Assembly (NCBI RefSeq): GCF_001677475.2
Contig: NZ_CP015229.1
From: Escherichia coli
GTDB taxonomy: Bacteria; Pseudomonadota; Gammaproteobacteria; Enterobacterales; Enterobacteriaceae
Reading direction: 5' to 3' (one strand)
Length of the DNA: 64,000 nucleotides
In this document: positions 1 through 64,000 of the stretch, piece after piece
How the letters are laid out: every line of letters begins with the position of its first letter
How positions within the stretch are numbered: the first letter of the stretch is position 1
Program-made: the position numbers and the translations under genes
Notes under the pieces: generated by a model
Database searches by the model: none
The model's input: only the letters and a program-made list of their open reading frames with translations
What the model was told of the DNA's origin: nothing

Positions 1-100
1 TGTTACTCTGTTGCCGTTCTTATCCCGATAAATAGCGCCGGGGATAATTTTGGGATGTGCATAACCGCTGGCAGTCAAGCCAGATAAATACGTTCTCATG
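1..100 (-). CDS. Hypothetical protein, 5' end only (gene continues past window start); last visible gene of a coupled minus-strand operon
   Basis: ATG at 100..98 on minus strand, 5 nt after the stop of the 106..426 ORF, preceded by a GGGGA RBS-like stretch; frame open to position 1 (MRTYLSGLTASGYAHPKIIPGAIYRDKNGNRVT...). Confidence 0.35.
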
Positions 101-105
101 ATTAT

Positions 106-426
106 TTATCCCCGATTTGAATCAGTATTCGCTTTCTTTATGGCATTTAATGCATCTGTGGCATTTTCAATGGTGCACCGTAACGAAATATCAAAATGTC
201 CAAGCATTGCCAGTAACAAACCGATATTACCCATATCAATGCGCATGGCCTTTTCGTCATAGTCCTCATTTTCTGACGCATGCCACATCAGGCTACCAAT
301 TGACGCAACGGCCATTGATATATTGTCAGTCGCCCCATCCGCAGCGGAATAAACCTTTTTAGCAATATCATGCTCACAGTTAAAATGCGGATTAATCAGG
401 TACTGGTAATTTGACATATCAGGCAT
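106..426 (-). CDS. Hypothetical protein (106 aa), island cargo, unknown family
   Basis: ORF in track; its start overlaps the stop of the upstream 67-aa gene in the sequence ATGCCTGA (translational coupling). Confidence 0.5.
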   Translation of the reverse strand: MPDMSNYQYLINPHFNCEHDIAKKVYSAADGATDNISMAVASIGSLMWHASENEDYDEKAMRIDMGNIGLLLAMLGHFDISLRCTIENATDALNAIKKANTDSNRG

Positions 427-622
427 GGCACACCCCCTGACGAATACGGGCGGCGAATACCATCACGCAGCCAGCCGGGGAGTGCTGGCGTGCTTCCTGT
501 TCGCTGGTGGCCACGATGGTAATCACACGCGGTTTTGCGGCGCTCAGGGCGATAAAACGCCAGGCGAATTTATTCAGGTTGTGCGAATCCCGCCCTTGCG
601 GGTGTATGGTATGATTTCTCAT
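419..622 (-). CDS. Hypothetical small protein (67 aa), first gene of the minus-strand operon
   Basis: ATG at 622..620 preceded by GAGG at 5-nt spacing; stop overlaps start of the 106..426 ORF. The 334-aa track ORF 419..1423 is judged an artefactual upstream extension. Confidence 0.45.
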   Translation of the reverse strand: MRNHTIHPQGRDSHNLNKFAWRFIALSAAKPRVITIVATSEQEARQHSPAGCVMVFAARIRQGVCHA

Positions 623-660
623 AGCTACCTCGATACTCTCGTTATCGTTGGTGGTTAGAA

Positions 661-706
661 GCCCTGCGAGTGGTAACGACACTTGCGGGGCTTTGTTTTT
701 TGTTGC
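661..706 (+). terminator. Strand-specific intrinsic terminator-like hairpin (12-bp stem with two G-U wobbles, then T-run)
   Basis: GCCCTGCGAGTG...CACTTGCGGGGC followed by TTTGTTTTTT on the plus strand; wobble pairs become C-A mismatches on the minus strand. Confidence 0.35.
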
Positions 707-713
707 ACTTACT

Positions 714-766
714 GTTAATGTACGTACGTAATATTGATGATAATAGGAGTTACGTACGTACATGTC
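714..766. promoter_or_regulatory. Two copies of the self-complementary decamer TACGTACGTA about 32 bp apart; candidate operators for the adjacent RHH repressor
   Basis: TGTACGTACGTAAT at ~718-731 and GTTACGTACGTACATG at ~750-765; the second overlaps the ATG of the 762..953 gene. Confidence 0.4.
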
Positions 767-953
767 AACATTAAAGCGGGATAAATCACCACGCGGCGAG
801 GGATGGTCGCCGACATTCCAGATACGAATTAGCAAAGAACTACGCCAGCAAGTAAACGAGGCAGCAACCGCCGATGGCCTAACCCTCGGCAATTGGTTTA
901 AAGAATTAGCTCGTGCCGAACTAAAGCGACGCGGCATTGAACCTAAAGGCTGA
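762..953 (+). CDS. Ribbon-helix-helix (Arc/MetJ/CopG-like) DNA-binding protein, 63 aa
   Basis: N-terminal beta-strand pattern TFQIRISKELRQQVNEAA typical of RHH repressors; operator palindromes overlap the start codon. Confidence 0.5.
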   Translation: MSTLKRDKSPRGEGWSPTFQIRISKELRQQVNEAATADGLTLGNWFKELARAELKRRGIEPKG

Positions 954-956
954 TGT

Positions 957-1082
957 ATGACTGAAAAGCAGACCGATAACAAACTTTCTCTACCAGAGAA
1001 TAAACCAGCAGGCTTCTTACCAAGAAAAATCCTTGATGAGATCAAACGCCGCCAGCGGCGCAAGGCCAAAGAGCAGGAGTAA
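957..1082 (+). CDS. Small hypothetical protein (41 aa), basic C-terminus
   Basis: ATG 3 nt after the RHH gene stop (TGATGTATGA), same strand; not in track because shorter than 60 aa. Confidence 0.25.
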   Translation: MTEKQTDNKLSLPENKPAGFLPRKILDEIKRRQRRKAKEQE

Positions 1083-1139
1083 CCATCACCAGCGCCGTGG
1101 TGCGGTGAACTGTGGCGCACAGGGTTACAGGTATCTACG

Positions 1140-1319
1140 ATGACTGACAAATCATTAAAGAAATTATCCTCATCCAAGAAAAAACAACGCAAAAATGCGG
1201 TAAACGAACATGAACCGGAGAGATTCGCACCATGTGCGTTTATCCTTGAGAAGTACCTTAAAGAGTATTCTAGGAAAATACGCTCATTGCAGGCATGGCA
1301 GCGAATCGAGCCAGACTGA
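1140..1319 (+). CDS. Small hypothetical protein (59 aa), lysine-rich
   Basis: Manual translation MTDKSLKKLSSSKKKQRKNAVNEHEPERFAPCAFILEKYLKEYSRKIRSLQAWQRIEPD; same strand as the RHH gene. Confidence 0.2.
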   Translation: MTDKSLKKLSSSKKKQRKNAVNEHEPERFAPCAFILEKYLKEYSRKIRSLQAWQRIEPD

Positions 1320-1429
1320 TAGCATTGCCCACCAGCCAACAACCTGGTATTCTGGATATGCTCAAGTTTAGTGTTATGCCACTGGCGGCCCTCTGCGGTC
1401 GCCTTTGTTTTATGTGCCATCACTCCCCC

Positions 1430-1648
1430 TTACACCGTCTGCGTTCTGCGAGTGGATGCAAGATAAGCATCGAGATCAGTGCGCATATACAGCACTTTGC
1501 GCCCCAGCTTATGGAAAGGGATTTTTACCTTGCCAGTACAGGCCCAGTTCGCCAGCGTTTGATTGTTAACGCCAAGGTAGGCAGCAGCTTCAGCACGTGT
1601 AAGGCGGTCAGTTGATAAATCAGATTTCTTTAAATTCATATCTATCAC
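1430..1648 (-). CDS. alpA: AlpA-family prophage regulatory protein (excisionase-like HTH), 72 aa
   Basis: Size and sequence LTRAEAAAYLGVNNQTLANWACTGKVKIPFHKLGRKVLYMRTDLDAYL match the AlpA/Vis family; sits downstream of int as in CP4-57. Confidence 0.7.
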   Translation of the reverse strand: MIDMNLKKSDLSTDRLTRAEAAAYLGVNNQTLANWACTGKVKIPFHKLGRKVLYMRTDLDAYLASTRRTQTV

Positions 1649-1781
1649 CGTGTACTTCTAAGTAACAACGGTGATAAATATCAATCAATGGGTATTTTGT
1701 TTTTAGCCCAATAGCCAGTTGCTGTGGGGAGGTTACCAGTTATTTAGCCTTAATAGCCAGCTATTAAGATACACTAGCCAG

Positions 1782-2507
1782 CTATTGGGGGTGAACAAGT
1801 TCAAACGAAGAATATTTATCAGGTCTTGGTGGTTGTGCTCCTGATTCTTTAATCCATTTATCCAGAGTGTTTTTACTTACTTTCCCATGATAGTAAACAG
1901 AAAGCTCGTTCAATAAACCTGTTTTACTGGCTTTAGGGTACTTTTCCCATGTTAGTTTAATTACGTGCATAACTTCATTGTAATAATGATTTCTTGGTTT
2001 GCGCGCTTTTTCTTTCTGTGATAAGGATAAAGCATCTTTTATTTTTTTATCTTTTTCATGGTTCGATATAATTTCTTCAAAAAAGTCATTAAGCAATAAC
2101 TCAACACCAACCCTAGTAAGTTTGTCTGCGTGATTACGCATTCCGACATGGTACAATGCAACTGCTGAATTTAAAGTATCGACAACCTGACAAGATAGTT
2201 TACTATCAAATATTAAAAAACCACATGAATCCATTCTTATAGCTAATTCAATAGGATATTGCTCGATTTCTCTTAATTCTAAACCATAACACAAAAGAAA
2301 TTCTCTTGTTGGATACTTTGATTTATAAAAATAATCTCTTATATCATCAATCAAGCGTTTTATAGCCTCTATGGTGGAGTTTTTCGGGGATAAAGATACA
2401 GGAACGTTTAAAACTGAAGAGTCTCGCCCACCAGTAATTAAATCATTCATAACCGAATAAATAATATATTGTTTGACCGATATATTGTTATCACCCATAT
2501 ATGTCAT
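1782..2507 (-). CDS. Hypothetical protein (241 aa), strongly AT-rich cargo gene between int and alpA
   Basis: ORF in track; start overlaps the integrase stop (2491..2507); composition visibly more AT-rich than flanking genes. Confidence 0.55.
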   Translation of the reverse strand: MTYMGDNNISVKQYIIYSVMNDLITGGRDSSVLNVPVSLSPKNSTIEAIKRLIDDIRDYFYKSKYPTREFLLCYGLELREIEQYPIELAIRMDSCGFLIFDSKLSCQVVDTLNSAVALYHVGMRNHADKLTRVGVELLLNDFFEEIISNHEKDKKIKDALSLSQKEKARKPRNHYYNEVMHVIKLTWEKYPKASKTGLLNELSVYYHGKVSKNTLDKWIKESGAQPPRPDKYSSFELVHPQ

Positions 2508-3912
2508 TCTTTTCTTGTACTATAGCAAATAGTAAACGACGTTTTTCATCATCACTCATGCCCTCCAGTGCGGAAAGTAATTGCGCATCGATAGATTTTT
2601 TACTCTCCACCAGCCCGGCATGTTCCAGAATTGCCCGTTCTATCCGTGATGCTGGCTCCAGCAGTTCATCAGCACCGAAATGTAAATACCCCTGCGTTAC
2701 GTCGGCACTTCGCATAGTGCGGTGATTCATCAGGCGCTTGAGGATGTAATTACCCACGCCCACCAGCTCAGCAACCGTTCCGAACGTCCGGCGTGCGTCG
2801 TGCCACTTAAACGGGACAGGGAAGAGCATTTCATCGTTCGCCTCAGGAATGGTAGCCGCGCTTATCCGGTCTATGATGTGCCGTGTCTCCTGAATCACTC
2901 CCTTCACGCCAGGAAACACCAGCACATCATCAGCAGCTTTGTTTTTTAGCCTGCGAAGAAACATTTTCCGCAACGTATCAGTGATCGGCAGTTCAAGCGG
3001 ATCCCCGTTTTTCGTGGTGTCTATCCAGAAAAAGCGACCGCCCATATTCACGCGATCCCACGTAAGGCCAAAAACTTCTGATTTCCTCAGTCCGGTAAAC
3101 AGTGCCATTTCCACGGCATCACATACCGTAACAGCTATATCATCCCTTTCCTGTTCGCCCTGGTCGCGCACAGCAGCTACAGCAGCAAACCAGCGGGGAA
3201 AATCATGCAGGCGGATACGTTCCGTTTTTCTTACCGTTCCGTGCCACTGGCGCTTGGTGCTCAGTACCAGAGTCGGCGGATCCGGTAAAAGAGTATTACC
3301 CGCATCATCACGGTAATGATCATGCGCAAACCGACACACAGCACGTAGCGCACGCGCCCATAAATCGGCCTGTGCCTTGCTTCCTGTACCAACCCCAGCC
3401 CGTAACGTGGTTTTATCAGCACCGAACCATACAGCCCCATCAGTGATGGCCTTATGCCGTTGTTCCACCCGTTCGCGGGAAATACTGGCGAGGGTATGGG
3501 CCATCCAGTCACCGGAATAATTCTGTAATATGCTGCGGTACTGTTTTTCTGTGGAGGGTTTCAGGCGGTGGCCACGATTTTTTACGTAGGCGTCAATCGC
3601 CTCACTCAGCGTTATCATGGCCTTGTTGTTAGTGCGCTTTGCTATGTTCGGATTTATCCCCGTTGTGGCGACTTCGCCAAGGAGTTCCATAGCTTTAGCC
3701 CTGGCATTATCCACGCTCAGATCAGGAAAACGCCCCAGCGTTGCACGAATAAATTTTCCGTTACGCTTACGGGAAATGCAGAAACTTTTCACACCAGACG
3801 AACCTACACGGACACGCAGCCCGTTAACCTCCGTATCACCATATTCGACCTGTCCATGTTCCGGCGTTGGCAGTTCTGCAATTTTTACTTTAGAGAATCT
3901 GAATAATTTCAC
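2491..3912 (-). CDS. int: Tyrosine recombinase / phage integrase (P4-family), 473 aa
   Basis: N-terminal arm-binding pattern (EVNGLRVRV...GK...ATLGRFPDLSVDNARAKAMELL) and C-terminal catalytic motifs (HDARRT...GYLH); adjacent to tRNA-derived att site. Confidence 0.85.
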   Translation of the reverse strand: MKLFRFSKVKIAELPTPEHGQVEYGDTEVNGLRVRVGSSGVKSFCISRKRNGKFIRATLGRFPDLSVDNARAKAMELLGEVATTGINPNIAKRTNNKAMITLSEAIDAYVKNRGHRLKPSTEKQYRSILQNYSGDWMAHTLASISRERVEQRHKAITDGAVWFGADKTTLRAGVGTGSKAQADLWARALRAVCRFAHDHYRDDAGNTLLPDPPTLVLSTKRQWHGTVRKTERIRLHDFPRWFAAVAAVRDQGEQERDDIAVTVCDAVEMALFTGLRKSEVFGLTWDRVNMGGRFFWIDTTKNGDPLELPITDTLRKMFLRRLKNKAADDVLVFPGVKGVIQETRHIIDRISAATIPEANDEMLFPVPFKWHDARRTFGTVAELVGVGNYILKRLMNHRTMRSADVTQGYLHFGADELLEPASRIERAILEHAGLVESKKSIDAQLLSALEGMSDDEKRRLLFAIVQEKNDIYG

Positions 3913-4092
3913 TCATACACCCCACCAAGCGATCTGGTATCCTGGAAAATCGCTTGTTCTGCTCCAGGATACCTATAGGATACCGTAAAGAAGTATTTTG
4001 GGGTATATACAGGTATTTATACAGTAGTTTTAAAAAATGCTAAGGTATTGAAAAGTATCGCTAAGTATCTGTAAGTAAAGGGTTATCAACCA
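3913..4092. promoter_or_regulatory. Integrase upstream region with reiterated short motifs (GGTATCC/GGATACC inverted and direct copies; AAGTATC direct copies); candidate int promoter and arm-type sites
   Basis: Visible repeats CTGGTATCCTGG...CCAGGATACC...GGATACC and TAAGTATCGCTAAGTATCTGTAAG. Confidence 0.3.
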
Positions 4093-4139
4093 ACTCATAA
4101 TCGCTTGGTCGCTGGTTCAAGTCCAGCAGGGGCCACCAG
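4093..4139 (+). tRNA. ileX: Truncated tRNA: 3' 47 nt of a tRNA-Ile2(CAU)/ileX-like gene (anticodon loop through CCA); island att site, not a complete tRNA
   Basis: ACTCATAATCGCTTGGTCGCTGGTTCAAGTCCAGCAGGGGCCACCA matches the 3' portion of E. coli ileX as I recall it; no complementary 5' acceptor strand upstream. Confidence 0.6.
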
Positions 4140-4146
4140 ATATAGC

Positions 4147-4182
4147 AAAGGCTGACGAGAAATCGTCAGCCTTTTTCTTTTT
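4147..4182. terminator. Intrinsic terminator hairpin between tRNA fragment and yqjH 3' end
   Basis: GGCTGACGA-GAAA-TCGTCAGCC followed by TTTTTCTTTTT. Confidence 0.5.
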
Positions 4183-4191
4183 ATATATCAG

Positions 4192-4956
4192 TTACTTTGC
4201 GTGCCAGTAAGCCGCTGCACGTACCCGCTGTGGATCATACTGTTCCGCTTCAAAGCGGCGGCTTAAATTCTTAACGACTTTGCCTTCGCCGGTTATCCAG
4301 ATGAAGTAATCATCGGCAGGGATTTGCATCTGCGCCAGACGCGCATCTACTGCCTGCTCATCATGTGCCAGCCATTCGATATTAAAACCATCAAGGTGCG
4401 CGAGATAATCCTGACAGGCGTTATCCCGCACGCTAACCAGCGCACTAACTTGCGGTTTAACGGCAAGTTTGCTCAACGTTTCCAGGCGGCGGCGCAGTGC
4501 GGGCATTCCGGATTCATCGCAGACATACAGCTGATACGCGTAATCTTCCGGCACCACCAGCGAACCGCGGGGACCTGCCACCGTGAGTTTATCGCCCGGT
4601 TGCGCCTGCATTGCCCAGCTGCTGGCGACGCCACCTTCGTGAATAAAGAAATCAATCGCCAGTACATGGCGTAGTTCGTCATACAGCGGTGTATAGTCAC
4701 GCGACGGTGGGCGTGGTCCTTCCGGCCAGACGATGCCCTCTTCCGTTACTGTTGGCGGCACAAAGTGAGCATCAGATTGAGGAAAGAAGAGTTTGCTGTG
4801 ATCGTCAAAGCCGCGCGATGTAAAACCGTCCAGCGCCTCGCCGCCAAAGACAATGCGCTGAAAACCGGCGCTAATACGCTCAACGCGTAGCACAGTCAGT
4901 TCACGGAAGCGCAGATCATTGCGAACGCGCTGCGGGTAGCGGGGGGAGTTATTCAT
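4192..4956 (-). CDS. yqjH: NADPH-dependent ferric-siderophore reductase (siderophore-interacting protein)
   Basis: ORF in track; sequence and position match K-12 YqjH. Confidence 0.9.
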   Translation of the reverse strand: MNNSPRYPQRVRNDLRFRELTVLRVERISAGFQRIVFGGEALDGFTSRGFDDHSKLFFPQSDAHFVPPTVTEEGIVWPEGPRPPSRDYTPLYDELRHVLAIDFFIHEGGVASSWAMQAQPGDKLTVAGPRGSLVVPEDYAYQLYVCDESGMPALRRRLETLSKLAVKPQVSALVSVRDNACQDYLAHLDGFNIEWLAHDEQAVDARLAQMQIPADDYFIWITGEGKVVKNLSRRFEAEQYDPQRVRAAAYWHAK

Positions 4957-4977
4957 TGTTATCGCCTTCGTGATAGT

Positions 4978-5214
4978 AATAAGATATATCTAAATAAATT
5001 TCGTAAATGATAATGATTGTTAATCATGATAAATGCAAGCGATTTGTAGAACTGATACATCTGAGGTATGAGAAGACATTCAACGTCGTAGAAAGGCTGG
5101 CGGATGCGGCGTGAACGTATTATCCGGCCTGGATGTGAGGTGCATTCACGTTTAAAAATCATTTTTATACTTGCAAGAGCGCTCATGTCAGATATAAATT
5201 AGATATATCTAATT
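4978..5214. promoter_or_regulatory. yqjH-yqjI divergent control region with two AGATATATCT palindromes (one within a perfect 18-bp palindrome AATTAGATATATCTAATT)
   Basis: AGATATATCT at 4982..4991 (yqjH side) and 5201..5210 (yqjI side, palindrome spanning 5197..5214). Confidence 0.5.
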
Positions 5215-5232
5215 AAGCAAAAGGAGGCTGAT

Positions 5233-5856
5233 ATGAGCCATCATCACGAAGGGTGTTGTAAACATGAAGGCCAGCCACGCCATGAAGGCTGCTGCAAAGG
5301 TGAGAAGTCAGAACATGAGCACTGCGGACACGGTCACCAGCATGAACACGGTCAATGCTGCGGTGGTCGCCACGGTCGCGGCGGCGGTCGTCGGCAGCGT
5401 TTCTTTGGTCACGGTGAATTGCGTCTGGTGATTCTGGATATTCTCTCGCGCGATGACAGCCACGGTTACGAGTTGATTAAAGCGATTGAAAATCTGACCC
5501 AGGGGAATTACACCCCAAGCCCGGGCGTCATCTACCCGACGCTGGATTTTCTCCAGGAGCAGTCGCTGATTACCATCCGCGAAGAGGAAGGTGGTAAGAA
5601 GCAGATTGCGCTGACCGAACAAGGCGCGCAGTGGCTGGAAGAAAACCGCGAACAGGTGGAGATGATCGAAGAACGCATCAAAGCGCGTTGCGTTGGTGCA
5701 GCGCTGCGCCAGAACCCGCAAATGAAGCGGGCGCTGGATAATTTTAAAGCGGTGCTGGATTTACGCGTCAACCAGAGCGATATCACTGATGCACAAATAA
5801 AAAAGATCATTGCGGTGATCGACCGCGCCGCTTTTGATATTACGCAACTGGATTAA
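5233..5856 (+). CDS. yqjI: PadR-family metal-responsive repressor with His/Cys-rich N-terminus
   Basis: ORF in track; N-terminal MSHHHEGCCKHEG...HEHGQCC tract plus PadR-like core. Confidence 0.9.
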   Translation: MSHHHEGCCKHEGQPRHEGCCKGEKSEHEHCGHGHQHEHGQCCGGRHGRGGGRRQRFFGHGELRLVILDILSRDDSHGYELIKAIENLTQGNYTPSPGVIYPTLDFLQEQSLITIREEEGGKKQIALTEQGAQWLEENREQVEMIEERIKARCVGAALRQNPQMKRALDNFKAVLDLRVNQSDITDAQIKKIIAVIDRAAFDITQLD

Positions 5857-5861
5857 TCACC

Positions 5862-5962
5862 GATTGCCGGATGCGGCGTACCCTACACACCCCGTAGGCC
5901 TGATAAGATGCGCCAGCATCGCATCAGGCATTGTGCTCCAACCGCCGGATGCGGCATACCGA
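5862..5962. repeat. REP/BIME palindromic units
   Basis: GCCGGATGCGGCGTA...GCATCAGGC and CCGGATGCGGCATACC motifs. Confidence 0.5.
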
Positions 5963-7483
5963 TTAATGCAGCACCGTCACCGCGTCTTCCAGTCGGCTGG
6001 CGCGGTGTTTCACCATCGCCGACACCTGCGCACTCTCTTCCACCAGCTCGGCATTTTTCTGGGTGATCAGGTTAAGCTCATCCACTGCACGGGTCAGGCT
6101 GGAAAGCCCATCGGCCTGTTCCAGCGTTGAGTGGCTAATCTGGGCGATCAACTGGGTGACGTTTTTCACCTGTGCCACAATATCTTCCATCGTCCGTCCG
6201 GCGGCGTGTACCTGCTGCGAACCGGATTGCACCTTATCAGCACTGGCATCAATCAGCTTGCGAATATCGTTGGCAGCATTGGCGCTGCGGCTGGCTAAAT
6301 GACGCACTTCCCCTGCCACCACTGCAAAACCTTTGCCTTGTTCGCCGGCTCGTGCCGCTTCCACCGCCGCATTCAGGGCCAGAATATTGGTCTGAAACGC
6401 AATATCGTTAATCAGCGAAGTAATGGTGCCAATGCGCTGGGTACTGTCGGCGATATCGTCCATTGTCTTGATCACCGTGCTCATCGCCTCCCCGCCCTGC
6501 ACTGCCGCATTACTGGCAGTGATAGAAAGTTTATCGGCAGCCGACGCCGTGGCAGAGTTCTGTTTCACCGACGCCGCCATTTGGTTCATGGTCGCCACCG
6601 TTTGCTGAACGTTATCAACTGTCTGCTGGGTATGTTCGTTCAGTTCATCGGTGCCTTTCGCCAGCGTCTCACTGCCGTTTCTGACACTGGACACCTGGCT
6701 TGAGACATCGTTAATTAGCCAACGGCACATCAGGCCAAGCTGCCCTACCGCGCGTAATGTCAGCCCCAGCTCATCGCTGCGATTCAGATGCTCAACACTA
6801 TTACGCTCTCCGGTCGCCACCTTCAGTGACTGACGGGCGACATTTTCTATCGGGCGGACAATCTGCCATTCAAAACAGGCGCTTGCCAACAATACCACTA
6901 ACGCACAGAGGATATACGTCACCACCGGGGCAGCAACAAACCAAAGCATGACCGCCAGCAAGATAAACATCAGGGTCATCACGCCACGCGCCCGCCAGCG
7001 AAGCGGTAATGAAGGCAGTTTACCCAGCCAGCCTTTACGCACCACCAGGCCTTTATGAATACGCTTACTGGTACGTCCGGCGTTCAACGCTTTGTACAGC
7101 GGCTCCACCGCCGCGATCTCTTCATCCGTCGCCCGGGTACGAATCGACATATAGCCACTGATTTTTCCCTCACGCACCATCGGTACCGCATTGGCCCGCA
7201 CCCAATAATGGTCGCCATTTTTGCGGCGATTTTTCACGATGCCGCTCCAGGGCTCCCCTTTTTTCAGGGTGAACCACATATCCGCAAACGCCGCTTTTGG
7301 CATATCCGGGTGACGCACCATGTTGTGCGGCTGCCCTTGTAACTCTTGCAAGGTATAGCCGCTCACCTGTACAAAAGTGTCATTAGCATGAGTGAGATAG
7401 CTTTTCAGATCGGTAGTGGACATCAGAGTGGTATCGTCCGCCAGCGGGGTATTTTGCTGGGTGACATACGAATGAGAAGACAT
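5963..7483 (-). CDS. aer: Aerotaxis receptor Aer (PAS-FAD sensor, HAMP, methyl-accepting signalling domain)
   Basis: ORF in track; PAS N-terminus and MCP signalling domain recognisable. Confidence 0.9.
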   Translation of the reverse strand: MSSHSYVTQQNTPLADDTTLMSTTDLKSYLTHANDTFVQVSGYTLQELQGQPHNMVRHPDMPKAAFADMWFTLKKGEPWSGIVKNRRKNGDHYWVRANAVPMVREGKISGYMSIRTRATDEEIAAVEPLYKALNAGRTSKRIHKGLVVRKGWLGKLPSLPLRWRARGVMTLMFILLAVMLWFVAAPVVTYILCALVVLLASACFEWQIVRPIENVARQSLKVATGERNSVEHLNRSDELGLTLRAVGQLGLMCRWLINDVSSQVSSVRNGSETLAKGTDELNEHTQQTVDNVQQTVATMNQMAASVKQNSATASAADKLSITASNAAVQGGEAMSTVIKTMDDIADSTQRIGTITSLINDIAFQTNILALNAAVEAARAGEQGKGFAVVAGEVRHLASRSANAANDIRKLIDASADKVQSGSQQVHAAGRTMEDIVAQVKNVTQLIAQISHSTLEQADGLSSLTRAVDELNLITQKNAELVEESAQVSAMVKHRASRLEDAVTVLH

Positions 7484-7765
7484 GTTCGCGTCCTGTGCAG
7501 GTTATATGGTTGTTAACTTCTTGTCAGAGTTTATGTCGGCCCCGCTGCGGTTATCTTTAACCGATTAATTTGATTTAGATCGCAATTTGCGATTAAAGCA
7601 CAAATCTAATTCCTTGATTTAAAATACTTTCACTCTGTTACTATACGAAAACGTTAATTATCTTGCCCAAAAATCAGGCAGTTAATGCCCTGAAAGCGTG
7701 CATTTGCGCAGCAATCATCAAATCCATACCCGACAAAAACCGTGCAAAATAACAGCAAATATTAA

Positions 7766-9280
<1,515 letters not shown>

Positions 9281-9286
9281 TATCAA

Positions 9287-9751
<465 letters not shown>

Positions 9752-9753
9752 CA

Positions 9754-19883
<10,130 letters not shown>

Positions 19884-19909
19884 GCCAGTGAGCAAACACG
19901 GCACTATCT

Positions 19910-21479
<1,570 letters not shown>

Positions 21480-21482
21480 AAT

Positions 21483-21591
<109 letters not shown>

Positions 21592-21592
21592 C

Positions 21593-21639
<47 letters not shown>

Positions 21640-21756
21640 GCGTCGTATCCGGCATTTCCAATGGGCGTATTCTTTTTGAATCCCATCACAAACCCCGCAC
21701 TCCCCTTTTCCCTTTTCTCTGGCGACGGCTAAATTAGAACTCATCCGACCACATAA

Positions 21757-23802
<2,046 letters not shown>

Positions 23803-23814
23803 ATCGTGCATTGA

Positions 23815-23912
<98 letters not shown>

Positions 23913-23919
23913 GCCAATC

Positions 23920-25056
23920 TTAACGACGACGCCCCAATTTCACCGCTTTCAGCACCACAAATTTATTATTCGTGGCAATAGTGGTGCAGTTGCCGAAAAT
24001 TTTCTTCAGTTTGTGGAAGTAATCCAGATGGCGGTTGGCAACGATATACAGCTCACCATTGATTTTCAGGCAGCGGCGGGCGTGGTGGAACATCTCCCAG
24101 GCGACGTTATCGGTCAGCGCATGTTGTTGATGAAACGGCGGGTTGCAGAGCACAGCATTAAAGCGAAAAGGCTCCACGCCGGAGAGCGCGTTGTTGATCA
24201 TAAACTCGCAGCGATCCAACGCCTCTGGCATGTTGGTTTCAACGTTCAAACGGCTGGAAGCAACCGCCATCGGTGATTCATCGACAAACACCACTTTCGC
24301 CTGCGGGTTTTTATCAAGCAATGTCAGGCCAATTACACCATTACCACAGCCGAGATCGACAATCTCACCTTCGAGATTCTCTGGCAGATGTTGCATAAAG
24401 AAGCGCGCGCCAATATCCAGCCCGGTGCGGGAGAAGACATTCGCATGGTTGTGGATAGTCCAGTCAGTACCTTCCAGTTTCCAGCTAACGGTCTGCGGCG
24501 CATCGGCCAGCGGCGGTTCATTGAATGTACAGTTAATCAGGCGCGCTTTTTTCCATGCCAGCGTGGTGGTGGTCGGGCCGAGTACTTTTTCGAACAGTTC
24601 CAGCGTGGAAGTGTGAATGTCACGGGCTTTGGCACCGGCAATAATACGTGTATCCGACGTGACCACTTTGCGCAGCGCACGCAGTTGCTGTTCCAGCAAT
24701 GCCAGTGTTTTCGGCACTTTGATCAGCACCACACCCGGCTGTTGCGGGTAGTCGGCGGTGCTGTCGAGAAACTTCACGCTCGACTCATCAATCCCGTTGA
24801 GGCGTAAATTCTCGCGCGTCGCCAGTTCACTGATGTATGAGTCGCCAATGCTGTACGGCTTATGTTCCGCCAGCGCACAACTTAACGCACCAAAGGCATC
24901 ATTCAGGATCAACACCGGGCCGCGGATTTCTGTGTCGTCCAACTGTTGCAGCAAATATTCATCCGCCGCTTCCCACGCCTGTAGCGGGTTAACGTCATCC
25001 GTCGCCGGAAAACGTTGTAGTGTCAGTGAACGGAAACCGTTGTCTAAGTGGCTCAT
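23920..25056 (-). CDS. rlmG: 23S rRNA m2G1835 methyltransferase
   Basis: ORF in track; matches K-12 RlmG (YgjO). Confidence 0.9.
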
Positions 25057-25140
25057 CGGCCCTCCTGAATGATAAAATTTCGACGTTGCCCCTGAAAAGG
25101 GTGCGTGAGTATACCCTTTTTCTCTTTTTCGTGGGCGGTT

Positions 25141-25644
25141 ATGAGCAATCTTACTTATCTTCAGGGTTACCCCGAGCAGCTACTTTCCCAAGTGCGCACG
25201 CTGATTAATGAACAACGTCTGGGCGATGTGCTGGCAAAACGCTATCCGGGAACGCACGACTACGCCACCGATAAAGCCCTCTGGCAATATACCCAGGATC
25301 TGAAAAATCAGTTTCTGCGCAATGCCCCGCCGATCAATAAAGTGATGTATGACAACAAGATCCATGTGCTAAAAAACGCGCTCGGGTTACATACCGCTGT
25401 TTCTCGTGTGCAGGGCGGCAAGCTGAAAGCGAAAGCAGAGATCCGCGTCGCTACCGTGTTTCGCAACGCGCCGGAACCGTTTTTACGTATGATCGTCGTC
25501 CATGAACTGGCGCATCTGAAAGAGAAAGAGCACAACAAAGCGTTCTATCAATTGTGTTGCCATATGGAACCGCAGTACCACCAGCTTGAGTTTGACACCC
25601 GGCTGTGGCTAACGCAGTTGTCGCTTGAGCAGGACAAAATCTGA
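25141..25644 (+). CDS. ygjP: Metal-dependent hydrolase YgjP (HExxH motif); start set at MSNLTYLQ
   Basis: Track ORF 25105..25644; [14 protein letters not shown] motif. Confidence 0.8.
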
Positions 25645-25710
25645 AAATGATGCCAGGCGTTATATTTTCAACCATTAACGCCTAAAATCGACGCCCCCTC
25701 TTTTCGGACC

Positions 25711-26403
25711 ATGCTGCGCGCATTTGCTCGCCTTCTTCGCCGCGTTTGTTTTTCTCGCCGGACTCTTAAAATTGCCTGTTTATTGTTGCTTGTGGCAGGA
25801 GCGACCATTTTTATCGCCGATCGCGCAATGGTCACCGCCAGCAAGCAGCTGACCTGGAGCGATATCAACGCCGTTCCGGCGCGTAACGTGGGTTTATTGC
25901 TGGGGGCGCGACCGGGTAATCGCTACTTTACCCGACGCATTGATACCGCAGCAGCGTTGTACCATGCCGGAAAAGTGAAATGGCTGCTGGTAAGTGGCGA
26001 TAACGGACGTAAAAATTACGATGAAGCATCAGGCATGCAGCAGGCTTTGATCGCTAAAGGCGTACCGGCGAAAGTGATCTTCTGCGACTATGCCGGATTC
26101 TCAACGCTTGATTCGGTAGTGCGTGCCAAAAAGGTGTTTGGGGAAAACCATATCACCATTATTTCGCAAGAATTTCATAACCAACGCGCCATCTGGCTGG
26201 CAAAGCAATACGGCATTGATGCCATCGGGTTTAACGCGCCAGACCTGAATATGAAGCACGGCTTTTATACTCAGCTACGGGAAAAACTCGCCAGAGTCAG
26301 TGCGGTGATTGACGCGAAAATCCTCCATCGCCAGCCGAAATATCTTGGGTCATCGGTCATGATTGGTCCGTTTAGTGAGCATGGCTGCCCGGCGAAAGAA
26401 TAA
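25711..26403 (+). CDS. ygjQ: DUF218-family membrane-anchored protein
   Basis: ORF in track; matches K-12 YgjQ. Confidence 0.8.
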
Positions 26404-26481
26404 TGCGTATCTGCGCACGTCGAAGATGAAAAAGGCGTGCTACATTGACGACAGAATCCCTTTATGGAGTATCCACGCGTT

Positions 26482-27468
26482 ATGATACGTTTCGCTGTGA
26501 TTGGCACGAACTGGATCACTCGTCAGTTCGTCGAGGCCGCCCATGAGAGCGGTAAATACAAGTTAACCGCCGTTTATTCCCGCAGCCTTGAACAGGCTCA
26601 GCACTTCGCCAATGATTTTTCTGTCGAGCATCTGTTTACATCGCTGGAAGCGATGACGGAAAGCGATGCCATTGACGCGGTGTATATTGCCAGCCCGAAT
26701 GCCCTGCACTTTTCCCAGACACAACTTTTCCTTAGCCATAAAATTCATGTGATTTGCGAGAAGCCGCTGGCGTCGAATCTGGCGGAAGTGGATGCCGCCA
26801 TTGCCTGCGCACGAGAAAATCAGGTGGTGCTGTTTGAGGCATTTAAAACCGCCAGCCTGCCGAACTTTCATCTGTTACGCCAGGTGCTGCCGAAAGTCGG
26901 CAAATTGCGTAAAGTCTTTTTCAACTACTGCCAGTATTCCTCGCGGTATCAGCGTTATCTGGACGGCGAGAATCCCAACACCTTTAACCCGGCGTTCTCT
27001 AACGGTTCAATCATGGATATCGGCTTTTACTGCCTGGCGTCGGCGGTGGCGTTATTTGGTGAACCGAAAAGCGTGCAGGCAACCGCCAGTTTGCTGGCAA
27101 GCGGCGTGGATGCCCACGGCGTGGTAGTGATGGATTACGGTGATTTCAGCGTTACGTTGCAGCACTCAAAGGTCAGCGATTCTGTGCTGGCAAGCGAGAT
27201 TCAAGGCGAAGCGGGATCGCTGGTGATTGAAAAACTTTCTGAATGCCAGAAAGTCTGCTTTGTGCCACGCGGCAGCCAGATGCAGGATCTCACCCAACCG
27301 CAGCATATTAATACCATGCTCTACGAAGCAGAGCTGTTCGCTACCCTGGTGGATGAGCATCTGGTGGATCATCCAGGGCTGGCGGTCAGTCGCATCACCG
27401 CCAAACTGCTGACCGAGATTCGCCGCCAGACTGGGGTGATTTTTCCGGCAGATAGCGTAAAACTATAA
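26482..27468 (+). CDS. ygjR: Gfo/Idh/MocA-family oxidoreductase; start set at MIRFAVIGTNW
   Basis: Track ORF 26464..27468; Rossmann N-terminus. Confidence 0.8.
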   Translation: MIRFAVIGTNWITRQFVEAAHESGKYKLTAVYSRSLEQAQHFANDFSVEHLFTSLEAMTESDAIDAVYIASPNALHFSQTQLFLSHKIHVICEKPLASNLAEVDAAIACARENQVVLFEAFKTASLPNFHLLRQVLPKVGKLRKVFFNYCQYSSRYQRYLDGENPNTFNPAFSNGSIMDIGFYCLASAVALFGEPKSVQATASLLASGVDAHGVVVMDYGDFSVTLQHSKVSDSVLASEIQGEAGSLVIEKLSECQKVCFVPRGSQMQDLTQPQHINTMLYEAELFATLVDEHLVDHPGLAVSRITAKLLTEIRRQTGVIFPADSVKL

Positions 27469-27540
27469 TTGCCAAAGTAAAACAGTGTAAAAGGTATGTA
27501 ACAGACCATTGACTGGCTGAATGGTCTGTCATACTTTGTT

Positions 27541-27751
27541 ACCTGCAAAGGGGAGTAACTTCATTGCCGGTCGATCGTCATTACGATGTGTGAAAAACCA
27601 CATCCGGTCACCGGGCAACCCGAAAGGAATACGCAGACGTATTCCTTTTTTGTTGTAAGTGAGACCTTGCCGGAAGGCGAGGTCTATGCATAAAAAGCAG
27701 CGGCTGACGTCTTCCGACGTTGGCCGTTTTTTTTATGTGTAAGGAACTTCT
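27541..27751 (+). ncRNA. alx 5' leader: yybP-ykoY-type (Mn-responsive / pH-responsive element) riboswitch with internal terminator-like hairpins
   Basis: AAAGGGGAGTAAC at ~27548 and GTGAGACC at ~27659; hairpin GGAATACG...CGTATTCC + T-run at ~27625-27652; sits directly upstream of alx. Confidence 0.5.
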
Positions 27752-28717
27752 ATGAATACTGTCGGCACGCCGTTGCTATGGGGCGGATTCGCTGTTGTTG
27801 TCGCCATTATGCTGGCTATCGACCTGTTGTTGCAGGGGCGTCGTGGGGCACATGCCATGACCATGAAACAGGCTGCGGCCTGGTCGCTGGTCTGGGTGAC
27901 GCTGTCGTTACTGTTTAACGCCGCTTTCTGGTGGTATCTGGTGCAGACACAGGGGCGCGAAGTCGCTGACCCGCAGGCGCTGGCCTTCCTCACGGGTTAT
28001 CTGATTGAGAAATCGCTGGCGGTCGATAACGTCTTCGTCTGGTTAATGTTGTTCAGCTATTTCTCTGTTCCGGCGGCATTACAGCGCCGCGTGCTGGTGT
28101 ATGGCGTGCTCGGGGCGATTGTTCTGCGTACCGTCATGATCTTCACCGGTAGCTGGCTGATTTCGCAGTTCGACTGGATCCTGTATATCTTCGGTGCCTT
28201 CCTGCTGTTTACCGGCGTGAAAATGGCGCTGGCCCATGAAGATGAATCAGGCATTGGCGACAAGCCGCTGGTGCGTTGGCTGCGCGGTCATTTGCGCATG
28301 ACCGACACCATAGACAACGAGCATTTCTTTGTGCGTAAGAATGGCTTGCTGTATGCCACGCCGCTGATGCTGGTGCTGATTCTGGTGGAATTGAGCGACG
28401 TGATTTTCGCCGTGGATAGCATCCCGGCTATCTTCGCCGTGACCACTGACCCGTTCATTGTGCTGACCTCAAACCTGTTTGCGATCCTCGGCCTGCGTGC
28501 GATGTATTTCCTGCTGGCGGGCGTAGCAGAGCGTTTCTCGATGCTCAAATATGGCCTGGCGGTGATTCTGGTGTTTATCGGTATCAAGATGCTGATTGTC
28601 GACTTCTACCATATTCCGATCGCCGTTTCGCTGGGCGTGGTGTTTGGCATTCTGGTGATGACATTTATTATCAACGCCTGGGTGAATTATCGGCATGATA
28701 AGCAGCGGGGAGAATGA
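27752..28717 (+). CDS. alx: TerC-family inner-membrane protein Alx
   Basis: ORF in track; matches K-12 Alx (YgjT). Confidence 0.9.
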
Positions 28718-28825
28718 TTCGCTGTATATTAAGCCATTACTAGAGATAACTCATTCCAGACAAAGGTGAGCTATTAATTATGTAATCGGCTTATAGCTCT
28801 TTACAAAAAGACCGCACTGGTGTTG

Positions 28826-29040
28826 GTGGCGTCAAAATCGCCGAAGCGTTCCCTGGAGGCCGGGGCGACGCGCATGGATGCGCGGCGAGGGCGCATCTTA
28901 CAGGGACGTTCCCTTGCGCCCGACCCGGTAGCCGCAAGGGATAAGCTGAGGGAACCGCGCAGCGGCGATTTTGTTCGCCAGAGCCTGGGGGTGCAGGGGG
29001 CGGCGGCGATTGGCCGCCCCCTGCGCGCTCCCTGCGCCAG
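28826..29040. other. GC-rich structured intergenic element: ~30-bp imperfect inverted repeat flanking ~90 bp, then a perfect 11-bp-stem hairpin; unclassified
   Basis: GTCAAAATCGCCGAAGCGTTCCCTGG (28831-28856) pairs with GAGGGAACCGCGCAGCGGCGATTTTG (28947-28973); CAGGGGGCGGC...GCCGCCCCCTG at 28994-29023. Confidence 0.3.
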
Positions 29041-29332
29041 TGACTTTATATGGCATAGCACATTAAAGGAGCGCAACCGTTCTCATATTCCAAATAGTTT
29101 TGCCCATATGTTATCTAATCAGCCTTAGTAGCCAGTCCTTCCCTCTGTTTATGTCAAATAAATGTAACCATTAAGTTGCAAAATATGACCTCTCTTTAAA
29201 ATCCAGCATTTTTCGCTTCCCGAAGCTGTAACTTTCCTTATACTCGACCTTGCAAACACTTTGTTACATCCTGAAAGATGCGTCGACAGAACGCACCAGG
29301 GATGTGCGACAACACAATGAAAGGATCGAAAA

Positions 29333-30577
29333 ATGACTACGCAACGTTCACCGGGGCTATTCCGGCGTCTGGCTCATGGCAGCCTGGTAAAACAAATCCT
29401 GGTCGGCCTTGTTCTGGGGATTCTTCTGGCATGGATCTCAAAACCCGCGGCGGAAGCTGTTGGTCTGTTAGGTACTTTGTTCGTCGGCGCACTGAAAGCC
29501 GTTGCCCCCATCCTGGTGTTGATGCTGGTGATGGCATCTATTGCTAACCACCAGCACGGGCAGAAAACCAATATCCGCCCTATTTTGTTCCTCTATCTGC
29601 TGGGTACCTTCTCTGCTGCTCTGGCCGCAGTCGTTTTCAGCTTCGCCTTCCCTTCTACCCTGCACTTGTCCAGTAGCGCGGGTGATATTTCGCCGCCGTC
29701 AGGCATTGTCGAAGTGATGCGCGGGCTGGTAATGAGCATGGTTTCCAACCCCATCGACGCGCTGCTGAAAGGTAACTACATCGGGATCCTGGTGTGGGCA
29801 ATTGGCCTCGGTTTCGCACTGCGTCACGGTAACGAGACCACCAAAAACCTGGTCAACGATATGTCGAATGCCGTCACCTTTATGGTGAAACTGGTCATTC
29901 GCTTCGCACCGATCGGTATTTTTGGGCTGGTATCTTCTACCCTGGCAACCACCGGTTTCTCCACACTGTGGGGCTACGCGCAACTGTTGGTCGTGCTGGT
30001 TGGCTGTATGTTACTGGTGGCGCTGGTGGTTAACCCATTGCTGGTGTGGTGGAAAATTCGTCGTAACCCGTTCCCGCTGGTGCTGCTGTGCCTGCGCGAA
30101 AGCGGCGTGTACTCCTTCTTCACCCGCAGCTCTGCGGCGAACATTCCGGTGAATATGGCGCTGTGCGAAAAGCTGAATCTGGATCGCGATACCTATTCCG
30201 TTTCTATTCCGCTGGGAGCCACCATCAATATGGCGGGCGCAGCAATCACCATTACGGTGTTGACGCTTGCTGCGGTTAATACGCTGGGTATTCCGGTCGA
30301 TCTGCCTACGGCGCTGCTGTTGAGCGTAGTGGCTTCCCTGTGTGCCTGTGGTGCCTCCGGCGTGGCGGGGGGGTCTCTGCTGCTGATCCCACTGGCCTGT
30401 AATATGTTCGGTATTTCGAACGATATCGCCATGCAGGTGGTTGCCGTCGGCTTTATCATCGGCGTATTGCAGGACTCTTGCGAAACCGCGCTGAACTCTT
30501 CAACTGACGTGCTATTCACTGCGGCAGCTTGCCAGGCAGAAGACGATCGTCTGGCAAATAGCGCCCTGCGTAATTAA
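29333..30577 (+). CDS. sstT: Serine/threonine:sodium symporter
   Basis: ORF in track; matches K-12 SstT. Confidence 0.9.
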
Positions 30578-30581
30578 TTGT

Positions 30582-31133
30582 TTAACCCCTTTCGTCTACG
30601 GCGGAAGGGGTTTTCTCCACTTTAAACGGATCAATTCCCCTTTTCTGCATCCGCCAGAAACGAATGATATTCAGGCCATTCATTAGCAGAAAACTGCCCT
30701 CAATCATCGTGCCGCCAATCGACCCCGCCCAGAAGTTGTGAATCACCCAGCAACACGTTGAAAACCACATCACGCAGCGCATGGTCAGCCCTTTACAGCG
30801 GAACAGCGCCCAGGTACTGACAATCGTGCCAATAACCGGCAATAGTTCAACAGGATGATGGAACTTCGCCAGGCCGATTCCGCCAGTCAGCACAATAAAT
30901 ATCGCCATTACCCATAAGCTGCGCGTGCGTAAGGTAATCAACGTACGAATAGCATTAAGGATGGCACTGGCACCGGCAGGATAAGTGCCCAGGAGGAAAA
31001 AATGCACGCCAATAACGGCGCTATAGACCGAAAGCTGCTTTTTGAAGCGACGTTCGTCACGGTTAAAAAATGTAGTGATACCAATCAGAAAGGCGATGAC
31101 ACCCACGCCCTGGGCCAGCCAATACGCGGTCAT
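30582..31133 (-). CDS. ygjV: Inner-membrane protein YgjV
   Basis: ORF in track; hydrophobic. Confidence 0.8.
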   Translation of the reverse strand: MTAYWLAQGVGVIAFLIGITTFFNRDERRFKKQLSVYSAVIGVHFFLLGTYPAGASAILNAIRTLITLRTRSLWVMAIFIVLTGGIGLAKFHHPVELLPVIGTIVSTWALFRCKGLTMRCVMWFSTCCWVIHNFWAGSIGGTMIEGSFLLMNGLNIIRFWRMQKRGIDPFKVEKTPSAVDERG

Positions 31134-31215
31134 GATAAATCCTTAACAGGTATGGAAAAGCAAACGGCGCTTCACATTATGAAACGCCGTTTTTTATTAA
31201 CAACTCATTTCGACT

Positions 31216-32703
31216 TTATAGCGTTACGCCGCTTTTGAAGATCGCCAGTTCGCGGAAGTCGTTACGCTCGTTACAGGTTTGCTTACCGTTGGCAAACTCA
31301 ACGATGGTATCGATAAATTCTTCCAGCAACTGCGGCATCGCTTTACCGTGGATCAGCTGACCTGCGTCAAAGTCGATCCAGTGTTTTTTCTTCGCCGCCA
31401 GTTCACTGTTGGTGGCGATTTTCACCGTCGGCACAAATCCACCATACGGCGTGCCACGACCAGTACTGAACAGCACCATATGGCAGCCCGCACCCGCCAG
31501 GGCGCTGGTCGCTACGGCATCGTTACCCGGTGCACTTAACAAGTTCAGCCCCGGCGTTTTCAGACGCTCGCCGTAACGCAGCACGTCAACCACGACACTG
31601 GAACCCGCTTTCTGGGTACAGCCAAGTGATTTGTCTTCCAGCGTGGTGATACCGCCCGCTTTGTTCCCCGGCGATGGGTTTTCGTAGATCGGCTGGTCAT
31701 GGGCAATAAAGTACTGTTTGAAGTCGTTGACCATAGTGACCAGTTTTTCAAACGTTGCTTCGTCGCGGCAATGATCCATCAGCAACTGCTCTGCGCCAAA
31801 CATCTCCGGCACTTCGGTCAGTACGGTAGTACCGCCGTTAGCAATCACGTAGTCAGAGAAACGCCCCAGCATCGGGTTAGCAGTAATACCAGAAAGACCG
31901 TCAGAACCACCGCACTCCAGACCAAACTTCAGTTCGCTGAGTTTGCCTGGCTCGCGTTTATCGTTGCGCATCACGTTATACAGCTGATGCAAATGCTCGA
32001 TCCCGGCCTCGATCTCATCATCCTGCTGTTGGCAGATCATGAAATGAACGCGTTCAGGATCGATATCGCCCAGCGTTTCACGGAATGCGGCAACCTGGTT
32101 GTTTTCACAGCCCAGACCAATCACCAGCACTGCGCCTGCGTTCGGGTGGCGCACCATGTTTTGCAGCATGGTGCGGGTATTAATATGATCGTCGCCCAGC
32201 TGTGAGCAGCCGTAGGTGTGGCTGAAGAGGAACACGCCATCGGTACCTTCGGCGTTGTTGGTCTCTTTCAGGAAACGATTTTGGATCTGCCGCGCGATGC
32301 CGTTGACACAGCCCACGGTTGGCAGGATCCACAGCTCATTACGCACCCCGACATCGCCGTTAGCGCGACGATAGATCTGCACTTCACGATCTGCCGCTTG
32401 CGCAGGCAGATCCTGAAAATCAGGTTGATAGCGATACTGATCCAGATCGCTCAGATTCGTGCGCGTATTGTGGGCGTGAACGTGTTCCCCCGCCGCAATA
32501 TCCGCCAATGCATAACCAATCGGCAGGCCATATTTGATGACGTTGGCCCCTTTTGCGATATCCGTTAACGCAAATTTATGTCCACGAGCAACATCCTGGC
32601 GCAGCGTAACAGTCTGGTTATCGACACTGACTTCTGTGCCTTCCGCCAAATCTGCTAAAGCGACCGCGACGTTATCCAGCGCATGGATCTTGATGTATTG
32701 CAT
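31216..32703 (-). CDS. uxaA: Altronate dehydratase
   Basis: ORF in track; matches K-12 UxaA. Confidence 0.9.
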   Translation of the reverse strand: MQYIKIHALDNVAVALADLAEGTEVSVDNQTVTLRQDVARGHKFALTDIAKGANVIKYGLPIGYALADIAAGEHVHAHNTRTNLSDLDQYRYQPDFQDLPAQAADREVQIYRRANGDVGVRNELWILPTVGCVNGIARQIQNRFLKETNNAEGTDGVFLFSHTYGCSQLGDDHINTRTMLQNMVRHPNAGAVLVIGLGCENNQVAAFRETLGDIDPERVHFMICQQQDDEIEAGIEHLHQLYNVMRNDKREPGKLSELKFGLECGGSDGLSGITANPMLGRFSDYVIANGGTTVLTEVPEMFGAEQLLMDHCRDEATFEKLVTMVNDFKQYFIAHDQPIYENPSPGNKAGGITTLEDKSLGCTQKAGSSVVVDVLRYGERLKTPGLNLLSAPGNDAVATSALAGAGCHMVLFSTGRGTPYGGFVPTVKIATNSELAAKKKHWIDFDAGQLIHGKAMPQLLEEFIDTIVEFANGKQTCNERNDFRELAIFKSGVTL

Positions 32704-32717
32704 ATCAACCCCAGACC

Positions 32718-34232
<1,515 letters not shown>

Positions 34233-34612
34233 TCAATAAACGTAGTTAAAAAAATTACTCTCAAAGTGGTAAATCTCGCTGCAGGCCGCGCCAGTACTGG
34301 CCTCGCTGTCGTCAGGTAATGTCCCTACAAATATTCGCACATTTGTGATGGCTCTCACCTTTTAAAGTTGTATGACAAGTTATCTTTCTGCCGTCGCAAA
34401 TCATAAGTCGACGGAATGCAAATTGCCGATTCATTCATTTGTTAGATGAATCGGGTTAACCGGTACGGAAGCCGAATTAGCACGAAACTTTCATGGCAAC
34501 GTTCGGGGCGTGCCGGTTTTTTTTCGGTTACCCGGTCGTAACTAACATCTTCAGCCTCTGGCGGGATGATTGCCGCGCTTCCTGCGGATATAACAAAACG
34601 ATGAGGTTTTAC

Positions 34613-35911
34613 ATGCGTAAAATTAAAGGGTTACGTTGGTATATGATCGCACTGGTGACGCTCGGCACCGTGCTTGGTTACCTGACGCGTAACACTGTGG
34701 CGGCAGCTGCGCCAACTCTGATGGAAGAGTTAAACATCTCCACCCAACAGTATTCCTATATCATCGCAGCGTATTCTGCTGCTTATACGGTCATGCAACC
34801 GGTAGCGGGCTATGTACTGGATGTGCTGGGTACGAAAATCGGTTATGCAATGTTTGCTGTACTGTGGGCCGTGTTCTGTGGTGCAACCGCGCTGGCAGGT
34901 AGCTGGGGCGGCTTGGCTGTTGCTCGTGGTGCGGTCGGTGCCGCGGAAGCAGCGATGATCCCGGCGGGTCTGAAAGCCAGCTCCGAATGGTTCCCGGCGA
35001 AAGAGCGTTCCATCGCAGTAGGCTACTTTAACGTAGGTTCTTCGATTGGTGCGATGATTGCGCCGCCGCTGGTGGTATGGGCAATCGTGATGCACAGCTG
35101 GCAGATGGCATTTATCATCTCCGGTGCATTGAGCTTTATCTGGGCGATGGCATGGCTGATTTTCTATAAACATCCGCGCGACCAGAAGCATCTGACCGAT
35201 GAAGAACGCGACTATATTATTAATGGTCAGGAAGCCCAGCACCAGGTGAGTACGGCGAAGAAAATGTCCGTTGGTCAGATCCTGCGTAACCGTCAGTTCT
35301 GGGGTATCGCGCTGCCGCGTTTCCTGGCTGAACCGGCGTGGGGGACTTTCAACGCGTGGATCCCGCTGTTCATGTTTAAAGTTTACGGCTTTAACCTGAA
35401 AGAGATCGCGATGTTCGCCTGGATGCCGATGCTGTTTGCTGACCTCGGTTGTATCCTCGGTGGTTACCTGCCGCCGCTGTTCCAGCGTTGGTTTGGCGTA
35501 AACCTGATCGTCTCTCGTAAGATGGTCGTAACGCTGGGTGCGGTGCTGATGATTGGCCCAGGTATGATCGGTCTGTTCACCAACCCATATGTAGCGATTA
35601 TGCTGCTGTGTATTGGTGGTTTTGCTCACCAGGCACTGTCTGGCGCACTGATTACGCTCTCTTCTGACGTGTTCGGTCGTAATGAAGTCGCAACGGCAAA
35701 CGGTCTGACCGGGATGTCCGCATGGCTGGCAAGTACGCTGTTTGCGCTGGTTGTTGGTGCTCTGGCTGACACCATCGGCTTCAGCCCGCTGTTCGCAGTG
35801 CTGGCAGTGTTCGACCTGTTAGGCGCGCTGGTTATCTGGACGGTATTGCAGAACAAACCGGCGATTGAGGTGGCGCAGGAAACACATAACGATCCCGCCC
35901 CGCAACATTAA
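34613..35911 (+). CDS. exuT: Hexuronate transporter (MFS); start set at MRKIKGLRWYMIALV
   Basis: Track ORF 34493..35911; in-frame ATG at 34613. Confidence 0.9.
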   Translation: MRKIKGLRWYMIALVTLGTVLGYLTRNTVAAAAPTLMEELNISTQQYSYIIAAYSAAYTVMQPVAGYVLDVLGTKIGYAMFAVLWAVFCGATALAGSWGGLAVARGAVGAAEAAMIPAGLKASSEWFPAKERSIAVGYFNVGSSIGAMIAPPLVVWAIVMHSWQMAFIISGALSFIWAMAWLIFYKHPRDQKHLTDEERDYIINGQEAQHQVSTAKKMSVGQILRNRQFWGIALPRFLAEPAWGTFNAWIPLFMFKVYGFNLKEIAMFAWMPMLFADLGCILGGYLPPLFQRWFGVNLIVSRKMVVTLGAVLMIGPGMIGLFTNPYVAIMLLCIGGFAHQALSGALITLSSDVFGRNEVATANGLTGMSAWLASTLFALVVGALADTIGFSPLFAVLAVFDLLGALVIWTVLQNKPAIEVAQETHNDPAPQH

Positions 35912-35988
35912 CGCTTAGCGTGAGTTTTAATGTCGAAGCCGCCTGTTCAGGCGGCTTCGTTGTTTATGCGTTTGCCCGGCCTATAGGG

Positions 35989-37074
35989 TTAATTGATGGT
36001 TGGTAGAGATGGAGTAAAAATTACCGATAGTTTCCCCATGTAATACCCGGCCTGTTTATCCATCACGCTAAATTTATCGACCGCCAGGGTTAATGGCGTC
36101 GGCACACACATGACAGCGTAACGAATTCCTGGCAGCACAACCGGACGAACGCGCTTCAGGTTGATGCTGTTCCAGACCATATTTTCATTGTTGCGAACAT
36201 CAATTTGCCCGCCCGTTTCCGGGTTATACATTTTTACCCGATAATCAATGCGTTCTGAGGCATCTGTCGATGTTCCTCCCTGACGATAGATCGAGAAGTC
36301 GCCATCTCTTCGTCCGGCAGCCGGGCGACCTTCATCTTTAAGCTGGATTTCATAACTGATAGCGTTGCCGTTAAAACCATCGTACAGGCACATATCCAGC
36401 GTGGTCAGATCCTGAGCATAGTTACTGCCATTGACGCTCCCCGTCGGGTGTAGATCCAACTGTACCCGTGGCGTGGCGTGGGCAAACTCAGGAAAGAAGA
36501 TATCGATATGGTTGGGATCGAGCGTATTAAGCGTGATATCCGCAACATAATCTGTTCCAGGAGTGGAAAAACGTAATTTAGCAGAACCTTCCCAGACGCC
36601 GCCGATTGGTAATTTTTTCATTTCGGCTTGTTCAAGATACAGGGTTACCGGCTTTGCAGTGGCAAGATGTTGAACATTATCATTACCCTTGCAGTAATAG
36701 CCATTACCATCAGTCAAATTCAGTTGCTTGCTCCATCCCTTGCATGGCCCTTCATCCCAGACTTCTGCGTTCATATAGCCCGTCAGTTTCACAGGCCAAC
36801 GCATACCGCTGCGCTTTTCAGTCAAGTAAATCTGCACTTTTGTCGTGTTTCCAGATGATGTGCAGGTCTGCTGCATATCAGAGAAGTTGCACTGATACCA
36901 TGCCCATGTAGTGTTGTAGTTGTACGCCGGTGGGGCTTCTTTGTTCCAGAAATAGTAATTCGCCCTCCCCGTCGCCAAATCGTAAGTTACATCCGCCGTA
37001 ACATTTTGGGCTGCCTGAACACCCGCAACCGAGCCCCAAAAGCAAAATAGTATGGCAATCAATCGCTTTCTCAT
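35989..37074 (-). CDS. Class-5 fimbrial minor/tip adhesin (CfaE/CooD-like), 361 aa, signal peptide
   Basis: Last gene of a four-gene chaperone-pilin-usher-adhesin operon; start overlaps usher stop (ATGA); size and position as for CfaE. Confidence 0.55.
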   Translation of the reverse strand: MRKRLIAILFCFWGSVAGVQAAQNVTADVTYDLATGRANYYFWNKEAPPAYNYNTTWAWYQCNFSDMQQTCTSSGNTTKVQIYLTEKRSGMRWPVKLTGYMNAEVWDEGPCKGWSKQLNLTDGNGYYCKGNDNVQHLATAKPVTLYLEQAEMKKLPIGGVWEGSAKLRFSTPGTDYVADITLNTLDPNHIDIFFPEFAHATPRVQLDLHPTGSVNGSNYAQDLTTLDMCLYDGFNGNAISYEIQLKDEGRPAAGRRDGDFSIYRQGGTSTDASERIDYRVKMYNPETGGQIDVRNNENMVWNSINLKRVRPVVLPGIRYAVMCVPTPLTLAVDKFSVMDKQAGYYMGKLSVIFTPSLPTIN

Positions 37075-47637: not shown

Positions 47638-47994
47638 ATGCAGTGGTATTTATCCGTATTAAAAAATTATGTTGGTTTCTCTGGTCGCGCACGTCGTAAA
47701 GAGTACTGGATGTTTACTCTGATTAACGCCATCGTCGGCGCTATTATCAATGTCATTCAATTGATTTTAGGTTTAGAGTTTCCATTCCTTTCTCTCATTT
47801 ACCTGGCAGCAACAATCATTCCGATCATTGCTCTGTGCGTTCGTCGTCTGCACGATACTGACCGTTCAGGTGCGTGGGCGCTTCTCTATCTGGTACCGAT
47901 CATTGGCTGGTTAGTTCTGTTTGTATTTGCCTGTTTAGAAGGCAATTCTGGCAGCAATCGTTACGGAAACGATCCGAAGTTTGGTTCAAATTAA
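47638..47994 (+). CDS. yhaI: DUF805 inner-membrane protein, tandem paralog of yhaH
   Basis: ORF in track; shares (W/Y)LxVLKNYVGFxGRARRKEYWMF and RRLHDTDRS blocks with yhaH. Confidence 0.8.
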   Translation: MQWYLSVLKNYVGFSGRARRKEYWMFTLINAIVGAIINVIQLILGLEFPFLSLIYLAATIIPIIALCVRRLHDTDRSGAWALLYLVPIIGWLVLFVFACLEGNSGSNRYGNDPKFGSN

Positions 47995-48044
47995 TCTTAG
48001 AATTGGGGCGATATTTCGCCCCTTTTTATTAACAATAACAAATA

Positions 48045-48941
48045 TTATTTTCCGCTAAAAAGTTTGGGAATTTCCCGCAGACACCAGGATTTCGCTTCCC
48101 CCATACTGTCACGACGCCAGGCCATAATAATATCGATCTCGCTGGTCGATTCCGGGCTGACGACACGCAACCGCCCTTCCGCAATATCTTTTTCGACCAT
48201 CGGATACGGCATCGTCGCCACGCCAAGCCCCGCCAGTAATGCCTGACGTTTATCTTCAATCGTGCTCACCGTTAAGCGCGGCTGTTTGTCCAGCAGCTGT
48301 ACGGTCAACACCGGGCGCTCACGCGCGGTATCCGCTACCGCAATTCCACGATATTTCACGCGCGTCACTTCAGATAACGGTTCCGGCTCCTGATGAATCG
48401 GGTGATCAGGCGCGGCAACGTAGACGTTCATTAAGGTATAGAGCTTTCGCGAGTTGATCTCCGACGAGGAACGAAAATGCATATCCGGCGCGATAACGAT
48501 ATCCGCCCGCCCCTGCTCCAGTCGTTCCCACGCCCCCGCCAGCACTTCGGTGATGATTGCCAGTTGGGTATTGGCTTTTGCCGCCAGTTTGTCAATTAAC
48601 GGGAAAAAGGCAGGTGTCGGTACCAGCGCTTCGGTCACAATGGTGAGATGCGTTTCCCAACCGCGTGCGAGAGCTTCCGCATCGGTAGTCAGTTTATCTG
48701 CGGCTTCCAGCAAAACGCGCCCTCGCTCCAGCAACATCCTCCCGACATTGGTGAATTTGGTGCGATGGCCCGAGCGGTCAAACAGCACCACATCCAGCTC
48801 TTCTTCCAGTTTTTGCATGGTGTAGCTAAGTGCTGAAGGCACGCGTCCCAGCTCATCCGCCGCCGCCGCAAAACTGCCCCGGCGATCGATCGCATCCATA
48901 ACCCGTAGTGCTTCCAGCGTTAATGCCCTTTCTTTGGCCAT
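48045..48941 (-). CDS. yhaJ: LysR-family transcriptional regulator
   Basis: ORF in track; N-terminal HTH. Confidence 0.85.
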   Translation of the reverse strand: MAKERALTLEALRVMDAIDRRGSFAAAADELGRVPSALSYTMQKLEEELDVVLFDRSGHRTKFTNVGRMLLERGRVLLEAADKLTTDAEALARGWETHLTIVTEALVPTPAFFPLIDKLAAKANTQLAIITEVLAGAWERLEQGRADIVIAPDMHFRSSSEINSRKLYTLMNVYVAAPDHPIHQEPEPLSEVTRVKYRGIAVADTARERPVLTVQLLDKQPRLTVSTIEDKRQALLAGLGVATMPYPMVEKDIAEGRLRVVSPESTSEIDIIMAWRRDSMGEAKSWCLREIPKLFSGK

Positions 48942-49045
48942 TTCGTTCTCATTCAGGAAATTTGAACATACCGGGCAGAATATCTGGCTAACAATGTAGC
49001 GTCCAGCCCCTTACCATAAAAGGAAGTAAAGAGAGGTCAAGAATT

Positions 49046-49747
49046 ATGATTACTACCCGAACTGCCAGGCAGTGTGGACAAGCAGACTACGGATGGTTGC
49101 AGGCCCGGTATACTTTTTCCTTTGGACACTACTTCGACCCGAAATTGTTAGGCTATGCCTCCCTGCGCGTGCTTAACCAGGAAGTGCTGGCCCCAAGTGC
49201 CGCCTTTCAGCCGCGAACCTATCCCAAAGTCGATATTTTAAATGTGATTCTGGATGGAGAAGCTGAGTATCGCGACAGCGAAGGCAATCATGTTCAGGCC
49301 TGCGCTGGTGAGGTGTTGCTGCTCTCTACCCAGCCGGGTGTCAGCTATAGCGAACACAATCTCAGCAAAGACAAACCGTTAACGCGAATGCAGCTTTGGC
49401 TGGATGCCTGCCCGCAGCGAGAGAATCCGCTGATTCGAAAGCTGGCGCTTAATATGGACAAGCAGCAATTAATCGCCTCGCCAGAGGGTGCGATGGGAAG
49501 CCTGCAATTGCGCCAGCAAGTATGGCTGCATCATATTGTGCTCGACAAAGGCGAAAGTGCGAATTTCCAGTTGCATGGACCACGCGCGTATTTGCAATCG
49601 ATTCACGGGAAATTTCATGCACTTACGCATCATGAAGAGAAAGCGGCGCTGACCTGCGGTGATGGGGCGTTTATTCGTGACGAGGCTAACATTACGCTGG
49701 TTGCCGATTCCCCACTGCGCGCTTTGCTGATAGATTTGCCTGTCTAG
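49046..49747 (+). CDS. yhaK: Pirin-like bicupin protein
   Basis: ORF in track. Confidence 0.85.
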   Translation: MITTRTARQCGQADYGWLQARYTFSFGHYFDPKLLGYASLRVLNQEVLAPSAAFQPRTYPKVDILNVILDGEAEYRDSEGNHVQACAGEVLLLSTQPGVSYSEHNLSKDKPLTRMQLWLDACPQRENPLIRKLALNMDKQQLIASPEGAMGSLQLRQQVWLHHIVLDKGESANFQLHGPRAYLQSIHGKFHALTHHEEKAALTCGDGAFIRDEANITLVADSPLRALLIDLPV

Positions 49748-49769
49748 TTGTTTTTACAGGGAGATGATG

Positions 49770-49934
49770 ATGAGTAAAAAATCGGCCAAAAAGCGTCAGC
49801 CAGTGAAGCCCGTGGTGGCGAAAGAACCTGCTCGCACCGCCAATAATTTTGGCTATGAAGAGATGTTGAGCGAGCTGGAAGCCATCGTCGCGGATGCTGA
49901 AACGCGTTTAGCCGAGGATGAAGCTACCGCGTAA
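49770..49934 (+). CDS. yhaL: Small protein YhaL (54 aa)
   Basis: Manual translation MSKKSAKKRQPVKPVVAKEPARTANNFGYEEMLSELEAIVADAETRLAEDEATA; below the track size cut-off. Confidence 0.6.
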   Translation: MSKKSAKKRQPVKPVVAKEPARTANNFGYEEMLSELEAIVADAETRLAEDEATA

Positions 49935-49942
49935 AGACAGGT

Positions 49943-50045
<103 letters not shown>

Positions 50046-50066
50046 ACGATACCCAAAACCTGGCGT

Positions 50067-51377
50067 TTATCTGGCCTTGCTCGCCATAATCTCGATAATC
50101 TGCCGATCCGTTTGCTGCATCGAATGGCTTGCTAACGCACACAGGTTGGCAATCGACTGCTCAACATCATGCGCCACAATCCCTTCATTGCCGGTCACGG
50201 CGGTATCATCCAGCGCCATTAACACCGCTTTCCACGCAGCCGAAGCACTGGTCGAAACCTTCATCGCGCAGCTGTTCGACGCTCCATCGCAAATCATGCC
50301 GCTGACATCGCCGATCATACTGCTGATCGCCATCGAGATGGTTTCATAACGCCCATCCACCAGCCATGCCATCCCGGCGGCGGCCCCCATTGCTGCGGTC
50401 GTTGCGGCACACAGCGCAGACAAACGCGGTAACTGGTTATGGATGTAAATCGCGCTCAAATGCGAAAGCATCAGCGCACGCGCCAACCTTTCATTATCGG
50501 CCCCGAAGTGTTCTGCTACCACCACCACGGGCATTGTTGCGGTGATCCCCTGGTTACCCGAGCCGGAGTTACTCATTGCCGGAAGCGTAGCGCCGCCCAT
50601 ACGCGCATCGGATGCCGCGCTGGTACGAATCACAATGGATGAAGAGAGATCTTTCGCCAGCAAACCGCGCGCGCACTGTTTTTCCAGCGTCGCACCAATA
50701 TGCAGCCCCCAGTTACCACTCAAACCTTCCTGCGATAACGCGCAATTTAGCTTCGCGGAATCGAGAATAAAGCGGATCGCCGCAAACGGGACTTCATTGA
50801 CGAACTTCAGGATCTCAGCCAGCGTCGTTCTGGAAAGCACCGATAGCGGAGACTCTTGCTCGCCCTCTGCCACACACGCCTGCTGGGTAAACACCACACC
50901 ATTGTGCGTCTCAATATGCACAATGTTGGTATGCCCGCCGACGATTGTGACACACGCCCACTTCTCACCGTTCCAGACTTTGGCGCGTGAGAAGAGGATT
51001 TCATCGCAAGGTTCCTGGATCTTAACTGAGACTTTCCCCGCCGCCAGCAGTGCTTTGGCATCGGCAATTGCCTGCGCTGTTGCGTCTTTCAGCACTTCCA
51101 GCCCGGCGTTAGCATTTCCACCTAACGCCCCCAGCGCCGCCGCAATCGGCAGCCCCACCATTCCCGTGCCGGGAACGGTGACGCCCAGACCGTTCTTCAT
51201 CAGATTTGGCGAAACCCAGGCTTCTACACGTTCAACCGGACCTTCCAGTTCTGCCGCAGCAACCGCCGCCGCCAGCGCCAGTGAAATCGGTTCAGTACAT
51301 CCCAGCGCCGGTTTTACTTCCTCCTGAACGGCGAGGATGTAACGCTGCCATAACGGATTTAAAGTCGAATCAAACAT
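50067..51377 (-). CDS. cyuA: L-cysteine desulfidase (YhaM/CyuA)
   Basis: ORF in track; matches K-12 YhaM. Confidence 0.85.
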
Positions 51378-51404
51378 ATTAAAAACCTTAAAATTTCAGG
51401 TAAA

Positions 51405-52736
51405 TCAAGAAAATGCCAGGAACGGAGAAACACAAAGCAACAAACCAGTGACGATAATCAGGTACAAAGACATCCCTTTGTATTTGTGCAATGCCGGTAC
51501 TTTGTAAACCAGCCACGCCGGGATCAGGCACCCTACCATGCCGAAAATCGGGCTACAGATAGAGGTGAAGCTCAACACCGGTGCGTTCAGTACGATGGCG
51601 CTCCAGGCCAGCAAAATGGCGAAAATCATGATGCCGCGCTGAACAAGATTTTCGTTAATCTTCTCGGCAGGCATCTTGCGACGCAGGATGTTCATTACGA
51701 TCCCTTGCGTTGCTTCGCGAAAGCCTAAATAGACGCCAAAGAATGCAGTCATGACAGCAAAGATATTGAGAATGACGCTGACCACTTTCACCCACGCTGC
51801 GCCGTCACCGCTAATAAACTGTGCGGCAATCGCCAGCGCGGAAATATTCTGCTCGTAGGCTTTTACCGCTTCGTCATGTCCCATCGCCAGCGTGAACGAC
51901 ACGGCGTAGAAAAAGACGGTGACAAACAAAATGCCAAACGCGATATTCATTGCCCGCAATGCTTTATGCCGCGCCACTTCAATCGATTTTTCCCGCGAGC
52001 GATAAGAGATCACCATCGGGCTTAACGTCTGGATAAACAGAATCGACGTCAGGGTAAACGGCAGCGTAATAATGGCGTTTTTCACCAGCAGCCCCAGCGG
52101 CGGTAGCGAACCGACGTTATACAGATGCCACATTCCCACCATCGACACGCCCAGCGCCGCGACCACCAGCAGCTTGGTCAGCACCATGCCGGTCGAAATT
52201 TTGAATAACAATTTCTCGCCGCGTGAAGAGATCGCCACCAGAATGCAAATCAGTACCAGGCCATAAAAGGGACTGTCTGACAGCAACCCTTCCGTCACGC
52301 CGAAGGTATGCAGGTAGGAAGCACTATCGTTGGTAATGGCGGTGGAATAGACGAACATCCAAATCACCAGCATTACGAAATAGAGTGCACCTAACAGGAT
52401 GCCCCAGTTTTTACCTAAATAACCGCTGATGACGCTCGGGTAATCTTTACATTCTGGTGATTCTGCCAGCGTATTAATAAACAATCGCTGAAACAGATAC
52501 ATTGCCGGGTAACCAATCACCGATGAGAGCAAAAATACCCATAATCCCATCAAACCGACCTGCACCGGGAGAAAAACAATCCCCGCGCCAATCGCCATCC
52601 CGATACTCATAATCACCCAGCCGGTGTCAGTACTGTCGAATTTGATCGCTTCTCGCCACTCGCTCTCACTCATTCCAGCACGACCCGCCGGGGTCGAAGC
52701 GTCTGCAATGACGCCTTTATTCGATGCAATTTCCAT
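51405..52736 (-). CDS. cyuP: Cysteine/serine transporter (YhaO/CyuP)
   Basis: ORF in track; multi-pass membrane protein. Confidence 0.85.
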   Translation of the reverse strand: MEIASNKGVIADASTPAGRAGMSESEWREAIKFDSTDTGWVIMSIGMAIGAGIVFLPVQVGLMGLWVFLLSSVIGYPAMYLFQRLFINTLAESPECKDYPSVISGYLGKNWGILLGALYFVMLVIWMFVYSTAITNDSASYLHTFGVTEGLLSDSPFYGLVLICILVAISSRGEKLLFKISTGMVLTKLLVVAALGVSMVGMWHLYNVGSLPPLGLLVKNAIITLPFTLTSILFIQTLSPMVISYRSREKSIEVARHKALRAMNIAFGILFVTVFFYAVSFTLAMGHDEAVKAYEQNISALAIAAQFISGDGAAWVKVVSVILNIFAVMTAFFGVYLGFREATQGIVMNILRRKMPAEKINENLVQRGIMIFAILLAWSAIVLNAPVLSFTSICSPIFGMVGCLIPAWLVYKVPALHKYKGMSLYLIIVTGLLLCVSPFLAFS

Positions 52737-53010
52737 AATTTCTCGCTCAATATTTTGTAGGGCTTATTATTTTTTTCCGAGCCGCATCAAGGCGATATGC
52801 GGTCTACGTTTTTGCAGGCGAGTTATTAGAATAAAGAAATGATACGCGCGAGGTCAGAGAAAATCTTCACAATCAAGACTTTGAAATAACGGAGATGGAT
52901 AAGAATTTTCTACTAAATTAATCGCAAGAGAATATTCATTCTCTATTTGCGGCAGATCACAAAAAAAAGGTGCACATTTGTGCACCCAAGGATGAAAGCT
53001 GACAGCAATG

Positions 53011-54375
53011 TCAGCCGCAGACCACTTTAATGGCCAGTCCTCCGCGTGATGTTTCGCGGTATTTATCGTTCATATCTTTGCCGGTTTCATACATCGTCTC
53101 GATCACTTTATCGAGTGAAACACGCGGTGCCGAGGTGCGGCGCATCGCCATCCGCGCGGCGTTTACTGCTTTCACGGCATTAATGGCATTACGTTCAATG
53201 CACGGGATTTGTACCTGTCCAGCAACCGGATCGCAGGTCAGCCCAAGGTTATGCTCCATCGCGATTTCCGCCGCATTGCATACCTGCGCCGGACTGCCGC
53301 CCAGTAGTTCAGTTAACCCTGCCGCCGCCATTGAACAGGCCACGCCAATCTCCCCCTGACAGCCGACCTCCGCGCCAGAGATGGAGGCGTTCATTTTATA
53401 CAGCGCGCCAATAGCCCCGGCTGCAAGAAAATAGCGGGCAATTGACCGCTCGTTTACCGGGCGACGGAACTTATCGTAATAAGCCAGCACTGCCGGAATA
53501 ATGCCGCACGCACCGTTAGTCGGTGCCGTTACCACACGCCCGCCAGCTGCGTTTTCTTCACTAACCGCCAGCGCGTACATATTGATCCAGTCGATGACAT
53601 TCATCGGATCGTTAGAGATGTTATCGCTGGAAACCAGCTGACGACGCAGCGCTACGGCACGACGCGGCACATTGAGCGGACCAGGCAGCACGCCTTCAGT
53701 GTTCATCCCGCGTTCAATACCGTCATGCATCACTTGCCAGATACGGGCAAACCCTGCGTCAATTTCCGCTTTGCTGCGCAGCGCCAGCTCGTTGTGCATC
53801 ATCAGGCCAGATATAGACAGGCCGTTGTAATCACACATTTTCAGCAGTTCACCTGCTGAGTGGAAATCGTAAGGTACGGACGTTTCGACATCGTGCGACA
53901 GGCCGAAGTGTTCTTCTTCGACAATAAACCCGCCGCCGACAGAGTAATAGGTTTTACTTAATAGCGCTTCCTGTCCCTTCCAGGCAGTGATCCGCATTCC
54001 GTTCTCATGGCGAGGCAACATTTCGGGATGGAAGATAATGTTCTTTGCTACAGGAAAATCAACAATATGCGCACCAGATGCCACTGGCAGCCGCCCGCTG
54101 CGCGTTACTAACTCTATAAATGCAGGGATCTCATCAATGACAACATCCTGCGGACTGTTTCCTGCCAGTCCCATGATAATGGCGACATCCGTGGCATGGC
54201 CTTTGCCCGTCAGTGACAACGACCCGTACAGATCGACCACAATATGGCTCGTCGCGGTTAATAAGCCGCTACTTTCCAGCCGATCAATAAAACTTTTTCC
54301 GGCATTCATTGGCCCCACGGTATGCGAACTGGAGAGACCAATCCCAATTTTGAAAATATCGAATGCACTAATCAT
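53011..54375 (-). CDS. tdcG: L-serine dehydratase (Fe-S); start set at [11 protein letters not shown]
   Basis: Track ORF 53011..54381. Confidence 0.85.
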
Positions 54376-54446
54376 ATCCACACCCTCGGATTGCCGTTCA
54401 GTGAAGTGGAGCGGAACGACCTTGCGACCATCCCGCTCACGAGGCT

Positions 54447-54836
54447 TTACGCACTACGTACTGCGATGGCTTCAATTTCCAGCTTCACATCTTTCGGCAA
54501 ACGCGCGACCTGCACACAGCTCCGGGTCGGGTAGGTCGCCTGATGCTCATCGAAGAACTGCTTATAGACTTCATTGATGGTGGCAAAATCATTCAGATCG
54601 GTGATGAACACGGTCATCTTGATGATATCACCCACGCTCAGCCCGGCAGCAACCACGATCGCTTTGACGTTTTCGAGGCTTAAACGCGCCTGATCTTGCA
54701 CATCAGCCGGGATCTCACCGGTCTGTGGGCAAACCGGAATTTGCCCGGAGGTGAAGACCATGCTGCCTAAATCAACGCCCTGAACATAAGGGCCGATTGC
54801 GCCTGGGGCACGTTGCGTTTCGATAATCTTTTTCAT
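54447..54836 (-). CDS. tdcF: RidA-family enamine/imine deaminase; start set at MKKIIETQRAPG (129 aa)
   Basis: Track ORF 54447..54899 has an upstream extension. Confidence 0.85.
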   Translation of the reverse strand: MKKIIETQRAPGAIGPYVQGVDLGSMVFTSGQIPVCPQTGEIPADVQDQARLSLENVKAIVVAAGLSVGDIIKMTVFITDLNDFATINEVYKQFFDEHQATYPTRSCVQVARLPKDVKLEIEAIAVRSA

Positions 54837-54849
54837 ACATCCTCCGGCG

Positions 54850-57144
54850 TCAGAGCGCCTGGGTAAAGGTACGTGAAATAACATCCTGTTGCTGTTCACG
54901 GGTCAGTGCGTTGAAGCGCACGGCGTAGCCAGAGACACGGATTGTCAGGTTAGGATATTTTTCCGGGTGCTCGATGGCATCCAGCAGCATTTCCCGATTC
55001 ATTACGTTGACGTTGAGGTGTTGACCGCCTTCGACATCCGCTTCGTGGTGGAAATACCCATCCAGCAGGCCGACAAGGTTGGTTTTACGTACTGGATCTT
55101 CTTTGCCCAGCGCCGCAGGCACGATCGAGAAGGTGTACGAGATCCCGTCTTTGGCGTAGGTGAACGGCAGTTTGGCCACCGACGTCAGCGAGGCTACCGC
55201 ACCTTTGCGGTCACGACCGTGCATCGGGTTAGCGCCCGGTGCGAACGGTGTACCCGCGCGACGACCGTCTGGCGTGTTACCGGTTTTCTGGCCGTACACC
55301 ACGTTAGAAGTGATAGTCAGAATCGACTGGGTGGGGACGGCGTTGCGATAGGTTGGCAGCGCTTTAATTTTCTTCATAAAGCGTTCAACCAGGTCGCAGG
55401 CAATACTGTCTACGCGCTCGTCGTTGTTGCCGTACTGCGGATATTCGCCGTCGATTTCAAAGTCCACCGCCAGGCCGTTTTCGTCACGGATTGGTTTCAC
55501 GCGGGCATATTTGATAGCGGACAGGGAGTCTGTTGCCACCGACAGGCCCGCGATGCCGCACGCCATCGTGCGATAGACATCACGATCGTGTAGCGCCATC
55601 AGCGAAGCTTCGTAGCTGTACTTGTCGTGCATGTAGTGAATGATATTCAGCGCGCTGATGTACTGCACCGCCAGCCAGTCCATGAAGTGATCGAGACTGT
55701 CCATCACTTTGTCGTAATCCAGCACGTCGTCCATCAGCGGTGCCATTTTCGGACCGACCTGAATCTTCAGCTTCTCATCCACCCCGCCGTTAATTGCGTA
55801 CAGCAGCGTTTTCGCCAGGTTAGCGCGTGCACCAAAGAACTGCATTTGCTTACCAATCACCATTGGGCTGACGCAGCAGGCAATCGCGTAATCGTCGCTG
55901 TTGAAGTCAGTGCGCATCAGATCGTCGTTTTCATACTGCAAGGAAGAGGTGACGATCGACACCTGCGCGGCATATTTTTTGAAGGCAATCGGTAATTCTT
56001 CCGACCAAAGAATGGTCAGGTTAGGTTCCGGTGCAGGCCCCATAGTGTGCAGGGTGTGCAAATAGCGGAAGGAGTTTTTGGTCACCAGCGTACGACCGTC
56101 CAGCCCCATCCCGCCGATCACTTCCGTCGCCCAGATGGGGTCGCCGGAGAACAGCGAATCAAATTCCGGTGTACGCAGGAAGCGTACCATACGGATCTTC
56201 ATGATGAAGTGATCGATCAGTTCCTGTGCCTGCTGCTCATTGAGGACGCCAGCTTTAAAGTCGCGCTCAATGTAGATATCGAGGAACGATGCCGTGCGCC
56301 CCAGCGACATCGCGCCGCCATTTTGCGATTTCACTGCCGCCAGATAAGCGAAGTAGAGCCACTGCACCGCTTCCTGTGCATTCTGCGCCGGGCGAGAGAT
56401 ATCAAAGCCATATTTCGCCGCCATTTCCTGAATCTGCAACAGCGCATGACGATGCTCTGCCAGCTCCTCACGCAGACGGATGGTGGCTTCCAGATCCTCG
56501 CCTTTTTCCAGACGAGACTGGAGATCGGCAAATTGCAGTTCGCGTTCACGTACCAGATAACTGATGCCATACAGCGCTACGCGGCGATAGTCACCGATAA
56601 TGCGCCCACGGCCATAGCCATCTGGTAAACCGGTCAGCACGCCAGATTTACGGCAGCGCAGCATATCCGGTGAGTAAACATCAAATACACCCTGGTTATG
56701 GGTTTTACGCAGATCGGTAAACAGATATTCAAATTCACTGTCCATTTCACGGCCATAGGCGTGGAATGAACTTTTAATCATATTAATGCCACCGAACGGA
56801 TGCAGCGCACGCTTTAATGGCGCATCCGTTTGCAGGCCCACTATTTTTTCCAGCGGCTGGTTAATATATCCCGCATCATGAGCGGTAATGGTGGTAGCAA
56901 TATTAGTATCGAAATCAACCGGCGCGTGGGTTGCGTTTTCGATACGAATGCCTTCCATCACTTTTTCCCACAATTCCGTGGTGGCTGGCGTCGCTTCGGC
57001 GAGAAAAGATTCATCACCTTCATACGGTGTATAGTTATGTTGAATAAAATCGCGGACATTAATTTCGTTTTTCCAGTCCGTACCTTTAAAGCCAAGCCAT
57101 GCGTCGGCGTACAGCTTATCGCTGGTATCAATATCTACCTTCAT
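54850..57144 (-). CDS. tdcE: 2-ketobutyrate/pyruvate formate-lyase (glycyl radical enzyme)
   Basis: ORF in track; C-terminal glycyl-radical motif RVSGYAV. Confidence 0.9.
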
Positions 57145-57177
57145 GAAAAATAATCTCTCTACAATACTTCAACTAAA

Positions 57178-58386
57178 TTATGCAAATTCTGCGGGCGCGT
57201 TCACTTTGCCTAAATGAATGGCATCCAAAGCAATCATTTTTTCTTCGTTGGTTGGGATAACGGCGCAAATGACACGCGCATTTTCACTGGAAACAATTCG
57301 CTCTCCACAGGAGTTAGAGCGATTATTCATTTCTGTATCAATCTCTACGCCTAATACAGCCAAATGTTCCATGACCAGACGACGAATTAAACTTGAATTT
57401 TCTCCTATTCCGCCGGTGAATATAATTCCATCCAGGCGACGTAATGAGGCTGCGTGTCCGGCAATATGACGGGCAATTCGGTGAACAAAGGTTTTAATTG
57501 CCAGTTGCGCGCGTTCGTGACCTTCATGCCAGGCTTTTTCCAGAACACGTAAATCCGAAGAAAGACCGGAAATACCTAATAACCCCGACTCTTTATTCAC
57601 TACGCGTTCCAGGTCACCCAGGCTCTGGTTGGTTTGGCTGGCGACCCAGGACATCGCACCAAAGTCGACATCACCACTGCGGGTACCCATCATCAAGCCT
57701 TCCAGCGGCGTCATTCCCATTGAAGTGTCAACACTCTGACCGTTGCGAACTGCGCAGATTGACGCGCCATTGCCAAGATGCGCCACAACCAGGCCGGAGT
57801 CATCTTCCGCCAGATTCAGCAAAGAATGTGCGCGCTGGGAAACATAGCGGTGCGACGTGCCGTGGAAACCATAACGGCGTACACCTAACTCTTCATAATA
57901 TTTCCACGGCAGGCCGTATAAATAAGCTTCCGGAGCCATCGTCTGGTGGAAACTGGTATCAAATACCGCCACCTGAGTTACGCCAGGAAATAATTGCTGT
58001 GCCGATTCAATACCACTTAAATTGGCGTAATTATGCAGGGGTGCCAGTGGAGAAACGCGACGGATATTATCAATGACTTCATCGGTAATAATGGCAGACT
58101 CGGTAAAAATACTGCCGCCGTGAGCGATGCGGTGGCCAATTAAGGCCACACTGTCATTTAAATTCCGTTTTTCCAGTTCAAATGCAATTGCCTTCAATGC
58201 ACCTTCGTAGCTGTGGTGAGCCAGCGGTGCTGGCTCTCCCCCATTTACGGATAAGAATGCATTTTCCGAGTTAATACCGTCGGCAATACCTGACATTAAT
58301 ACTTCACAGTCGCTGGCATCGAGTACGGAAAACTTAATCGAAGACGAACCACAGTTAATAACCAAAACAACCGGAAATTCATTCAT
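57178..58386 (-). CDS. tdcD: Propionate/acetate kinase; start set at [16 protein letters not shown]
   Basis: Track ORF 57178..58398. Confidence 0.9.
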
Positions 58387-58411
58387 CTCTTTTCTCATCC
58401 TGAGTTACGGA

Positions 58412-59746
<1,335 letters not shown>

Positions 59747-59764
59747 CTATCCTCAACGAATTAA

Positions 59765-60754
59765 TTAAGCGTCAACGAAACCGGTGATTTGAGAGACGCG
59801 AGAAAGATCGATATTGCCGCCGGAAATAATACTGACGGTTTTTCTGTTTTGAATATATTGGTCTAATTTACCGCTTAATAATGCAGCACATGCCAGAGCG
59901 CCTGCGCCTTCGGTGACGACTTTATTGCGCTGAATTAAGGCAATCATACTGTTTCTGATTTCGTCTTCGCTGACCAGCACGATGTCATCGACTAATTCAC
60001 GAACGATTTCGTAAGTTAAATTACCCGGGCGGGCGACATCACAACCATCCGCCAGGGTGCCGGTAGTTCGGTGCGTAGTTATTTCTCCGGAGTGGAAAGA
60101 AGCCGCCATGCCGTGAACGTTTTCTGACTGTACGCCAATAACACGAATGGTCGGGTTAATAGATTTAATTGCCACCGCAATACCAGCAATTAAACCGCCA
60201 CCACCAATTGGCACAATCACGTTATCGACATCATAGAGATCTTCCATAATTTCCAGACCAATCGTTCCCTGGCCAGCAATCACTTTCGGATCATCGTAAG
60301 GTGGGATAAAAATACGGCCTTCCATTTCGACAATTTCGCTCACTTTAGCGATAGTGTCGTTGAAGTTATCACCATGCAGAACGACTTCAGCGGAGTAGTC
60401 GCACGTTGCCGCTACTTTGGATTTTGGCGCACCTTTTGGCATCACCACTTTACCGTCGATACCCAGCATCGCGCAGGAGAGGGAAACCCCTTGCGCATGG
60501 TTGCCCGCAGAACAGGCCACCACGCCTTTGCGTTTTTCCGCATCGGTCAGTGAACTTAATTTATTAAATGCGCCACGAATTTTAAATGAACCCGTACGCT
60601 GCATATTTTCAAACTTCAGGAATATTTCACCTTTGCAACGTTCACTAAAATAGTTGGAGCGAGGCATGCCTGTTTTATAAATTCGCCCAGCCAGTCGTTG
60701 TTTCGCTTCAATAATGTCATCAATAGCAACCGGCAGATCGTATGTAATATGCAT
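59765..60754 (-). CDS. tdcB: Catabolic threonine dehydratase (PLP)
   Basis: ORF in track; PLP-lysine motif SFKIRGA. Confidence 0.9.
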
Positions 60755-60852
60755 TATAAAACCTCTTCGCCTGAATTAAATATGTAGGTAACCGTAACCG
60801 ACACCTGCAAAACAGACAGGTGGATTATTTATGTTTAAATAAAAACAAATAA

Positions 60853-61791
60853 CTAACCAACTTCTATTAATTGCCTTCGTCTACACCCATTATAAGATGA
60901 ATACTCTTTGGCTAATTCCACCAAAACCGATGCTGCTTTTTTAATACGATAATTTTTCGACCATACCGCGGCATATTGTGCCACAGGTAATGTTTCTTCA
61001 ACCGGAATAGTAATAAATTGATTAGAACCAAAAGGTGACGTCATATCACAAGGAATTACAGTTAAGAAATCAGCATTGAGAACAAGATTATAAATTGTCA
61101 CGACTGAGTCGGTTTTAACGATGTTTTCAATACTGATGCCATTTCTTTGTAACGTAGTAAGCAGTTCGCTGTAGTACCCCATATTAGTTTGTGGCAACAC
61201 CCACTGTTCGTTCTTCAACGACTCCAGCGTGGTGGTGCCGGTGCATGTTCGGGACTTACTGGCTACCAGTACAAACTCGGACTCAAACAGCGGCTCAACA
61301 TGTAAATCCTGAAGCTTCATTTCTGCACTTAACGTACCAATCGCAAAATCCAGTCGACCGTCGCGGATTGCCGGTAAGAACGAAGACAGTTGCGCTTCAT
61401 ACATAGAAACCTGCGCTTTCGGGAACACCTCTTTGAACTTGTTGATCATCCCTGACATAAAAGTAAAACCAATCAATGAAGGAAAACCAAATGAAACTTC
61501 CACCACCGCCTCAGAAGACATACCGCTTATCTCATTAACCATATTTTTCATTTCACGGGTAATGGATTCGGAACGGGAGAGTAACAATTGACCGGCATGT
61601 GTTAATGTTACACCGGTATTTTTCCGCACCACTAATTCCACACCAAAATAATCTTCAATATCGTTAATGATTTTACTGACGGCTGGTTGAGTTAACCCTA
61701 ATTCTTTTGCAGCCGAGCCGATAGAGCCACTTCTAATGACTTCCTGAAAGACTACCAGGTGCTGCGTTTTCGGAAGAAGAATAGTGCTCAT
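60853..61791 (-). CDS. tdcA: LysR-family activator of the tdc operon
   Basis: ORF in track. Confidence 0.9.
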   Translation of the reverse strand: MSTILLPKTQHLVVFQEVIRSGSIGSAAKELGLTQPAVSKIINDIEDYFGVELVVRKNTGVTLTHAGQLLLSRSESITREMKNMVNEISGMSSEAVVEVSFGFPSLIGFTFMSGMINKFKEVFPKAQVSMYEAQLSSFLPAIRDGRLDFAIGTLSAEMKLQDLHVEPLFESEFVLVASKSRTCTGTTTLESLKNEQWVLPQTNMGYYSELLTTLQRNGISIENIVKTDSVVTIYNLVLNADFLTVIPCDMTSPFGSNQFITIPVEETLPVAQYAAVWSKNYRIKKAASVLVELAKEYSSYNGCRRRQLIEVG

Positions 61792-61967
61792 AACGACCTA
61801 CGTTAATTACCTCATTGACGGCATGAAGTGTATCAAAATGAAATGAACAGGATATGTGCGACCACTCACAAATTAACTTTCAATACTTTCCAGGGTATCG
61901 TTATTACAATTAAATACCTTTAAATATCAACAAGTTAAAGTATAAAAATCAGCATAAAGCCTGATTT

Positions 61968-62324
61968 TTGTCAAAAAAAATGACGGGGATAACCATATTT
62001 TATGGCGATAACATCATTCGTTATGTGGTTAATACAAAAAAGGGGCTGAGACCATATTTCAAGCAATTACCGGATAATTACCAGGCAAAATTTGAGTTAA
62101 ATTTAATGAGCAAGTTCTCAAATTTTATTATAAATAAACCATTTTCAGCGATAAATAATGCGGCACGTCACATTTTTTCACGCTATTTGTTGGAGAACAA
62201 ACATTTATTTTATCAATATTTTAAAATTTCGAATACAGATATTGATCATCTCGAACAATTGATTAACGTCAACTTTTTCTCTTCTGACAGGACGTCATTT
62301 TGTGAATGCAATCGTTTTCCATAA
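61968..62324 (+). CDS. tdcR: tdc operon regulatory protein TdcR (true start uncertain; may be shorter than the 118-aa track ORF)
   Basis: ORF in track, divergent from tdcA, AT-rich. Confidence 0.5.
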   Translation: MSKKMTGITIFYGDNIIRYVVNTKKGLRPYFKQLPDNYQAKFELNLMSKFSNFIINKPFSAINNAARHIFSRYLLENKHLFYQYFKISNTDIDHLEQLINVNFFSSDRTSFCECNRFP

Positions 62325-62549
62325 ATTCTTCTCCCCTCACAGGCGACGAATAGCATTTTGTGTTGAGGATCACAAAACGAATAATTGCTGGTCGCTGCGA
62401 TAAGGTCAGACAAAGACAACAAGGGGAATTTTCACAGAGCTTTTGATCGGCGTAGGCCACAGAATGTTGCTTCGTTTACTGTAACGCCGGGTAAATGAGC
62501 GTTTTTTGATAGTGCGAAAGAACCCTGCGAGGAAAATAAGCATCTATTA

Positions 62550-63119
62550 TTGTTTGTCATGATGACAAGGCAGGCATCAATGAAAGGCTTCCCAATTGCA
62601 CATATTTTTCACCCTTCAATCCCGCCAATGCACGCAGTGGTTAACAATCACAATAGAAATATTGATTATTGGACGGTAAAAAGAAAGTTTGCAGAAATTG
62701 TCTCCACCAATGACGTTAATAAAATATACAGTATAAGTAATGAACTGCGGAGAGTATTATCTGCAATTACTGCATTGAATTTCTATCAAGGCGATGTTCC
62801 TTCTGTCATGATCCGAATCCAACCGGAAAATATGAGTCCATTCATCGTAAATATTTCTACAGGAGAACATGACGATTATATCATACAAACATTAGATGTA
62901 GGCACTTTTGCACCTTTTGGCGAACAATGTACTTGCTCAGCCGTCAATCAAAAAGAGCTGGAATGTATTAAGGAGACGATTTCTAAGTATTGTGCAAAAT
63001 TCACCCGAAAAGAAGCCATCTTAACCCCCTCTGCGTACTTTAATAAAACCTGCATTACTTCAGGTTGTTGGCAAATTCTCTATTTTTCACCCGATCATTT
63101 TAATAATGATTTTTATTGA
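62550..63119 (+). CDS. yhaB: Uncharacterized protein YhaB (start uncertain)
   Basis: ORF in track; AT-rich. Confidence 0.65.
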   Translation: MFVMMTRQASMKGFPIAHIFHPSIPPMHAVVNNHNRNIDYWTVKRKFAEIVSTNDVNKIYSISNELRRVLSAITALNFYQGDVPSVMIRIQPENMSPFIVNISTGEHDDYIIQTLDVGTFAPFGEQCTCSAVNQKELECIKETISKYCAKFTRKEAILTPSAYFNKTCITSGCWQILYFSPDHFNNDFY

Positions 63120-63140
63120 TTATTTATAAAGGATAAAATA

Positions 63141-64000
63141 ATGTTCCCTGTTTCATCAATTGGTAATGATATTAGTAGTGATTTAGTCCGTCGAAAAATA
63201 AATGACCTTCCTGGAAGCCCCATAGAAAATAACCTCGAAGCACTAGCACCAGGTATAGAAAAACTAAAACAGACCTCTATTGAAATGGTCACTTTACTTA
63301 ACGCATTACAACCAGGTGGGAAATGTGTTATCACTGGTGATTTTCAAAAAGAATTAGCGTACTTACAGAATGTAATTCTTTATAATGACTCGTCTCTTCG
63401 TATGGATTTTTTAGGTTATAACGCCCGAATTATCCAACGATCGGACAATACCTGTGCACTTACAATTAATGAACCGTTAAAAAACCAGGAAATATCTACA
63501 GGCAATATCAATGTTAATTGTCCATTAAAATATATTTACAATGAAATCAGGAGGTTAAGCGTAATCTTTAGTTGTGGAACTGGAGATATAGTTGATCTAT
63601 CCTCTCTGGACTTACGTAATGTCGATTTAGATTATTATGATTTCACAGATAAACATATGGCTAATACTATTTTAAATCCTTTTAAATTGGATTCAACAAA
63701 TTTTACTAATGCCAACATGTTTCAGGTTAATTTTGTTAGTTCAACACAAAACGCCACAATCTCCTGGGATTATTTACTAAAAATAACACCTGTTTTAACA
63801 AGCATTAGCGATATGTATTCTGAAGAAAAAATTAAGTTTGTCGAAAGTTGTTTAAATGAGCTTGGAGATATTACCGAAGAACAATTAAAAATTATGAGAT
63901 TTGCAATTATAAAATCTATACCAAGAGCAACTCTTACAGATAAATTAGAAAATGAATTAACAAAAGAAATATATAAAAGCTCATCGAAAATCAACAATTT
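63141..64000 (+). CDS. yhaC: Uncharacterized protein YhaC (K-12 ortholog is pentapeptide-repeat family), 3' end beyond window
   Basis: ATG at 63141 opens a frame running to the window end (MFPVSSIGNDISSDLVRRKINDL...). Confidence 0.7.
   Translation, partial: MFPVSSIGNDISSDLVRRKINDLPGSPIENNLEALAPGIEKLKQTSIEMVTLLNALQPGGKCVITGDFQKELAYLQNVILYNDSSLRMDFLGYNARIIQRSDNTCALTINEPLKNQEISTGNINVNCPLKYIYNEIRRLSVIFSCGTGDIVDLSSLDLRNVDLDYYDFTDKHMANTILNPFKLDSTNFTNANMFQVNFVSSTQNATISWDYLLKITPVLTSISDMYSEEKIKFVESCLNELGDITEEQLKIMRFAIIKSIPRATLTDKLENELTKEIYKSSSKINN

Follow-up and report, generated by a model that had tools for sequence, protein, structure and literature searches.

The prototype of the Gram-negative PICI phage satellites is EcCICFT073, and a PICI is defined functionally by helper-phage-dependent induction, replication and high-frequency packaging (PMC6092414). 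Five core components of PICIs are listed in PMC10085698, whose SatelliteFinder definition asks for an integrase at one end, an AlpA-type or other small HTH regulator next to it, a primase-replicase, a capsid-morphogenesis gene with a small terminase, and the lack of tail, holin, portal and head-tail connector genes. PICIs residing in the tRNA-Ile2 gene have been reported by the Williams group (PMC10111431); the parts of that paper available to us describe a phylogenetically distinctive integrase, a scoring without alpA, one genotype that has a late gene of the CLP_protease-capsid type, and islands arranged in tandem at tRNA-Ile2, and mention these islands only as hosts of helper-embedded PICIs. 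The ORF family linked to the integrase, the chimeric T arm and the arm repeats presented below are not described in those parts.

The locus studied here lies at the left edge of the window, the whole 64,000-nt stretch of Escherichia coli contig NZ_CP015229.1 that was analysed. We read positions 1-4092, with a probability of about 85%, as the integration and regulation end of an EcCICFT073-type PICI of approximately 11 kb, belonging to an integrase lineage that targets tRNA-Ile2 genes (ileX, ileY). The integrase gene, a 238-aa ORF, an HTH_17 gene and several small regulatory genes are seen in this copy (Table 1), while its replication zone, its late zone and the intact tRNA are attributed to it from relatives, the interior gene content being taken from those with 99.9-100% identical right ends. 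The island is an ordinary element of a known satellite type, and its one new feature is the family to which the 238-aa ORF belongs.

Table 1. Features of the right end of the element and of the adjoining host DNA
Feature	Position	Strand	Basis or remark
DUF4222 gene, first 33 codons	1..99	-	RefSeq annotation of 99.9-100% identical copies
Conserved satellite protein, 106 aa, function unassigned	106..426	-	phrog_15327 at 2e-71
Icd-like protein, 67 aa	419..622	-	NF033153 at 64 bits; phrog_6196
Strong sigma-70-like promoter, TTGACA-17-TATTAT	721..768	-	11/12 matches; reads leftwards into Icd-like and replication genes
Divergent small-gene unit	762..1319	+	Followed by terminator-like hairpin, 1384-1403
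YlcI/YnfO- or Arc-like protein, 63 aa	762-953	+	
41-aa ORF	957-1082	+	
59-aa ORF	1140-1319	+	phrog_21027 at 5e-30; not annotated in RefSeq relatives
HTH_17 / excisionase-family protein, 69 aa, PICI alpA position	1430..1639	-	Pfam HTH_17 1.5e-11
Intergenic region upstream of HTH_17 gene, CTGGCTA repeats	1640..1781	-	Candidate operator/promoter region
Integrase-linked ORF, 238 aa, 31% GC	1782..2498	-	
Tyrosine integrase, 473 aa, P4-like architecture, full length	2491..3912	-	Pfam, PHROGs, motifs
Putative integrase arm-type sites AGGATACC	3936-3943, 3966-3973, 3977-3984	-, +, +	Region 3936..4007, int-proximal att arm
attR, displaced native ileX 3' part (tRNA-Ile2, positions 31-76)	4093..4138	+	K-12 identity, empty-site boundary
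Native ileX terminator, hairpin and T-run	4147..4182	+	Terminator-like site; identical to K-12 downstream of ileX

The 46 nt of attR (ACTCATAATCGCTTGGTCGCTGGTTCAAGTCCAGCAGGGGCCACCA) are identical to the corresponding part of K-12 ileX, with CCA closing the gene at 4138, and beyond them 60+ nt match the K-12 ileX terminator and the end of nfeF (yqjH) identically; this terminator is host DNA and lies outside the element. In a contig of a near-isogenic strain (GCA_019140065.1), which differs from the window at 1 of 10,864 nt (a 99.99% identical backbone), ileX is uninterrupted. The homology of this empty site to the window starts exactly at 4093, so that the insertion boundary is exact and cannot be due to chance. 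The first-pass annotation, which had proposed an integrative element at an ileX att site with the integrase beside a displaced 3' tRNA copy, is thereby borne out; its fragment began at the right position, 4093, while the length given, 47 nt up to 4139, has to be corrected to 46 nt.

A 19-nt block at 4093-4111 (ACTCATAATCGCTTGGTCG) is identical across all att copies, and therefore the crossover must fall inside it, within tRNA positions 31-49. The T-arm sequences flanking this block differ between its two sides (14 loci). The element brings its own tRNA 3' part and terminator, and thus an intact chimeric tRNA is restored at its other end; many copies show a compensatory T-stem change in this tRNA, from C50-G64 to T-A. 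The native 3' part remains as a stub adjoining the integrase, and no complete tRNA was found by ARAGORN within the whole window. In the A36 locus, the second att copy was found by blastn-short and has 4 T-arm differences from the first, because of which a 30-mer search allowing <=3 mismatches had missed it, a false negative. Within 44 kb of the A36 locus, the motif AGGATACC occurs five times, in each case at one of the two satellite ends, a number reached in 0 of 100 shuffles, and these copies are putative arm-type sites of the integrase. A 45-nt block at 3963-4007 (repeat D3) recurs at the far end of the element with 78% identity. The two plus-strand copies of the motif sit inside this block.

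The integrase contains the Pfam domains Arm-DNA-bind_3 (1e-12; DUF4102), at the N-terminus, and Phage_integrase (2.5e-12), matches phrog_1 at 9e-40, and has a complete catalytic R-K-H-R-H-Y set consisting of R276 (TGLRKSE), K301, H371-x-x-R374 (HDARRT), H397 and Y409, residues placed by motif reading and not by structural alignment; sequence searches of the PDB gave no usable alignment. Its P4-type nature and its transcription away from the tRNA fragment agree with the first description of the locus, as does the presence of an integrase gene, an AT-rich ORF and a small HTH gene; all three lie on the minus strand. Neither an intact tRNA abutting the region without a repeat nor a catalytically incomplete integrase, both looked for as signs against an integrated element, was found. 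The integrase gene is present in 86 of 5426 complete E. coli genomes at >90% nucleotide identity.

The integrase adjoins the tRNA fragment in every one of the related loci examined (>20), and 10.7-11.3 kb from the fragment, where the element ends, lies an intact tRNA-Ile2 gene (ileX or ileY) or, where islands are stacked, a second att fragment, as in A36; another locus, L028, lies in a stack of opposite order. These relatives support the earlier expectation that the intact tRNA and the rest of the element should lie to the left of the window. There, the DUF4222 gene is followed in relatives by the primase gene, and the element interior comprises a primase(-helicase) gene, an SSB gene and genes for a capsid protein of lambda-E type and a decoration protein of lambda-D type (or, in their place, a protease-capsid fusion); a small terminase gene of Nu1 type is often present as well. 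A primase of the D5_N/DUF5906 or DUF927 type occurs in all copies, the cap_E-type copies encode a major head and a decoration protein, and the other copies a protease-capsid fusion; the Pfam families concerned are Phage_cap_E, HDPD and Phage_Nu1. The PHROGs matches in the A36 copy, one of the near-identical copies, are phrog_1139 for the primase (7e-180), major head (9e-89), head decoration (1e-26) and TerS (1e-51). The late zone varies among relatives, TerS (Nu1) being found in A36 and TUM1886 and missing from some variants, and some copies are decaying, with a frameshifted integrase gene in GF4 and a frameshifted SSB gene in A36. The annotation of relatives with near-identical right ends shows no genes for tail, portal, large terminase or lysis, and that of the A36, GF4, TUM1886 and MS20653 copies none for tail, holin, portal or head-tail connector; one divergent variant has a tail-assembly gene and a tail-gene fragment. 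Set against the definition of PMC10085698, the integrase adjoining attR is present in the window, the alpA position is taken by a small HTH gene whose product has no Pfam Phage_AlpA match, the primase-replicase and the capsid and small-terminase genes are found in relatives, beyond the window edge, and the lack of tail, holin, portal and connector genes is seen in the annotation of the four copies named above.

The 69-aa HTH_17 protein also scores 38.8 bits against TIGR01764, above the cutoff, and matches phrog_66. The first-pass annotation had called its gene alpA, which fits the position; the product has no Pfam Phage_AlpA match and belongs to the HTH_17 / excisionase family. Some relatives do encode a genuine PF05930 protein, in their late zone. 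The CTGGCTA repeats upstream include the palindrome CTTAATAGCTGGCTATTAAG at 1749-1768, and a hairpin, TCACCGT...ACGGTGA, immediately precedes the HTH_17 start codon. The type of these repeats varies with the C-terminal subtype of the neighbouring 238-aa-type ORF, and the HTH_17 recognition region stays identical although the repeat type changes. Farther left, the palindrome TACGTACGTA, read from the sequence, occurs twice (721-730 and 751-760), both times overlapping the predicted sigma-70-like promoter. The Icd-like protein carries a Q47H variant that sets the window apart from A36, GF4 and TUM1886.

The first-pass annotation had likened the gene order to that of CP4-57-type elements and had named satellite/CP4-like elements as hotspots for defence and toxin-antitoxin cargo. 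The corresponding rival reading is a CP4-57-type cryptic prophage or genomic island, not a phage satellite, with a yfjH-like cargo gene between int and alpA and with defence or toxin-antitoxin cargo. The intA-yfjH-alpA order of CP4-57 is one which we take to resemble the order of integrase, 238-aa ORF and HTH_17 gene here, and in A36 the PICI is stacked, at the same tRNA, beside a composite island of ~75 kb with CbtA/YeeU, CBASS, type I R-M and ICE remnants. That island is a separate element, however, with its own att copy and a different integrase (21% identical); the 88.7-kb composite island is a feature of A36, whose backbone is only ~98% identical to the window in a base-by-base comparison, and not necessarily of the genome of the window. 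The near-identical copies are all compact units of 10.7-11.3 kb with primase, SSB, capsid, decoration and terS genes, and no known defence or toxin-antitoxin gene was detected with PADLOC-DB v2 in the part of the element inside the window, where the only match was a marginal HTH one, of the 69-aa protein to mad1 (E 0.003). A CP4-57-type island is thus very unlikely, and the same holds for a decayed lambdoid prophage remnant or a capsid-forming PICI (cfPICI), given that portal, terL, head-tail connector, holin and endolysin genes are not annotated, that terL, portal, head-tail adaptor and connector are absent from all copies inspected, that the 11-kb architecture is kept across many unrelated strains, and that the integrase points inward with the HTH gene adjoining, as in PICIs according to PMC10085698 and the accessible parts of PMC10111431. 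Least probable of all is a P4-like satellite, suggested by the P4-type integrase architecture, the Icd-like gene, the large primase and the tRNA integration, but contradicted by the lambda-type capsid and decoration genes and Nu1 TerS found in place of Psu, Delta and Sid, by the absence of the psu-delta-sid operon, epsilon and the alpha primase from the annotation and PHROG results of any copy, and by the lack of a C4/isrK-type immunity RNA (Rfam, E<=1, positions 1-6000), Rfam giving no known RNA at all in 1-4200.

If the element is an EcCICFT073-type PICI, its life cycle would be expected to follow that of established E. coli PICIs. A lambdoid helper phage would switch on the HTH regulator, the integrase and the HTH_17 excisionase-type protein would excise the element, and the primase would replicate it; the capsid, decoration and TerS proteins would then redirect helper packaging, and the satellite DNA would leave in particles made by the helper. 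The island adds one more documented copy to its type, and it shows cleanly the rebuilding of the tRNA and the stacking with other islands at one tRNA.

The 238-aa ORF starts 8 nt inside the integrase gene, overlapping its stop. Its all-alpha product begins with a variable N-terminal domain (~1-117), which is followed by a long helix at 121-166, a conserved, three-helix, winged-helix/HTH-like C-terminal domain (173-219) and a conserved tail. It represents an unannotated enterobacterial family of 157 clusters, whose members always lie between this integrase type and the HTH_17 gene and combine a hypervariable, fast-diverging N-terminus with the conserved winged-helix-like C-terminus. No match was obtained in profile searches of Pfam, PHROGs, PADLOC, NCBIfam or PDB sequences, in BFVD, or by tblastn across 50,697 phage genomes. 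The ORF had at first been taken for AT-rich cargo, of which the composition holds (31% GC against 52% in int); random or variable accessory cargo is ruled out by the conserved, integrase-linked position of the family. The ORF is a lineage-specific component of these PICIs and most probably encodes a DNA-binding regulator or sensor whose N-terminal domain is exchanged between elements. A more specific and rather doubtful idea is that the family provides this PICI lineage with its specificity module, in the form of a DNA-binding dimer whose winged-helix domain might bind the repeats before the HTH_17 gene and whose exchanged N-terminal domain might sense a helper-phage protein, making it a Gram-negative counterpart of SaPI Stl, or else a phage-sensing immunity protein. 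The ORF occupies the exact place where satellites keep helper-sensing or immunity functions. Gram-negative PICIs are currently described as lacking an Stl-like specificity component. In 2018, the way in which E. coli PICIs are switched on by helper phages was described as unresolved (PMC6092414), and no later answer was found; if the 238-aa ORF controls induction, it would offer a testable handle on this switch.

SaPI Stl master repressors are encoded next to int and combine a conserved part that binds DNA with a highly divergent one that is swapped between otherwise similar elements. The 238-aa ORF family resembles them in these respects, a functional analogy only, no sequence or fold similarity having been found. 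Furthermore, the 238-aa ORF is co-directional with the integrase and HTH genes and not divergent, its HTH is C-terminal, a role in repression would be hypothetical, and Gram-negative PICIs are described as controlled by an activator (AlpA). With the integrases of P4 and CP4-57, the element shares the Arm-DNA-bind_3 N-terminal domain, the tyrosine recombinase domain and integration in the 3' part of a tRNA gene, whereas here int is adjacent to the displaced fragment and reads into the element, which carries its own tRNA copy at the other end. Among the copies, those of GF4 and MS20653 fit the description of the tRNA-Ile2 PICIs in the parts of PMC10111431 available to us, a likeness based on site and description and not on a comparison of integrase clades. 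From EcCICFT073, finally, the lineage differs in its integrase (473 aa against a different one of 409 aa), in its site (a tRNA-Ile2 gene, not the position next to roxA and phoQ), in the 238-aa ORF family between int and regulator, where EcCICFT073 has no gene, in its HTH_17 regulator, and in the Nu1-type terS that some copies have and EcCICFT073 does not. The two nevertheless share a size of ~11 kb and the same order of genes, namely int, small HTH regulator, divergent YlcI/YnfO-like gene, Icd-like gene, DUF4222 gene, primase, SSB, lambda-E-like capsid and lambda-D-like decoration genes.

The boundary between inserted and host DNA lies at position 4093. The 46 nt at 4093-4138 are identical to K-12 ileX positions 31-76, from the anticodon loop to the CCA, and lie directly left of the nfeF terminator, which is likewise identical to that of K-12; no complete tRNA is found by ARAGORN in the window. 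The near-isogenic strain GCA_019140065.1 (1 mismatch in 10,864 nt against the window backbone) offers an empty site, with native ileX unbroken between mug and nfeF. Its homology to the window begins exactly at 4093, so all DNA to the left of this position is inserted. The first-pass annotation, which had proposed an integrated island beside a truncated tRNA-Ile2 copy, is correct as a whole and right about the presence of the fragment, the 3' end of which it had set one base too far. A REP-like element is also seen in the nfeR-aer gap (5897-5973), where the naRNA4 model of Rfam scores 44.3 bits, short of its gathering score of 59.5 bits.

By direct comparison, the island part of the window shows 1 difference in 4140 nt from E. 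coli A36, and the backbone is about 98% identical to the same strain. From 4141 onwards, none of 5426 complete E. coli genomes reaches 99% identity, and backbone identity of 99.99% is found with the draft contig GCA_019140065.1, which indicates that the source lineage is poorly represented among complete genomes.

The features of the island end are listed below. The integrase contains Arm-DNA-bind_3 and Phage_integrase domains (Pfam) as well as the motifs R276, K301, H371-x-x-R374, H397 and Y409, and since both domains and all R-K-H-R-H-Y motifs are present it is not a fragment devoid of catalytic residues, one of the circumstances named beforehand as speaking against the island. The 69-aa protein belongs to the HTH_17/excisionase family, with a TIGR01764 score above cutoff and no Phage_AlpA match in Pfam, so that its earlier label, alpA, suits its position and not its family.

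Features of the island end, the insertion site and the late zone (window coordinates unless a locus is named; ORFs from the ORF listing)
Feature	Position	Strand	Remarks
DUF4222 gene			start only; runs off left window edge
Conserved 106-aa gene	106-426		
Icd-like gene	419-622		
Strong promoter-like site	768 to 740		reads leftward; 11/12 consensus match
Divergent unit, three small ORFs	762-1319	+	
59-aa ORF	1140-1319	+	phrog_21027, E 5e-30; unannotated in RefSeq records of identical sequence
Terminator-like hairpin	1384-1403		after 59-aa ORF
HTH protein, 69 aa	1430-1639	-	
238-aa ORF	1782-2498	-	start overlaps int stop by 8 nt
Integrase (int), 473 aa	2491-3912	-	
19-nt crossover block ACTCATAATCGCTTGGTCG	4093-4111		tRNA positions 31-49
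nfeF/yqjH	4192-4956	-	host gene; then nfeR/yqjI and aer rightward (listing of window 1-5400)
127-aa Phage_AlpA-family gene	L001 (A36) 14635-15018		equivalents in loci L022, L033-L037

Several possible control elements accompany these genes. Two TACGTACGTA palindromes (721-768) overlap the leftward promoter-like site. Between that promoter and the Icd-like gene lies a 15-bp G+C-rich hairpin with a T-run (658-694, plus strand), oriented antisense to the Icd-like operon leader, which could be the end of an antisense RNA or a leader structure; no C4/isrK-type immunity RNA was detected by Rfam in 1-6000 at E<=1. An inverted repeat, TCACCGT-N16-ACGGTGA (1640-1690), stands immediately 5' of the HTH_17 start codon, and in the L006-type cassette, which has another C-terminal subtype of the 238-aa ORF, a different repeat, CGTATAC...GTATACG, occupies the same place. 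A leader hairpin governing translation or termination is a possible role. A true Phage_AlpA-family protein (PF05930) is encoded in relatives, not beside int but in the late zone, where its gene is flanked by the decoration gene and terS; it may be a late regulator or a counterpart of the packaging-redirection protein of EcCICFT073.

Of the 5426 complete E. coli genomes, 86 contain the integrase gene at a nucleotide identity above 90%. Scoring took in every fetched locus with the 19-nt core; wherever this integrase is present among them, int is adjoined by a 3' fragment of the tRNA, the far end being marked by an intact tRNA-Ile2 gene or, where islands stack, by a second fragment. Most loci are simple insertions of 10.7-11.3 kb at ileX between mug and nfeF (GF4, TUM1886, MS20653 and others), while some copies sit at ileY instead. 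Decay occurs in single copies, as seen for the frameshifted int of GF4 (L020 16491-17913) and the frameshifted SSB gene of A36 (L001 16639-17062).

Insertion rebuilds the tRNA gene. At 14 loci the T arm of the intact gene reads GTTGGTTCAAACCCAAC and that of the fragment next to int the native GCTGGTTCAAGTCCAGC. Among the four differences is a compensatory change of a T-stem pair from C-G to T-A. Downstream of the intact gene stands a terminator specific to the element in place of the native one. The T-arm and terminator differences make the intact gene a chimera whose 5' part is the host's and whose 3' part was donated by the element, still called as a CAU-anticodon tRNA by ARAGORN, and place the crossover within the 19-nt block. 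In other variants of the element the copy is of native type. At each end of the element stands a 45-nt repeat containing tandem AGGATACC motifs. This motif occurs five times in 44 kb and only at these ends, a number that no shuffle reaches, and these repeats are probably arm-type integrase sites.

The att site is shared with other islands. The A36 satellite forms a stack with a composite island of about 75 kb that has an unrelated integrase (21% identical); between the two elements lies a second att copy of 47 nt, and the intact ileX stands at a distance of 88.7 kb. This stack (NZ_CP028739.1 4312687-4401509; L005 32588 to L001 24138) begins with a CP4-like segment (CbtA/YeeU, Ag43), a type II CBASS (CapV, DncV, Cap2, Cap3) and ICE remnants, continues with a type I R-M system with an AAA ATPase and HNH nuclease, many IS elements and a two-partner-secretion haemagglutinin, and closes with the second integrase, the att copy and the PICI. 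CP043262.1 (951677-972393) has the two element types the other way round, from which it follows that both share one att site and may enter in either order. In this genome the fragment beside the PICI int has an element-type T arm, and beyond the fragment come a DUF4942 island and a gene for a lymphostatin-like toxin.

Such elements had been pointed out as hotspots for defence and toxin-antitoxin cargo. None of the window genes is called as a defence protein by PADLOC, and the CBASS, type I R-M and toxin-antitoxin genes of A36 belong to the neighbouring stacked island, not to the PICI, and need not occur in the source genome. Immune systems of PICIs are reported to lie at the 5' or 3' end of the element or beside pri (PMC11364771), so the location of the genes in the window is suggestive and no more.

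The 238-aa ORF, at 31% GC where int has about 52%, is matched by nothing in Pfam, PHROGs, PADLOC, NCBIfam or, by sequence, the PDB. Its window allele occurs in only 23 genomes; nevertheless, every other copy of the integrase is followed at this position by an ORF of 206-245 aa that likewise overlaps the int stop, and the gene labelled cargo earlier is not a variable accessory one. A 228-aa allele shares 27% identity with it over the C-terminal 135 residues (E 9e-13). An exhaustive profile search gives 157 clusters at 50% identity, the members listed being nearly all 190-280 aa (some shorter ones are probably partial), with a conserved C-terminal part and unalignable N-termini. Relatives in the AlphaFold database are all "uncharacterized" and almost all from Enterobacterales; 50,697 phage genomes and BFVD yield no member. 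Three distant members each lie between an Arm-DNA-bind_3 integrase of about 470 aa and an HTH_17 gene.

Nucleotide comparison reveals exchange of two kinds at this locus. Against the L006 type, the whole block at 1562-2518 is replaced, which takes in the ORF, the intergenic region after it and 26 codons at the start of the HTH gene, while the recognition regions of the two HTH_17 proteins are identical; against KC-Dl-1 the N-terminal two-thirds of the ORF alone are replaced, and 1049-2013 is 99.5% identical. The intergenic repeats vary with the C-terminal subtype, with CTGGCTA repeats and the palindrome CTTAATAGCTGGCTATTAAG in the window type, and AACCAGAT-N12-ATCTGGTT in the L006 type. P0060, a distant member with the L006 C-terminal subtype and another N-terminus, has the same arms and spacing around a diverged spacer. 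These repeats are candidate binding sites for the ORF protein, and the pattern would agree with a DNA-binding regulator whose sensor domain can be exchanged. Physical linkage of the ORF 3' end to the intergenic region would, however, also yield much of this co-variation, and the sensor-regulator reading is possible but rather unlikely. The ORF family is the single feature of the element without an earlier description, and by itself does not make the finding remarkable.

Genes beyond the left window edge were read from copies with 99.9-100% identical right ends. The products encoded by these near-identical copies are a primase-helicase (phrog_1139, 7e-180), an 80-aa protein, an SSB, a major capsid protein of lambda E type (phrog_29, 9e-89; Pfam Phage_cap_E), a decoration protein of lambda D type, the 127-aa HTH protein of the Phage_AlpA family and a Nu1-type small terminase; in other variants terS is missing, or DUF1441 accompanies a fusion of ClpP protease and capsid. 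Annotation of the near-identical and variant copies inspected lists no portal, large terminase, connector, tail or lysis genes. SatelliteFinder (PMC10085698) builds the PICI core from five parts: integrase, regulator, primase-replicase, capsid-morphogenesis gene and terS. The A36 and TUM1886 copies have the full set if the HTH_17 protein is counted as the regulator. Earlier work (PMC10111431) noted tRNA-Ile2 genes as a site of PICIs with distinctive integrases, a CLP_protease late gene, tandem arrangements and an apparent lack of alpA, so the element belongs to a known kind; they were probably scored as lacking alpA because the 69-aa regulator is an HTH_17 and not a Pfam AlpA protein. EcCICFT073, the prototype Gram-negative PICI, whose capsid and decoration genes have been described (PMC6092414), has a different integrase and, unlike the present lineage, no gene at the slot of the 238-aa ORF; read from CFT073, its gene order is the same as that of the present element. 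The first interpretation is supported, with its details corrected. Judged by its relatives, the element is very probably an ordinary PICI of EcCICFT073 type that belongs to the tRNA-Ile2 lineage, and the window shows its integration and regulatory end only.

Follow-up and report, generated by a model that had tools for sequence, protein, structure and literature searches.

The question raised by this locus is how the main operon of an integrated phage satellite is kept silent, a matter on which our search of the literature on capsid-forming PICIs returned no description. The window that we analyzed, a 64-kb stretch of E. coli DNA taken as a whole, carries a minus-strand operon which, in E. coli A36 (99.9% identity to the window), comprises genes for an Icd-like protein, DUF4222, a DUF927 primase, SSB, a major capsid protein, a decoration protein and terS. 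The first gene of this satellite replication and capsid operon (419-622, minus strand; hereafter icd), annotated by RefSeq in A36 and preceded by the Shine-Dalgarno (SD) sequence GAGG at 631-628, encodes a 67-aa product that matches NCBIfam phage_ICD_like with an E value of 9.3e-18, and no antirepressor gene is annotated in the operon. Divergent from it is a plus-strand three-gene operon (762-1319), headed by a ribbon-helix-helix (RHH) gene and closed by a terminator-like hairpin with T-run (1384-1403, plus strand). No tRNA (attachment site) lies within the 64-kb window, and we found no DNA similarity to phages among 50,697 phage records. Our main reading, to which we assign a probability of roughly 60%, is that a PICI-like, capsid-forming phage satellite has inserted into this E. 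coli genome and that 607-768 is its control region, of the lysis/lysogeny type, with a two-layer switch consisting of an Arc-like repressor and a cis-antisense RNA.

The open reading frame at 762-953 (plus strand), which the initial annotation had already taken for an RHH gene, is a real and conserved gene, and its 63-aa product is modelled with an Arc-like RHH fold. Among 22 homologues, several of which are named HicB-family antitoxin (PF05534), the SPTFQIRI strand is invariant, and the homologue profile found its best PDB match in P22 Arc, with an E value of 0.084 over 48 residues. The AF2 model (mean pLDDT 75) shows an extended segment (residues 17-23) followed by two helices (25-37 and 42-56); the top Foldseek matches were all RHH proteins, with Arc (1myl) in first place at a probability of 1.00 and a target-normalised TM of 0.86. 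Matches of the 63-aa protein to Pfam HicB and NCBIfam YlcI_YnfO_N fell below the cut-offs.

Beside this gene lie the two self-complementary copies of TACGTACGTA that had been described at the outset. They are the only exact copies in 64 kb (721-730 and 751-760; 0.01 expected), none of 100 shuffles contained two or more, and their spacing is 30 bp start to start instead of the approximately 32 bp first given. Each forms the core of a longer, 14-nt inverted repeat: the left operator arm is ATGTACGTACGTAA (719-732), the right one TTACGTACGTACAT (750-763). The statement that the second copy overlaps the RHH start codon applies to the 14-nt arm, which covers the first two bases of the ATG (762-764), but not to the 10-mer itself, which ends at 760.

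Both arms fall on predicted promoters. For the icd operon we predict a promoter at 740-768 on the minus strand, with the -35 element TTGACA (768-763), a 17-nt spacer, the -10 element TATTAT (745-740) and a start near 733. With 11 of 12 consensus bases, it has a position-weight-matrix (PWM) score of 15.7, with only 36 sites in 128 kb scoring at least 10; its -35 element, TTGAC(A/G), is conserved in relatives and is the reverse complement of bases within the RHH codons ATGTCAA. The right arm sits in the -35/-10 spacer of this promoter and the left arm at about +1 to +14. Because of the predicted promoter position, the icd mRNA would have a 5' leader of about 110 nt (623-733, minus strand), which is weakly folded in the sense orientation (-26.9 kcal/mol, z -2.9). 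In the opposite direction, we infer an RHH promoter at 693-721 (plus strand; PWM score 9.3), comprising a -35-like TTGTTT (693-698) and an extended -10 TGtTAATGT (713-721), with a predicted start near 728, so placed that the left arm would occupy its -10/+1 region. The motif TGnTAA(T/A)GT directly before the left operator is conserved in the relative L045, P. thracensis and X. szentirmaii.

In the last two species (Photorhabdus/Xenorhabdus), both operator copies and the PTFQIRI beta-strand of the repressor are conserved and the spacer between the copies has diverged. Paralogous repressors with other beta-strands are accompanied by other palindromes in the same geometry, TGTACACCTAT with PPFHMRI and TGGTAATTACCA with PPYQMRL, and the relative L025 has a GGTACGTACC palindrome, again in the same geometry. 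This joint change of operator and beta-strand supports the palindromes as candidate operators to which the RHH repressor would bind. With one operator in the spacer and the other at +1 of a promoter close to consensus, the main target would be the icd operon; self-repression by the RHH protein, for which the promoter prediction is weaker, would be secondary. The initial annotation had read the palindromes as a sign of autorepression and a divergent switch, and we retain the operator assignment with this change in emphasis.

Within the predicted icd leader is a plus-strand terminator hairpin of 15 bp with a 7-nt loop (658-694), 8 of its 15 pairs being G-C, followed directly on its 3' side by the T-run GTTTTTTGTT (695-704), so that the hairpin and T-run first noticed are indeed present. 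The two wobble pairs initially counted are U665-G687 and G670-U683, to which G658-U694 at the stem base has to be added. The hairpin was said to form only in plus-strand RNA, which is overstated since minus-strand RNA still folds at -16.3 kcal/mol (z -3.3, with no T-run after it), but the asymmetry is real, with -26.8 kcal/mol and a z of -6.2 for the plus strand. It was also said to sit just upstream of the minus-strand operon start; it does lie 36 nt upstream of the 67-aa gene, but inside the predicted transcribed leader of the operon rather than ahead of the operon promoter. In relatives, the 8 nt past the stem include 3-6 T (mean 4.5). Many of these tracts are interrupted, with 3-4 T in that interval, which may make the terminators inefficient, and some copies are marginal. 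In the icd-sense orientation, it is always CTAACCACC that adjoins the hairpin, and this is not T-rich. The features of an intrinsic terminator, that is, a G+C-rich stem with a short loop, a U-rich tract and a structure under selection, are thus found together on the plus strand.

Evidence for selection on this structure came from about 45 relatives; the counts given here refer to 41 distinct copies, 23 distinct hairpin variants and 35 sequences for the consensus fold. In a model-guided alignment, 97.9% of the cells over the whole 21-pair structure were paired and 10 pairs showed changes on both sides (9/11 in helices 3 and 4), while none of 500 shuffles reached the observed pairing and covariation values. 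G-U cells outnumbered A-C cells by 125 to 4 in this alignment, a count to be read with the knowledge that the covariance model was fitted in the plus orientation and favours G-U pairs. Two comparisons served as orientation-neutral controls: 1) by hairpin energy, the plus orientation was more stable in all 23 distinct variants, with 56 G-U pairs vs. 7; 2) the RNAalifold consensus of the same 35 sequences reached -22.26 kcal/mol with 21 pairs on the plus strand, while the icd-sense orientation gave 10 pairs and -4.98 kcal/mol. As judged by these comparisons, our data show that the hairpin structure is selected on the plus strand.

The structure extends beyond the terminator. Upstream of it is a 5' stem-loop (623-656, plus strand), delineated by RNAalifold and per-pair counts, with an outer helix (623-629/650-656) that includes G-U pairs, an inner helix (631-635/643-647) and a 7-nt loop (636-642); among relatives, the stems are 98-100% identical and the loop only 64%, and an A-U pair has become U-A in 5 sequences. 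The 40 noncoding nucleotides from the hairpin to the icd ATG, SD included, are invariant across genera in which the coding sequence has diverged. Taken together, 623-702 on the plus strand looks like an unannotated RNA gene for a cis-antisense sRNA of about 80 nt, both transcript and ends being predicted from sequence. Such an RNA would start next to the icd start codon, would be complementary at every position to the final 80 nt of the icd leader, SD (GAGG, 631-628) included, and folds at -38.7 kcal/mol (z -6.35) into a two-domain architecture common to distant relatives; the covariance model detects a single copy in the window (608-719, plus strand, 103 bits). A plus-strand antisense transcript had been suggested previously, and the plus-strand structure, together with a conserved hexamer and the 5' stem-loop, favours it, but at a predicted length of about 80 nt rather than 100-250 nt.

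The hexamer belongs to a predicted extended -10 element, TGGTATGAT (607-615, plus strand), of the putative antisense promoter P_as, located inside icd codons 3-5. All 41 distinct copies have TATnnT, invariably placed 7 nt upstream of helix 1. Close relatives share 92-95% identity over the whole icd gene, and conservation of the first codons there was therefore rejected as promoter evidence: with the hexamer in coding sequence and the rest of the gene equally conserved, it is uninformative by itself. Our argument for a promoter is hence confined to distant relatives and to copies with a shifted start codon: the hexamer is kept in Photorhabdus, Xenorhabdus and Providencia despite a differing protein N-terminus, and in L073, L075 and L080 although the ATG is shifted by 6 nt. 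P_as has a PWM score of only 6.8, a value met by chance about once per 150 nt, and no recognisable -35; none was found in the main group of relatives either, and the TG extension is absent in some relatives.

The weakness of this promoter-like site is one of the points that would fit another explanation, in which the hairpin and T-run are a one-way insulator that keeps stray rightward (antisense) transcription, begun at any point of the operon or its flanks, from entering the repressor and icd promoters, without any dedicated sRNA gene. An insulating terminator had been offered as an option in the initial annotation, and it is compatible with much of what we see: plus-strand selection acts on the hairpin, a T-rich tract follows, the predicted RHH promoter comes directly after it (the T-run doubles as its -35-like element), and a better plus-strand promoter-like site exists at 358-386 (PWM 10.1). 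This last site is, however, outside the shared module, as the homologous stretch begins close to the icd stop codon in a large number of E. coli relatives. Insulation also leaves unexplained why a 5' stem-loop with plus-strand-only G-U pairs is conserved, why TATnnT is found at a fixed 7 nt in 41/41 copies, and why a noncoding stretch of 40 nt is invariant across genera. We regard insulation as the sole function as unlikely.

We see still less reason to assume that the two hairpins act in the 5' UTR of the icd mRNA, for example by stabilising it, as translational operators or through antitermination/attenuation, with the plus-strand features as by-products. By prediction, a strong promoter transcribes the region as leader, the SD lies within 40 nt of invariant sequence ahead of the ATG, and the weaker sense hairpin persists (-16.3 kcal/mol, z -3.3); nevertheless, the sense consensus reaches only -4.98 vs. 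-22.26 kcal/mol on the plus strand, the sense mismatches are A-C at varying positions, as expected if the other strand tolerates G-U, the sense hairpin has no T-run behind it, and no Rfam leader or cis-regulatory family matched. We consider a sense-strand element very unlikely. That the inverted repeat at 658-694 is instead a DNA-level site, either bound by a protein or extruded as a cruciform (replication origin, packaging signal), is extremely improbable in our judgment: the replication genes are close by, but a protein site would keep its bases and this one is hypervariable with compensatory changes, and the G-T oppositions, present on one strand only, render the DNA palindrome imperfect.

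Returning to the two-layer switch, we postulate that the 63-aa Arc-like repressor, made from its own weak promoter, would bind the two 14-bp palindromic operators, one between -35 and -10 and the other at +1, and so shut off the icd-primase-capsid operon; the same binding would also damp the repressor's own promoter. In the second layer, the weak, -35-less promoter at 607-615, in the first icd codons, would drive the rightward RNA of about 80 nt (623-702), with the 5' stem-loop first and the intrinsic terminator after it, a perfect complement of the 80 leader nucleotides nearest icd. The first contact between RNA and leader is probably made loop to loop; pairing would prevent translation of icd and/or lead to cleavage, and so provide a threshold against transcriptional leakage. 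A further effect of the terminator would be to end the antisense transcript some 30 nt short of the two main promoters.

Among known systems, this control region is best described as resembling the immI region of phage P22, with mnt, arc, the sar RNA and ant (PMC2629481). Both combine small RHH repressors, palindromic operators on overlapping promoters and a short cis-antisense RNA (predicted here) against the downstream ribosome-binding region, and P22 Arc is both the best profile and the best fold match of the satellite repressor. The sar RNA is said to be about 69 nt long with its promoter in the arc-ant interval, in work attributed to Liao et al. 1987. The two also differ: the satellite's regulated operon starts with an Icd-like gene and continues with primase and capsid genes, whereas the P22 gene is an antirepressor; the satellite has one RHH gene and P22 two; the element is a satellite and not a phage; and no Rfam family matches here, a comparison that bears on sar only insofar as the Rfam library includes a sar model.

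An RNA regulator before an icd-type gene that heads an operon is shared with P1/P7 immI (c4 RNA-icd-ant) and with P4 immunity (IsrK-like seqA, C4-like CI RNA); P4-like satellites have an antisense-RNA immunity (PMC3632133). The C4 and CI RNAs are cut from the sense leader and act on the same transcript, whereas the structure selected in the satellite is on the opposite strand, with a promoter-like element and a terminator of its own. Searches against Rfam 15 gave no family match in the control region (scan of window positions 1-6000) and none in the whole satellite (L001, E <= 0.1), C4 and IsrK included; for 560-780 at E <= 10, the best scores were 14-17 bits with E values of at least 0.45, from miRNA and ctRNA models only and at chance level. 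As neither C4 nor IsrK matched the window or the whole satellite, and the structure is weak in the sense orientation, we rejected a C4/IsrK (P4/P1-type) system, the icd-type gene notwithstanding. The hypervariable RNA loops do recall the heteroimmunity determinants of P1/P7.

CopA, RNAI and Sok, cis-antisense RNAs from plasmid copy control and type I toxin-antitoxin systems, are short structured RNAs that run convergent to their target leader, and they have a 5' stem-loop, a terminator and full complementarity. The predicted satellite RNA has the same three features and loops that vary between related elements, but no sequence or model homology to ctRNA families (Rfam scores at chance, E 0.45-2), and its target would be a satellite early operon under a protein repressor rather than a replication initiator or a membrane toxin. 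In staphylococcal pathogenicity islands, the gene for an Stl-type master repressor is divergent from the replication/packaging operon, with the operators in between; the satellite's repressor gene is likewise divergent from a replication/capsid operon with candidate operators between them, but its product, a 63-aa RHH protein, has a fold unrelated to that of Stl, and an RNA layer would be added.

The module is present in 1404 of 5426 complete E. coli genomes (about a quarter), with up to six satellite copies per genome and 1764 E. coli copies altogether. In a genome scan with an exact 16-mer, 54 stretches matched, 6 of which are real relatives (two in Photorhabdus, two in Xenorhabdus, one each in Edwardsiella and Providencia); the remainder look like chance matches by species and context, consistent with our estimate of about 140 chance matches. 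Across relatives, the two RNA loops and the terminator stem are hypervariable, with 47-74% identity vs. 92-100% in the rest of the block. A bolder proposal would be that the 80-nt RNA represents a widespread, unannotated family of satellite "RNA immunity", with the loops and terminator stem as specificity determinants under diversifying selection and with satellites that share a cell sorted by their RNAs into groups of incompatibility or immunity, comparable to the copy-control RNAs of plasmids or the c4 RNAs of P1/P7; we think this unlikely.

Enterobacterales commonly carry capsid-forming PICIs and related satellites. If the two-layer switch proves true, a swappable Arc-like repressor/operator cassette would be combined with a conserved antisense RNA against the first gene, which would offer a concrete handle on satellite induction by helper phages, a new RNA gene for genome annotation, and a case in which to test whether hypervariable loops determine specificity among satellites of one cell. 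We found no description of the predicted RNA in the literature on Icd-like antisense, cf-PICI repressors, PICI/P4-like sRNAs and ECs1576/ECs1577. Sp7 of O157:H7 Sakai is among the carriers of the module (NC_002695.2, 1597410-1597522, minus strand), where the predicted RNA would extend from about 1597507 to 1597428, and no satellite was found at cspD in that genome. The Hfq-CRAC sRNA table for Sakai, a method that detects only Hfq-bound RNAs, lists no orphan sRNA in Sp7. EcOnc13 and EcOnc32 (Sakai, 901 kb) map to the late region of the lambdoid prophage Sp3.

The hairpin, T-run and paired palindromes described in the initial annotation were confirmed overall. The hairpin, at 658-694 on the plus strand, has a 15-pair stem with a 7-nt loop and precedes GTTTTTTGTT; it had been said to form only in plus-strand RNA, but the minus strand folds too, albeit more weakly (-16.3 kcal/mol vs. 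-26.8 kcal/mol with z -6.2 for plus-strand RNA), and it is the T-run that follows the plus-strand hairpin alone. All sampled relatives (80 from IMG/VR, retrieved via the Icd protein, and six from genomes of other genera) harbor the hairpin at a constant position with variable sequence. When each was folded both ways, 23 of 23 distinct variants were more stable in the plus orientation, which is antisense to icd (the 67-aa Icd-like gene at 419-622, minus strand), with 56 G-U pairs vs. 7 in the other orientation. A covariance model built on 35 sequences had a single match in the window, at 608-719 on the plus strand; in its alignment, 97.9% of cells were paired and both-side changes occurred in 10 of 21 pairs (0 of 500 shuffles as high), with 125 G-U vs. 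4 A-C cells. Because this alignment had been fitted in the plus orientation, a mirror test was run with RNAalifold on the same 35 sequences, yielding a consensus of -22.26 kcal/mol with 21 pairs for the plus orientation vs. -4.98 kcal/mol with 10 pairs for the icd-sense orientation. In the latter, CTAACCACC always follows the hairpin and a T-run never does; in the plus orientation, T occupies 3-6 of the 8 bases after the hairpin, with the window copy among the best and the tract interrupted in many relatives.

The 40 nt from the hairpin to the icd ATG, CTAACCACCAACGATA-N7-TATCGAGGTAGCTATG, are invariant in E. coli, Photorhabdus, Xenorhabdus, Providencia and Edwardsiella, the coding sequence past the ATG having diverged, and in the plus orientation they fold as a stem-loop with an outer helix that relies on G-U pairs. 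Exactly 7 nt upstream of the first base of this helix, 41 of 41 distinct copies carry a -10-like hexamer (TATGAT 27, TATGCT 5, TATAAT 4, TATATT 4, TATTAT 1), in which the invariant positions are those most important in a -10 and the changes, some of them non-synonymous for Icd, fall at the two least critical ones. The distance from hexamer to structure is constant where the start codon is displaced inward by 6 nt (IMG/VR relatives L073, L075, L080 and the second L070 copy), and also where the protein N-terminus is unrelated; in the main group, a TG precedes the hexamer, giving an extended -10. This candidate promoter lies within coding sequence, has no -35 and scores only 6.8 with our crude, self-made PWM, by which only 36 sites in 128 kb reach 10 or more. 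The predicted RNA would extend from about 623 to about 702 on the plus strand (80 nt; -38.7 kcal/mol, z -6.35), with the same architecture in the relative L008 and in Photorhabdus thracensis, and complements the icd leader exactly, the Shine-Dalgarno GAGG (631-628) included. A short antisense RNA, as suggested initially, best explains why a two-domain structure covaries, is specific to the plus strand and has a -10-like element at a fixed distance upstream; the RNA itself is a prediction. Another plus-strand promoter-like site, at 358-386 within the 106-aa gene (TTTAGC/TTAGCA, 16-17 nt, TAAAAT; PWM 10.1), would yield an RNA of ~310 nt antisense to the whole of icd, with its end at the same terminator; in many relatives the shared module does not include this site.

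A conservation profile of 35 close relatives showed 92-95% identity for icd, third codon positions included, and 98-100% for the linker and small stems, with 72-74% for the terminator arms, 64% for the 7-nt loop at 636-642, 47% for the terminator loop (673-679) and 40% for the promoter/operator region. The two RNA loops, in the same columns of L002-L081 (the IMG/VR relatives), are small hypervariable patches in an ultraconserved block. Recombination would be a poor fit here, as a 7-nt hypervariable patch between invariant stems is hard to explain in that way. The variability points to one of two causes, free drift or selection for new specificities of the kind seen in plasmid copy-control RNAs; a role of the loops as specificity determinants is possible but unproven.

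Within the 64 kb, the palindrome TACGTACGTA has exactly two copies (0.01 expected by chance), at 721 and 751, a spacing of 30 bp rather than the ~32 bp first given, and each copy forms the core of a 14-nt arm, the arms at 719-732 and 750-763 being mutually reverse-complementary. The second had been described as overlapping the start codon of the ribbon-helix-helix (RHH) repressor gene, which holds for the arm, reaching 763, but not for the 10-mer, which ends one base before the ATG (762). The single outstanding hit of a consensus scan was a minus-strand icd-operon promoter (-35 TTGACA at 768-763, 17-nt spacer, -10 TATTAT at 745-740; 11 of 12 matches, PWM 15.7), the -35 of which corresponds, as reverse complement, to the opening codons of the repressor gene (ATGTCAA). 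This promoter has the right operator in its spacer and the left operator at about +1 to +14, and the main job of the repressor would therefore be to silence the icd operon. For the repressor itself, a weaker plus-strand promoter is predicted (TTGTTT, 17 nt, TGtTAATGT; PWM 9.3), from which the repressor mRNA would start inside the left operator, leading to autorepression. The assignment of the operators to the repressor, which has comparative support, is well supported with its emphasis moved to the icd-operon promoter; the autorepression originally suggested is only a prediction from sequence.

The 63-aa repressor has 22 close homologues (Escherichia, Salmonella, Edwardsiella, Citrobacter, Klebsiella, Morganella), all with an invariant SPTFQIRI segment and several named HicB-family antitoxin owing to a PF05534 match. 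The best PDB match of the family profile is P22 Arc (E 0.084, covering 48 of 53 Arc residues), and the AlphaFold model, an extended segment followed by two helices (mean pLDDT 75), has RHH proteins as its best structural matches, Arc first (target-normalised TM 0.86). In P. thracensis and Xenorhabdus szentirmaii, the orthologous repressor shares the PTFQIRI strand and the two operator copies are kept, with one base changed in the left core of X. szentirmaii and the intervening 19 nt diverged in both. Where the strand of a paralogue differs, so do the palindromes at the same two positions: PPFHMRI pairs with TGTACACCTAT (L045, L051, L065), PPYQMRL with TGGTAATTACCA (L020, L081) and the L025/L068 protein with GGTACGTACC, and O157:H7 has GGTGACCACC there. 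The majority of relatives carry another small divergent repressor with its own repeats (the copy in O157:H7 F8092B is annotated as YlcI/YnfO family), and thus the repressor/operator cassette has been swapped among otherwise near-identical elements. Within L002-L081, the swapped repressor gene and operators lie about 100-400 nt upstream of icd, with icd and its leader near-identical; these operators fall into at least eight types, with which the hairpin types occur in shuffled combinations.

The window opens with 3.9 kb that form the right end of an integrated element with 99.9% identity to one in E. coli A36, and the element is a capsid-forming PICI-type satellite. The minus-strand operon from 622 encodes, in the full A36 copy, the Icd-like protein (NCBIfam phage_ICD_like, E 9e-18), a 106-aa hypothetical protein, DUF4222, a DUF927 primase-type protein, SSB, major capsid, decoration and small terminase. 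To the right of the control region are the 63-aa gene (762-953), two small ORFs, an excisionase-like HTH gene, a 241-aa ORF, the integrase and host nfeF; the integrase adjoins nfeF, and no tRNA gene was found anywhere in the 64-kb window. Between these two genes lies a perfect palindromic hairpin of 12 bp with a T-run (4147-4174), possibly a terminator where element and host DNA meet. Another terminator-like plus-strand hairpin (1384-1403; GGCGGCC...GGTCGCC then TTTGTTTTAT) separates the end of the three-gene RHH operon from the convergent excisionase-like gene (1430-1648), and a REP-type repeat in host DNA (5897-5973) matches Rfam naRNA4 at 44 bits, below the gathering score of 59.5. In A36, outside the window (3376-4692 and 14092-15513 of L001), a second tyrosine recombinase gene lies just past the satellite's terminase end, which points to a tandem of two integrative elements at nfeF.

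The predicted RNA matched no Rfam family, including C4 and IsrK, which are used by P4 and P1 (PMC3632133), and a literature search found no paper describing it. In its logic, the arrangement most resembles P22 immunity I, in which the RHH repressors Mnt and Arc act on overlapping promoters and the sar antisense RNA opposes the ant ribosome-binding site (PMC2629481); the satellite region is unlike it in cargo, gene number and RNA sequence. P1 immI has the icd gene in common with the satellite, but its RNA is processed out of the sense leader. Of 5426 complete E. coli genomes, 1404 contain the module, which totals 1764 occurrences with up to six per genome. The 'untypable prophage' Sp7 of O157:H7 Sakai carries a copy at NC_002695.2 1597410-1597522 on the minus strand (L140 7410-7522). 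A Hfq-crosslinking survey of Sakai, covering Hfq-bound RNAs only, lists no orphan sRNA in Sp7, which is mild negative evidence against the predicted RNA. The gene content of Sp7 (capsid, protease, portal, terminase, primase, pchE) is that of a capsid-forming satellite, and RefSeq places a 744-nt hypothetical CDS (ECs_1576) across its module's control region. Among the IMG/VR contigs, the module of L072 (1356-1465) is about 540 nt upstream of the Icd match, and in L070 the RNA module occurs twice (1162-1271 and 1906-2015, about 740 nt apart), the second copy preceding a different small ORF (MAIKEHS...).

What the first reader, a model, noticed from the sequence alone, without database searches (positions are those of the whole stretch)
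1782..2507. AT-rich 241-aa cargo ORF translationally coupled to the integrase
Its start codon overlaps the integrase stop, and its composition is far more AT-rich than the integrase or host genes. It occupies the variable slot between int and alpA. I see no recognisable catalytic motif, so it could be an abortive-infection, anti-phage or regulatory protein, or something new.
Basis: inference. Interest (0 to 1): 0.5.

Follow-up and report, generated by a model that had tools for sequence, protein, structure and literature searches.

The report
Integrase-coupled regulator gene in a phage satellite
The AT-rich gene is not random cargo: it belongs to an uncharacterised protein family that always sits between the integrase and the master activator alpA of a lineage of enterobacterial phage satellites, and it looks like a DNA-binding switch with a swappable sensor end that may decide when the satellite wakes up.

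Summary
A minus-strand ORF (1782-2507; likely start ATG 2498, 238 aa) overlaps the integrase 3' end by 8 nt (17 nt from ATG 2507). Its GC is 32.5% against 51% for int.

The "cargo in a variable slot" reading is only partly right. The window's left ~4.1 kb is the int end of a PICI-type phage satellite inserted in tRNA-Ile (ileX) of E. coli. In every related island examined, the slot holds one gene of the same unannotated family (85 representatives at 50% identity, Enterobacterales; none in 50,697 phage records). It always overlaps int by 4-20 nt and lies 108-172 bp upstream of alpA.

The protein has three parts:
- an acidic, hypervariable N-terminal part;
- a long helix;
- a conserved, basic winged-helix C-terminal domain (dN/dS 0.06).

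Starting at its stop codon is an array of four 14-bp sites spaced exactly 21 bp apart (AATAGCTGGCTATT). The site sequence changes with the C-domain class, not with AlpA, whose recognition helix is invariant. N-module, C-module plus operators, and int/alpA recombine independently.

Best reading (about 0.5): a DNA-binding regulator that gates alpA, with an exchangeable sensor domain, possibly for helper-phage signals. No experiment supports this yet. Defence, excision-cofactor and "repeats belong to AlpA" readings are less likely.

The parts
1782..2498 (-). Gene X: CDS of the int-coupled protein (238 aa from ATG 2498; the maximal ORF extends to ATG 2507, 241 aa; stop codon 1782-1784)
   Evidence: M4 invariant; dN/dS 0.19-0.23; AF2 pLDDT 91
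2196..2498 (-). X N-terminal hypervariable, acidic part (residues ~4-104 in 241-aa numbering)
   Evidence: for the whole part before residue 163, only 8% of pairs are blastp-detectable; median pI 4.8; dN/dS 0.34-0.52 for the first 160 codons counted from ATG 2498
2022..2195 (-). X middle part: helix 106-120 and long helix 124-169, semi-conserved; candidate dimerisation element (inferred). The recombination joint J2 (~2016) lies at its end
1785..2021 (-). X C-terminal conserved basic winged-helix domain (residues 163-241)
2491..3912 (-). Tyrosine integrase (Arm-DNA-bind_3 + Phage_integrase type). Its last ~20-33 codons (to ~2590) belong to the variable cassette
2491..2498 (-). int/X overlap (ATGGGTGA): X start codon 2498-2496, int stop codon 2493-2491
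1773..1786 (.). Site O1, AATAGCTGGCTAGT (1 mismatch to the palindrome); overlaps the X stop codon; invariant in all five class-A loci aligned
1752..1765 (.). Site O2, perfect palindrome AATAGC-TG-GCTATT
1731..1744 (.). Site O3, weak half-site-level copy (AATAACTGGTAACC), in 21-bp register
1710..1723 (.). Site O4, AGCAACTGGCTATT (right half perfect), in 21-bp register; the copy nearest alpA
1634..1685 (-). Stem-loop whose 3' arm contains the alpA Shine-Dalgarno (GGTGAT) and AUG
   Evidence: (dG -23.3 kcal/mol, z -6.7)
1430..1639 (-). alpA-like gene (HTH_17/excisionase family). Its first ~26 codons (to ~1556) belong to the variable cassette
1556..2590 (-). Exchangeable cassette bounded by recombination joints J1 (~2550-2590, inside int) and J3 (~1556, inside alpA), with an internal joint J2 (~2016)
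4093..4138 (+). Displaced 3' half of tRNA-Ile marking the island's right boundary

Best explanation
Gene X encodes a sequence-specific DNA-binding regulator that belongs to the core int-X-alpA module of a lineage of enterobacterial PICI-type phage satellites. Proposed steps (every step is inferred, none is shown by experiment):
- It is made together with the integrase in the quiescent island, through overlapping reading frames.
- Its basic C-terminal winged-helix domain, probably as a dimer or higher oligomer held by the long central helix, binds the array of four 14-bp sites. These sites start at its own stop codon and are spaced exactly two helical turns apart upstream of alpA.
- By doing so it gates expression of alpA, the master activator of the satellite cycle. 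The most likely mode is holding alpA off or blocking read-through from int-X; a helper-dependent activator role is the less likely alternative.
- The acidic, hypervariable N-terminal part is an exchangeable specificity or sensor module. It is plausibly the receptor for a helper-phage signal, by analogy with SaPI Stl.

Shown from sequence: the gene is real, its position is conserved, it is modular, the C-domain model has a winged-helix fold, and the phased repeats are co-inherited with the C-domain class. Inferred: DNA binding, the target promoter, the sign of regulation and helper sensing.
For: - **Fixed synteny.** int -> X (overlap 4-20 nt) -> 108-172 bp -> alpA in Escherichia, Salmonella, Klebsiella, Moellerella and metagenomic loci, down to about 25% protein identity.
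- **Slot always filled.** 86 of 5,426 complete E. coli genomes carry this int/alpA pair, and every sampled record in which both genes matched has one annotated gene between them.
- **Charge.** The C-domain has median pI 9.85 and net charge +7 across the 83-sequence family alignment; the N part has pI 4.8.
- **Selection.** dN/dS is 0.06 in the C-domain and 0.34-0.52 in the N part.
- **Repeat array in the window.** 1773-86, 1752-65 (perfect palindrome), 1731-44 and 1710-23, all 21 bp apart. It is the only such cluster in the window and in the whole island.
- **Repeat arrays elsewhere.** Comparable arrays of 3-4 copies, spaced mostly 19-22 bp apart and starting at the X stop codon, occur in most of the related loci. 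Per-locus significance is modest, p 0.005-0.3.
- **Footprint.** Within class A the sites are conserved and differences fall mostly between them. The Klebsiella locus lacks 22 bp, about one repeat unit.
- **Specificity tracks X, not AlpA.** L002 and L018 have essentially identical AlpA HTH and wing but different X C-domains and different repeats. The window and L002 share 97% Int and an identical AlpA C-terminal 43 aa, yet have different X C-domains and repeats. The window with L006, and L002 with L015, share an X C-domain class and a repeat motif despite about 60% AlpA/Int identity. The AlpA helix QTLANWA is invariant in all loci.
- **Co-inheritance.** The class-A intergenic region occurs in 22 E. 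coli genomes, all of them among the 23 that carry the class-A C-domain.
- **Mosaic joints.** They lie inside int, at the N/C boundary of X, and inside alpA, never between the X C-domain and the repeats.
- **Literature.** Whether Gram-negative PICIs have a global repressor is described as unclear, and alpA is switched on by helper phages through an unidentified inducer (PMC6092414).
Against: - There is no direct evidence of DNA binding, expression or phenotype.
- The repeats are physically contiguous with the C-domain coding region, so their co-inheritance could reflect linkage alone.
- The sites lie upstream of the likely core promoter rather than over it, which fits an activator or a roadblock as well as a classical repressor. 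No sigma-70-like promoter was detected on the alpA strand in the X-alpA intergenic region.
- X is co-directional with alpA and no terminator lies between them, unlike the divergent stl/str layout of SaPIs.
- A shared CCAG/CTGG core in several repeat classes leaves room for a common binder.
- In EcCICFT073, alpA appears to be the second ORF. This is inferred from the reporter fusion to "ORF3" in PMC6092414. That island is still helper-inducible, so a gene like X is not generally required for PICI induction.
- A small antisense RHH-like gene (762-953) is another candidate regulator in the same island.
Confidence: 0.5

Rival explanations
1. X is an accessory anti-phage, abortive-infection or interference protein carried in the 5' accessory region of the satellite. 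The variable N-terminal part recognises phage components, and the winged-helix domain only autoregulates or targets phage DNA.
For: - PICIs are reported to carry immune systems at their 5' or 3' ends (PMC11364771).
- The N part is hypervariable and shuffled by recombination, as expected in an arms race.
- The gene is AT-rich.
- It is made in the quiescent state together with int (inferred).
Against: - No PADLOC, NCBIfam, Pfam or PHROG match, for the window protein or (PHROGs) ten diverse members.
- No enzymatic or membrane effector domain appears in a confident all-helical model.
- The slot does not behave like a hotspot: it holds one family, one gene, in a fixed overlap with int, in every locus checked.
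- Recognisable defence cargo in a relative (GAPS4 in Klebsiella) sits downstream of the primase instead.
- The family is absent from 50,697 phage records.
Confidence: 0.15
2. The phased repeats are AlpA's own autoregulatory sites or another factor's sites. X is a DNA- or protein-binding protein with some other target (host genes, helper phage, another element), so the X-repeat association is only linkage.
For: - AlpA activates its own promoter in EcCICFT073 and EcCIMP1 (PMC6092414; PMC11773190).
- Xis/AlpA-type proteins typically bind direct repeats (general knowledge).
- Several repeat classes share a CCAG/CTGG core.
- The sites lie where class-I activator sites would lie (inferred).
Against: - The AlpA recognition helix and wing are invariant while repeat sequences differ sharply between loci.
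- L002 and L018 have the same AlpA DNA-binding region but different repeats.
- Recombination joints separate the repeats from the AlpA DNA-binding part but never from the X C-domain.
- A different element conserved in all classes, the TATCACCG/CGGTGATA inverted repeat at the alpA start, fits an invariant AlpA better.
Confidence: 0.15
3. X is an integrase partner: a recombination directionality or stabilising factor, made stoichiometrically with Int, that controls integration or excision rather than transcription.
For: - The overlap with int is conserved in all loci.
- The last ~20-33 codons of int co-vary with the X N-module.
- The basic winged-helix domain shows weak Exc/HTH_17 hits in a few members.
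Against: - X is about 240 aa, far larger than typical RDFs.
- Its repeat array lies about 2.3 kb from the att core, at the tRNA fragment 4093-4138.
- The motif does not occur near either island end.
- An excisionase-family protein (alpA) is already present, and AlpA over-expression alone suffices for excision in EcCICFT073 (PMC6092414).
- The int-tail co-variation is equally explained by the nearest conserved sequence available for recombination.
Confidence: 0.1

Closest known systems
Stl / Rpr master repressors of SaPIs and Gram-positive PICIs
   Same: - Encoded next to int, co-directional with it, and presumably expressed in the quiescent island.
- Two-part logic: a DNA-binding domain plus a highly divergent domain. 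In Stl the divergent domain binds different helper-phage proteins.
- Would couple the satellite cycle to a helper (PMC6092414; abstract of PMC6695447).
   Different: - No sequence or Pfam relationship.
- The DNA-binding domain is a C-terminal winged helix, rather than Stl's N-terminal HTH (from general knowledge of Stl; not checked here).
- X is co-directional with, not divergent from, the gene it would control.
- The putative sites are a phased array upstream of alpA.
- Helper sensing is untested.
Immunity regions of lambdoid and P2/186-like phages (repressor plus cognate operators exchanged as a cassette; repressor and int co-transcribed in P2/186)
   Same: - The regulator domain and its operators are inherited as one recombination unit between conserved flanks.
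- AT-rich regulatory module.
- A lysogeny-type operon joining a regulator and int (general knowledge of P2 C-int and 186 cI-int).
   Different: - Gene order is int then X.
- An additional internal joint allows the N-module to be swapped alone.
- The family is absent from 50,697 phage records.
AlpA / Vis (HTH_17, excisionase-family regulators of PICIs and P4)
   Same: - Small DNA-binding regulators in the same module.
- Weak HTH_17/MerR/Exc hits in a few X C-domains.
   Different: - AlpA is about 70 aa with no extra domains and is nearly invariant in its DNA-contacting parts.
- X is about 240 aa, modular and hypervariable.
[quoted passage not shown]
   Same: Domain shuffling of DNA-interactive proteins within Gram-negative PICIs.
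   Different: - X has no Bro-N, KilA or ANT domain.
- It lies in the 'integration zone' between int and alpA, which that paper describes as encoding only Int and AlpA.

Membership tests
Winged-helix / HTH DNA-binding regulators (fold level) | Three-helix HTH core with wing | tested here: met
Winged-helix / HTH DNA-binding regulators (fold level) | Sequence match to a curated HTH family | tested here: inconclusive
   The window protein has no Pfam hit. One to three of 58-83 members reach E about 1e-4 to 1e-1 for HTH_32, HTH_Tnp_Tc3_2, HTH_17, MerR or Exc.
Winged-helix / HTH DNA-binding regulators (fold level) | Cognate repeated or palindromic sites near a regulated promoter | tested here: met
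   Four sites spaced 21 bp apart at 1710-1786, including a perfect 6-2-6 palindrome. They are unique in the window and the island, conserved within a class, and class-specific.
Winged-helix / HTH DNA-binding regulators (fold level) | Demonstrated DNA binding | not testable with these tools
   Needs EMSA or footprinting.
Satellite master repressor (Stl/Rpr-like, functional class) | Adjacent to and co-directional with int | tested here: met
   Overlaps int in all loci.
Satellite master repressor (Stl/Rpr-like, functional class) | Divergently transcribed from the operon it represses | tested here: not met
   X and alpA are on the same strand and 142 bp apart.
Satellite master repressor (Stl/Rpr-like, functional class) | Homology to Stl or XRE-type repressors | tested here: not met
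   No Pfam, NCBIfam, PHROG or PDB sequence match.
Satellite master repressor (Stl/Rpr-like, functional class) | Repression lifted by a helper-phage protein | not testable with these tools
   Only indirect support: a hypervariable, independently exchanged N-module.
Known anti-phage defence systems / PICI defence hotspot cargo | Match to a defence-system model | tested here: not met
   PADLOC gave 0 families.
Known anti-phage defence systems / PICI defence hotspot cargo | Slot filled by unrelated gene families in related islands | tested here: not met
   The same family in 12 distinct loci, which cover allele types of the E. coli lineage plus relatives from other genera.
Known anti-phage defence systems / PICI defence hotspot cargo | Protection phenotype | not testable with these tools
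   Needs phage challenge assays.
Recombination directionality factors (Xis/Vis/Hef-like) | Small basic protein binding repeats in the att arms | tested here: not met
   X is 238 aa. Its repeats lie about 2.3 kb from the att core at 4093-4138, and the motif is absent near the island ends.
PICI-type phage satellite (the surrounding element) | int, alpA-type regulator, primase, a few capsid/packaging genes, no tail or lysis genes, tRNA att site | tested here: met
   The full island in strain TUM1886 runs tRNA-Ile, terS-like, capsid, decoration, SSB, primase, DUF4222, Icd-like, alpA, X, int over about 11 kb. The duplicated tRNA 3' half is at window 4093-4138. Mobilisation by a helper was not tested.

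The most novel reading that the evidence does not exclude
X is the missing helper-phage sensor of a lineage of Gram-negative PICIs. It would be a protein analogue of SaPI Stl, built on an unrelated fold. Its winged-helix domain and private operator array keep alpA silent. Its freely exchangeable N-terminal modules determine which helper phages can induce the island, so N-module swapping re-targets satellites to new helpers.
Probability: 0.3. Interest if true: 0.75.

Novelty: new variant of a known kind. Interest (0 to 1): 0.55.

Why it matters
How Gram-negative PICIs sense their helper phage is an open question. The founding paper states that a global repressor is unclear and that the phage inducer of alpA is unidentified (PMC6092414). 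Later surveys describe the int-alpA zone as holding only those two genes (PMC10111431).

This family is conserved yet unannotated and sits exactly at that control point. It has a private operator array and independently swappable modules. That gives a concrete and cheap experimental handle: reporter assays, EMSA and module swaps on induction specificity and satellite host range. It would also deserve a family model in annotation pipelines, where all members are now "hypothetical protein".

If it proves to be only an accessory protein, the finding is of modest interest.

Tried and rejected
**Sequence and profile searches that found nothing informative**
- Pfam, with the single sequence and two alignments.
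- NCBIfam, PADLOC and PHROGs for the window protein; PHROGs also for ten diverse members.
- PDB sequence profiles.
- tblastn against 50,697 phage records: no match.
- Cluster names are all "hypothetical protein".
- AFDB50 Foldseek returned only uncharacterised Enterobacterales proteins.
- A profile search with the C-domain alignment found no new domain architectures.

**Other negative or unproductive steps**
- Rfam on 1-4300 found no RNA family, so no known immunity RNA lies here.
- The genome-contig scan returned a single locus, in Kosakonia.
- The promoter scan found no sigma-70-like site on the alpA strand in the X-alpA intergenic region and no terminator between X and alpA.
- I tried to locate EcCICFT073 in the CFT073 chromosome to check directly whether it lacks X. 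Two regions were fetched and neither contained it. That point therefore rests on the paper's ORF numbering.
- The 2022 Cell paper on PICI immune systems is not held.

**Readings considered and rejected**
- Int arm-type sites for the repeats: they are too far from the att core.
- Replication iterons: the PICI ori is downstream of pri according to PMC10111431.
- Decaying pseudogene: dN/dS is about 0.2 and the family is conserved.
- The low per-locus significance of the repeats (p 0.005-0.3) means the argument rests on their recurrence, spacing and class-specificity, not on any single locus.

Full report
**1. Observation**

The minus strand carries an ORF at 1782-2507 (241 aa from ATG 2507). RefSeq and all homologues begin at the second ATG (2498-2496), giving 238 aa; M4 is an invariant alignment column. 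The integrase ORF is 2491-3912 (-). The two genes therefore overlap by 8 nt (ATGGGTGA), or by 17 nt from the first ATG.

GC content is 32.5% (GC3 24.8%). The comparison values are 50.9% for int, 47% for alpA, 55% for the host gene nfeF and 50% for the whole window. The ORF falls below the 1st percentile (33.7%) of 726-nt windows; only the host tdcR-yhaBC region near 63 kb is as AT-rich. Comparison with two 97%-identical alleles gives dN/dS of 0.19-0.23, so this is a genuine protein-coding gene.

**2. Context**

The window is E. coli chromosome. Bases 1 to about 4138 are the int-proximal end of a roughly 11-kb island inserted in the tRNA-Ile gene between mug and nfeF (yqjH).

The full element in strain TUM1886 reads: tRNA-Ile, terS-like, capsid, head decoration, SSB, primase, DUF4222, Icd-like, alpA-like HTH, X, int. 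This is the layout of a PICI-type phage satellite. ARAGORN finds no tRNA in the window, because only the displaced 46-nt 3' half of the tRNA is present (4093-4138). The intact gene lies at the other end of the island, outside the window.

**3. Not cargo: a conserved family in a fixed position**

An exhaustive HMMER scan of 1.84 billion cluster representatives finds 85 relatives (E <= 1e-3). They are 65-273 aa long, mostly about 190-270 aa, and match mainly through their C-terminal 80-130 residues. AFDB50 returns only "uncharacterized protein" entries, almost all from Enterobacterales genera. Every source name is "hypothetical protein". The family does not occur in 50,697 phage records.

Every homologue whose context I fetched has the same layout. 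These are Salmonella, Klebsiella, Moellerella and several metagenomic loci, with identities down to about 25%. In each, the gene directly follows an Arm-DNA-bind_3/Phage_integrase gene and overlaps it by 4-20 nt. An HTH_17 alpA-like gene follows 108-172 bp downstream, inside PICI-like gene sets.

Eighty-six of 5,426 complete E. coli genomes carry this int/alpA pair at 94% identity or better. In every sampled record where both genes matched, one "hypothetical protein" is annotated between them. The window allele itself is in 23 genomes. The commonest alternative allele (WP_001293559.1) is a distant homologue, 27% identical over the C-terminal half. The slot is therefore variable in sequence but not in kind.

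AT-richness is also a family trait: 29-39% GC against 37-51% for the adjacent int.

**4. Architecture**

AlphaFold2 with an 83-sequence alignment gives a confident all-helical model (pLDDT 91, pTM 0.76). It shows an N-terminal helical part, a 46-residue helix (124-169), and a compact C-terminal three-helix domain with a tail.

| Property | C-domain | N part |
|---|---|---|
| Median pI across the family | 9.85 (net charge +7) | 4.8 |
| Pairs detectable by blastp | 98% | 8% |
| dN/dS | 0.06 | 0.34-0.52 |

No catalytic, membrane or known defence domain is detectable.

**5. Modularity**

Sliding-window comparison of natural alleles reveals three sharp recombination joints:
- J1 lies 60-100 nt before the int stop codon (window ~2550-2590).
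- J2 lies at X codon ~160, the end of the long helix (~2016).
- J3 lies within the first ~26 codons of alpA (~1556).

Three kinds of natural recombinant illustrate this:
- The window and strain KC-Dl-1 share the C-domain, intergenic region and alpA at 100% identity but have unrelated N-modules.
- Strains 2013C-3250 and CFSAN064036 show the same pattern in another class.
- The window and 2013C-3250 share int (97%) and the alpA body but differ in all of X and the intergenic region.

**6. A private operator array**

Beginning at the X stop codon there are four copies of a 14-bp element at exactly 21-bp intervals:

| Site | Coordinates | Match to AATAGC-TG-GCTATT |
|---|---|---|
| O1 | 1773-1786 | 1 mismatch |
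| O2 | 1752-1765 | perfect palindrome |
| O3 | 1731-1744 | half-site level |
| O4 | 1710-1723 | right half perfect |

This is the only such cluster in the 64-kb window and in the whole island.

Most of the related loci have 3-4 repeats, spaced mostly 19-22 bp apart, at the same place. Per-locus significance is modest, p 0.005-0.3. Within class A the sites are conserved and differences fall mostly between them. The Klebsiella locus lacks 22 bp, about one repeat unit.

The repeat sequence differs by class:

| Class | Repeat motif |
|---|---|
| A | AATAGCTGGCTATT |
| B | TAAnCCAGAT |
| C | CATAGCGAGCTATG |
| D | AAGCTRGCTATT |
| E | CAGCTATTCCCCTGG |

The class follows the X C-domain, not AlpA or Int:
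- L002 and L018 have essentially the same AlpA HTH and wing but different X C-domains and different repeats.
- L012 and L014 have 81% Int and 75% AlpA identity but 31% X C-domain identity and different repeats.
- The window with L006, and L002 with L015, share a C-domain class and a motif at only about 60% Int/AlpA identity.
- The AlpA recognition helix (QTLANWA) and wing are invariant in all loci.

The class-A intergenic region is found in 22 E. coli genomes, all of them among the 23 that have the class-A C-domain. No recombinant separates the repeats from the C-domain, whereas several separate them from AlpA's DNA-binding part.

Linkage is a confound, because the repeats abut the C-domain coding region. 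Still, the pattern is what a regulator-operator cassette predicts, and the reverse of what AlpA sites would predict.

**7. Proposed mechanism**

X is made with Int from the quiescent island through overlapping frames; SD-like motifs sit inside the int 3' end in most alleles. X binds O1-O4 through its winged-helix domain as an oligomer on one face of the DNA and gates alpA. The exchangeable acidic N-module supplies specificity, most plausibly as a receptor for a helper-phage product.

A strong stem-loop at 1634-1685 (dG -23.3 kcal/mol, z -6.7) places the alpA Shine-Dalgarno (GGTGAT) and AUG in its 3' arm. The stem recurs in nine loci, with compensatory changes in 6 of 15 pairs. It would keep read-through int-X transcripts from being translated into AlpA. 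This fits a design in which alpA must stay silent while int-X is expressed (inference).

Published work shows that alpA is the master activator and is switched on by helper phages through an unknown inducer. It also states that a global repressor in Gram-negative PICIs is "unclear" (PMC6092414; PMC11773190).

The sign of regulation is not determined. The sites lie upstream of the probable core promoter, so a roadblock/repressor role and an activator role are both possible.

**8. Caveats and rivals**

- Nothing here shows binding, expression or phenotype.
- EcCICFT073 seems to have alpA as its second ORF and is nevertheless helper-inducible (inferred), so X cannot be a universal requirement.
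- A small antisense RHH-like ORF (762-953, weak YlcI/YnfO match) is another candidate regulator.

The defence-cargo reading has a literature prior: immune systems occur at PICI 5' ends (PMC11364771), and accessory genes occur between int and the regulator (PMC10085698). It lacks positive evidence and does not fit the one-family, fixed-overlap pattern. In a Klebsiella relative, recognisable defence genes (GAPS4) sit after the primase instead.

An integrase-cofactor role is suggested by the overlap and by co-variation of the int tail with the N-module. It is disfavoured by protein size and by the distance of the sites from att.

**9. Novelty**

The family is unannotated and, in the literature I could search, undescribed. 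The one survey that names the zone lists only Int and AlpA (PMC10111431).

Functionally it would be a new variant of a known kind: a mobile-element maintenance or sensing regulator with a cognate operator cassette. The nearest analogues are Stl and phage immunity regions. It differs in being built on an unrelated fold, with the domain order reversed relative to Stl (from general knowledge of Stl), coupled to int, and with two-level modular exchange.

Interest is moderate to high for satellite biology if the helper-sensing role is confirmed, and modest otherwise.

Noticed in passing
window 1634-1685 (-): A strong stem-loop (dG -23.3 kcal/mol, z -6.7) sequesters the alpA Shine-Dalgarno (GGTGAT) and AUG. 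The stem is kept in nine related loci, with compensatory changes in 6 of 15 pairs. It could block alpA translation on read-through transcripts from int-X, or be a conserved protein-binding inverted repeat (TATCACCG/CGGTGATA), for example for AlpA itself.
   Followed up: partly
window 4093-4138 (+) and 3966-3986: The displaced 46-nt 3' half of tRNA-Ile marks the island's right boundary. A 21-bp element, AGGATACCTATAGGATACCGT (GGATACC twice), lies between int and this boundary and recurs 48 nt past the intact tRNA at the other island end (L001 11568-11588). These are probably integrase arm-type sites.
   Followed up: partly
window 762-953 (+) and 957-1082 (+): Two small ORFs lie antisense to the main island operon, between alpA and the Icd-like gene. 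The first looks like a ribbon-helix-helix protein (weak YlcI/YnfO hit, E 4e-4). In relatives this position holds YlcI/YnfO, HicB-antitoxin-like or DUF3950 genes. It is divergent from the Icd-like/primase operon, so it is another candidate island regulator.
   Followed up: partly
window ~2491-2590 (-), 3' end of int: The last ~20-33 codons of the integrase (a C-terminal tail beyond the catalytic Tyr region) diverge together with the X N-module between otherwise ~97%-identical integrases. This may be a recombination-joint effect or a functional Int-tail/X pairing.
   Followed up: no
L006 14265-16345 (Klebsiella relative of the island): GAPS4-type defence genes (PDDEXK_GAPS4, GAPS4b_N) sit downstream of the primase. 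This matches the accessory region described for PICIs and shows that recognisable defence cargo in this lineage is not in the int-alpA slot.
   Followed up: no
window ~61900-63900: A host region (tdcR, yhaB/yhaC side of the tdc operon) with 30-32% GC is the only other part of the window as AT-rich as the ORF. AT-richness alone is therefore not unique to the island gene.
   Followed up: partly
L014 6777-7155: In one relative the gene caller missed the alpA-like ORF, which is present by translation (MEQINTDKKLTRKEAAKEL...). The same annotation problem has been reported for alpA elsewhere.
   Followed up: yes

Follow-up and report, generated by a model that had tools for sequence, protein, structure and literature searches.

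attR of a phage-satellite island in the tRNA-Ile(CAU) gene ileX of Escherichia coli: repeated sites on both arms and core-like copies beside int

Introduction

Positions 3913-4139 of the 64,000-nt stretch of E. coli DNA analysed here (GCF_001677475.2, NZ_CP015229.1; hereafter the window) hold part of a tRNA gene at one end and a series of short repeats running up to a tyrosine integrase gene at the other. The locus raises the question of what kind of site this is, where element DNA gives way to host DNA, and what the repeats do. An earlier note had read it as an att junction, made of the 3′ half of ileX and an arm with repeated sites beside int, and that reading is borne out: the region is attR, the right-hand junction of a phage-satellite island of about 11 kb in the tRNA-Ile(CAU) gene ileX.

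Results

The host side of the junction

The tRNA part of the junction lies at 4093-4138 on the + strand (ACTCATAATCGCTTGGTCGCTGGTTCAAGTCCAGCAGGGGCCACCA; 46 nt). From ACTCATAA to the final CCACCA it is 100% identical to positions 31-76 of K-12 ileX (NC_000913 3215598-3215673), including the E. coli alleles of the T arm, and is thus the displaced 3′ part of the native gene. The match starts at position 31, the final base of the 5′ strand of the anticodon stem. Identity to K-12 then extends past the end of ileX, across the terminator, and into nfeF (yqjH). The earlier note had also seen an ileX 3′ fragment but gave it 47 nt; the identity holds and the length does not, because 4139 (G) is the first base past the CCA and belongs to the downstream host DNA.

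Another tRNA with a CAU anticodon had been named as the possible source that would overturn this assignment. K-12 ileY has CAGCAAGGGCC where the window has CAGCAGGGGCC, which rules out ileY as the origin of the fragment. The G67 allele together with the nfeF context excludes ileY and any other CAU tRNA, the ileY flank being different. The note placed the native terminator and yqjH after the fragment, and both are present. The ileX/nfeF terminator is a hairpin with a 12-bp stem at 4147-4174 (no strand assigned), found by a repeat and terminator search and by its match to K-12, and the host gene nfeF occupies 4192-4956 on the - strand (ORF list; comparison with K-12 and E. coli TUM1886). ARAGORN found no complete tRNA in the window. 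An Rfam scan at permissive E-values returned chance-level matches only and did not call the fragment as a tRNA.

The far end of the island and the crossover

Only 4.1 kb of the island, its final part, fall within the window, and attL was read in TUM1886, the nearest complete genome (99.1% identical). This genome serves as a proxy, the best matches to the window showing 98.6-99.1% identity across 6 kb. In TUM1886 the island measures 11.2 kb and ends at an intact ileX beside mug, where PGAP and ARAGORN both call an intact tRNA-Ile(CAU). Joining the two outer flanks, that is, the host-left side of attL and the window from 4093, yields 480 nt that differ from the empty site of K-12 by 2 SNPs, so the insertion was clean and site-specific. 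The TUM1886 type of attL is found in 57 complete E. coli genomes.

Mismatches between attL and attR fall at tRNA positions 50, 59, 60, and 64 and at the base after the CCA. Positions 50 and 64 change jointly, from C-G to T-A, and T-stem pairing is kept; the chimeric tRNA at attL thus reads T50, A59, C60, and A64. The two copies agree only over the 19 nt of a common core (4093-4111, + strand; tRNA positions 31-49), so strand exchange must fall in those 19 nt, which include the anticodon loop CTCATAA at 4094-4100. Two earlier statements fail on this comparison. Host sequence had been said to resume at 4140, whereas the fragment in its entirety is the host's native copy, with the boundary between element and host somewhere in 4093-4111. 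The second boundary had been expected to carry the same 47-nt repeat, whereas in TUM1886 and 56 other E. coli genomes the identity is limited to 19 nt. The missing 47-nt repeat does not refute the att reading; it refines it and maps the crossover. Judged by its alleles, the copy in the window is native, and the 3′ copy that completes ileX was brought by the element together with its own terminator hairpin.

Natural polymorphisms among the relatives bound the crossover to tRNA positions 31/32-48/49. A Buttiauxella relative has the reverse arrangement, with an E. coli-type T arm on the element and ACTGG/CCAGT in the host; its first difference is at position 49, which trims the shared block to positions 31/32-48. 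The base preceding the anticodon loop also differs in some relatives (L034, L076). What is shared, CTCATAATCGCTTGGTC, comprises the anticodon loop, the 3′ strand of the anticodon stem, and the variable loop. Kluyvera and Kosakonia have, as their native allele, the GTTGG/CCAAC T arm that the E. coli element carries, which points to inter-genus transfer.

Anticodon-loop integrases offer an analogy for strand exchange within the 7-nt loop. Elements of this class reportedly restore the tRNA gene, since they bring along everything from its anticodon loop to its 3′ end. The island behaves alike in that the chimeric tRNA at attL is intact and the similarity starts at A31/C32. In attB, as read from the sequence, the stem inverted repeat CAGGCGA / TCGCTTG surrounds CTCATAA, and by analogy the 7-nt loop flanked by this repeat is the likely overlap region. 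Alignments of the relatives found no conservation in the left core half-site of attP (4084-4092), so a canonical C-O-C′ core stays putative.

A metagenome contig of 10,497 nt (L053, IMGVR_UViG_3300010279_000301) has exactly the 47-nt att repeat (A31 through CCA plus A) at both ends. Either the satellite genome is circular or concatemeric, or the contig is a provirus that was trimmed at direct repeats.

The integrase and the island genes

The int gene (2491-3912, - strand; ORF list, translation, and Pfam) starts with GTG and encodes a tyrosine integrase of 473 aa; the RefSeq annotation of TUM1886 has the same CDS. Pfam places an Arm-DNA-bind_3 domain (PF13356) at residues 9-94 (50.4 bits against a cut-off of 27) and the Phage_integrase catalytic domain at residues 266-403 (E = 1.1e-12). 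R276, K301, H371, R374, H397, and Y409 are invariant among seven relatives. The protein thus combines the catalytic residues with a separate N-terminal arm domain, and repeated non-core sequences lie on both arms of attP (see below), which are the marks of a heterobivalent integrase. On these features Int appears to be an uncharacterised example of a well-known type of system, a heterobivalent integrase with a complex att site in a tRNA gene. Among deposited phages (50,697 records) there was no close Int, the best matches being 27-30% identical and from Acinetobacter and Moraxella phages, and a sequence search of the PDB with Int gave no meaningful match.

Besides int, the island carries a variable 240-aa ORF and genes for an HTH_17/excisionase-like protein, an Icd-like protein, a DUF4222 protein, a D5-type primase-helicase, SSB, a lambda E-like capsid protein, a D-like decoration protein, and Nu3-like and Nu1-like proteins. 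Pfam matches on the island include D5 primase, Phage_cap_E, HDPD, and Phage_Nu1, and PHROGs are concordant. The HTH_17 protein (1430-1648, - strand; 72 aa) matches Pfam and the PHROGs excisionase families, which make it a candidate recombination directionality factor or regulator. An int-X-HTH_17 cassette is syntenic in nearly all relatives, with HTH_17 54-100% identical.

Phage-inducible chromosomal islands (PICIs) of the Gram-negative type share a core set of int, a regulator, a primase-replicase, a capsid-like gene, and terS, and are without tail, holin, portal, head-tail connector, and terL genes, while it is genes for a portal, a head-tail adaptor/connector, and terL that define capsid-forming PICIs, or cf-PICIs (de Sousa et al. 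2023, PMC10085698). The PICI gene set is present according to the TUM1886 RefSeq annotation, Pfam, and PHROGs, and no portal, connector/adaptor, or terL gene is annotated in the 11.2-kb TUM1886 island. By predicted gene content, the island fits a PICI-type phage satellite.

Two further observations concern the gene map. A 334-codon ORF at 419-1423 (- strand) has no Pfam match and is probably spurious; the near-identical TUM1886 record does not annotate it and lists an Icd-like gene and two small hypotheticals there instead. About 670 E. coli genomes have sequence 80-98% identical to the non-coding left end of the island (L001 9484-9860), a number well above that of the carriers of int and the att site; the stretch is likely a packaging (cos) or regulatory region shared by a wider group of satellites.

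One composite module on both arms

The motif positions reported earlier between the tRNA and int are correct: GGTATCC at 3936-3942, GGATACC at 3967-3973 and 3978-3984, and AAGTATC at 4053-4059 and 4063-4069. The repeats are real and non-random. Both classes of motif are parts of one composite module, AGGATACC-3-AGGATACC-7-RGTAW-5-RGTAW, that is present on both arms.

In the window, repeats and relatives define a tandem arm-type pair, AGGATACC-TAT-AGGATACC, at 3966-3984 (+ strand), 11 bp from start to start. The first phased RGTAT triplet (3992-4016, + strand; motif scan) begins 7 nt past the pair and completes the module. A second phased series (4044-4078, + strand) consists of AGGTAT (4043), AAGTATC (4053), AAGTATC (4063), and AAGTAA (4073) at 10-bp spacing; among relatives it is conserved in part only (ATTAT / AAGTAT / GGTAA). 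Together the RGTAT sites make up two 10-bp-phased triplets, 3992/4002/4012 and 4044/4054/4064. A further arm-type site is inverted (GGTATCCT, which is AGGATACC on the - strand; 3936-3943) and is kept as RRYATCCT in relatives. Exact matches to AGGATACC number four in the 64-kb window, three of them inside 49 bp. Within the 180-bp arm, GGATAC/GTATCC was seen three times against 0.13 expected, a count reached in 4 of 20000 dinucleotide shuffles, and same-strand RGTAT seven times against 1.2 expected (1 of 20000). The other arm carries the same 21-mer, AGGATACCTATAGGATACCGT, at L001 9368-9388 (the pair at 9368-9386), 47 nt past the tRNA and followed by two RGTAT sites. In TUM1886 (NZ_CP128970) the P′ arm falls at 755,500-755,620.

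Relatives were collected in three ways: 26 viral-contig loci through the integrase (Int 62-100% identical), thirty-eight loci through the 19-mer, and ten loci in species genomes (Citrobacter, Kluyvera, Kosakonia, Trabulsiella, Superficieibacter, Buttiauxella, Erwinia, Yersinia, Xenorhabdus, and Aeromonas), the last enough for hints of co-variation and too few for statistics. The module recurs on the arms of the reconstructed attP in about forty related elements from more than ten genera, at a fixed distance from the core in about twenty-four P arms and about sixteen P′ arms, while the spacers inside it vary freely. It starts 127-128 nt 5′ of the anticodon loop on the P arm and 43-48 nt after the CCA on the P′ arm, always beyond the terminator hairpin, and the RGTAW offsets are held on both. 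From int start to anticodon loop the arm measures 178-182 nt in the relatives. Both GGATA copies are invariant in 18 of 18 Int-ascertained P arms; a stretch of about 20 nt further on is randomised and serves as an internal neutral control in this alignment, which was ascertained by Int only.

The arm motif also varies together with the N-terminal domain of Int. The Buttiauxella element has GGGGATAC on both arms, a concerted variant, and the elements with integrases 62-63% identical to ours (Aeromonas simiae, L025) have tandem GGGGATAT as the arm motif instead. These three share LRLRIT in the N-domain where the others have R[VI]R[VI]G, a co-variation that amounts to two or three independent lineages.

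Given their place directly upstream of int, GGATACC and RGTAT could instead be operators for a transcription factor that controls int, whether HTH_17 or another island or host regulator. GGTATCCTGGA and TCCAGGATACC form a perfect 11-bp inverted repeat, as is typical of operators, the HTH_17/excisionase-like gene keeps its synteny with int in nearly all relatives, and RGTAT recurs at 10-bp intervals, much like the sites to which winged-helix directionality factors bind in tandem. Yet the AGGATACC pair and RGTAW recur some 11 kb away on P′, 43-48 nt past the tRNA and at a fixed distance from the core, where the module adjoins no gene start; the arm motif changes along with the N-domain of Int; and Int has a dedicated arm-binding domain that needs such sites. 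For the motifs as a whole we consider operators improbable, while for the RGTAW part alone they are quite plausible, if somewhat short of an even chance. The AGGATACC sites are most likely arm-type sites bound by the Arm-DNA-bind_3 domain of Int, and their pattern is the one expected of such sites. For the phased RGTAW sites, the most likely ligand is a directionality factor or an accessory protein that bends DNA, with HTH_17 as a candidate, or else Int binding weakly. Nothing conserved was found for the IHF consensus in the P arms of 23 elements and one P′ arm.

Related motifs were seen in two other settings. In L045 (9250-9400, - strand), a P′-arm module (terminator, AGGATACCTATAGGATACC, AGTAA, AGTAT) follows a tRNA-Lys(CUU)-like 3′ half (ACTCTTAATCAATTGGTCGGGAG...), and the core has 14 of the 17 bases of the ileX core; Int lies outside the locus. 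This suggests a relative with retargeted core specificity and unchanged arm sites. L064 (2519-2560) has four to five tandem AGGATA(T/C)C / GGGATACC units at 11-bp spacing in an unrelated-looking context, and no match to Int or HTH_17 was found at that locus.

Core-like copies beside the int start

The earlier note missed two short copies of the core that bracket the inverted arm site at 3936-3943 in opposite orientations. The first, ACCAAGCGAT (3924-3933, - strand; an inverted repeat), is the reverse complement of tRNA positions 38-47 (ATCGCTTGGT) and sits just upstream of the Shine-Dalgarno-like GGTGGGG of int. The second, AATCGCTTG (3948-3956, + strand; a direct repeat), copies tRNA positions 37-45. 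Two matches to the core of at least 9 nt arose in 0 of 5000 shuffles. In 19 of 22 Int-ascertained relatives the copies stand at -169 and -145 from the anticodon loop. The match to the core is lengthened differently by lineage (ACCAAGCGATTA, ATAATCGCTT, ATCGCTTGGTC), with copy 2 reaching ATAATCGCTT or ATCGCTTGGTC, and these extensions match different parts of tRNA positions 35-48. The copies are absent from the Buttiauxella, Aeromonas, and L025 arms, and Erwinia has a third copy directly beside the core.

Inverted repeats so close to the start of int might also act as RNA, with 5′-UTR or alternative hairpins setting int translation or mRNA stability. The int-sense strand of 3895-3975 folds at -24.8 kcal/mol (z = -2.6; 3 of 200 shuffles were as good), and the variants of the inverted arm site (T>C, G>A) are wobble-compatible on the int strand. 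Against this, there are no compensatory double changes, and where one core-like copy is broken the partner copy is left uncompensated (L052, L072, L076), which argues for protein recognition over RNA pairing. Going by the fold, the two helices could not coexist, as a 2-nt loop would have to span an 11-bp stem, and pairing leaves both the identity to tRNA positions 37-47 and the tandem pair on P′ unexplained. We regard an RNA role as very unlikely. A full pseudoknot of the interleaved repeats was rejected as sterically impossible, the hairpin fold being moderately favourable and without compensatory variation.

We return to recognition by protein. By analogy with autoregulated integrases, the favoured role of this pseudo-core would be that of an operator for self-repression of Int through core-type and arm-type contacts. 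On a tentative proposal, which we hold to be possible rather than probable, the pseudo-core is an element dedicated to autoregulation or directionality that both DNA-binding domains of Int read simultaneously. If true, the arm would contain a decoy or sensor of its own, tying int expression to assembly of the intasome. No such pseudo-core is known to us from the described att sites of P4, KplE1, or lambda, and its conservation next to int is the most unusual aspect of the junction. A promoter scan found no sigma-70-like match in 3800-4250. Promoter candidates picked by eye (the conserved CTGTATAAATA; TATAAT in relatives) were set aside for want of convincing -35 boxes or conservation in the window.

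Occurrence, second target, and neighbouring elements

The P arm is present in 86 of 5426 complete E. coli genomes (~1.6%), at nfeF in 72 of the 86. Among E. coli carriers the island is 95-100% identical, and it occupies two different tRNA genes: an Int 100% identical to that of the window adjoins the 3′ half of ileY and the ileY downstream flank, so the same element uses both tRNA-Ile(CAU) genes of E. coli. Loci at the ileY site are L026 (IMGVR_UViG_2565956714_000008) and L008/L065, with K-12 ileY at L077 7763-7838. Phage 186 also targets ileY/ileX (Nilsson et al. 2011, PMC3448106), and islands of STEC use ileX/ileY as targets (PMC9144400).

The ileX gene is also a hotspot for tandem arrays, where ends of a second family of elements abut the identical core. 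That family lies left of the core in L031, L032, L039, L041, L047, L063, and L066 and right of it in L012, L014, L016, L071, L072, and L075. It has a P2/186-like Int C-terminus (...HVLRHTFASHFMMNGGNILVLQ..MRYAHFAPDHL) and motifs of its own, AAAGTGTCGCA or A(A/G)TGGCGAT/GGCAGCA. Elsewhere, P′-arm-like modules (AGGATATTTATAGGATATT, AGGATACCTACAGAATACG) directly follow the attR core, in L070 (Superficieibacter, about 50 nt past the tRNA end) and L021/L059, which indicates tandem copies or remnants of related islands.

Some copies depart from the common arrangement. In L029 and L055 (Int 73-77% identical) the P arm enters the non-tRNA sequence …GGAAGTATTTGCCTT…, while their sister L034 has the ileX core; these may be secondary-site insertions or deletions. 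In E. coli ETEC-2264, 90-9280, and TW10828, attL and attR are about 20.9 kb apart, compared with 11.2 kb, and the island is either larger or doubled. In E. coli HCM-25C-3 (H95), a match of 99.6% identity covers the P arm and ~90 bp from the start of int, then ends at 3826, where the annotation gives an ‘AAA family ATPase’; int may have been truncated or replaced there.

A decayed, immobile remnant with non-functional repeats would be another account of the junction. The window contains the attR side only, and one E. coli genome (H95) has the P arm beside a truncated int region. Int, however, retains its full length and every catalytic residue; the element is found in ~1.6% of complete E. coli genomes, at 95-100% identity and in two tRNA genes; tandem arrays exist; the arm is under clear constraint across genera; and in the 10,497-nt metagenome contig the 47-nt repeat stands exactly at both ends. 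Of the accounts considered, a fossil is the least likely, and we see hardly any chance of it.

Discussion

A model of the junction

The junction is very probably the attR of an 11.2-kb PICI-type island in ileX, with a heterobivalent Int, AGGATACC arm sites, RGTAW accessory sites, and repression of int mediated by the arm. The observations cover how the junction is built, that the insertion is clean and the tRNA chimeric, that the motifs exceed chance, and that the module is present on both arms, conserved, and co-varying with Int; who binds what, the exact cleavage points, and autoregulation of int are the parts that we infer.

In this model, the catalytic and core-binding part of Int would exchange strands in a 17-19-bp core running from the anticodon loop to the variable loop (4093-4111), most likely at the 7-nt anticodon loop, which the anticodon-stem inverted repeat flanks in attB. 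After integration, ileX is rebuilt as a chimera at attL, because the element carries its own tRNA 3′ half and terminator, and the native 3′ half is left at attR. The 180 bp between core and int is the P arm, whose three AGGATACC sites, one inverted and two in tandem, would be bound by the N-domain of Int. The tandem pair is also found on the P′ arm, and the RGTAW sites after each pair would serve an accessory factor or, weakly, Int. The int promoter is placed inside the P arm, so occupancy of the arm sites and core-like copies would be expected to repress int. Negative autoregulation is known where an int promoter overlaps an att arm (Panis et al. 2010, PMC2951348).

For an uncharacterised integrase family that ranges over Enterobacterales and Aeromonas and inserts satellites of PICI type, as well as other cargo, at ileX/ileY, the analysis gives a sequence-level map. 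On it are the core, the two arms with their candidate arm-type and accessory sites, and a natural marker of the crossover. Lysogens would express a chimeric tRNA-Ile2, whose foreign T arm records inter-genus transfer, and ileX is flagged as a hotspot shared with 186-like elements, where integration occurs in tandem arrays. The site definitions could be used in integration and excision assays, in annotating island boundaries, and possibly in a tRNA-targeted integration vector. The current understanding of site-specific recombination is unchanged; the element is of an ordinary, well-understood type and of modest specialist interest.

Comparison with known systems

Like lambda attP (P1-H1-P2-X-F-H2-COC′-H′-P′1-3), the island's att site has arm sites on both sides of a short core, tandem P′ sites, and, next to the arm sites, phased sites that are candidates for the accessory role. 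It differs from lambda in that no IHF consensus was found, one composite module is used in direct orientation on both arms, the core lies in a tRNA gene, and the arm-binding domain comes from another Pfam family.

In satellite P4, which integrates at leuX, repeated sites reportedly flank a tRNA-derived core. Its int is said to point away from attP and to be under repression by both Int and Vis, a small HTH protein. The island resembles P4 as a satellite with a P4-type arm-binding domain (PF13356) and with repeats flanking a tRNA-derived core. Unlike P4, it targets ileX/ileY, its phage Int relatives are at most 30% identical, and its gene set is PICI-like (lambda E/D/Nu1-like) rather than P4-like. 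Its core is inverted relative to int, which puts int at attR; the layout of a P4 prophage, with int beside the intact tRNA and co-oriented with it, is not found here, the intact ileX being 11.2 kb away.

The KplE1 (CPS-53) system of E. coli K-12, with IntS, attL, and TorI at argW (PMC2951348), is likewise a tRNA-targeting heterobivalent integrase. There the int promoter region is an att arm with arm-type, core-type, and directionality-factor sites and int is negatively autoregulated (PMC2951348); for the island, both are predictions made by analogy. In KplE1, int adjoins the intact tRNA in the same orientation (the ‘STI’ shape), whereas the island's int is at the distal end and divergent from the tRNA fragment, with different motifs. 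The core-like pair by the start codon is not part of the KplE1 description (PMC2951348).

Coliphage 186 and P2-like integrases share the chromosomal targets ileY/ileX with the island (PMC3448106). Their integrase is unrelated and short, int lies on the opposite side of the core, and the repeats are AGTGTCGCA / A(A/G)TGGCGAT. Int C-termini of 186-like type, with their own repeats, abut the same core in tandem arrays with the island's family.

Follow-up and report, generated by a model that had tools for sequence, protein, structure and literature searches.

Paired palindromes in the divergent nfeF–nfeR spacer of Escherichia coli as candidate operators of the PadR-family repressor NfeR

Described NfeR and PadR operators

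The closest described system is that of Escherichia coli K-12, in which the regulator YqjI (NfeR) has two sites, sites I and II, in the spacer between yqjH (nfeF) and yqjI (nfeR) (Wang, Wu and Outten, J Bacteriol 193:563, 2011; Wang et al. 2014). The regulator, its two spacer sites, the co-regulation by Fur, and the nickel-dependent derepression are already known from that work of 2011–2014. The first-pass annotation of the DNA analyzed here had stated that YqjI represses both genes in a metal-dependent manner, and this agrees with the secondary literature: PMC7981267, citing the 2011 and 2014 studies, describes nfeF as repressed by NfeR/YqjI in E. coli, with relief by nickel, and it reports that deletion of nfeR in Klebsiella pneumoniae raises nfeF 85-fold. 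The title of the second study (Wang et al. 2014, J Bacteriol 196:3199) adds that communication between the sites is required.

The locus described below, which lies in a 64-kb stretch of E. coli DNA (the window), shares with K-12 the same genes, their divergent layout, the Fur box, and the REP element. It differs from K-12 in lacking the 11-bp segment CATCATTACTC, in its shorter spacer (276 vs. 287 bp), in having A rather than C at position 4981, and in the middle of the spacer, where GATACATC stands in place of GATATGTC. Site II is identical to that of K-12 MG1655 at 18 of 18 positions and site I at 17 of 18. The abstract of the 2011 study reportedly locates YqjI binding at inverted repeats in the promoters of yqjH and yqjI, and the 2014 study is said to describe an extended footprint at the yqjI-side site. 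Presumably, to judge from these abstracts, the published YqjI footprints coincide with the palindromes described here, which are almost certainly the already-described NfeR sites. Our analysis consequently carries little weight as a discovery and serves to validate a call made from sequence alone; what is gained is a precise map of the elements of this spacer allele and comparative evidence, independent of the original biochemistry, that ties the motif to its regulator.

A second point of reference is provided by the operators of other PadR proteins. The PadR box, recognized by Bacillus subtilis PadR and Lactococcus lactis LmrR, has the form ATGT-N8-ACAT, and PMC5050560 gives this box and places the recognition helices of the Clostridium difficile cdPadR1 dimer ~34 Å apart. 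The cdPadR1 operator reads TACT-N11-12-AGTA and has an AT-rich core. The nfeR-side site shows the same N8 geometry as the PadR box, with an 8-nt linker between the outer tetramers of ATTA-GATATATC-TAAT (5198–5213), whereas the letters of the half-sites differ, and conservation here is highest in the central GATATATC and not in the outer tetramers. The PadR systems have in common with NfeR a homodimeric winged-helix fold, an inverted repeat with an AT-rich center, and an autoregulatory site over the regulator's own promoter. The effectors differ: in proteins of the PadR/LmrR type a phenolic acid or drug is bound between the C-terminal helices, whereas in NfeR the effector would be a metal bound to a disordered His/Cys-rich tail. 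The loops formed by LacI, GalR, AraC, and DeoR likewise involve two distant operators, here ~100–230 bp apart at divergent promoters; in contrast to those systems, looping between nfeF and nfeR is only conceivable here; with related species grouped into 10 length classes, the phase signal is not significant (p = 0.22).

Palindromes and promoters of the nfeF–nfeR spacer

The spacer extends over 276 bp (4957–5232), from the nfeF start codon (CAT at 4954–4956 on the plus strand) to the nfeR ATG at 5233. This arrangement is the same in K-12 MG1655, and the region was matched in 5,422 of 5,426 complete E. coli genomes, the flanking genes being annotated as nfeF and nfeR in RefSeq. The repressed target nfeF (yqjH; 4192–4956, minus strand) encodes a siderophore-interacting NADPH-dependent ferric-chelate reductase of 254 aa with matches to the Pfam domains FAD_binding_9 (E 6.9e-36) and SIP (E 1.6e-25). 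On the plus strand, nfeR (yqjI; 5233–5856) encodes a PadR-family repressor of 207 aa (Pfam PadR, PF03551; 56.6 bits against a cut-off of 27) with the His/Cys-rich N-terminal extension that had been noted in the first reading of the sequence: residues 1–53 contain 12 His and 7 Cys, compared with 2 and 1, respectively, in the other 154 residues. In the AF2 (AlphaFold) model, residues 1–53 are disordered and are followed by a winged helix–turn–helix (62–127) and C-terminal helices. A PDB sequence search found no structure of NfeR itself; the top Foldseek matches to the model are all PadR, LmrR, or Rv3488 structures (probability 1.00), including the complex of B. subtilis PadR with its operator (5x11).

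The 10-mer AGATATATCT occurs exactly twice in the window, at 4982–4991 and 5201–5210, and both copies lie inside the spacer; the mean number of chance copies in the window is 0.04, and two copies were reached in none of 100 dinucleotide-preserving shuffles. The first-pass annotation had placed these two palindromes just upstream of yqjH and yqjI, respectively, the second within a perfect 18-bp palindrome, and these statements are confirmed. The distance from the end of the core to the start codon is 25 nt for nfeF and 22 nt for nfeR, and 5197–5214 (AATTAGATATATCTAATT) equals its own reverse complement, with a symmetry that stops short of 20 bp. Perfect 18-bp palindromes are found at only two places in the window, the other (20794–20811) being unrelated to AGATATATCT. 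On the nfeF side the palindrome is perfect over 10 bp only (4982–4991); in the 18 bp around it, AATAAGATATATCTAAAT, 14 positions are symmetric, corresponding to 7 of 9 arm pairs. We refer to this context (4978–4995, with the 8-bp core GATATATC at 4983–4990) as site I, the candidate NfeR operator at the nfeF promoter, and to 5197–5214 (core 5201–5210) as site II, its candidate counterpart at the nfeR promoter. A repeat search finds the two sites embedded in a 26-nt direct repeat with a spacing of 219 bp and 85% identity, and it identifies them as the only notable inverted repeats adjoining both promoters. When the window was searched with TTAGATATATCTAA, allowing up to three mismatches, there were no matches beyond sites I and II; for genome-scale scanning, the NfeR motif can be written as TTAGATATATC.

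A consensus promoter scan of 4900–5300 reported no promoter, and the promoters were therefore placed by hand, from conservation and from a published table of constitutive promoters (PMC3946193). The nfeR promoter was missed by the scan because the latter demands T at position 6, the last position, of the -10 hexamer. The predicted sigma-70 promoter of nfeR (5171–5198, plus strand) consists of a -35 element TTGCAA (5171–5176), a 16-nt spacer, and a -10 element TATAAA (5193–5198); the hexamers independently predicted for yqjI in the table of PMC3946193 are the same, TTGCAA and TATAAA, and TTG and TATAAA are at least 90% conserved. With the -10 element ending at 5198, the predicted transcription start, at ~5205, falls on the center of site II (5205/5206). 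A Shine–Dalgarno sequence, AGGAGG, follows at 5222–5227 on the plus strand.

Two predicted promoters can be considered for nfeF, both on the minus strand. The first (5010–5038) has a -35 element TTGCAT (5038–5033), a 17-nt spacer, and a -10 element CATTAT (5015–5010), and it would put site I at about +9 to +26 of the predicted start; we favor it because its -35 block, TGCAAG, is separated from the Fur core by an unchanging 28 nt, as seen in 70 of 74 spacers. The second corresponds to the yqjH promoter listed in the same table (TTAACA-18-TTTTAT; PMC3946193) and reads in the window TTAACA (5023–5018), an 18-nt spacer, and ATTTAT (4999–4994), with a predicted start inside site I. Taking both options together, the position of site I relative to the predicted nfeF starts ranges from about -5 to +26. 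The nfeF promoter is overlapped by a Fur box, AAATGATAATGATTGTTAATCATGATAAA (5005–5033), in which 5008–5022 forms the 7-1-7 inverted repeat TGATAATNATTATCA with two mismatches (0.23 matches with at most two mismatches expected in the window); the Fur core ATGATAATGRTT is conserved in 76 of 76 spacers. Between the promoter and the gene, a ribosome-binding block, TCACGAAGGCG (4963–4973, minus strand), carries AAGG 8 nt before the nfeF ATG, and CGCCTTCGTGA within this region is conserved across genera. Part of this block forms, with early His codons of nfeR, a perfect 8-nt inverted repeat (4967–4974, TTCGTGAT; 5243–5250, ATCACGAA) that is probably due to chance. A 75-aa ORF on the minus strand (4959–5186) spans both conserved regulatory blocks and the variable center of the spacer and was for this reason judged to be spurious.

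If transcription starts as predicted, the palindromes are at least partly transcribed, and they might then act as RNA hairpins in 5' untranslated regions, controlling translation or stability. The RNA of the site II 22-mer does fold (-3.7 kcal/mol, z = -3.0), but this hairpin is weak, with A–U pairs throughout except for a single G–C pair, the RNA of site I has no fold at all (0 kcal/mol, z = +0.5), and the nfeF leader RNA is no more stable than its shuffles (z = -0.6). RNA structure would moreover not explain the presence of the motif upstream of promoters in distant homologs. We rejected a role as RNA hairpins on account of the unfolded site I RNA and regard it as the least credible of the explanations considered here, with next to no chance of being correct.

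Conservation of the motif with its regulator

With a protein profile of NfeR we gathered 80 species-representative loci. The divergent nfeF–nfeR arrangement is found in all 76 enterobacterial loci that include upstream sequence, and GATATATC is present as an exact match at the nfeF-proximal site in 76 of 76 spacers, ~25 nt from the start codon, and at the nfeR-proximal site in 75 of 76, at 15–22 nt. Both sites are present in the spacers of Klebsiella. The complete 10-mer AGATATATCT is less widespread (29 of 76 at site I and 32 of 76 at site II). In the orientation of each gene, the motif takes the form T-T-(T/A)-A-GATATATC, after which conservation declines; given this weak conservation on the gene-proximal side of both sites, the biologically relevant motif is less symmetric than the 18-mer of E. 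coli suggests. In an unbiased, strand-collapsed count of 8-mers in 77 spacers, the highest ranks are held only by this motif (77 of 77 spacers, with at least two copies in 76) and by the Fur box; among shuffled spacers, 0.65 of 77 are expected to have the motif. Within the spacers there are 155 occurrences of GATATATC, compared with two in 388 kb of flanking sequence. The blocks that stand out in the alignment are the nfeF ribosome-binding region, site I, the Fur box, TGCAAG, a T-run with GATATAG, the TTG of the nfeR -35 element, and TAGATATAAATTAGATATATC.

The regulator itself varies in its tail. The EGCCK repeats that make up the Cys-rich part of the N-terminus are confined to Escherichia, Citrobacter, and Salmonella (alignment A2; loci L016–L081), and most NfeR orthologs of Enterobacter, Leclercia, and Lelliottia have short His-rich tails that lack Cys. 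That the tails differ between genera while the operator and the DNA-binding domain are unchanged suggests that metal sensing differs between genera.

We then consider homologs outside this group. An exhaustive HMMER search yielded 1,788 cluster representatives at E ≤ 1e-10, and DNA was taken for eight of them, with 32–54% identity to NfeR. All eight carry an exact GATATATC 21–84 nt upstream of their own start codons, mostly within AAGATATATCTT, as the 12-bp palindrome TTAAGATATATCTTAG, whereas a single further copy of GATATATC is found elsewhere in 24 kb of flanking sequence. The residues HGY..I and PSPG..YP.L of the helix–turn–helix are invariant among the eight. Only the closest of these homologs retains a divergent SIP gene; the other seven are in unrelated gene contexts, with neighbors that include an SMR transporter, a DUF2218 protein, a Fur-family gene, and a catalase-peroxidase, among others, and the upstream regions of some of them contain 48–57% G+C yet carry the exact GATATATC. 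The motif, found in eight of eight cases before the gene of an NfeR-like protein, as an autoregulatory PadR box would be, therefore travels with the regulator gene and not with nfeF, with Fur, or with an AT-rich context. This result is the strongest argument available from sequence that the motif would be the regulator's own operator, and the AAGATATATCTT-type box before distant NfeR-like genes offers a ready operator prediction for many uncharacterized PadR proteins. Three loci can be singled out: in L097 (1501–2482), an uncharacterized NfeR-like PadR gene with a AAGATATATCTT box is in an apparent operon with a Fur-family gene, and in L093 and L098 uncharacterized genes of the same kind, also with the box, are in apparent operons with DUF2218.

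This comparison bears on two further explanations. The conserved sequences could be promoter elements (an AT-rich -10 element, a discriminator, a start site) whose palindromy is incidental; the predicted nfeR -10 TATAAA is indeed contained in a tandem element at 5190–5199, the predicted +1 falls within site II, and a -10-like ATTTAT precedes site I. The invariant G and C that bracket ATATAT, however, are not features of sigma-70 promoters, the same 8-mer is present at both promoters in 76 of 77 spacers compared with 0.65 of 77 when shuffled, and the 12-bp palindrome recurs upstream of unrelated homologous regulators, so that we consider this explanation very improbable.

Alternatively, the palindromes could be bound mainly by another protein, such as PepA, H-NS, or IHF, or be part of an extended Fur array. 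The high-affinity motif of H-NS, TCGATATATT, resembles CGATATATC, and site I, which reads ACGATATATCT in most genera, appears to resemble the H-NS nucleation motif. The spacer region has an A+T content of 64%, and in PMC8249747 the nfeF/nfeR spacer is given as the single genomic target in a genomic SELEX experiment with PepA, so that a protein other than NfeR does bind at some point of this AT-rich DNA. Against these points, the core precedes eight of eight distant NfeR-like genes in unrelated and partly GC-rich contexts that have neither nfeF nor a Fur box; H-NS is marked at neighboring spacers but not at yqjH/yqjI in the table of PMC3946193; and the Fur box forms a conserved unit of its own, whose core is 22–23 bp from the core of site I in 60 of 76 spacers (range 17–25). 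We accordingly judge a principal role of another protein to be very unlikely, at about the same level as the promoter-element explanation.

We posit instead that the two palindromes are operators of NfeR, the PadR-family repressor encoded at 5233–5856, and assign to this reading a probability of roughly 0.92. The first-pass annotation had named the two sites as the obvious operator candidates of YqjI, a proposal that gains support from their conservation, their position at the predicted promoters, and the way in which the motif accompanies regulators of this family. From the present computations come the sites and their degree of conservation, their placement with respect to predicted promoters, the fold of the protein, and the association of motif and regulator; repression and its relief by nickel are taken from the literature. 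We envisage that an NfeR dimer would read T-T-A-GATATATC-T-A-A with its two recognition helices, which include the invariant segment SPSPGVIYPTL, set in consecutive major grooves, contacts that we infer. Site II begins at the last two bases of the predicted nfeR -10 element and covers the predicted start, and NfeR bound there would block RNA polymerase, resulting in autorepression. Site I is at or just downstream of the predicted nfeF start, where NfeR could block binding or escape of the polymerase. Fe-Fur would independently cover the -10 and -35 elements of nfeF through the adjacent Fur box, placing nfeF under dual control. Nickel (or iron) bound to the disordered His/Cys-rich N-terminus would lower the affinity of NfeR for DNA and thus derepress both genes. 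Cooperation between sites I and II is a further, inferred part of this mechanism.

Additional elements, spacing, and variation of the spacer

The reading given by the first-pass annotation is incomplete rather than wrong, as it missed two elements of the spacer, a tandem element upstream of site II and a degenerate copy of the motif in the middle of the spacer. The tandem element, AGATATAAAT (5190–5199, plus strand), precedes site II by 11 bp and shares bases with the -10 hexamer of nfeR. Its sequence TAGATATAAAT is exact in 46 of 76 species, the continuous stretch TAGATATAAATTAGATATATC on the nfeR side is at least 90% conserved, and spacers of the Enterobacter type have three such units at 11-bp spacing on the nfeR side. 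Its conservation has two possible causes, since the element contains the -10 box. The tandem element is probably an additional half-site for NfeR, so that the operator on the nfeR side would be composite; at one 11-bp step upstream of site II, it would probably recruit a second NfeR dimer and so lengthen the operator.

The middle copy, TGATACATCT (5053–5062), has the core GATACATC with one mismatch. At this position four E. coli strains and E. albertii have TGATATATCT, with an exact core, and K-12, O157:H7, and GPEC1354 have TGATATGTCT. The counterpart in other genera is a conserved TTTTTGATATAG, found in 64 of 70 spacers at a distance of 63–66 nt from site I. This middle copy could possibly be an auxiliary NfeR site or part of a UP-like element of the nfeF promoter.

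The distance between sites I and II falls into discrete classes. In 39 species it is 182–186 bp, and the remaining classes are 96/97, 120, 165, 171–175, 178/179, 193–195, 217/219, and 230 bp; the window has 219 bp, compared with 230 bp in K-12. The 71-nt center of the spacers in the 182–186-bp class has a median identity of 0.41, compared with 0.35 by chance, and its length has a standard deviation of 0.9. In a periodogram of the spacings, computed over all loci, the maximum is at 11.0 bp (R = 0.69). When the loci are collapsed to 10 length classes, helical phasing is not significant (R = 0.55, null p = 0.22), and the classes of 165 and 178–179 bp are out of phase; a conservation of helical phase between the two sites is thus only suggestive. 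The communication reported between the two sites may have its basis in the third, degenerate copy and in the constrained length of the spacer.

A broader reading would join these observations, and we advance it tentatively, at somewhat below even odds. It holds that GATATATC/AAGATATATCTT is the shared autoregulatory box of a large PadR clade, and that the NfeR sites form an array of three or four elements with constrained spacing that supports a looped or higher-order repression complex. The array may consist of sites I and II together with the middle copy and the tandem element that overlaps the -10 box. The clade may consist mostly of uncharacterized two-domain PadR regulators with basic or His-rich N-terminal tails and varied target genes. 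The spacing appears constrained, at 182–186 bp in most genera and in steps of roughly 11 bp that include an indel of exactly 11 bp in E. coli. The shared box and the composite nfeR-side operator may be of interest to specialists in metal regulation or in the PadR family.

Variation within Escherichia was followed in an alignment of 10 spacers, those of the window and K-12 and eight others. The cores of sites I and II are invariant in all 10, and the two ends of the spacer are nearly invariant, one with site I and the Fur box and the other with the promoter, the tandem element, and site II; position 4981, adjoining the site I palindrome, is A in the window, unlike in the nine other spacers. The center is highly diverged, and most genomes are 83–84% identical to the window across the spacer. 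It contains a REP element (5099–5132), whose sequence CGGATGCGGCGTRAACG occurs five times in the window compared with 0.04 expected. The element is present in 10 of 10 Escherichia spacers examined, and among 42 aligned spacers it aligns only in Escherichia sequences (the window, K-12, and E. albertii).

Two spacer alleles are common in E. coli, of 276 and 287 bp, and they are separated by the exact 11-bp indel of CATCATTACTC beside the REP element (5089–5091). About 3,700 of the 5,422 genomes are only 80–90% identical to the spacer of the window, which is consistent with their carrying the longer, K-12-type allele; six spacers in this identity range whose length is known measure 287–288 bp. 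A 50-nt megablast query for site II matched 4,133 genomes, 3,906 of them with at least 99% identity. The corresponding 50-nt query for site I had no matches, a result that is uninformative because megablast needs an exact word of 28 nt.

One strain has the two sites far apart. In E. coli IAI39 (L082, 3001–4723), the middle of the nfeF–nfeR spacer is occupied by a transposase gene of IS1397 (IS3 family), which begins 221 bp from the nfeF start codon and parts sites I and II by ~1.7 kb. It provides a natural test of the need for communication between the sites.

The DNA beyond nfeF may also have a history of insertion, to judge from its remnants. ARAGORN found no tRNA in positions 1–8000 of the window. 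Next to nfeF, only the 3' ~47 nt of the tRNA-Ile(CAU) gene ileX are present, from the anticodon loop to CCA (about 4093–4139). To the left of this remnant is unrelated DNA with a 473-aa ORF on the minus strand (2491–3912) that encodes a putative integrase. This looks like a genomic island integrated in ileX, with an att-type remnant at about 4093–4139.

Follow-up and report, generated by a model that had tools for sequence, protein, structure and literature searches.

The region between ygjR and alx in the 64,000-nucleotide stretch of DNA analyzed here (the window) is almost certainly the 5' leader of Escherichia coli alx (SraF/PRE), an atypical three-way-junction Mn2+ riboswitch of the yybP-ykoY family that switches on Alx translation. 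The assignment follows from sequence identity, the TerC gene context, a characteristic motif pair, the residue numbering, covariation, folding energetics and published experiments. The leader has reportedly been studied since 2001 as SraF and since 2009 as PRE, and it is said to have been recognized as a Mn2+ riboswitch since 2015. The element was first regarded as the sRNA SraF and afterwards as the pH-responsive element PRE, and it is now described as a Mn2+/pH-responsive riboswitch of the yybP-ykoY family with two intrinsic terminators (PMC9472077, PMC12153347, PMC12934788). For the alx aptamer there is a crystal structure, which PMC12934788 cites as PDB 9JGM. Detailed knowledge of the element already exists, and nothing reported here is biologically new. 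Its identity, anatomy and conservation, the covariation of the ON helix and of P3.1, P3.2, P6 and the base of P4, and the OFF fold as the energy minimum were computed in this work; the literature is the source for the binding of Mn2+, the dependence on pH, pausing, termination and translational output.

The intergenic leader lies between ygjR (26464-27468), a GFO/IDH/MocA oxidoreductase gene, and alx (27752-28717), in the gene order ygjQ-ygjR-alx-sstT. The span singled out by the original prediction, 27541-27751, begins about 3 nt 5' of the literature transcript start at 27544 and ends one base before the alx ATG (27752). Compared with K-12 MG1655, the strain in which the alx riboswitch was characterized, the leader is identical at 290 of 292 nt. 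One of the two differences is C for A at 27598 (nt 55, P3.2 hairpin loop), the other is one extra U in the P6 U-tract (U8 versus U7), and both lie outside L1, L3, P1 and the ON helix. The leader is found with at least 95% identity in 5,419 of 5,426 complete E. coli genomes, always directly 5' of a gene annotated alx, and one E. coli chromosome carries a leader that is 100% identical. The product of alx is annotated in K-12 as "Mn(2+) exporter Alx", and no RNA feature is annotated at the leader in K-12 or in the RefSeq genomes inspected.

Inspection of the leader confirmed the yybP-ykoY-like signature blocks on which the original prediction was based, with GGGGAGTA at 27550-27557 and GTGAGACC at 27659-27666. 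The composite pattern GGGGAGTA-N(90-120)-GAGACC has a single match in the 64 kb window and none in 100 dinucleotide shuffles, so that the pair is unique in the window. Both of the terminator-like hairpins claimed earlier were recovered by a terminator scan of the + strand, each with its T-run. The first spans 27622-27649 (12 bp, loop of 4) with T6 at 27646-51, and the second spans 27699-27728 (13 bp, loop of 4) with T8 at 27727-34; the two observed hairpins compare with 0.5 +/- 0.8 in shuffles. The full leader (27544-27760) folds with -97.0 kcal/mol, corresponding to z = -9.0 versus shuffles. The anatomy of the leader, using the helix names of the aptamer, is as follows.

27509-27535, + strand: putative sigma-70 promoter of alx, with -35 TTGACT (27509-14) and TG-extended -10 TGtCATACT (27527-35), from sequence and conservation.
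27544-27670, + strand: Mn2+ aptamer with a three-way junction, transcript nt 1-127, from residue mapping, the match to the alx-type model R1 (below) and covariation.
27545-27551, + strand: 5' strand of the P1.1 switch helix, pairing with 27665-27670 in 6 pairs with A27549 bulged (switch-helix role, PMC12153347).
27552-27557, + strand: L1 5' strand GGAGUA, including A11, inside the GGGGAGUA box (27550-57); invariant in 73 of 73 leaders, with an identical box in mntP.
27558-27566, + strand: P1.2 5' strand (27558-61, 4 pairs with 27657-60) and the L2 loop (27562-66) that replaces P2 (L2 loop and pH role of A114, PMC12934788).
27567-27614, + strand: left leg, comprising P3.1 (27567-71/27610-14 and 27573-77/27605-09), L3 UCAUUAC (27578-84), which agrees with the published alx-like consensus UCAUUAC, and the P3.2 hairpin (27585-27604).
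27615-27656, + strand: P4 helix with terminator B, hairpin 27622-27649 and U-tract 27646-51, from the terminator scan; its base CAAC/GUUG covaries.
27657-27670, + strand: 3' strands of P1.2 (AAGU), L1 (GAGA) and P1.1 (CCUUGC) in the invariant block GUAAGUGAGACCUUGCCG, present in 73 of 73 leaders; GAGACC is also found in mntP.
27662-27685, + strand: P5 (hairpin C) of the OFF state, with a GGAA tetraloop, capturing the L1 and P1.1 3' strands in the minimum free energy (MFE) structure.
27671-27716, + strand: alternative ON helix (published as "C/D" or "P5/P6"), 27671-79 with 27708-16 in 9 pairs, excluding the P6 5' arm.
27699-27734, + strand: P6 (hairpin D), intrinsic terminator with stem 27699-27728 and U8 at 27727-34, from the terminator scan and covariation.
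27741-27754, + strand: Shine-Dalgarno AAGGA (27741-45) and alx start codon (27752-54), placed in the MFE structure.
27752-28717, + strand: alx, the regulated gene, an ORF of 321 aa encoding a TerC-family membrane protein (Mn2+ exporter; Pfam PF03741, E 1.4e-53).

In the older literature hairpin B is P4, C is P5, D is P6, S is P1, and C/D is the alternative ON helix. In 77 distinct upstream regions of orthologs, the putative promoter keeps a constant spacing to the aptamer, with the consensus caTTGac ... ctgtcaTAtTTT, and the start point agrees with the literature numbering in which nt 1 is 27544. A consensus promoter scan reported no promoter on the + strand; the spacer of the putative alx promoter is 15 nt. 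Only with transcript nt 1 at 27544 do the published features map correctly, namely eight residues and both termination sites. A11 is then 27554 in L1, C19 and G23 are 27562 and 27566 in the L2 capping loop, U35 and A37 are 27578 and 27580 in L3, A114 is 27657, A137 is 27680 and G173 is 27716. A37 is the Mn-coordinating adenosine of L3, and A137 is paired within P5, as published. Termination site B at about nt 108-110 falls at 27651-53, with about 46% termination in vitro (PMC9472077), and site D at about nt 190 falls at 27733, with about 13% in vitro; each site is located in the U-tract of its hairpin. The RNAP pauses at nt 142-144 correspond to 27685-87. The internal hairpin with a T-run that the original prediction had noted does exist, although it turned out to be the P4 helix of the aptamer (terminator B) and not the expression platform.

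The leader was compared across 80 alx orthologs with upstream DNA from Enterobacterales, ranging from Escherichia to Yersinia, Pantoea, Brenneria and Mixta. A TerC, MntP/UPF0016 or P-type ATPase gene downstream places such an element in a metal-homeostasis context, and the aptamer, with both boxes, was found 5' of the TerC-family gene alx in 78 of the 80 species; the exceptions are Atlantibacter (L026) and Rouxiella (L075), whose leaders carry no intact aptamer. In the 330 nt before the start codon, GGGGAGTA occurs in 73/80 and GAGACC in 77/80. The latter box lies at about -88 to -124 in 75 leaders and at -222 in two (L030, L040), and inserted repeats move GGGGAGTA farther upstream in four (L003, L013, L030, L039). 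An L3-like box follows GGGGAGTA by 26-28 nt, usually 27, in 73 of the 77 loci that have GGGGAGTA.

Pairing was counted in an alignment of 73 distinct leaders, in which the blocks GCAAAGGGGAGTAACTT, CGTCA..ACG and GTAAGTGAGACCTTGCCG, corresponding to L1, L3 and P1, are invariant. The helices of the aptamer together with the ON helix show 98.2% standard pairs, compared with 30-44% in slid controls, and both sides have changed in 17 of 39 pairs; none of 500 shuffles attains these values. Compensatory changes occur in 6 of 10 pairs of P3.1 (98.8% paired), in 5 of 6 pairs of P3.2 (92% paired) and in 3 of 4 pairs of the P4 base. The ON helix (27671-79/27708-16) is 99.4% paired with compensatory changes in 3 of 9 pairs, and as two of its covarying partners are in P6-loop columns, P6 cannot account for them. 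P6 itself is 95% paired with 4 compensatory pairs. P1.1 is invariant in the 73 leaders (99.8% paired) and P1.2 consists of 4 invariant pairs, so these helices, which are central to switching, yield no covariation evidence. Likewise, P5 is 92% paired, and as the invariant L1/P1.1 strand forms its 5' side, double changes are absent. The anti-Shine-Dalgarno pairing is kept in 73% of cases across the orthologs, in a stretch that is poorly alignable. A hairpin folds at the P4 position in 73/73 leaders with a size of 14-92 nt, and a T-run of at least 5 follows it in only 10/73, whereas the P6 U-tract has at least 6 U in 8 positions in 72/73. The published alx fold is thus supported by the comparative analysis. 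Together with the near-identity to the K-12 element, this bears out the original identification of the region as the metal- and pH-responsive alx leader.

Several leaders depart from the common arrangement. Natural loss of the aptamer was seen in Atlantibacter sp. RC6 (L026, 590-703), which has kept GGGGAGTCACTTCCTTGCCGGAAGGCGAGAC and deleted everything from L1 through the P1.1 3' strand, and in Rouxiella aceris (L075, 620-703), where only a P6-like terminator hairpin is left 5' of alx. In both, the P6 sequence persists without its pairing partner. Small inserted repeats interrupt helices of the riboswitch, with the blocks of L1, L3 and P1 left intact: at P4 in Siccibacter (L013), Enterobacter pulveris (L039) and Yersinia thracica (L080), in the P3.2 loop in L018, L030 and L063, and inside P6 in Erwinia persicina (L040). 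In Escherichia albertii (L003, about 400-600), the P4 hairpin is duplicated and flanks an insert of about 175 nt. These insertions resemble REP/BIME or ERIC elements and match naRNA4, ES036 and CssrA weakly. As the core blocks remain intact, P4 and the P3.2 loop tolerate large insertions.

A search with Infernal and the Rfam yybP-ykoY model had been proposed as the check on the original prediction, with the absence of a significant hit counting as refutation. RF00080 gave no match at the gathering score (45 bits, Rfam 15) in the whole 64 kb window, no match at E <= 10 with lax filters in 27400-27850, and no match at E <= 1 in 20 diverse orthologous alx leaders. No Rfam family at all reached its gathering score on either strand of the window, and in 27400-27850 nothing but chance matches below threshold turned up, among them STnc370, STnc240 and RydC, each with E > 0.3. 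Formally this is the refuting outcome, yet we judge the test to be invalid. The positive control, the E. coli K-12 mntP leader (L001, 2462-2558), scored 41.6 bits with RF00080, which is below the gathering score of 45. With a crystallized mntP element below the gathering score and 20 of 20 orthologous alx leaders missed, a lack of Rfam hits does not refute, and the failure to detect alx is a blind spot of the model. RF00080 ("Manganese", 177 positions), as printed, leaves the GGGGAGUAG strand unpaired, requires the P2 hairpin and ends after P4. The 3' strand of P1 is missing from it, so that the 3' GAGACC cannot add to the score. The miss is further explained by the alx aptamer itself, which has a three-way junction without P2, a different L3 and a long P4 bearing a terminator (PMC12153347).

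A covariance model (R1) was built from 50 alx-type aptamers. It matched the window with 118.5 bits as the sole match in 64 kb, a result that is circular because the window sequence is in the training set; independent support for alx-type membership comes from conservation and covariation in the other 72 leaders. At the mntP locus, R1 placed the true aptamer correctly (2463-2575) with only 4.6 bits, which is not significant (E was about 5 for 6 kb and 0.19 for 221 nt). Its alignment to mntP covers only the outer shell, namely GGGGAGUA, P1.2 in the same place, about 80 nt, and GAGACC. Therefore homology to the canonical Mn riboswitches is not demonstrable by a covariance model here. What supports membership in the family is the motifs of the L1/L3 metal site, the architecture with two legs, the gene context and the experiments in the literature, not the model scores. 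The L1 internal loop is present, with 5' GGGGAGUA and 3' GAGACC flanked by P1.1 and P1.2. The L3 bulge UCAUUAC (27578-84) lies between P3.1 and P3.2 and contains the conserved Mn-coordinating adenosine (A37, 27580). The P1.1 3' strand (27662-70) can pair either with 27545-51 or within P5 of the expression platform. The gathering score of RF00080 is not reached, and the four-way junction with a P2 hairpin is missing, as the 5 nt (27562-66) between P1.2 and P3.1 leave no room for it. Specialists keep alx in the yybP-ykoY family as an atypical three-way-junction member with an L2 capping loop. The fit to the orthologous-leader model, the L3 sequence UCAUUAC and the lack of P2 place the window element in the alx-type subgroup.

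The E. coli K-12 alx leader is the same element at the same ygjR-alx locus, with all published residues and termination sites mapping to the window. Among other Mn2+ riboswitches, mntP is a canonical four-way-junction member (RF00080) that shares with alx the identical L1 strands GGGGAGUA and GAGACC, about 80-110 nt apart, a P1.2 at the corresponding position built from other base pairs (ACUU/AAGU in alx and GCC/GGC in mntP), a bulged L3 that holds the conserved A between P3.1 and P3.2, and a downstream Mn exporter gene under translational control. They differ in that alx has no P2 but a 5-nt L2 capping loop at a three-way junction, in L3 (UCAUUAC in alx, ACAUACU in mntP), in the long P4 of alx that carries a terminator, and in the response to alkaline pH, which is found for alx and not for mntP. 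Neither covariance model detects the other type. While the Lactococcus lactis element is a transcriptional ON switch, the output of alx is mainly translational and its leader contains two internal terminators. The crystallized elements from L. lactis and Xanthomonas oryzae resemble alx in their two docking legs, the L1-L3 metal core and a switch helix P1.1 (PMC12153347, PMC12934788), but they form four-way junctions where alx has a three-way junction. A chimera of the L. lactis element with the alx L3 has also been crystallized (6CC1).

The MFE structure of the leader (-97.0 kcal/mol) is the OFF conformer, in which P5 and an extended P6 are formed and the L1 and P1.2 5' strands are paired to the Shine-Dalgarno and start region (27741-43 with 27559-61 and 27746-51 with 27551-56). 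Occlusion of the ribosome binding site by a disrupted P1.1/L1 has been published. If P1.1 and P1.2 are forced, the energy is -80.6 kcal/mol; with the ON helix forced as well, it is -72.4 kcal/mol. As the OFF fold is the thermodynamic minimum, the ON state must arise co-transcriptionally and be stabilized by the ligand. This fits the published observation that the RNA shows no activity after refolding, whether Mn is present or not, and that native RNAP and co-transcriptional folding are needed (PMC12153347). In the MFE structure around 27688-27740, the A-rich AUGCAUAAAAAG (27686-97) pairs with the P6 U-tract and the following AUGUGU and lengthens P6 to a hairpin of about 25 bp, which leaves the U-tract occupied in the OFF structure at equilibrium. 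A/U complementarity with the P6 U-tract is visible in many orthologs.

From these folds and the literature, the mechanism is best explained as follows. Transcription would start near 27544, and the left leg (P3.1-L3-P3.2) and P4 would fold first, with some polymerases terminating at the U-tract past P4 (site B). Once 27657-70 has been transcribed, the RNA would take one of two routes. In the ON route, Mn2+, to which the RNA would be sensitized by alkaline pH, would stabilize P1.1 and thereby prevent P5/P6 and the anti-Shine-Dalgarno fold, allowing alx translation; the freed 27671-79 would pair with 27708-16, blocking terminator P6 and leaving the Shine-Dalgarno single-stranded. In the OFF route, P5 would capture the L1/P1.1 3' strands, P6 would form, and the freed GGGAGU...CUU 5' strand would pair with the Shine-Dalgarno and start region. 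Alkaline pH would act via the aptamer itself (the L2 loop with A114 at 27657, plus L3) by raising its Mn2+ sensitivity, with no separate sensor. The published experiments underlying this scheme are that Mn2+ docks L1 onto L3 and stabilizes P1.1, with docking in the presence of Mn2+ seen by smFRET (PMC12153347, PMC12934788), that alkaline pH sensitizes the aptamer to Mn2+ through L2 loop/A114 and L3 (PMC12934788), and that induction, about 20-fold with Mn and about 70-fold at alkaline pH, is abolished by A37U (PMC12153347, PMC12934788).

Other explanations of the same region differ widely in how well they account for the data. That its resemblance to a riboswitch arose by chance, in ordinary intergenic sequence containing a gene terminator and a promoter, could be argued from the absence of an RF00080 match and of any annotation in RefSeq and K-12. 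We give this practically no weight: it is already refuted by the fold energy (z = -9.0), the motif pair absent from 100 shuffles, the invariant blocks and compensatory changes across 73 species, and the near-identity to an experimentally characterized element. The original PRE model describes a ligand-free kinetic pH riboregulator, in which alkaline pH lengthens RNAP pauses and thereby alone redirects folding to the translatable conformer. Pauses have indeed been mapped at nt 142-144 and 177/183/184, and the gap of 16-25 kcal/mol by which the OFF fold is favored over the ON folds makes kinetic control necessary. However, alkaline pH does not prolong RNAP pausing but shortens the pauses or leaves them unchanged (PMC9472077), the A37U substitution in the Mn site abolishes the Mn and pH responses alike (PMC12153347), and the invariant L1/L3 metal-site blocks are left without explanation. 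As the sole mechanism this model is largely refuted already, and we consider it very improbable. The detection of the element as the sRNA SraF, the strong conserved terminator 5' of the ribosome binding site and the P6-like hairpin that persists in the two aptamer-less species (L026, L075) would all suit an independent trans-acting sRNA of about 190 nt ending at P6, with the regulation of alx incidental. This reading is improbable, since the leader structure is coupled to the alx ribosome binding site via the anti-Shine-Dalgarno pairing and the ON helix, the aptamer always occupies a fixed position 5' of alx orthologs, and no trans target is reported in the cited alx-leader literature.

More credible, if still on the unlikely side, is transcription attenuation as the main output, in which Mn2+ controls readthrough of P6 (perhaps also P4), the alternative helix serves as antiterminator and translation is secondary. 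Because the covarying ON helix precludes formation of the 5' arm of P6, there may be an attenuation component. The covariation of 27671-79/27708-16 is independent of P6, the P6 terminator with its U-tract is kept in 72/73 leaders, and termination in vitro was seen at both sites. Against a leading role, site D shows only modest termination in vitro that hardly changes with pH (about 13% versus 10%), the P4 T-run is found in only 10/73 orthologs, and the large published effects were obtained with translational fusions, alx being classed by the authors as a translational riboswitch (PMC12153347). The published data indicate that any attenuation component is minor, and we retain the Mn2+ riboswitch acting mainly on translation as the preferred reading.

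The alx leader is a real non-coding signal that can be recognized from sequence alone, and its value here is methodological. Its proposed use as a positive control for reading non-coding signals is sound, provided that Rfam is not the test. Absence of an Rfam hit is an unsafe ground for refutation and would have given a false negative here. Pipelines that use Rfam as a negative filter would wrongly discard the alx leader, and a gathering-threshold RF00080 scan would leave both E. coli Mn riboswitches, alx and mntP, unannotated. As RF00080 misses alx and the alx-type model misses mntP, the P2-less alx-type aptamer might effectively be a separate family invisible to current models, and other three-way-junction sensors of Mn2+ (or Mn2+/pH) outside alx and Enterobacterales could go unannotated. 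Separately, the P4 terminator could be a lineage-specific checkpoint that releases an RNA of about 108 nt with its own function. Both ideas are speculative and rather unlikely.

Two neighboring elements were also observed. Upstream, the inverted repeat ACAGACCATT ... AATGGTCTGT at 27501-27529 flanks the -35 TTGAC of the alx promoter. Its changes among the orthologs are partly compensatory, with 70.7% paired versus 32-41% when slid, and at the pair 27505/27525, for example, 17 sequences have GC and 12 have AT. Judged from these sequences, the repeat is more suggestive of an RNA hairpin than of a protein operator, and the hairpin could be a ygjR terminator that overlaps with the alx promoter. 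The P4 and P6 hairpins were considered for the role of ygjR terminator and rejected, as both are part of the alx transcript and stop transcription from the alx promoter in vitro; the separate upstream hairpin at 27501-29 is the better candidate. Downstream, the alx-sstT spacer (28718-29332) is 615 nt here versus 398 nt in K-12, and its variable part is entirely different. It contains a GC-rich element of about 230 nt (28815-29045) that folds with -139.3 kcal/mol (z -5.6) and has a weak match to Rfam TwoAYGGAY (33.1 bits versus a gathering score of 43, E 0.0023), with CAUGGAUG as its first loop. This element is multi-copy in E. coli, occurring unannotated at 16,026 places in 5,425 of 5,426 genomes with a median of 3 per genome. 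At the same alx-sstT site, K-12 carries a different repeat of the CCCTCTCCC/GGGAGAGGG type.

Follow-up and report, generated by a model that had tools for sequence, protein, structure and literature searches.

The TRIP1 family of repeats was first described by Rudd in 1999, and five types were described by Li et al. in 2024 (PMC10888264), with at most about five copies, all at fixed loci, in E. coli. One of these types, TRIP1d, is given as a 264-bp repeat that lies 96 bp after the alx stop codon and 255 bp before sstT; it shares 89% identity with TRIP1a and is a 264-bp substrate for homologous recombination with other copies, and two TRIP1a/1d rearrangements were reported by the same authors (PMC10888264). 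TRIP1a and TRIP1c are equated in the papers on replication risk sequences (RRS) with RRS-lysO and RRS-dusC of Pham, Cox and Goodman (PMC10287960, PMC11194060), a literature that comprises Pham et al. 2023 and 2024 and a preprint by Kusi-Appauh et al. 2026. RRS are 222-bp GC-rich repeats, each located about 650 kb from dif (PMC10287960, PMC11194060), whose G-quadruplex (G4) motif GGGGGTGCAGGGGGCGGCGG lies on the template of the lagging strand at both lysO and dusC. They stall Pol I, II, III and IV, with RecA/SSB-bound post-replication gaps as the result, are conditionally essential and affect global supercoiling (RRS papers). RRS have been characterised as DNA. The Rfam motif TwoAYGGAY, by contrast, has been described as RNA, with no function assigned; it shares Rfam clan CL00106 with CsrB, and CsrA binding has been proposed for it (PMC4333381). 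In the TwoAYGGAY alignment of Weinberg et al. 2010, the loops of the Psychromonas members read ACAUGGAUGU and UACAGGGACGUA, and after them comes a hairpin with a perfect 13-bp stem and a loop of 8 nt.

We analysed a 64,000-nucleotide stretch of E. coli DNA, referred to here as the window. A direct sequence match together with the exact published geometry show, at the level of sequence, that the GC-rich element between alx and sstT is TRIP1d. This identity follows because the length of the unit and its distances to alx and sstT equal the published values (264 bp, forward orientation, beginning 96 bp 3' of the alx stop and stopping 255 bp 5' of the sstT start), and because it is 88% identical to TRIP1a. 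More exactly, the 264-bp unit shares 88.3% identity with K-12 TRIP1a, family membership being taken as at least about 85% over a unit of roughly 264-273 bp, and 87.6-89.8% with other copies, while the closest database copies differ from it by 1 base in 261. Its GC content is near the 62-65% published for TRIP1 (PMC10888264), and compared with the TRIP1d of Li et al. it has the same locus, distances and length and a similar predicted fold energy, with no material difference. The original prediction had called the element unclassified unless a known repeat family should match it; TRIP1 is such a family and TRIP1d an already known and named member of it; the finding in the window is real, but the label falls away. 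The GC-rich unit placed at 28826-29040 was located correctly, but the true repeat unit is larger (Table 1).

REP/BIME, ERIC (IRU) and MITE sequences are likewise intergenic, palindromic and repeated. The earlier view that the element is neither REP/BIME nor ERIC agrees with its length, copy number and fixed loci, and across the whole window no Rfam family attained its gathering score. The element is much longer than a REP, and its family occurs in 1-5 copies at fixed E. coli loci. In a BLAST search for copy number, 5425 of the 5426 complete E. coli genomes held the family, the median being 3-4 places in each. An assignment to the RSA repeat was rejected: the K-12 annotation has 6 copies of 150/151 bp, as opposed to the 3 copies of 146-273 bp of this family.

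Table 1. Coordinates of the alx-sstT element, its structural parts and its neighbours in the window.
Feature	Position	Strand	Basis and remarks
alx CDS	27752..28717	+	321-aa ORF; homologous locus annotated TerC family membrane protein Alx
Left flank of TRIP1d allele	28718..28813		34% GC; alignments with K-12 and MS6198
Full TRIP1d repeat unit	28814..29077	+	264 bp, 65.9% GC; published geometry, K-12 TRIP1a identity, family alignments
P1 closing stem, 5' arm	28817..28840	+	19 pairs with 28966-28988 on family consensus
Segment aligned by BLAST to Klebsiella copies	28819..29039	+	unit positions 6-226, 80-82% identity
Core matching Rfam TwoAYGGAY (RF01731), sub-threshold	28821..28986	+	model positions 1-168
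Hairpin A	28866..28887	+	three compensatory stem pairs
Hairpin B	28889..28921	+	loop motif ACAGGGACG at 28900-28908; compensatory pairs at columns 84/104 and 89/98
P1 closing stem, 3' arm	28966..28988	+	pairs with 28817-28840
RRS G-quadruplex 20-mer GGGGGTGCAGGGGGCGGCGG	28987..29006	+	exact match to published motif
Hairpin D	28993..29024	+	arms 28993-29004 and 29013-29024, perfect 12 bp, 8-nt loop
Tail helix	29025..29074	+	GCGCTCCC (29025-29032) pairs with AGGAGCGC (29067-29074), variable loop between
Right flank of TRIP1d allele	29078..29150		alignments; K-12 spacer homology restarts near 29150
sstT CDS	29333..30577	+	414-aa ORF, 3' neighbour of element; annotation of homologous locus

The spacer in which the element lies differs between E. 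coli genomes. With the alx stop at 28717 and the sstT ATG at 29333, both genes co-oriented with the element, it measures 615 bp in the window compared with 398 bp in K-12; the excess that the original prediction put at about 200 bp is thus 217 bp by direct comparison. K-12 lacks the element at this site, as had been supposed, and alignment sets 28718-29150 against an unrelated K-12 segment. The idea of extra DNA simply inserted into the K-12 spacer does not survive this comparison, since roughly 28718-29150 is allelic to unrelated sequence. GC content is 70.7% in 28826-29040, 34% in the left flank and 40% in 29078-29332. The TRIP1d allele is complete in 1659 of the 5426 complete E. coli genomes (31%), BL21 derivatives among them, and the remaining genomes have a spacer of the K-12 type, which comes in two lengths (spans of 564 and 489 bp) that differ by one 75-bp unit of an unrelated CCCTCTCCC-type repeat. 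Three alleles, unrelated or separated by an indel, are found in this spacer. The left flank has no counterpart in the K-12 spacer by alignment and is kept together with the element in the divergent Escherichia L017; in Escherichia sp. MOD1-EC7003 the element lies directly 3' of alx. As judged from L017 and L039, the TRIP1d allele with its flanks is older than the diversification of E. coli.

Elsewhere in E. coli the family occupies a small number of other sites. K-12 has three copies, none of them at alx-sstT: TRIP1a at 0.915 Mb, with its G-rich strand on the + strand, TRIP1c at 2.229 Mb, with its G-rich strand on the - strand, and TRIP1b at putP, which has lost an internal segment. This loss is similar to that in SCPM-O-B-8794, a divergent 'E. 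coli' and GTDB species representative, where both flanks are kept and a 122-nt core is deleted. In the two independent copies from which the P1-enclosed core has been deleted, the junctions fall in short G-rich direct repeats; these deletions may reflect slippage across a large hairpin, and they are consistent with replication trouble at the element. Genomes without the alx-sstT copy give matches of about 87% identity at lysO-aqpZ or yohP-dusC, and in-place inversions of both canonical RRS occur naturally. Outside Escherichia, one K. pneumoniae chromosome carries 13 copies at unrelated intergenic sites, and a REP-like unit precedes each of the four Klebsiella copies examined; these copies were drawn from chromosomes mislabelled as plasmids in a plasmid collection. 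Fragments of the family also occur on a few plasmids. A scan of 100,044 species genomes with an exact 18-mer returned only Escherichia, Pseudocitrobacter, contaminant contigs and chance matches, the pattern being too strict for Klebsiella or Kluyvera copies. The segment that aligns with Klebsiella approximates the published 222-bp RRS unit in length and nearly coincides with the interval originally predicted, and the tail helix past unit position 226 is also conserved in Klebsiella.

This distribution bears on whether the element could be a mobile repeat, selfish or a relic, which either resembles a MITE or travels together with REP elements, has no function here and is simply one of several spacer haplotypes. 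Its polymorphic presence (31% of genomes), the three unrelated or indel alleles at the spacer, the copies that flip in place and decay by internal deletion, the 13 unrelated intergenic copies in a single K. pneumoniae chromosome, the REP-like unit before all four Klebsiella copies and the plasmid fragments would all fit such an origin. We nevertheless regard it as improbable. Among the alx-sstT spacer alleles neither a target-site duplication nor a clean empty site was seen, there is no associated transposase, and E. coli holds at most about five copies at fixed loci. A phage origin, considered separately, was rejected when 50,697 phage records yielded no match. Furthermore, to judge from L017 and L039, allele and flanks were already in place before E. 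coli diversified, the paralogues in K-12 are conditionally essential (RRS papers), and the cross-genus conservation described below points to purifying selection on the fold. The suggestion in the original prediction of a miniature inverted-repeat element is rejected on the same grounds, namely the missing duplication and empty site, the low copy number at fixed loci and alternative alleles that swap about 430 bp for unrelated DNA. That of a recombination scar is not supported, the sequence being conserved with compensatory changes across genera.

The description of the element as GC-rich and strongly structured was confirmed. As RNA, the 264-nt unit has a minimum free energy (MFE) of -144.1 kcal/mol (z = -5.1), and as DNA of -86.7 kcal/mol (z = -7.2); in each case none of 200 shuffles was as good. 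A repeat search recovered inverted arms of 16 nt at 28833-28848 and 28958-28973 that are 88% complementary; on the family consensus these extend into the 19-pair stem P1, two pairs of which show compensatory changes across genera. P1 encloses hairpins with conserved loops. Hairpin A has the loop AUGGAU (28874-28879), without a single change among the 19 aligned copies, and in the loop of hairpin B the GGA is invariant while the base 5' of it is G, A, C or deleted. The perfect hairpin reported downstream was likewise recovered as hairpin D, with a stem of 12 pairs rather than 11 and an 8-nt loop. Four of its stem pairs show compensatory changes, and it overlaps the G4 motif, so that hairpin and G4 are mutually exclusive. 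In K. aerogenes both G5 runs are interrupted (GGGAG...AGAGGG), with pairing restored by C-to-T changes on the opposite arm. This would make hairpin D, and not the G-runs, the conserved feature, a reading that differs in emphasis from the published G4 model.

The tail helix is kept in Escherichia as well as Klebsiella; some of its pairs vary to G-U, and one shows a compensatory change. The AAGGAG at the 3' end of the element, which resembles a Shine-Dalgarno sequence, is accounted for by this helix, in which AGGAGCGC pairs with GCGCTCCC. A small ORF or type I toxin behind AAGGAG was rejected: the ORFs that follow are different from one copy to the next, and in the window copy there is none. The same applies to a coding role for the ORFs at 28820-29128 on the + strand (102 aa) and 28801-29076 on the - strand (91 aa), whose frames are broken by one-base indels; overlapping ORFs are annotated only sporadically in other genomes, as 'hypothetical protein'.

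Support for the fold as a whole comes from an alignment of 19 copies from Escherichia species, Pseudocitrobacter and Klebsiella, for which RNAalifold predicts 76 pairs. Standard pairs fill 98.7% of cells (shuffled mean 94.7%) and 17 pairs show compensatory changes (shuffled mean 9.2), values reached by 0 of 500 shuffles in either case, figures that are to be read as supportive and not as probabilities, given the kinship of the aligned sequences and a structure that was itself predicted from the same strand. When pairing partners were slid by 1-3 columns as a control, at most 4 compensatory pairs were obtained. Together with 80-90% identity across genera, the 17 compensatory pairs show, so far as comparative sequence data can, purifying selection on the fold. 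Covarying pairs across these three genera, including those in the G4-overlapping hairpin, do not appear in the papers we found. Two features favour the + strand as the one that folds: in 16 of 16 copies of our first alignment this G-rich strand has a fold that is more stable than that of the - strand, by 9-28 kcal/mol, and G-U-type departures outnumber A-C-type departures by 72 cells to 6. The covariation itself is equally compatible with folded single-stranded DNA and with RNA.

Comparison with the RRS shows both close homology and a clear difference of position. The window copy is homologous over the whole 222-bp unit, its G4 20-mer is identical to the published motif (one exact match in the window, with none expected by chance), and all hairpins are retained through compensatory changes. 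By contrast, RRS lie about 650 kb from dif at the lysO/dusC loci, whereas TRIP1d lies at 3.24 Mb on the K-12 scale in about 31% of genomes, and it does not belong to an inverted pair that flanks Ter symmetrically, at about 650 kb to each side of dif. In K-12, alx-sstT is on the + strand, on the same replichore as RRS-dusC (2.23 Mb, G4 on the - strand). The origin of replication, oriC, is near 3.93 Mb in K-12. The TRIP1d locus falls between dif and oriC, about 0.69 Mb from oriC and about 1.67 Mb from the point midway between the two RRS at lysO and dusC, which approximates dif. Given that the G-rich strand is the gene (+) strand and that the locus, as judged from synteny, is on the dusC replichore, we infer that it forms the leading-strand template here and not, as in the RRS, the lagging-strand template; this replichore assignment presumes no large inversion in the genome from which the window derives. 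The orientation agrees with the overall GC skew of the window (-0.022) and with the position of the TRIP1d allele in a thrL-started genome, where it is on the + strand at 3.58 of 5.05 Mb.

The consequences of such an orientation have been examined with engineered RRS. In vivo, an RRS in leading-template orientation gave no RecA/SSB peak, and in vitro the same orientation produced gaps in about 66% of passages, of about 325 nt, compared with about 100% and about 650 nt for the canonical orientation (RRS papers). From these experiments and those on the lysO and dusC paralogues, a mechanism can be proposed for TRIP1d. As the fork unwinds the DNA, the strands would immediately take up a structure of several hairpins and high stability, in which the G-rich strand may adopt either the G-quadruplex or the overlapping 12-bp hairpin. 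The fold would block the lagging-strand polymerase, causing re-priming downstream and leaving a post-replication gap onto which SSB and RecA could load. Placing the G-rich strand on the leading template would mean that the weaker C-rich strand faces the lagging-strand polymerase, and so the element would be a weak or occasional trigger of gaps and not a full RRS. We consider a DNA-level mechanism of the RRS type, attenuated by orientation, to be the best-supported explanation of TRIP1d, with a probability of roughly 0.7; the element is probably an extra, weak element of this type.

Several observations qualify this model. TRIP1d is not beside the Ter domain, and its orientation is one without an in vivo ssDNA peak. 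Natural in-place inversions of the canonical RRS imply that conservation of the orientation relative to the fork is not strict, and a DNA role that depends on orientation is weakened by this. The G4 associated with pilE in Neisseria gonorrhoeae, cited by Pham et al., is likewise G-rich and triggers a gap or break in replication; its sequence is unrelated and it drives pilin antigenic variation, and unlike it, TRIP1 has its G-runs inside a conserved hairpin and does not conserve them in K. aerogenes.

TRIP1d is a naturally occurring additional copy of this recently discovered genome-structural DNA, which programs post-replication gaps, and about 31% of E. coli genomes, BL21 included, have it at a position that is new and, we infer, with the 'wrong' orientation to the fork. 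The allele could thus serve as a natural experiment on whether position and orientation matter for RRS function, on which of the two, the conserved hairpins or the G4, is active, and on whether RRS and the orphan TwoAYGGAY 'RNA' motif are the same thing.

The local setting of the element raises a further possibility. In the K-12 allele, alx is followed by two terminator-like hairpins with T-runs, and TRIP1d would take the place of this terminator-bearing 3' region; the TRIP1d allele has no terminator-like hairpin in 28600-29400, so that read-through from alx would transcribe the + strand of the element. Such read-through is a lead, not a finding. The element might on this basis act mainly as the alx 3' end or a transcriptional insulator, with a stable RNA that replaces the K-12-type terminators and sets read-through into sstT, and its co-orientation with both genes, starting 96 bp past the alx stop, would suit this role. 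However, hairpin D lacks a U-tract, other family members stand in all orientations to their neighbouring genes, and the consensus scans, being crude, do not amount to functional evidence; we judge a role of this kind very improbable.

The relationship of the core to TwoAYGGAY is more informative. The core gives a full-length match of 33.1 bits (E = 0.012), so that the Rfam scan proposed with the original prediction does yield a candidate, but one that misses the gathering score of 43. The TRIP1 paralogues score 28.4-31.4 bits, and Klebsiella copies give no match at E <= 1. The architecture is similar: in TwoAYGGAY, too, a pair of neighbouring hairpins, whose loops are of the AUGGAU and ACAGGGAC types, is enclosed by a closing stem that is often very long, comparable to the 19-pair P1 of TRIP1, and in both the core is trailed by a perfect hairpin with an 8-nt loop. 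Loop A fits AYGGAY, whereas loop B is AGGGAC, that is, ARGGAY in place of the AYGGAY of the second TwoAYGGAY loop; one Klebsiella copy has ACGGAC. The Psychromonas loops ACAUGGAUGU and UACAGGGACGUA are identical to TRIP1 loops, and Psychromonas members of Weinberg's alignment also carry ACAGGGAC.

An intermediate is provided by Pseudocitrobacter, whose mdlB-glnK spacer contains, besides TRIP1 and head-to-head with it, a second element that scores 49.2 bits, over the Rfam threshold. A covariance model built from the TRIP1 core alone (R1, with only rough calibration) matches this second element over its full length in two sequences (L015 2180-2339 at 56.4 bits and L032 5632-5791 at 55.1 bits; E about 4e-10 to 8e-10), and Rfam scores the same cores at 49.2 bits. 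Because the Pseudocitrobacter element is matched by both models, TRIP1 is linked through it to TwoAYGGAY, and the core is thereby related to an accepted TwoAYGGAY member by reciprocal profile search. This resemblance goes beyond the papers we found; among those searched that mention TwoAYGGAY, none concerns TRIP1 or RRS.

An RNA-level role, in line with the structured sRNA offered in the original prediction, is a live rival of the DNA-level mechanism, although the two are not mutually exclusive. Here the element would work as a GC-rich enterobacterial TwoAYGGAY member, transcribed towards the 3' end of the alx mRNA, with two GGA-loop hairpins predicted to bind a CsrA dimer or another loop-specific protein and so to titrate it or to stabilise the transcript. 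The full-length match to TwoAYGGAY, seen in the paralogues too, and the presence of CsrB in the same clan are in keeping with this, as are the Pseudocitrobacter intermediate that passes Rfam and matches the TRIP1-core model at 56 bits, the loops and following perfect hairpin of the Psychromonas members, the G-U pairs that favour the + strand and a scan that found no terminator-like site separating the element from alx. In the two loops GGA never changes, in contrast to the base next to it. The CsrA SELEX consensus is RUACARGGAUGU, which loops A and B resemble. On the other hand, every TRIP1 copy is under the Rfam threshold and the Klebsiella copies give no match, the orientation to neighbouring genes is inconsistent (K-12 TRIP1a and TRIP1b run antisense to the gene upstream, and in-place inversions occur), the repeat has no conserved promoter, and there is no U-tract after hairpin D. 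With respect to in vivo CsrA evidence, the accessible part of the K-12 CLIP/transcriptomics supplements has no coordinate entry at ybjE or dusC, and there both genes are given as 'No' in all four yes/no columns and as 'NS' (PMC5694010). The RRS phenotypes were, moreover, obtained on DNA templates in vitro. Taken together, we find a role exerted through RNA unlikely. CsrB and CsrC likewise present GGA in hairpin loops. CsrB has about 20 GGA sites, whereas TRIP1d has only two in loops, with no evident promoter or terminator of its own.

A link to TwoAYGGAY also has implications for the DNA-level mechanism itself. The invariant GGA loops, common to TRIP1 and to the AT-rich TwoAYGGAY elements of Psychromonas, suggest sequence-specific recognition; a pure DNA model in which anything that folds will do does not account for them. 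We hold it possible, at somewhat less than even odds, that the TRIP1/RRS core is a GC-rich enterobacterial branch of TwoAYGGAY, and that selection keeps the GGA-loop hairpins, including the one overlapping the G4, and not the G-runs. Were this the case, the TwoAYGGAY 'RNAs' of Clostridia, Psychromonas and gut metagenomes might be DNA-level triggers of gaps, or alternatively the RRS phenotypes might need more than a G-quadruplex, namely a structure recognised by a protein such as CsrA or some other reader of the loops. As a separate observation, a partial match to the Pseudocitrobacter element in E. coli CT29 lies in an acquired island next to IS66, and not at an RRS locus.

The two canonical replication risk sequences (RRS) of the TRIP1 family, TRIP1a between lysO and aqpZ and TRIP1c between yohP and dusC, have each been inverted at their own locus. 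The orientation of TRIP1a is flipped in the O157:H7 strain EC4115 and in E69 (L003/L006 versus L004 and L021), and that of TRIP1c in one ST131 strain and Escherichia sp. MOD1-EC7003 (L044 versus L005 and L040). At lysO-aqpZ, the sole locus aligned, the unique DNA flanking TRIP1a also differs between K-12-like strains and EC4115, and the inversion there is therefore not a simple flip. Inversion in some lineages sits awkwardly with an orientation-dependent function of the RRS. Li et al. (PMC10888264) reported counts, giving no mechanism.

Copies of TRIP1 also vary internally, with the domain of 122-128 nt enclosed by P1, the long closing stem of the core, missing from two independent copies, one at putP (TRIP1b) and one between alx and sstT (Table). 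Short G-rich direct repeats lie at the deletion junctions of both, and the loss looks like slippage across a hairpin. The putP copy also occurs at full length (L029), where it is 96% identical to TRIP1d, the alx-sstT copy of the window.

Table. Coordinates of compared loci and of the alx leader
Feature	Source	Position
alx 5' leader	window	27469-27751
alx-sstT spacer, alternative allele (K-12)	L002	3547-3944
alx-sstT spacer, alternative allele (MS6198)	L043	
putP TRIP1b, P1-enclosed domain deleted (K-12)	L007	2856-2989
alx-sstT TRIP1, P1-enclosed domain deleted (SCPM-O-B-8794)	L017	1081-1215
TRIP1 plus divergent TwoAYGGAY-class element, mdlB-glnK spacer (Pseudocitrobacter)	L015	1868-2375
as above (Pseudocitrobacter)	L032	5320-5830

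The family is commoner in Klebsiella, occupying 13 places at unrelated intergenic sites on one K. pneumoniae chromosome. All four Klebsiella copies examined (L047-L050; K. pneumoniae and K. aerogenes) have a REP-like unit ahead of TRIP1, together with a conserved ~50-nt leader, and the repeated unit is therefore longer there, and composite. In the Pseudocitrobacter mdlB-glnK spacer, TRIP1 lies head-to-head with a divergent element of the TwoAYGGAY class (Rfam RF01731), 48 bp apart, both elements running from a closing stem through two GGA-loop hairpins to a G-run hairpin. The only E. coli genome matching this second element was CT29 (L051, 924.9 kb), in which 82 bp correspond to its 3' part, within an acquired island and adjoining an IS66 fragment.

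The alternative alx-sstT allele has two terminator-like hairpins 3' of alx, which the TRIP1d allele lacks. It also contains a GC-rich CCCTCTCCC.../GGGAGAGGG-type repeat unrelated to TRIP1d, a 75-bp unit of which is present or absent among E. coli strains (spans of 564 versus 489 bp). The alx leader is pH- and Mn-responsive and of the yybP-ykoY type; the window's leader gave no Rfam match with the gathering thresholds, nor with a cut-off of E <= 10.

E. coli putP-TRIP1 DNA was found in two non-enterobacterial GTDB genomes, on contigs with coverage below 1x, one of 583 bp in Bacillus sp. EB106-08-02-XG196 (L029) and one of 432 bp in Pseudobutyrivibrio xylanivorans MZ8 (L011), both of which look like contamination. 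Several smaller 'non-mobilizable' PLSDB records look like chromosome fragments, and four of 4.8-5.4 Mb (CP125156.1, NZ_CP134663.1, NZ_CP141089.1 and NZ_OL790696.1) are chromosomes labelled as plasmids.
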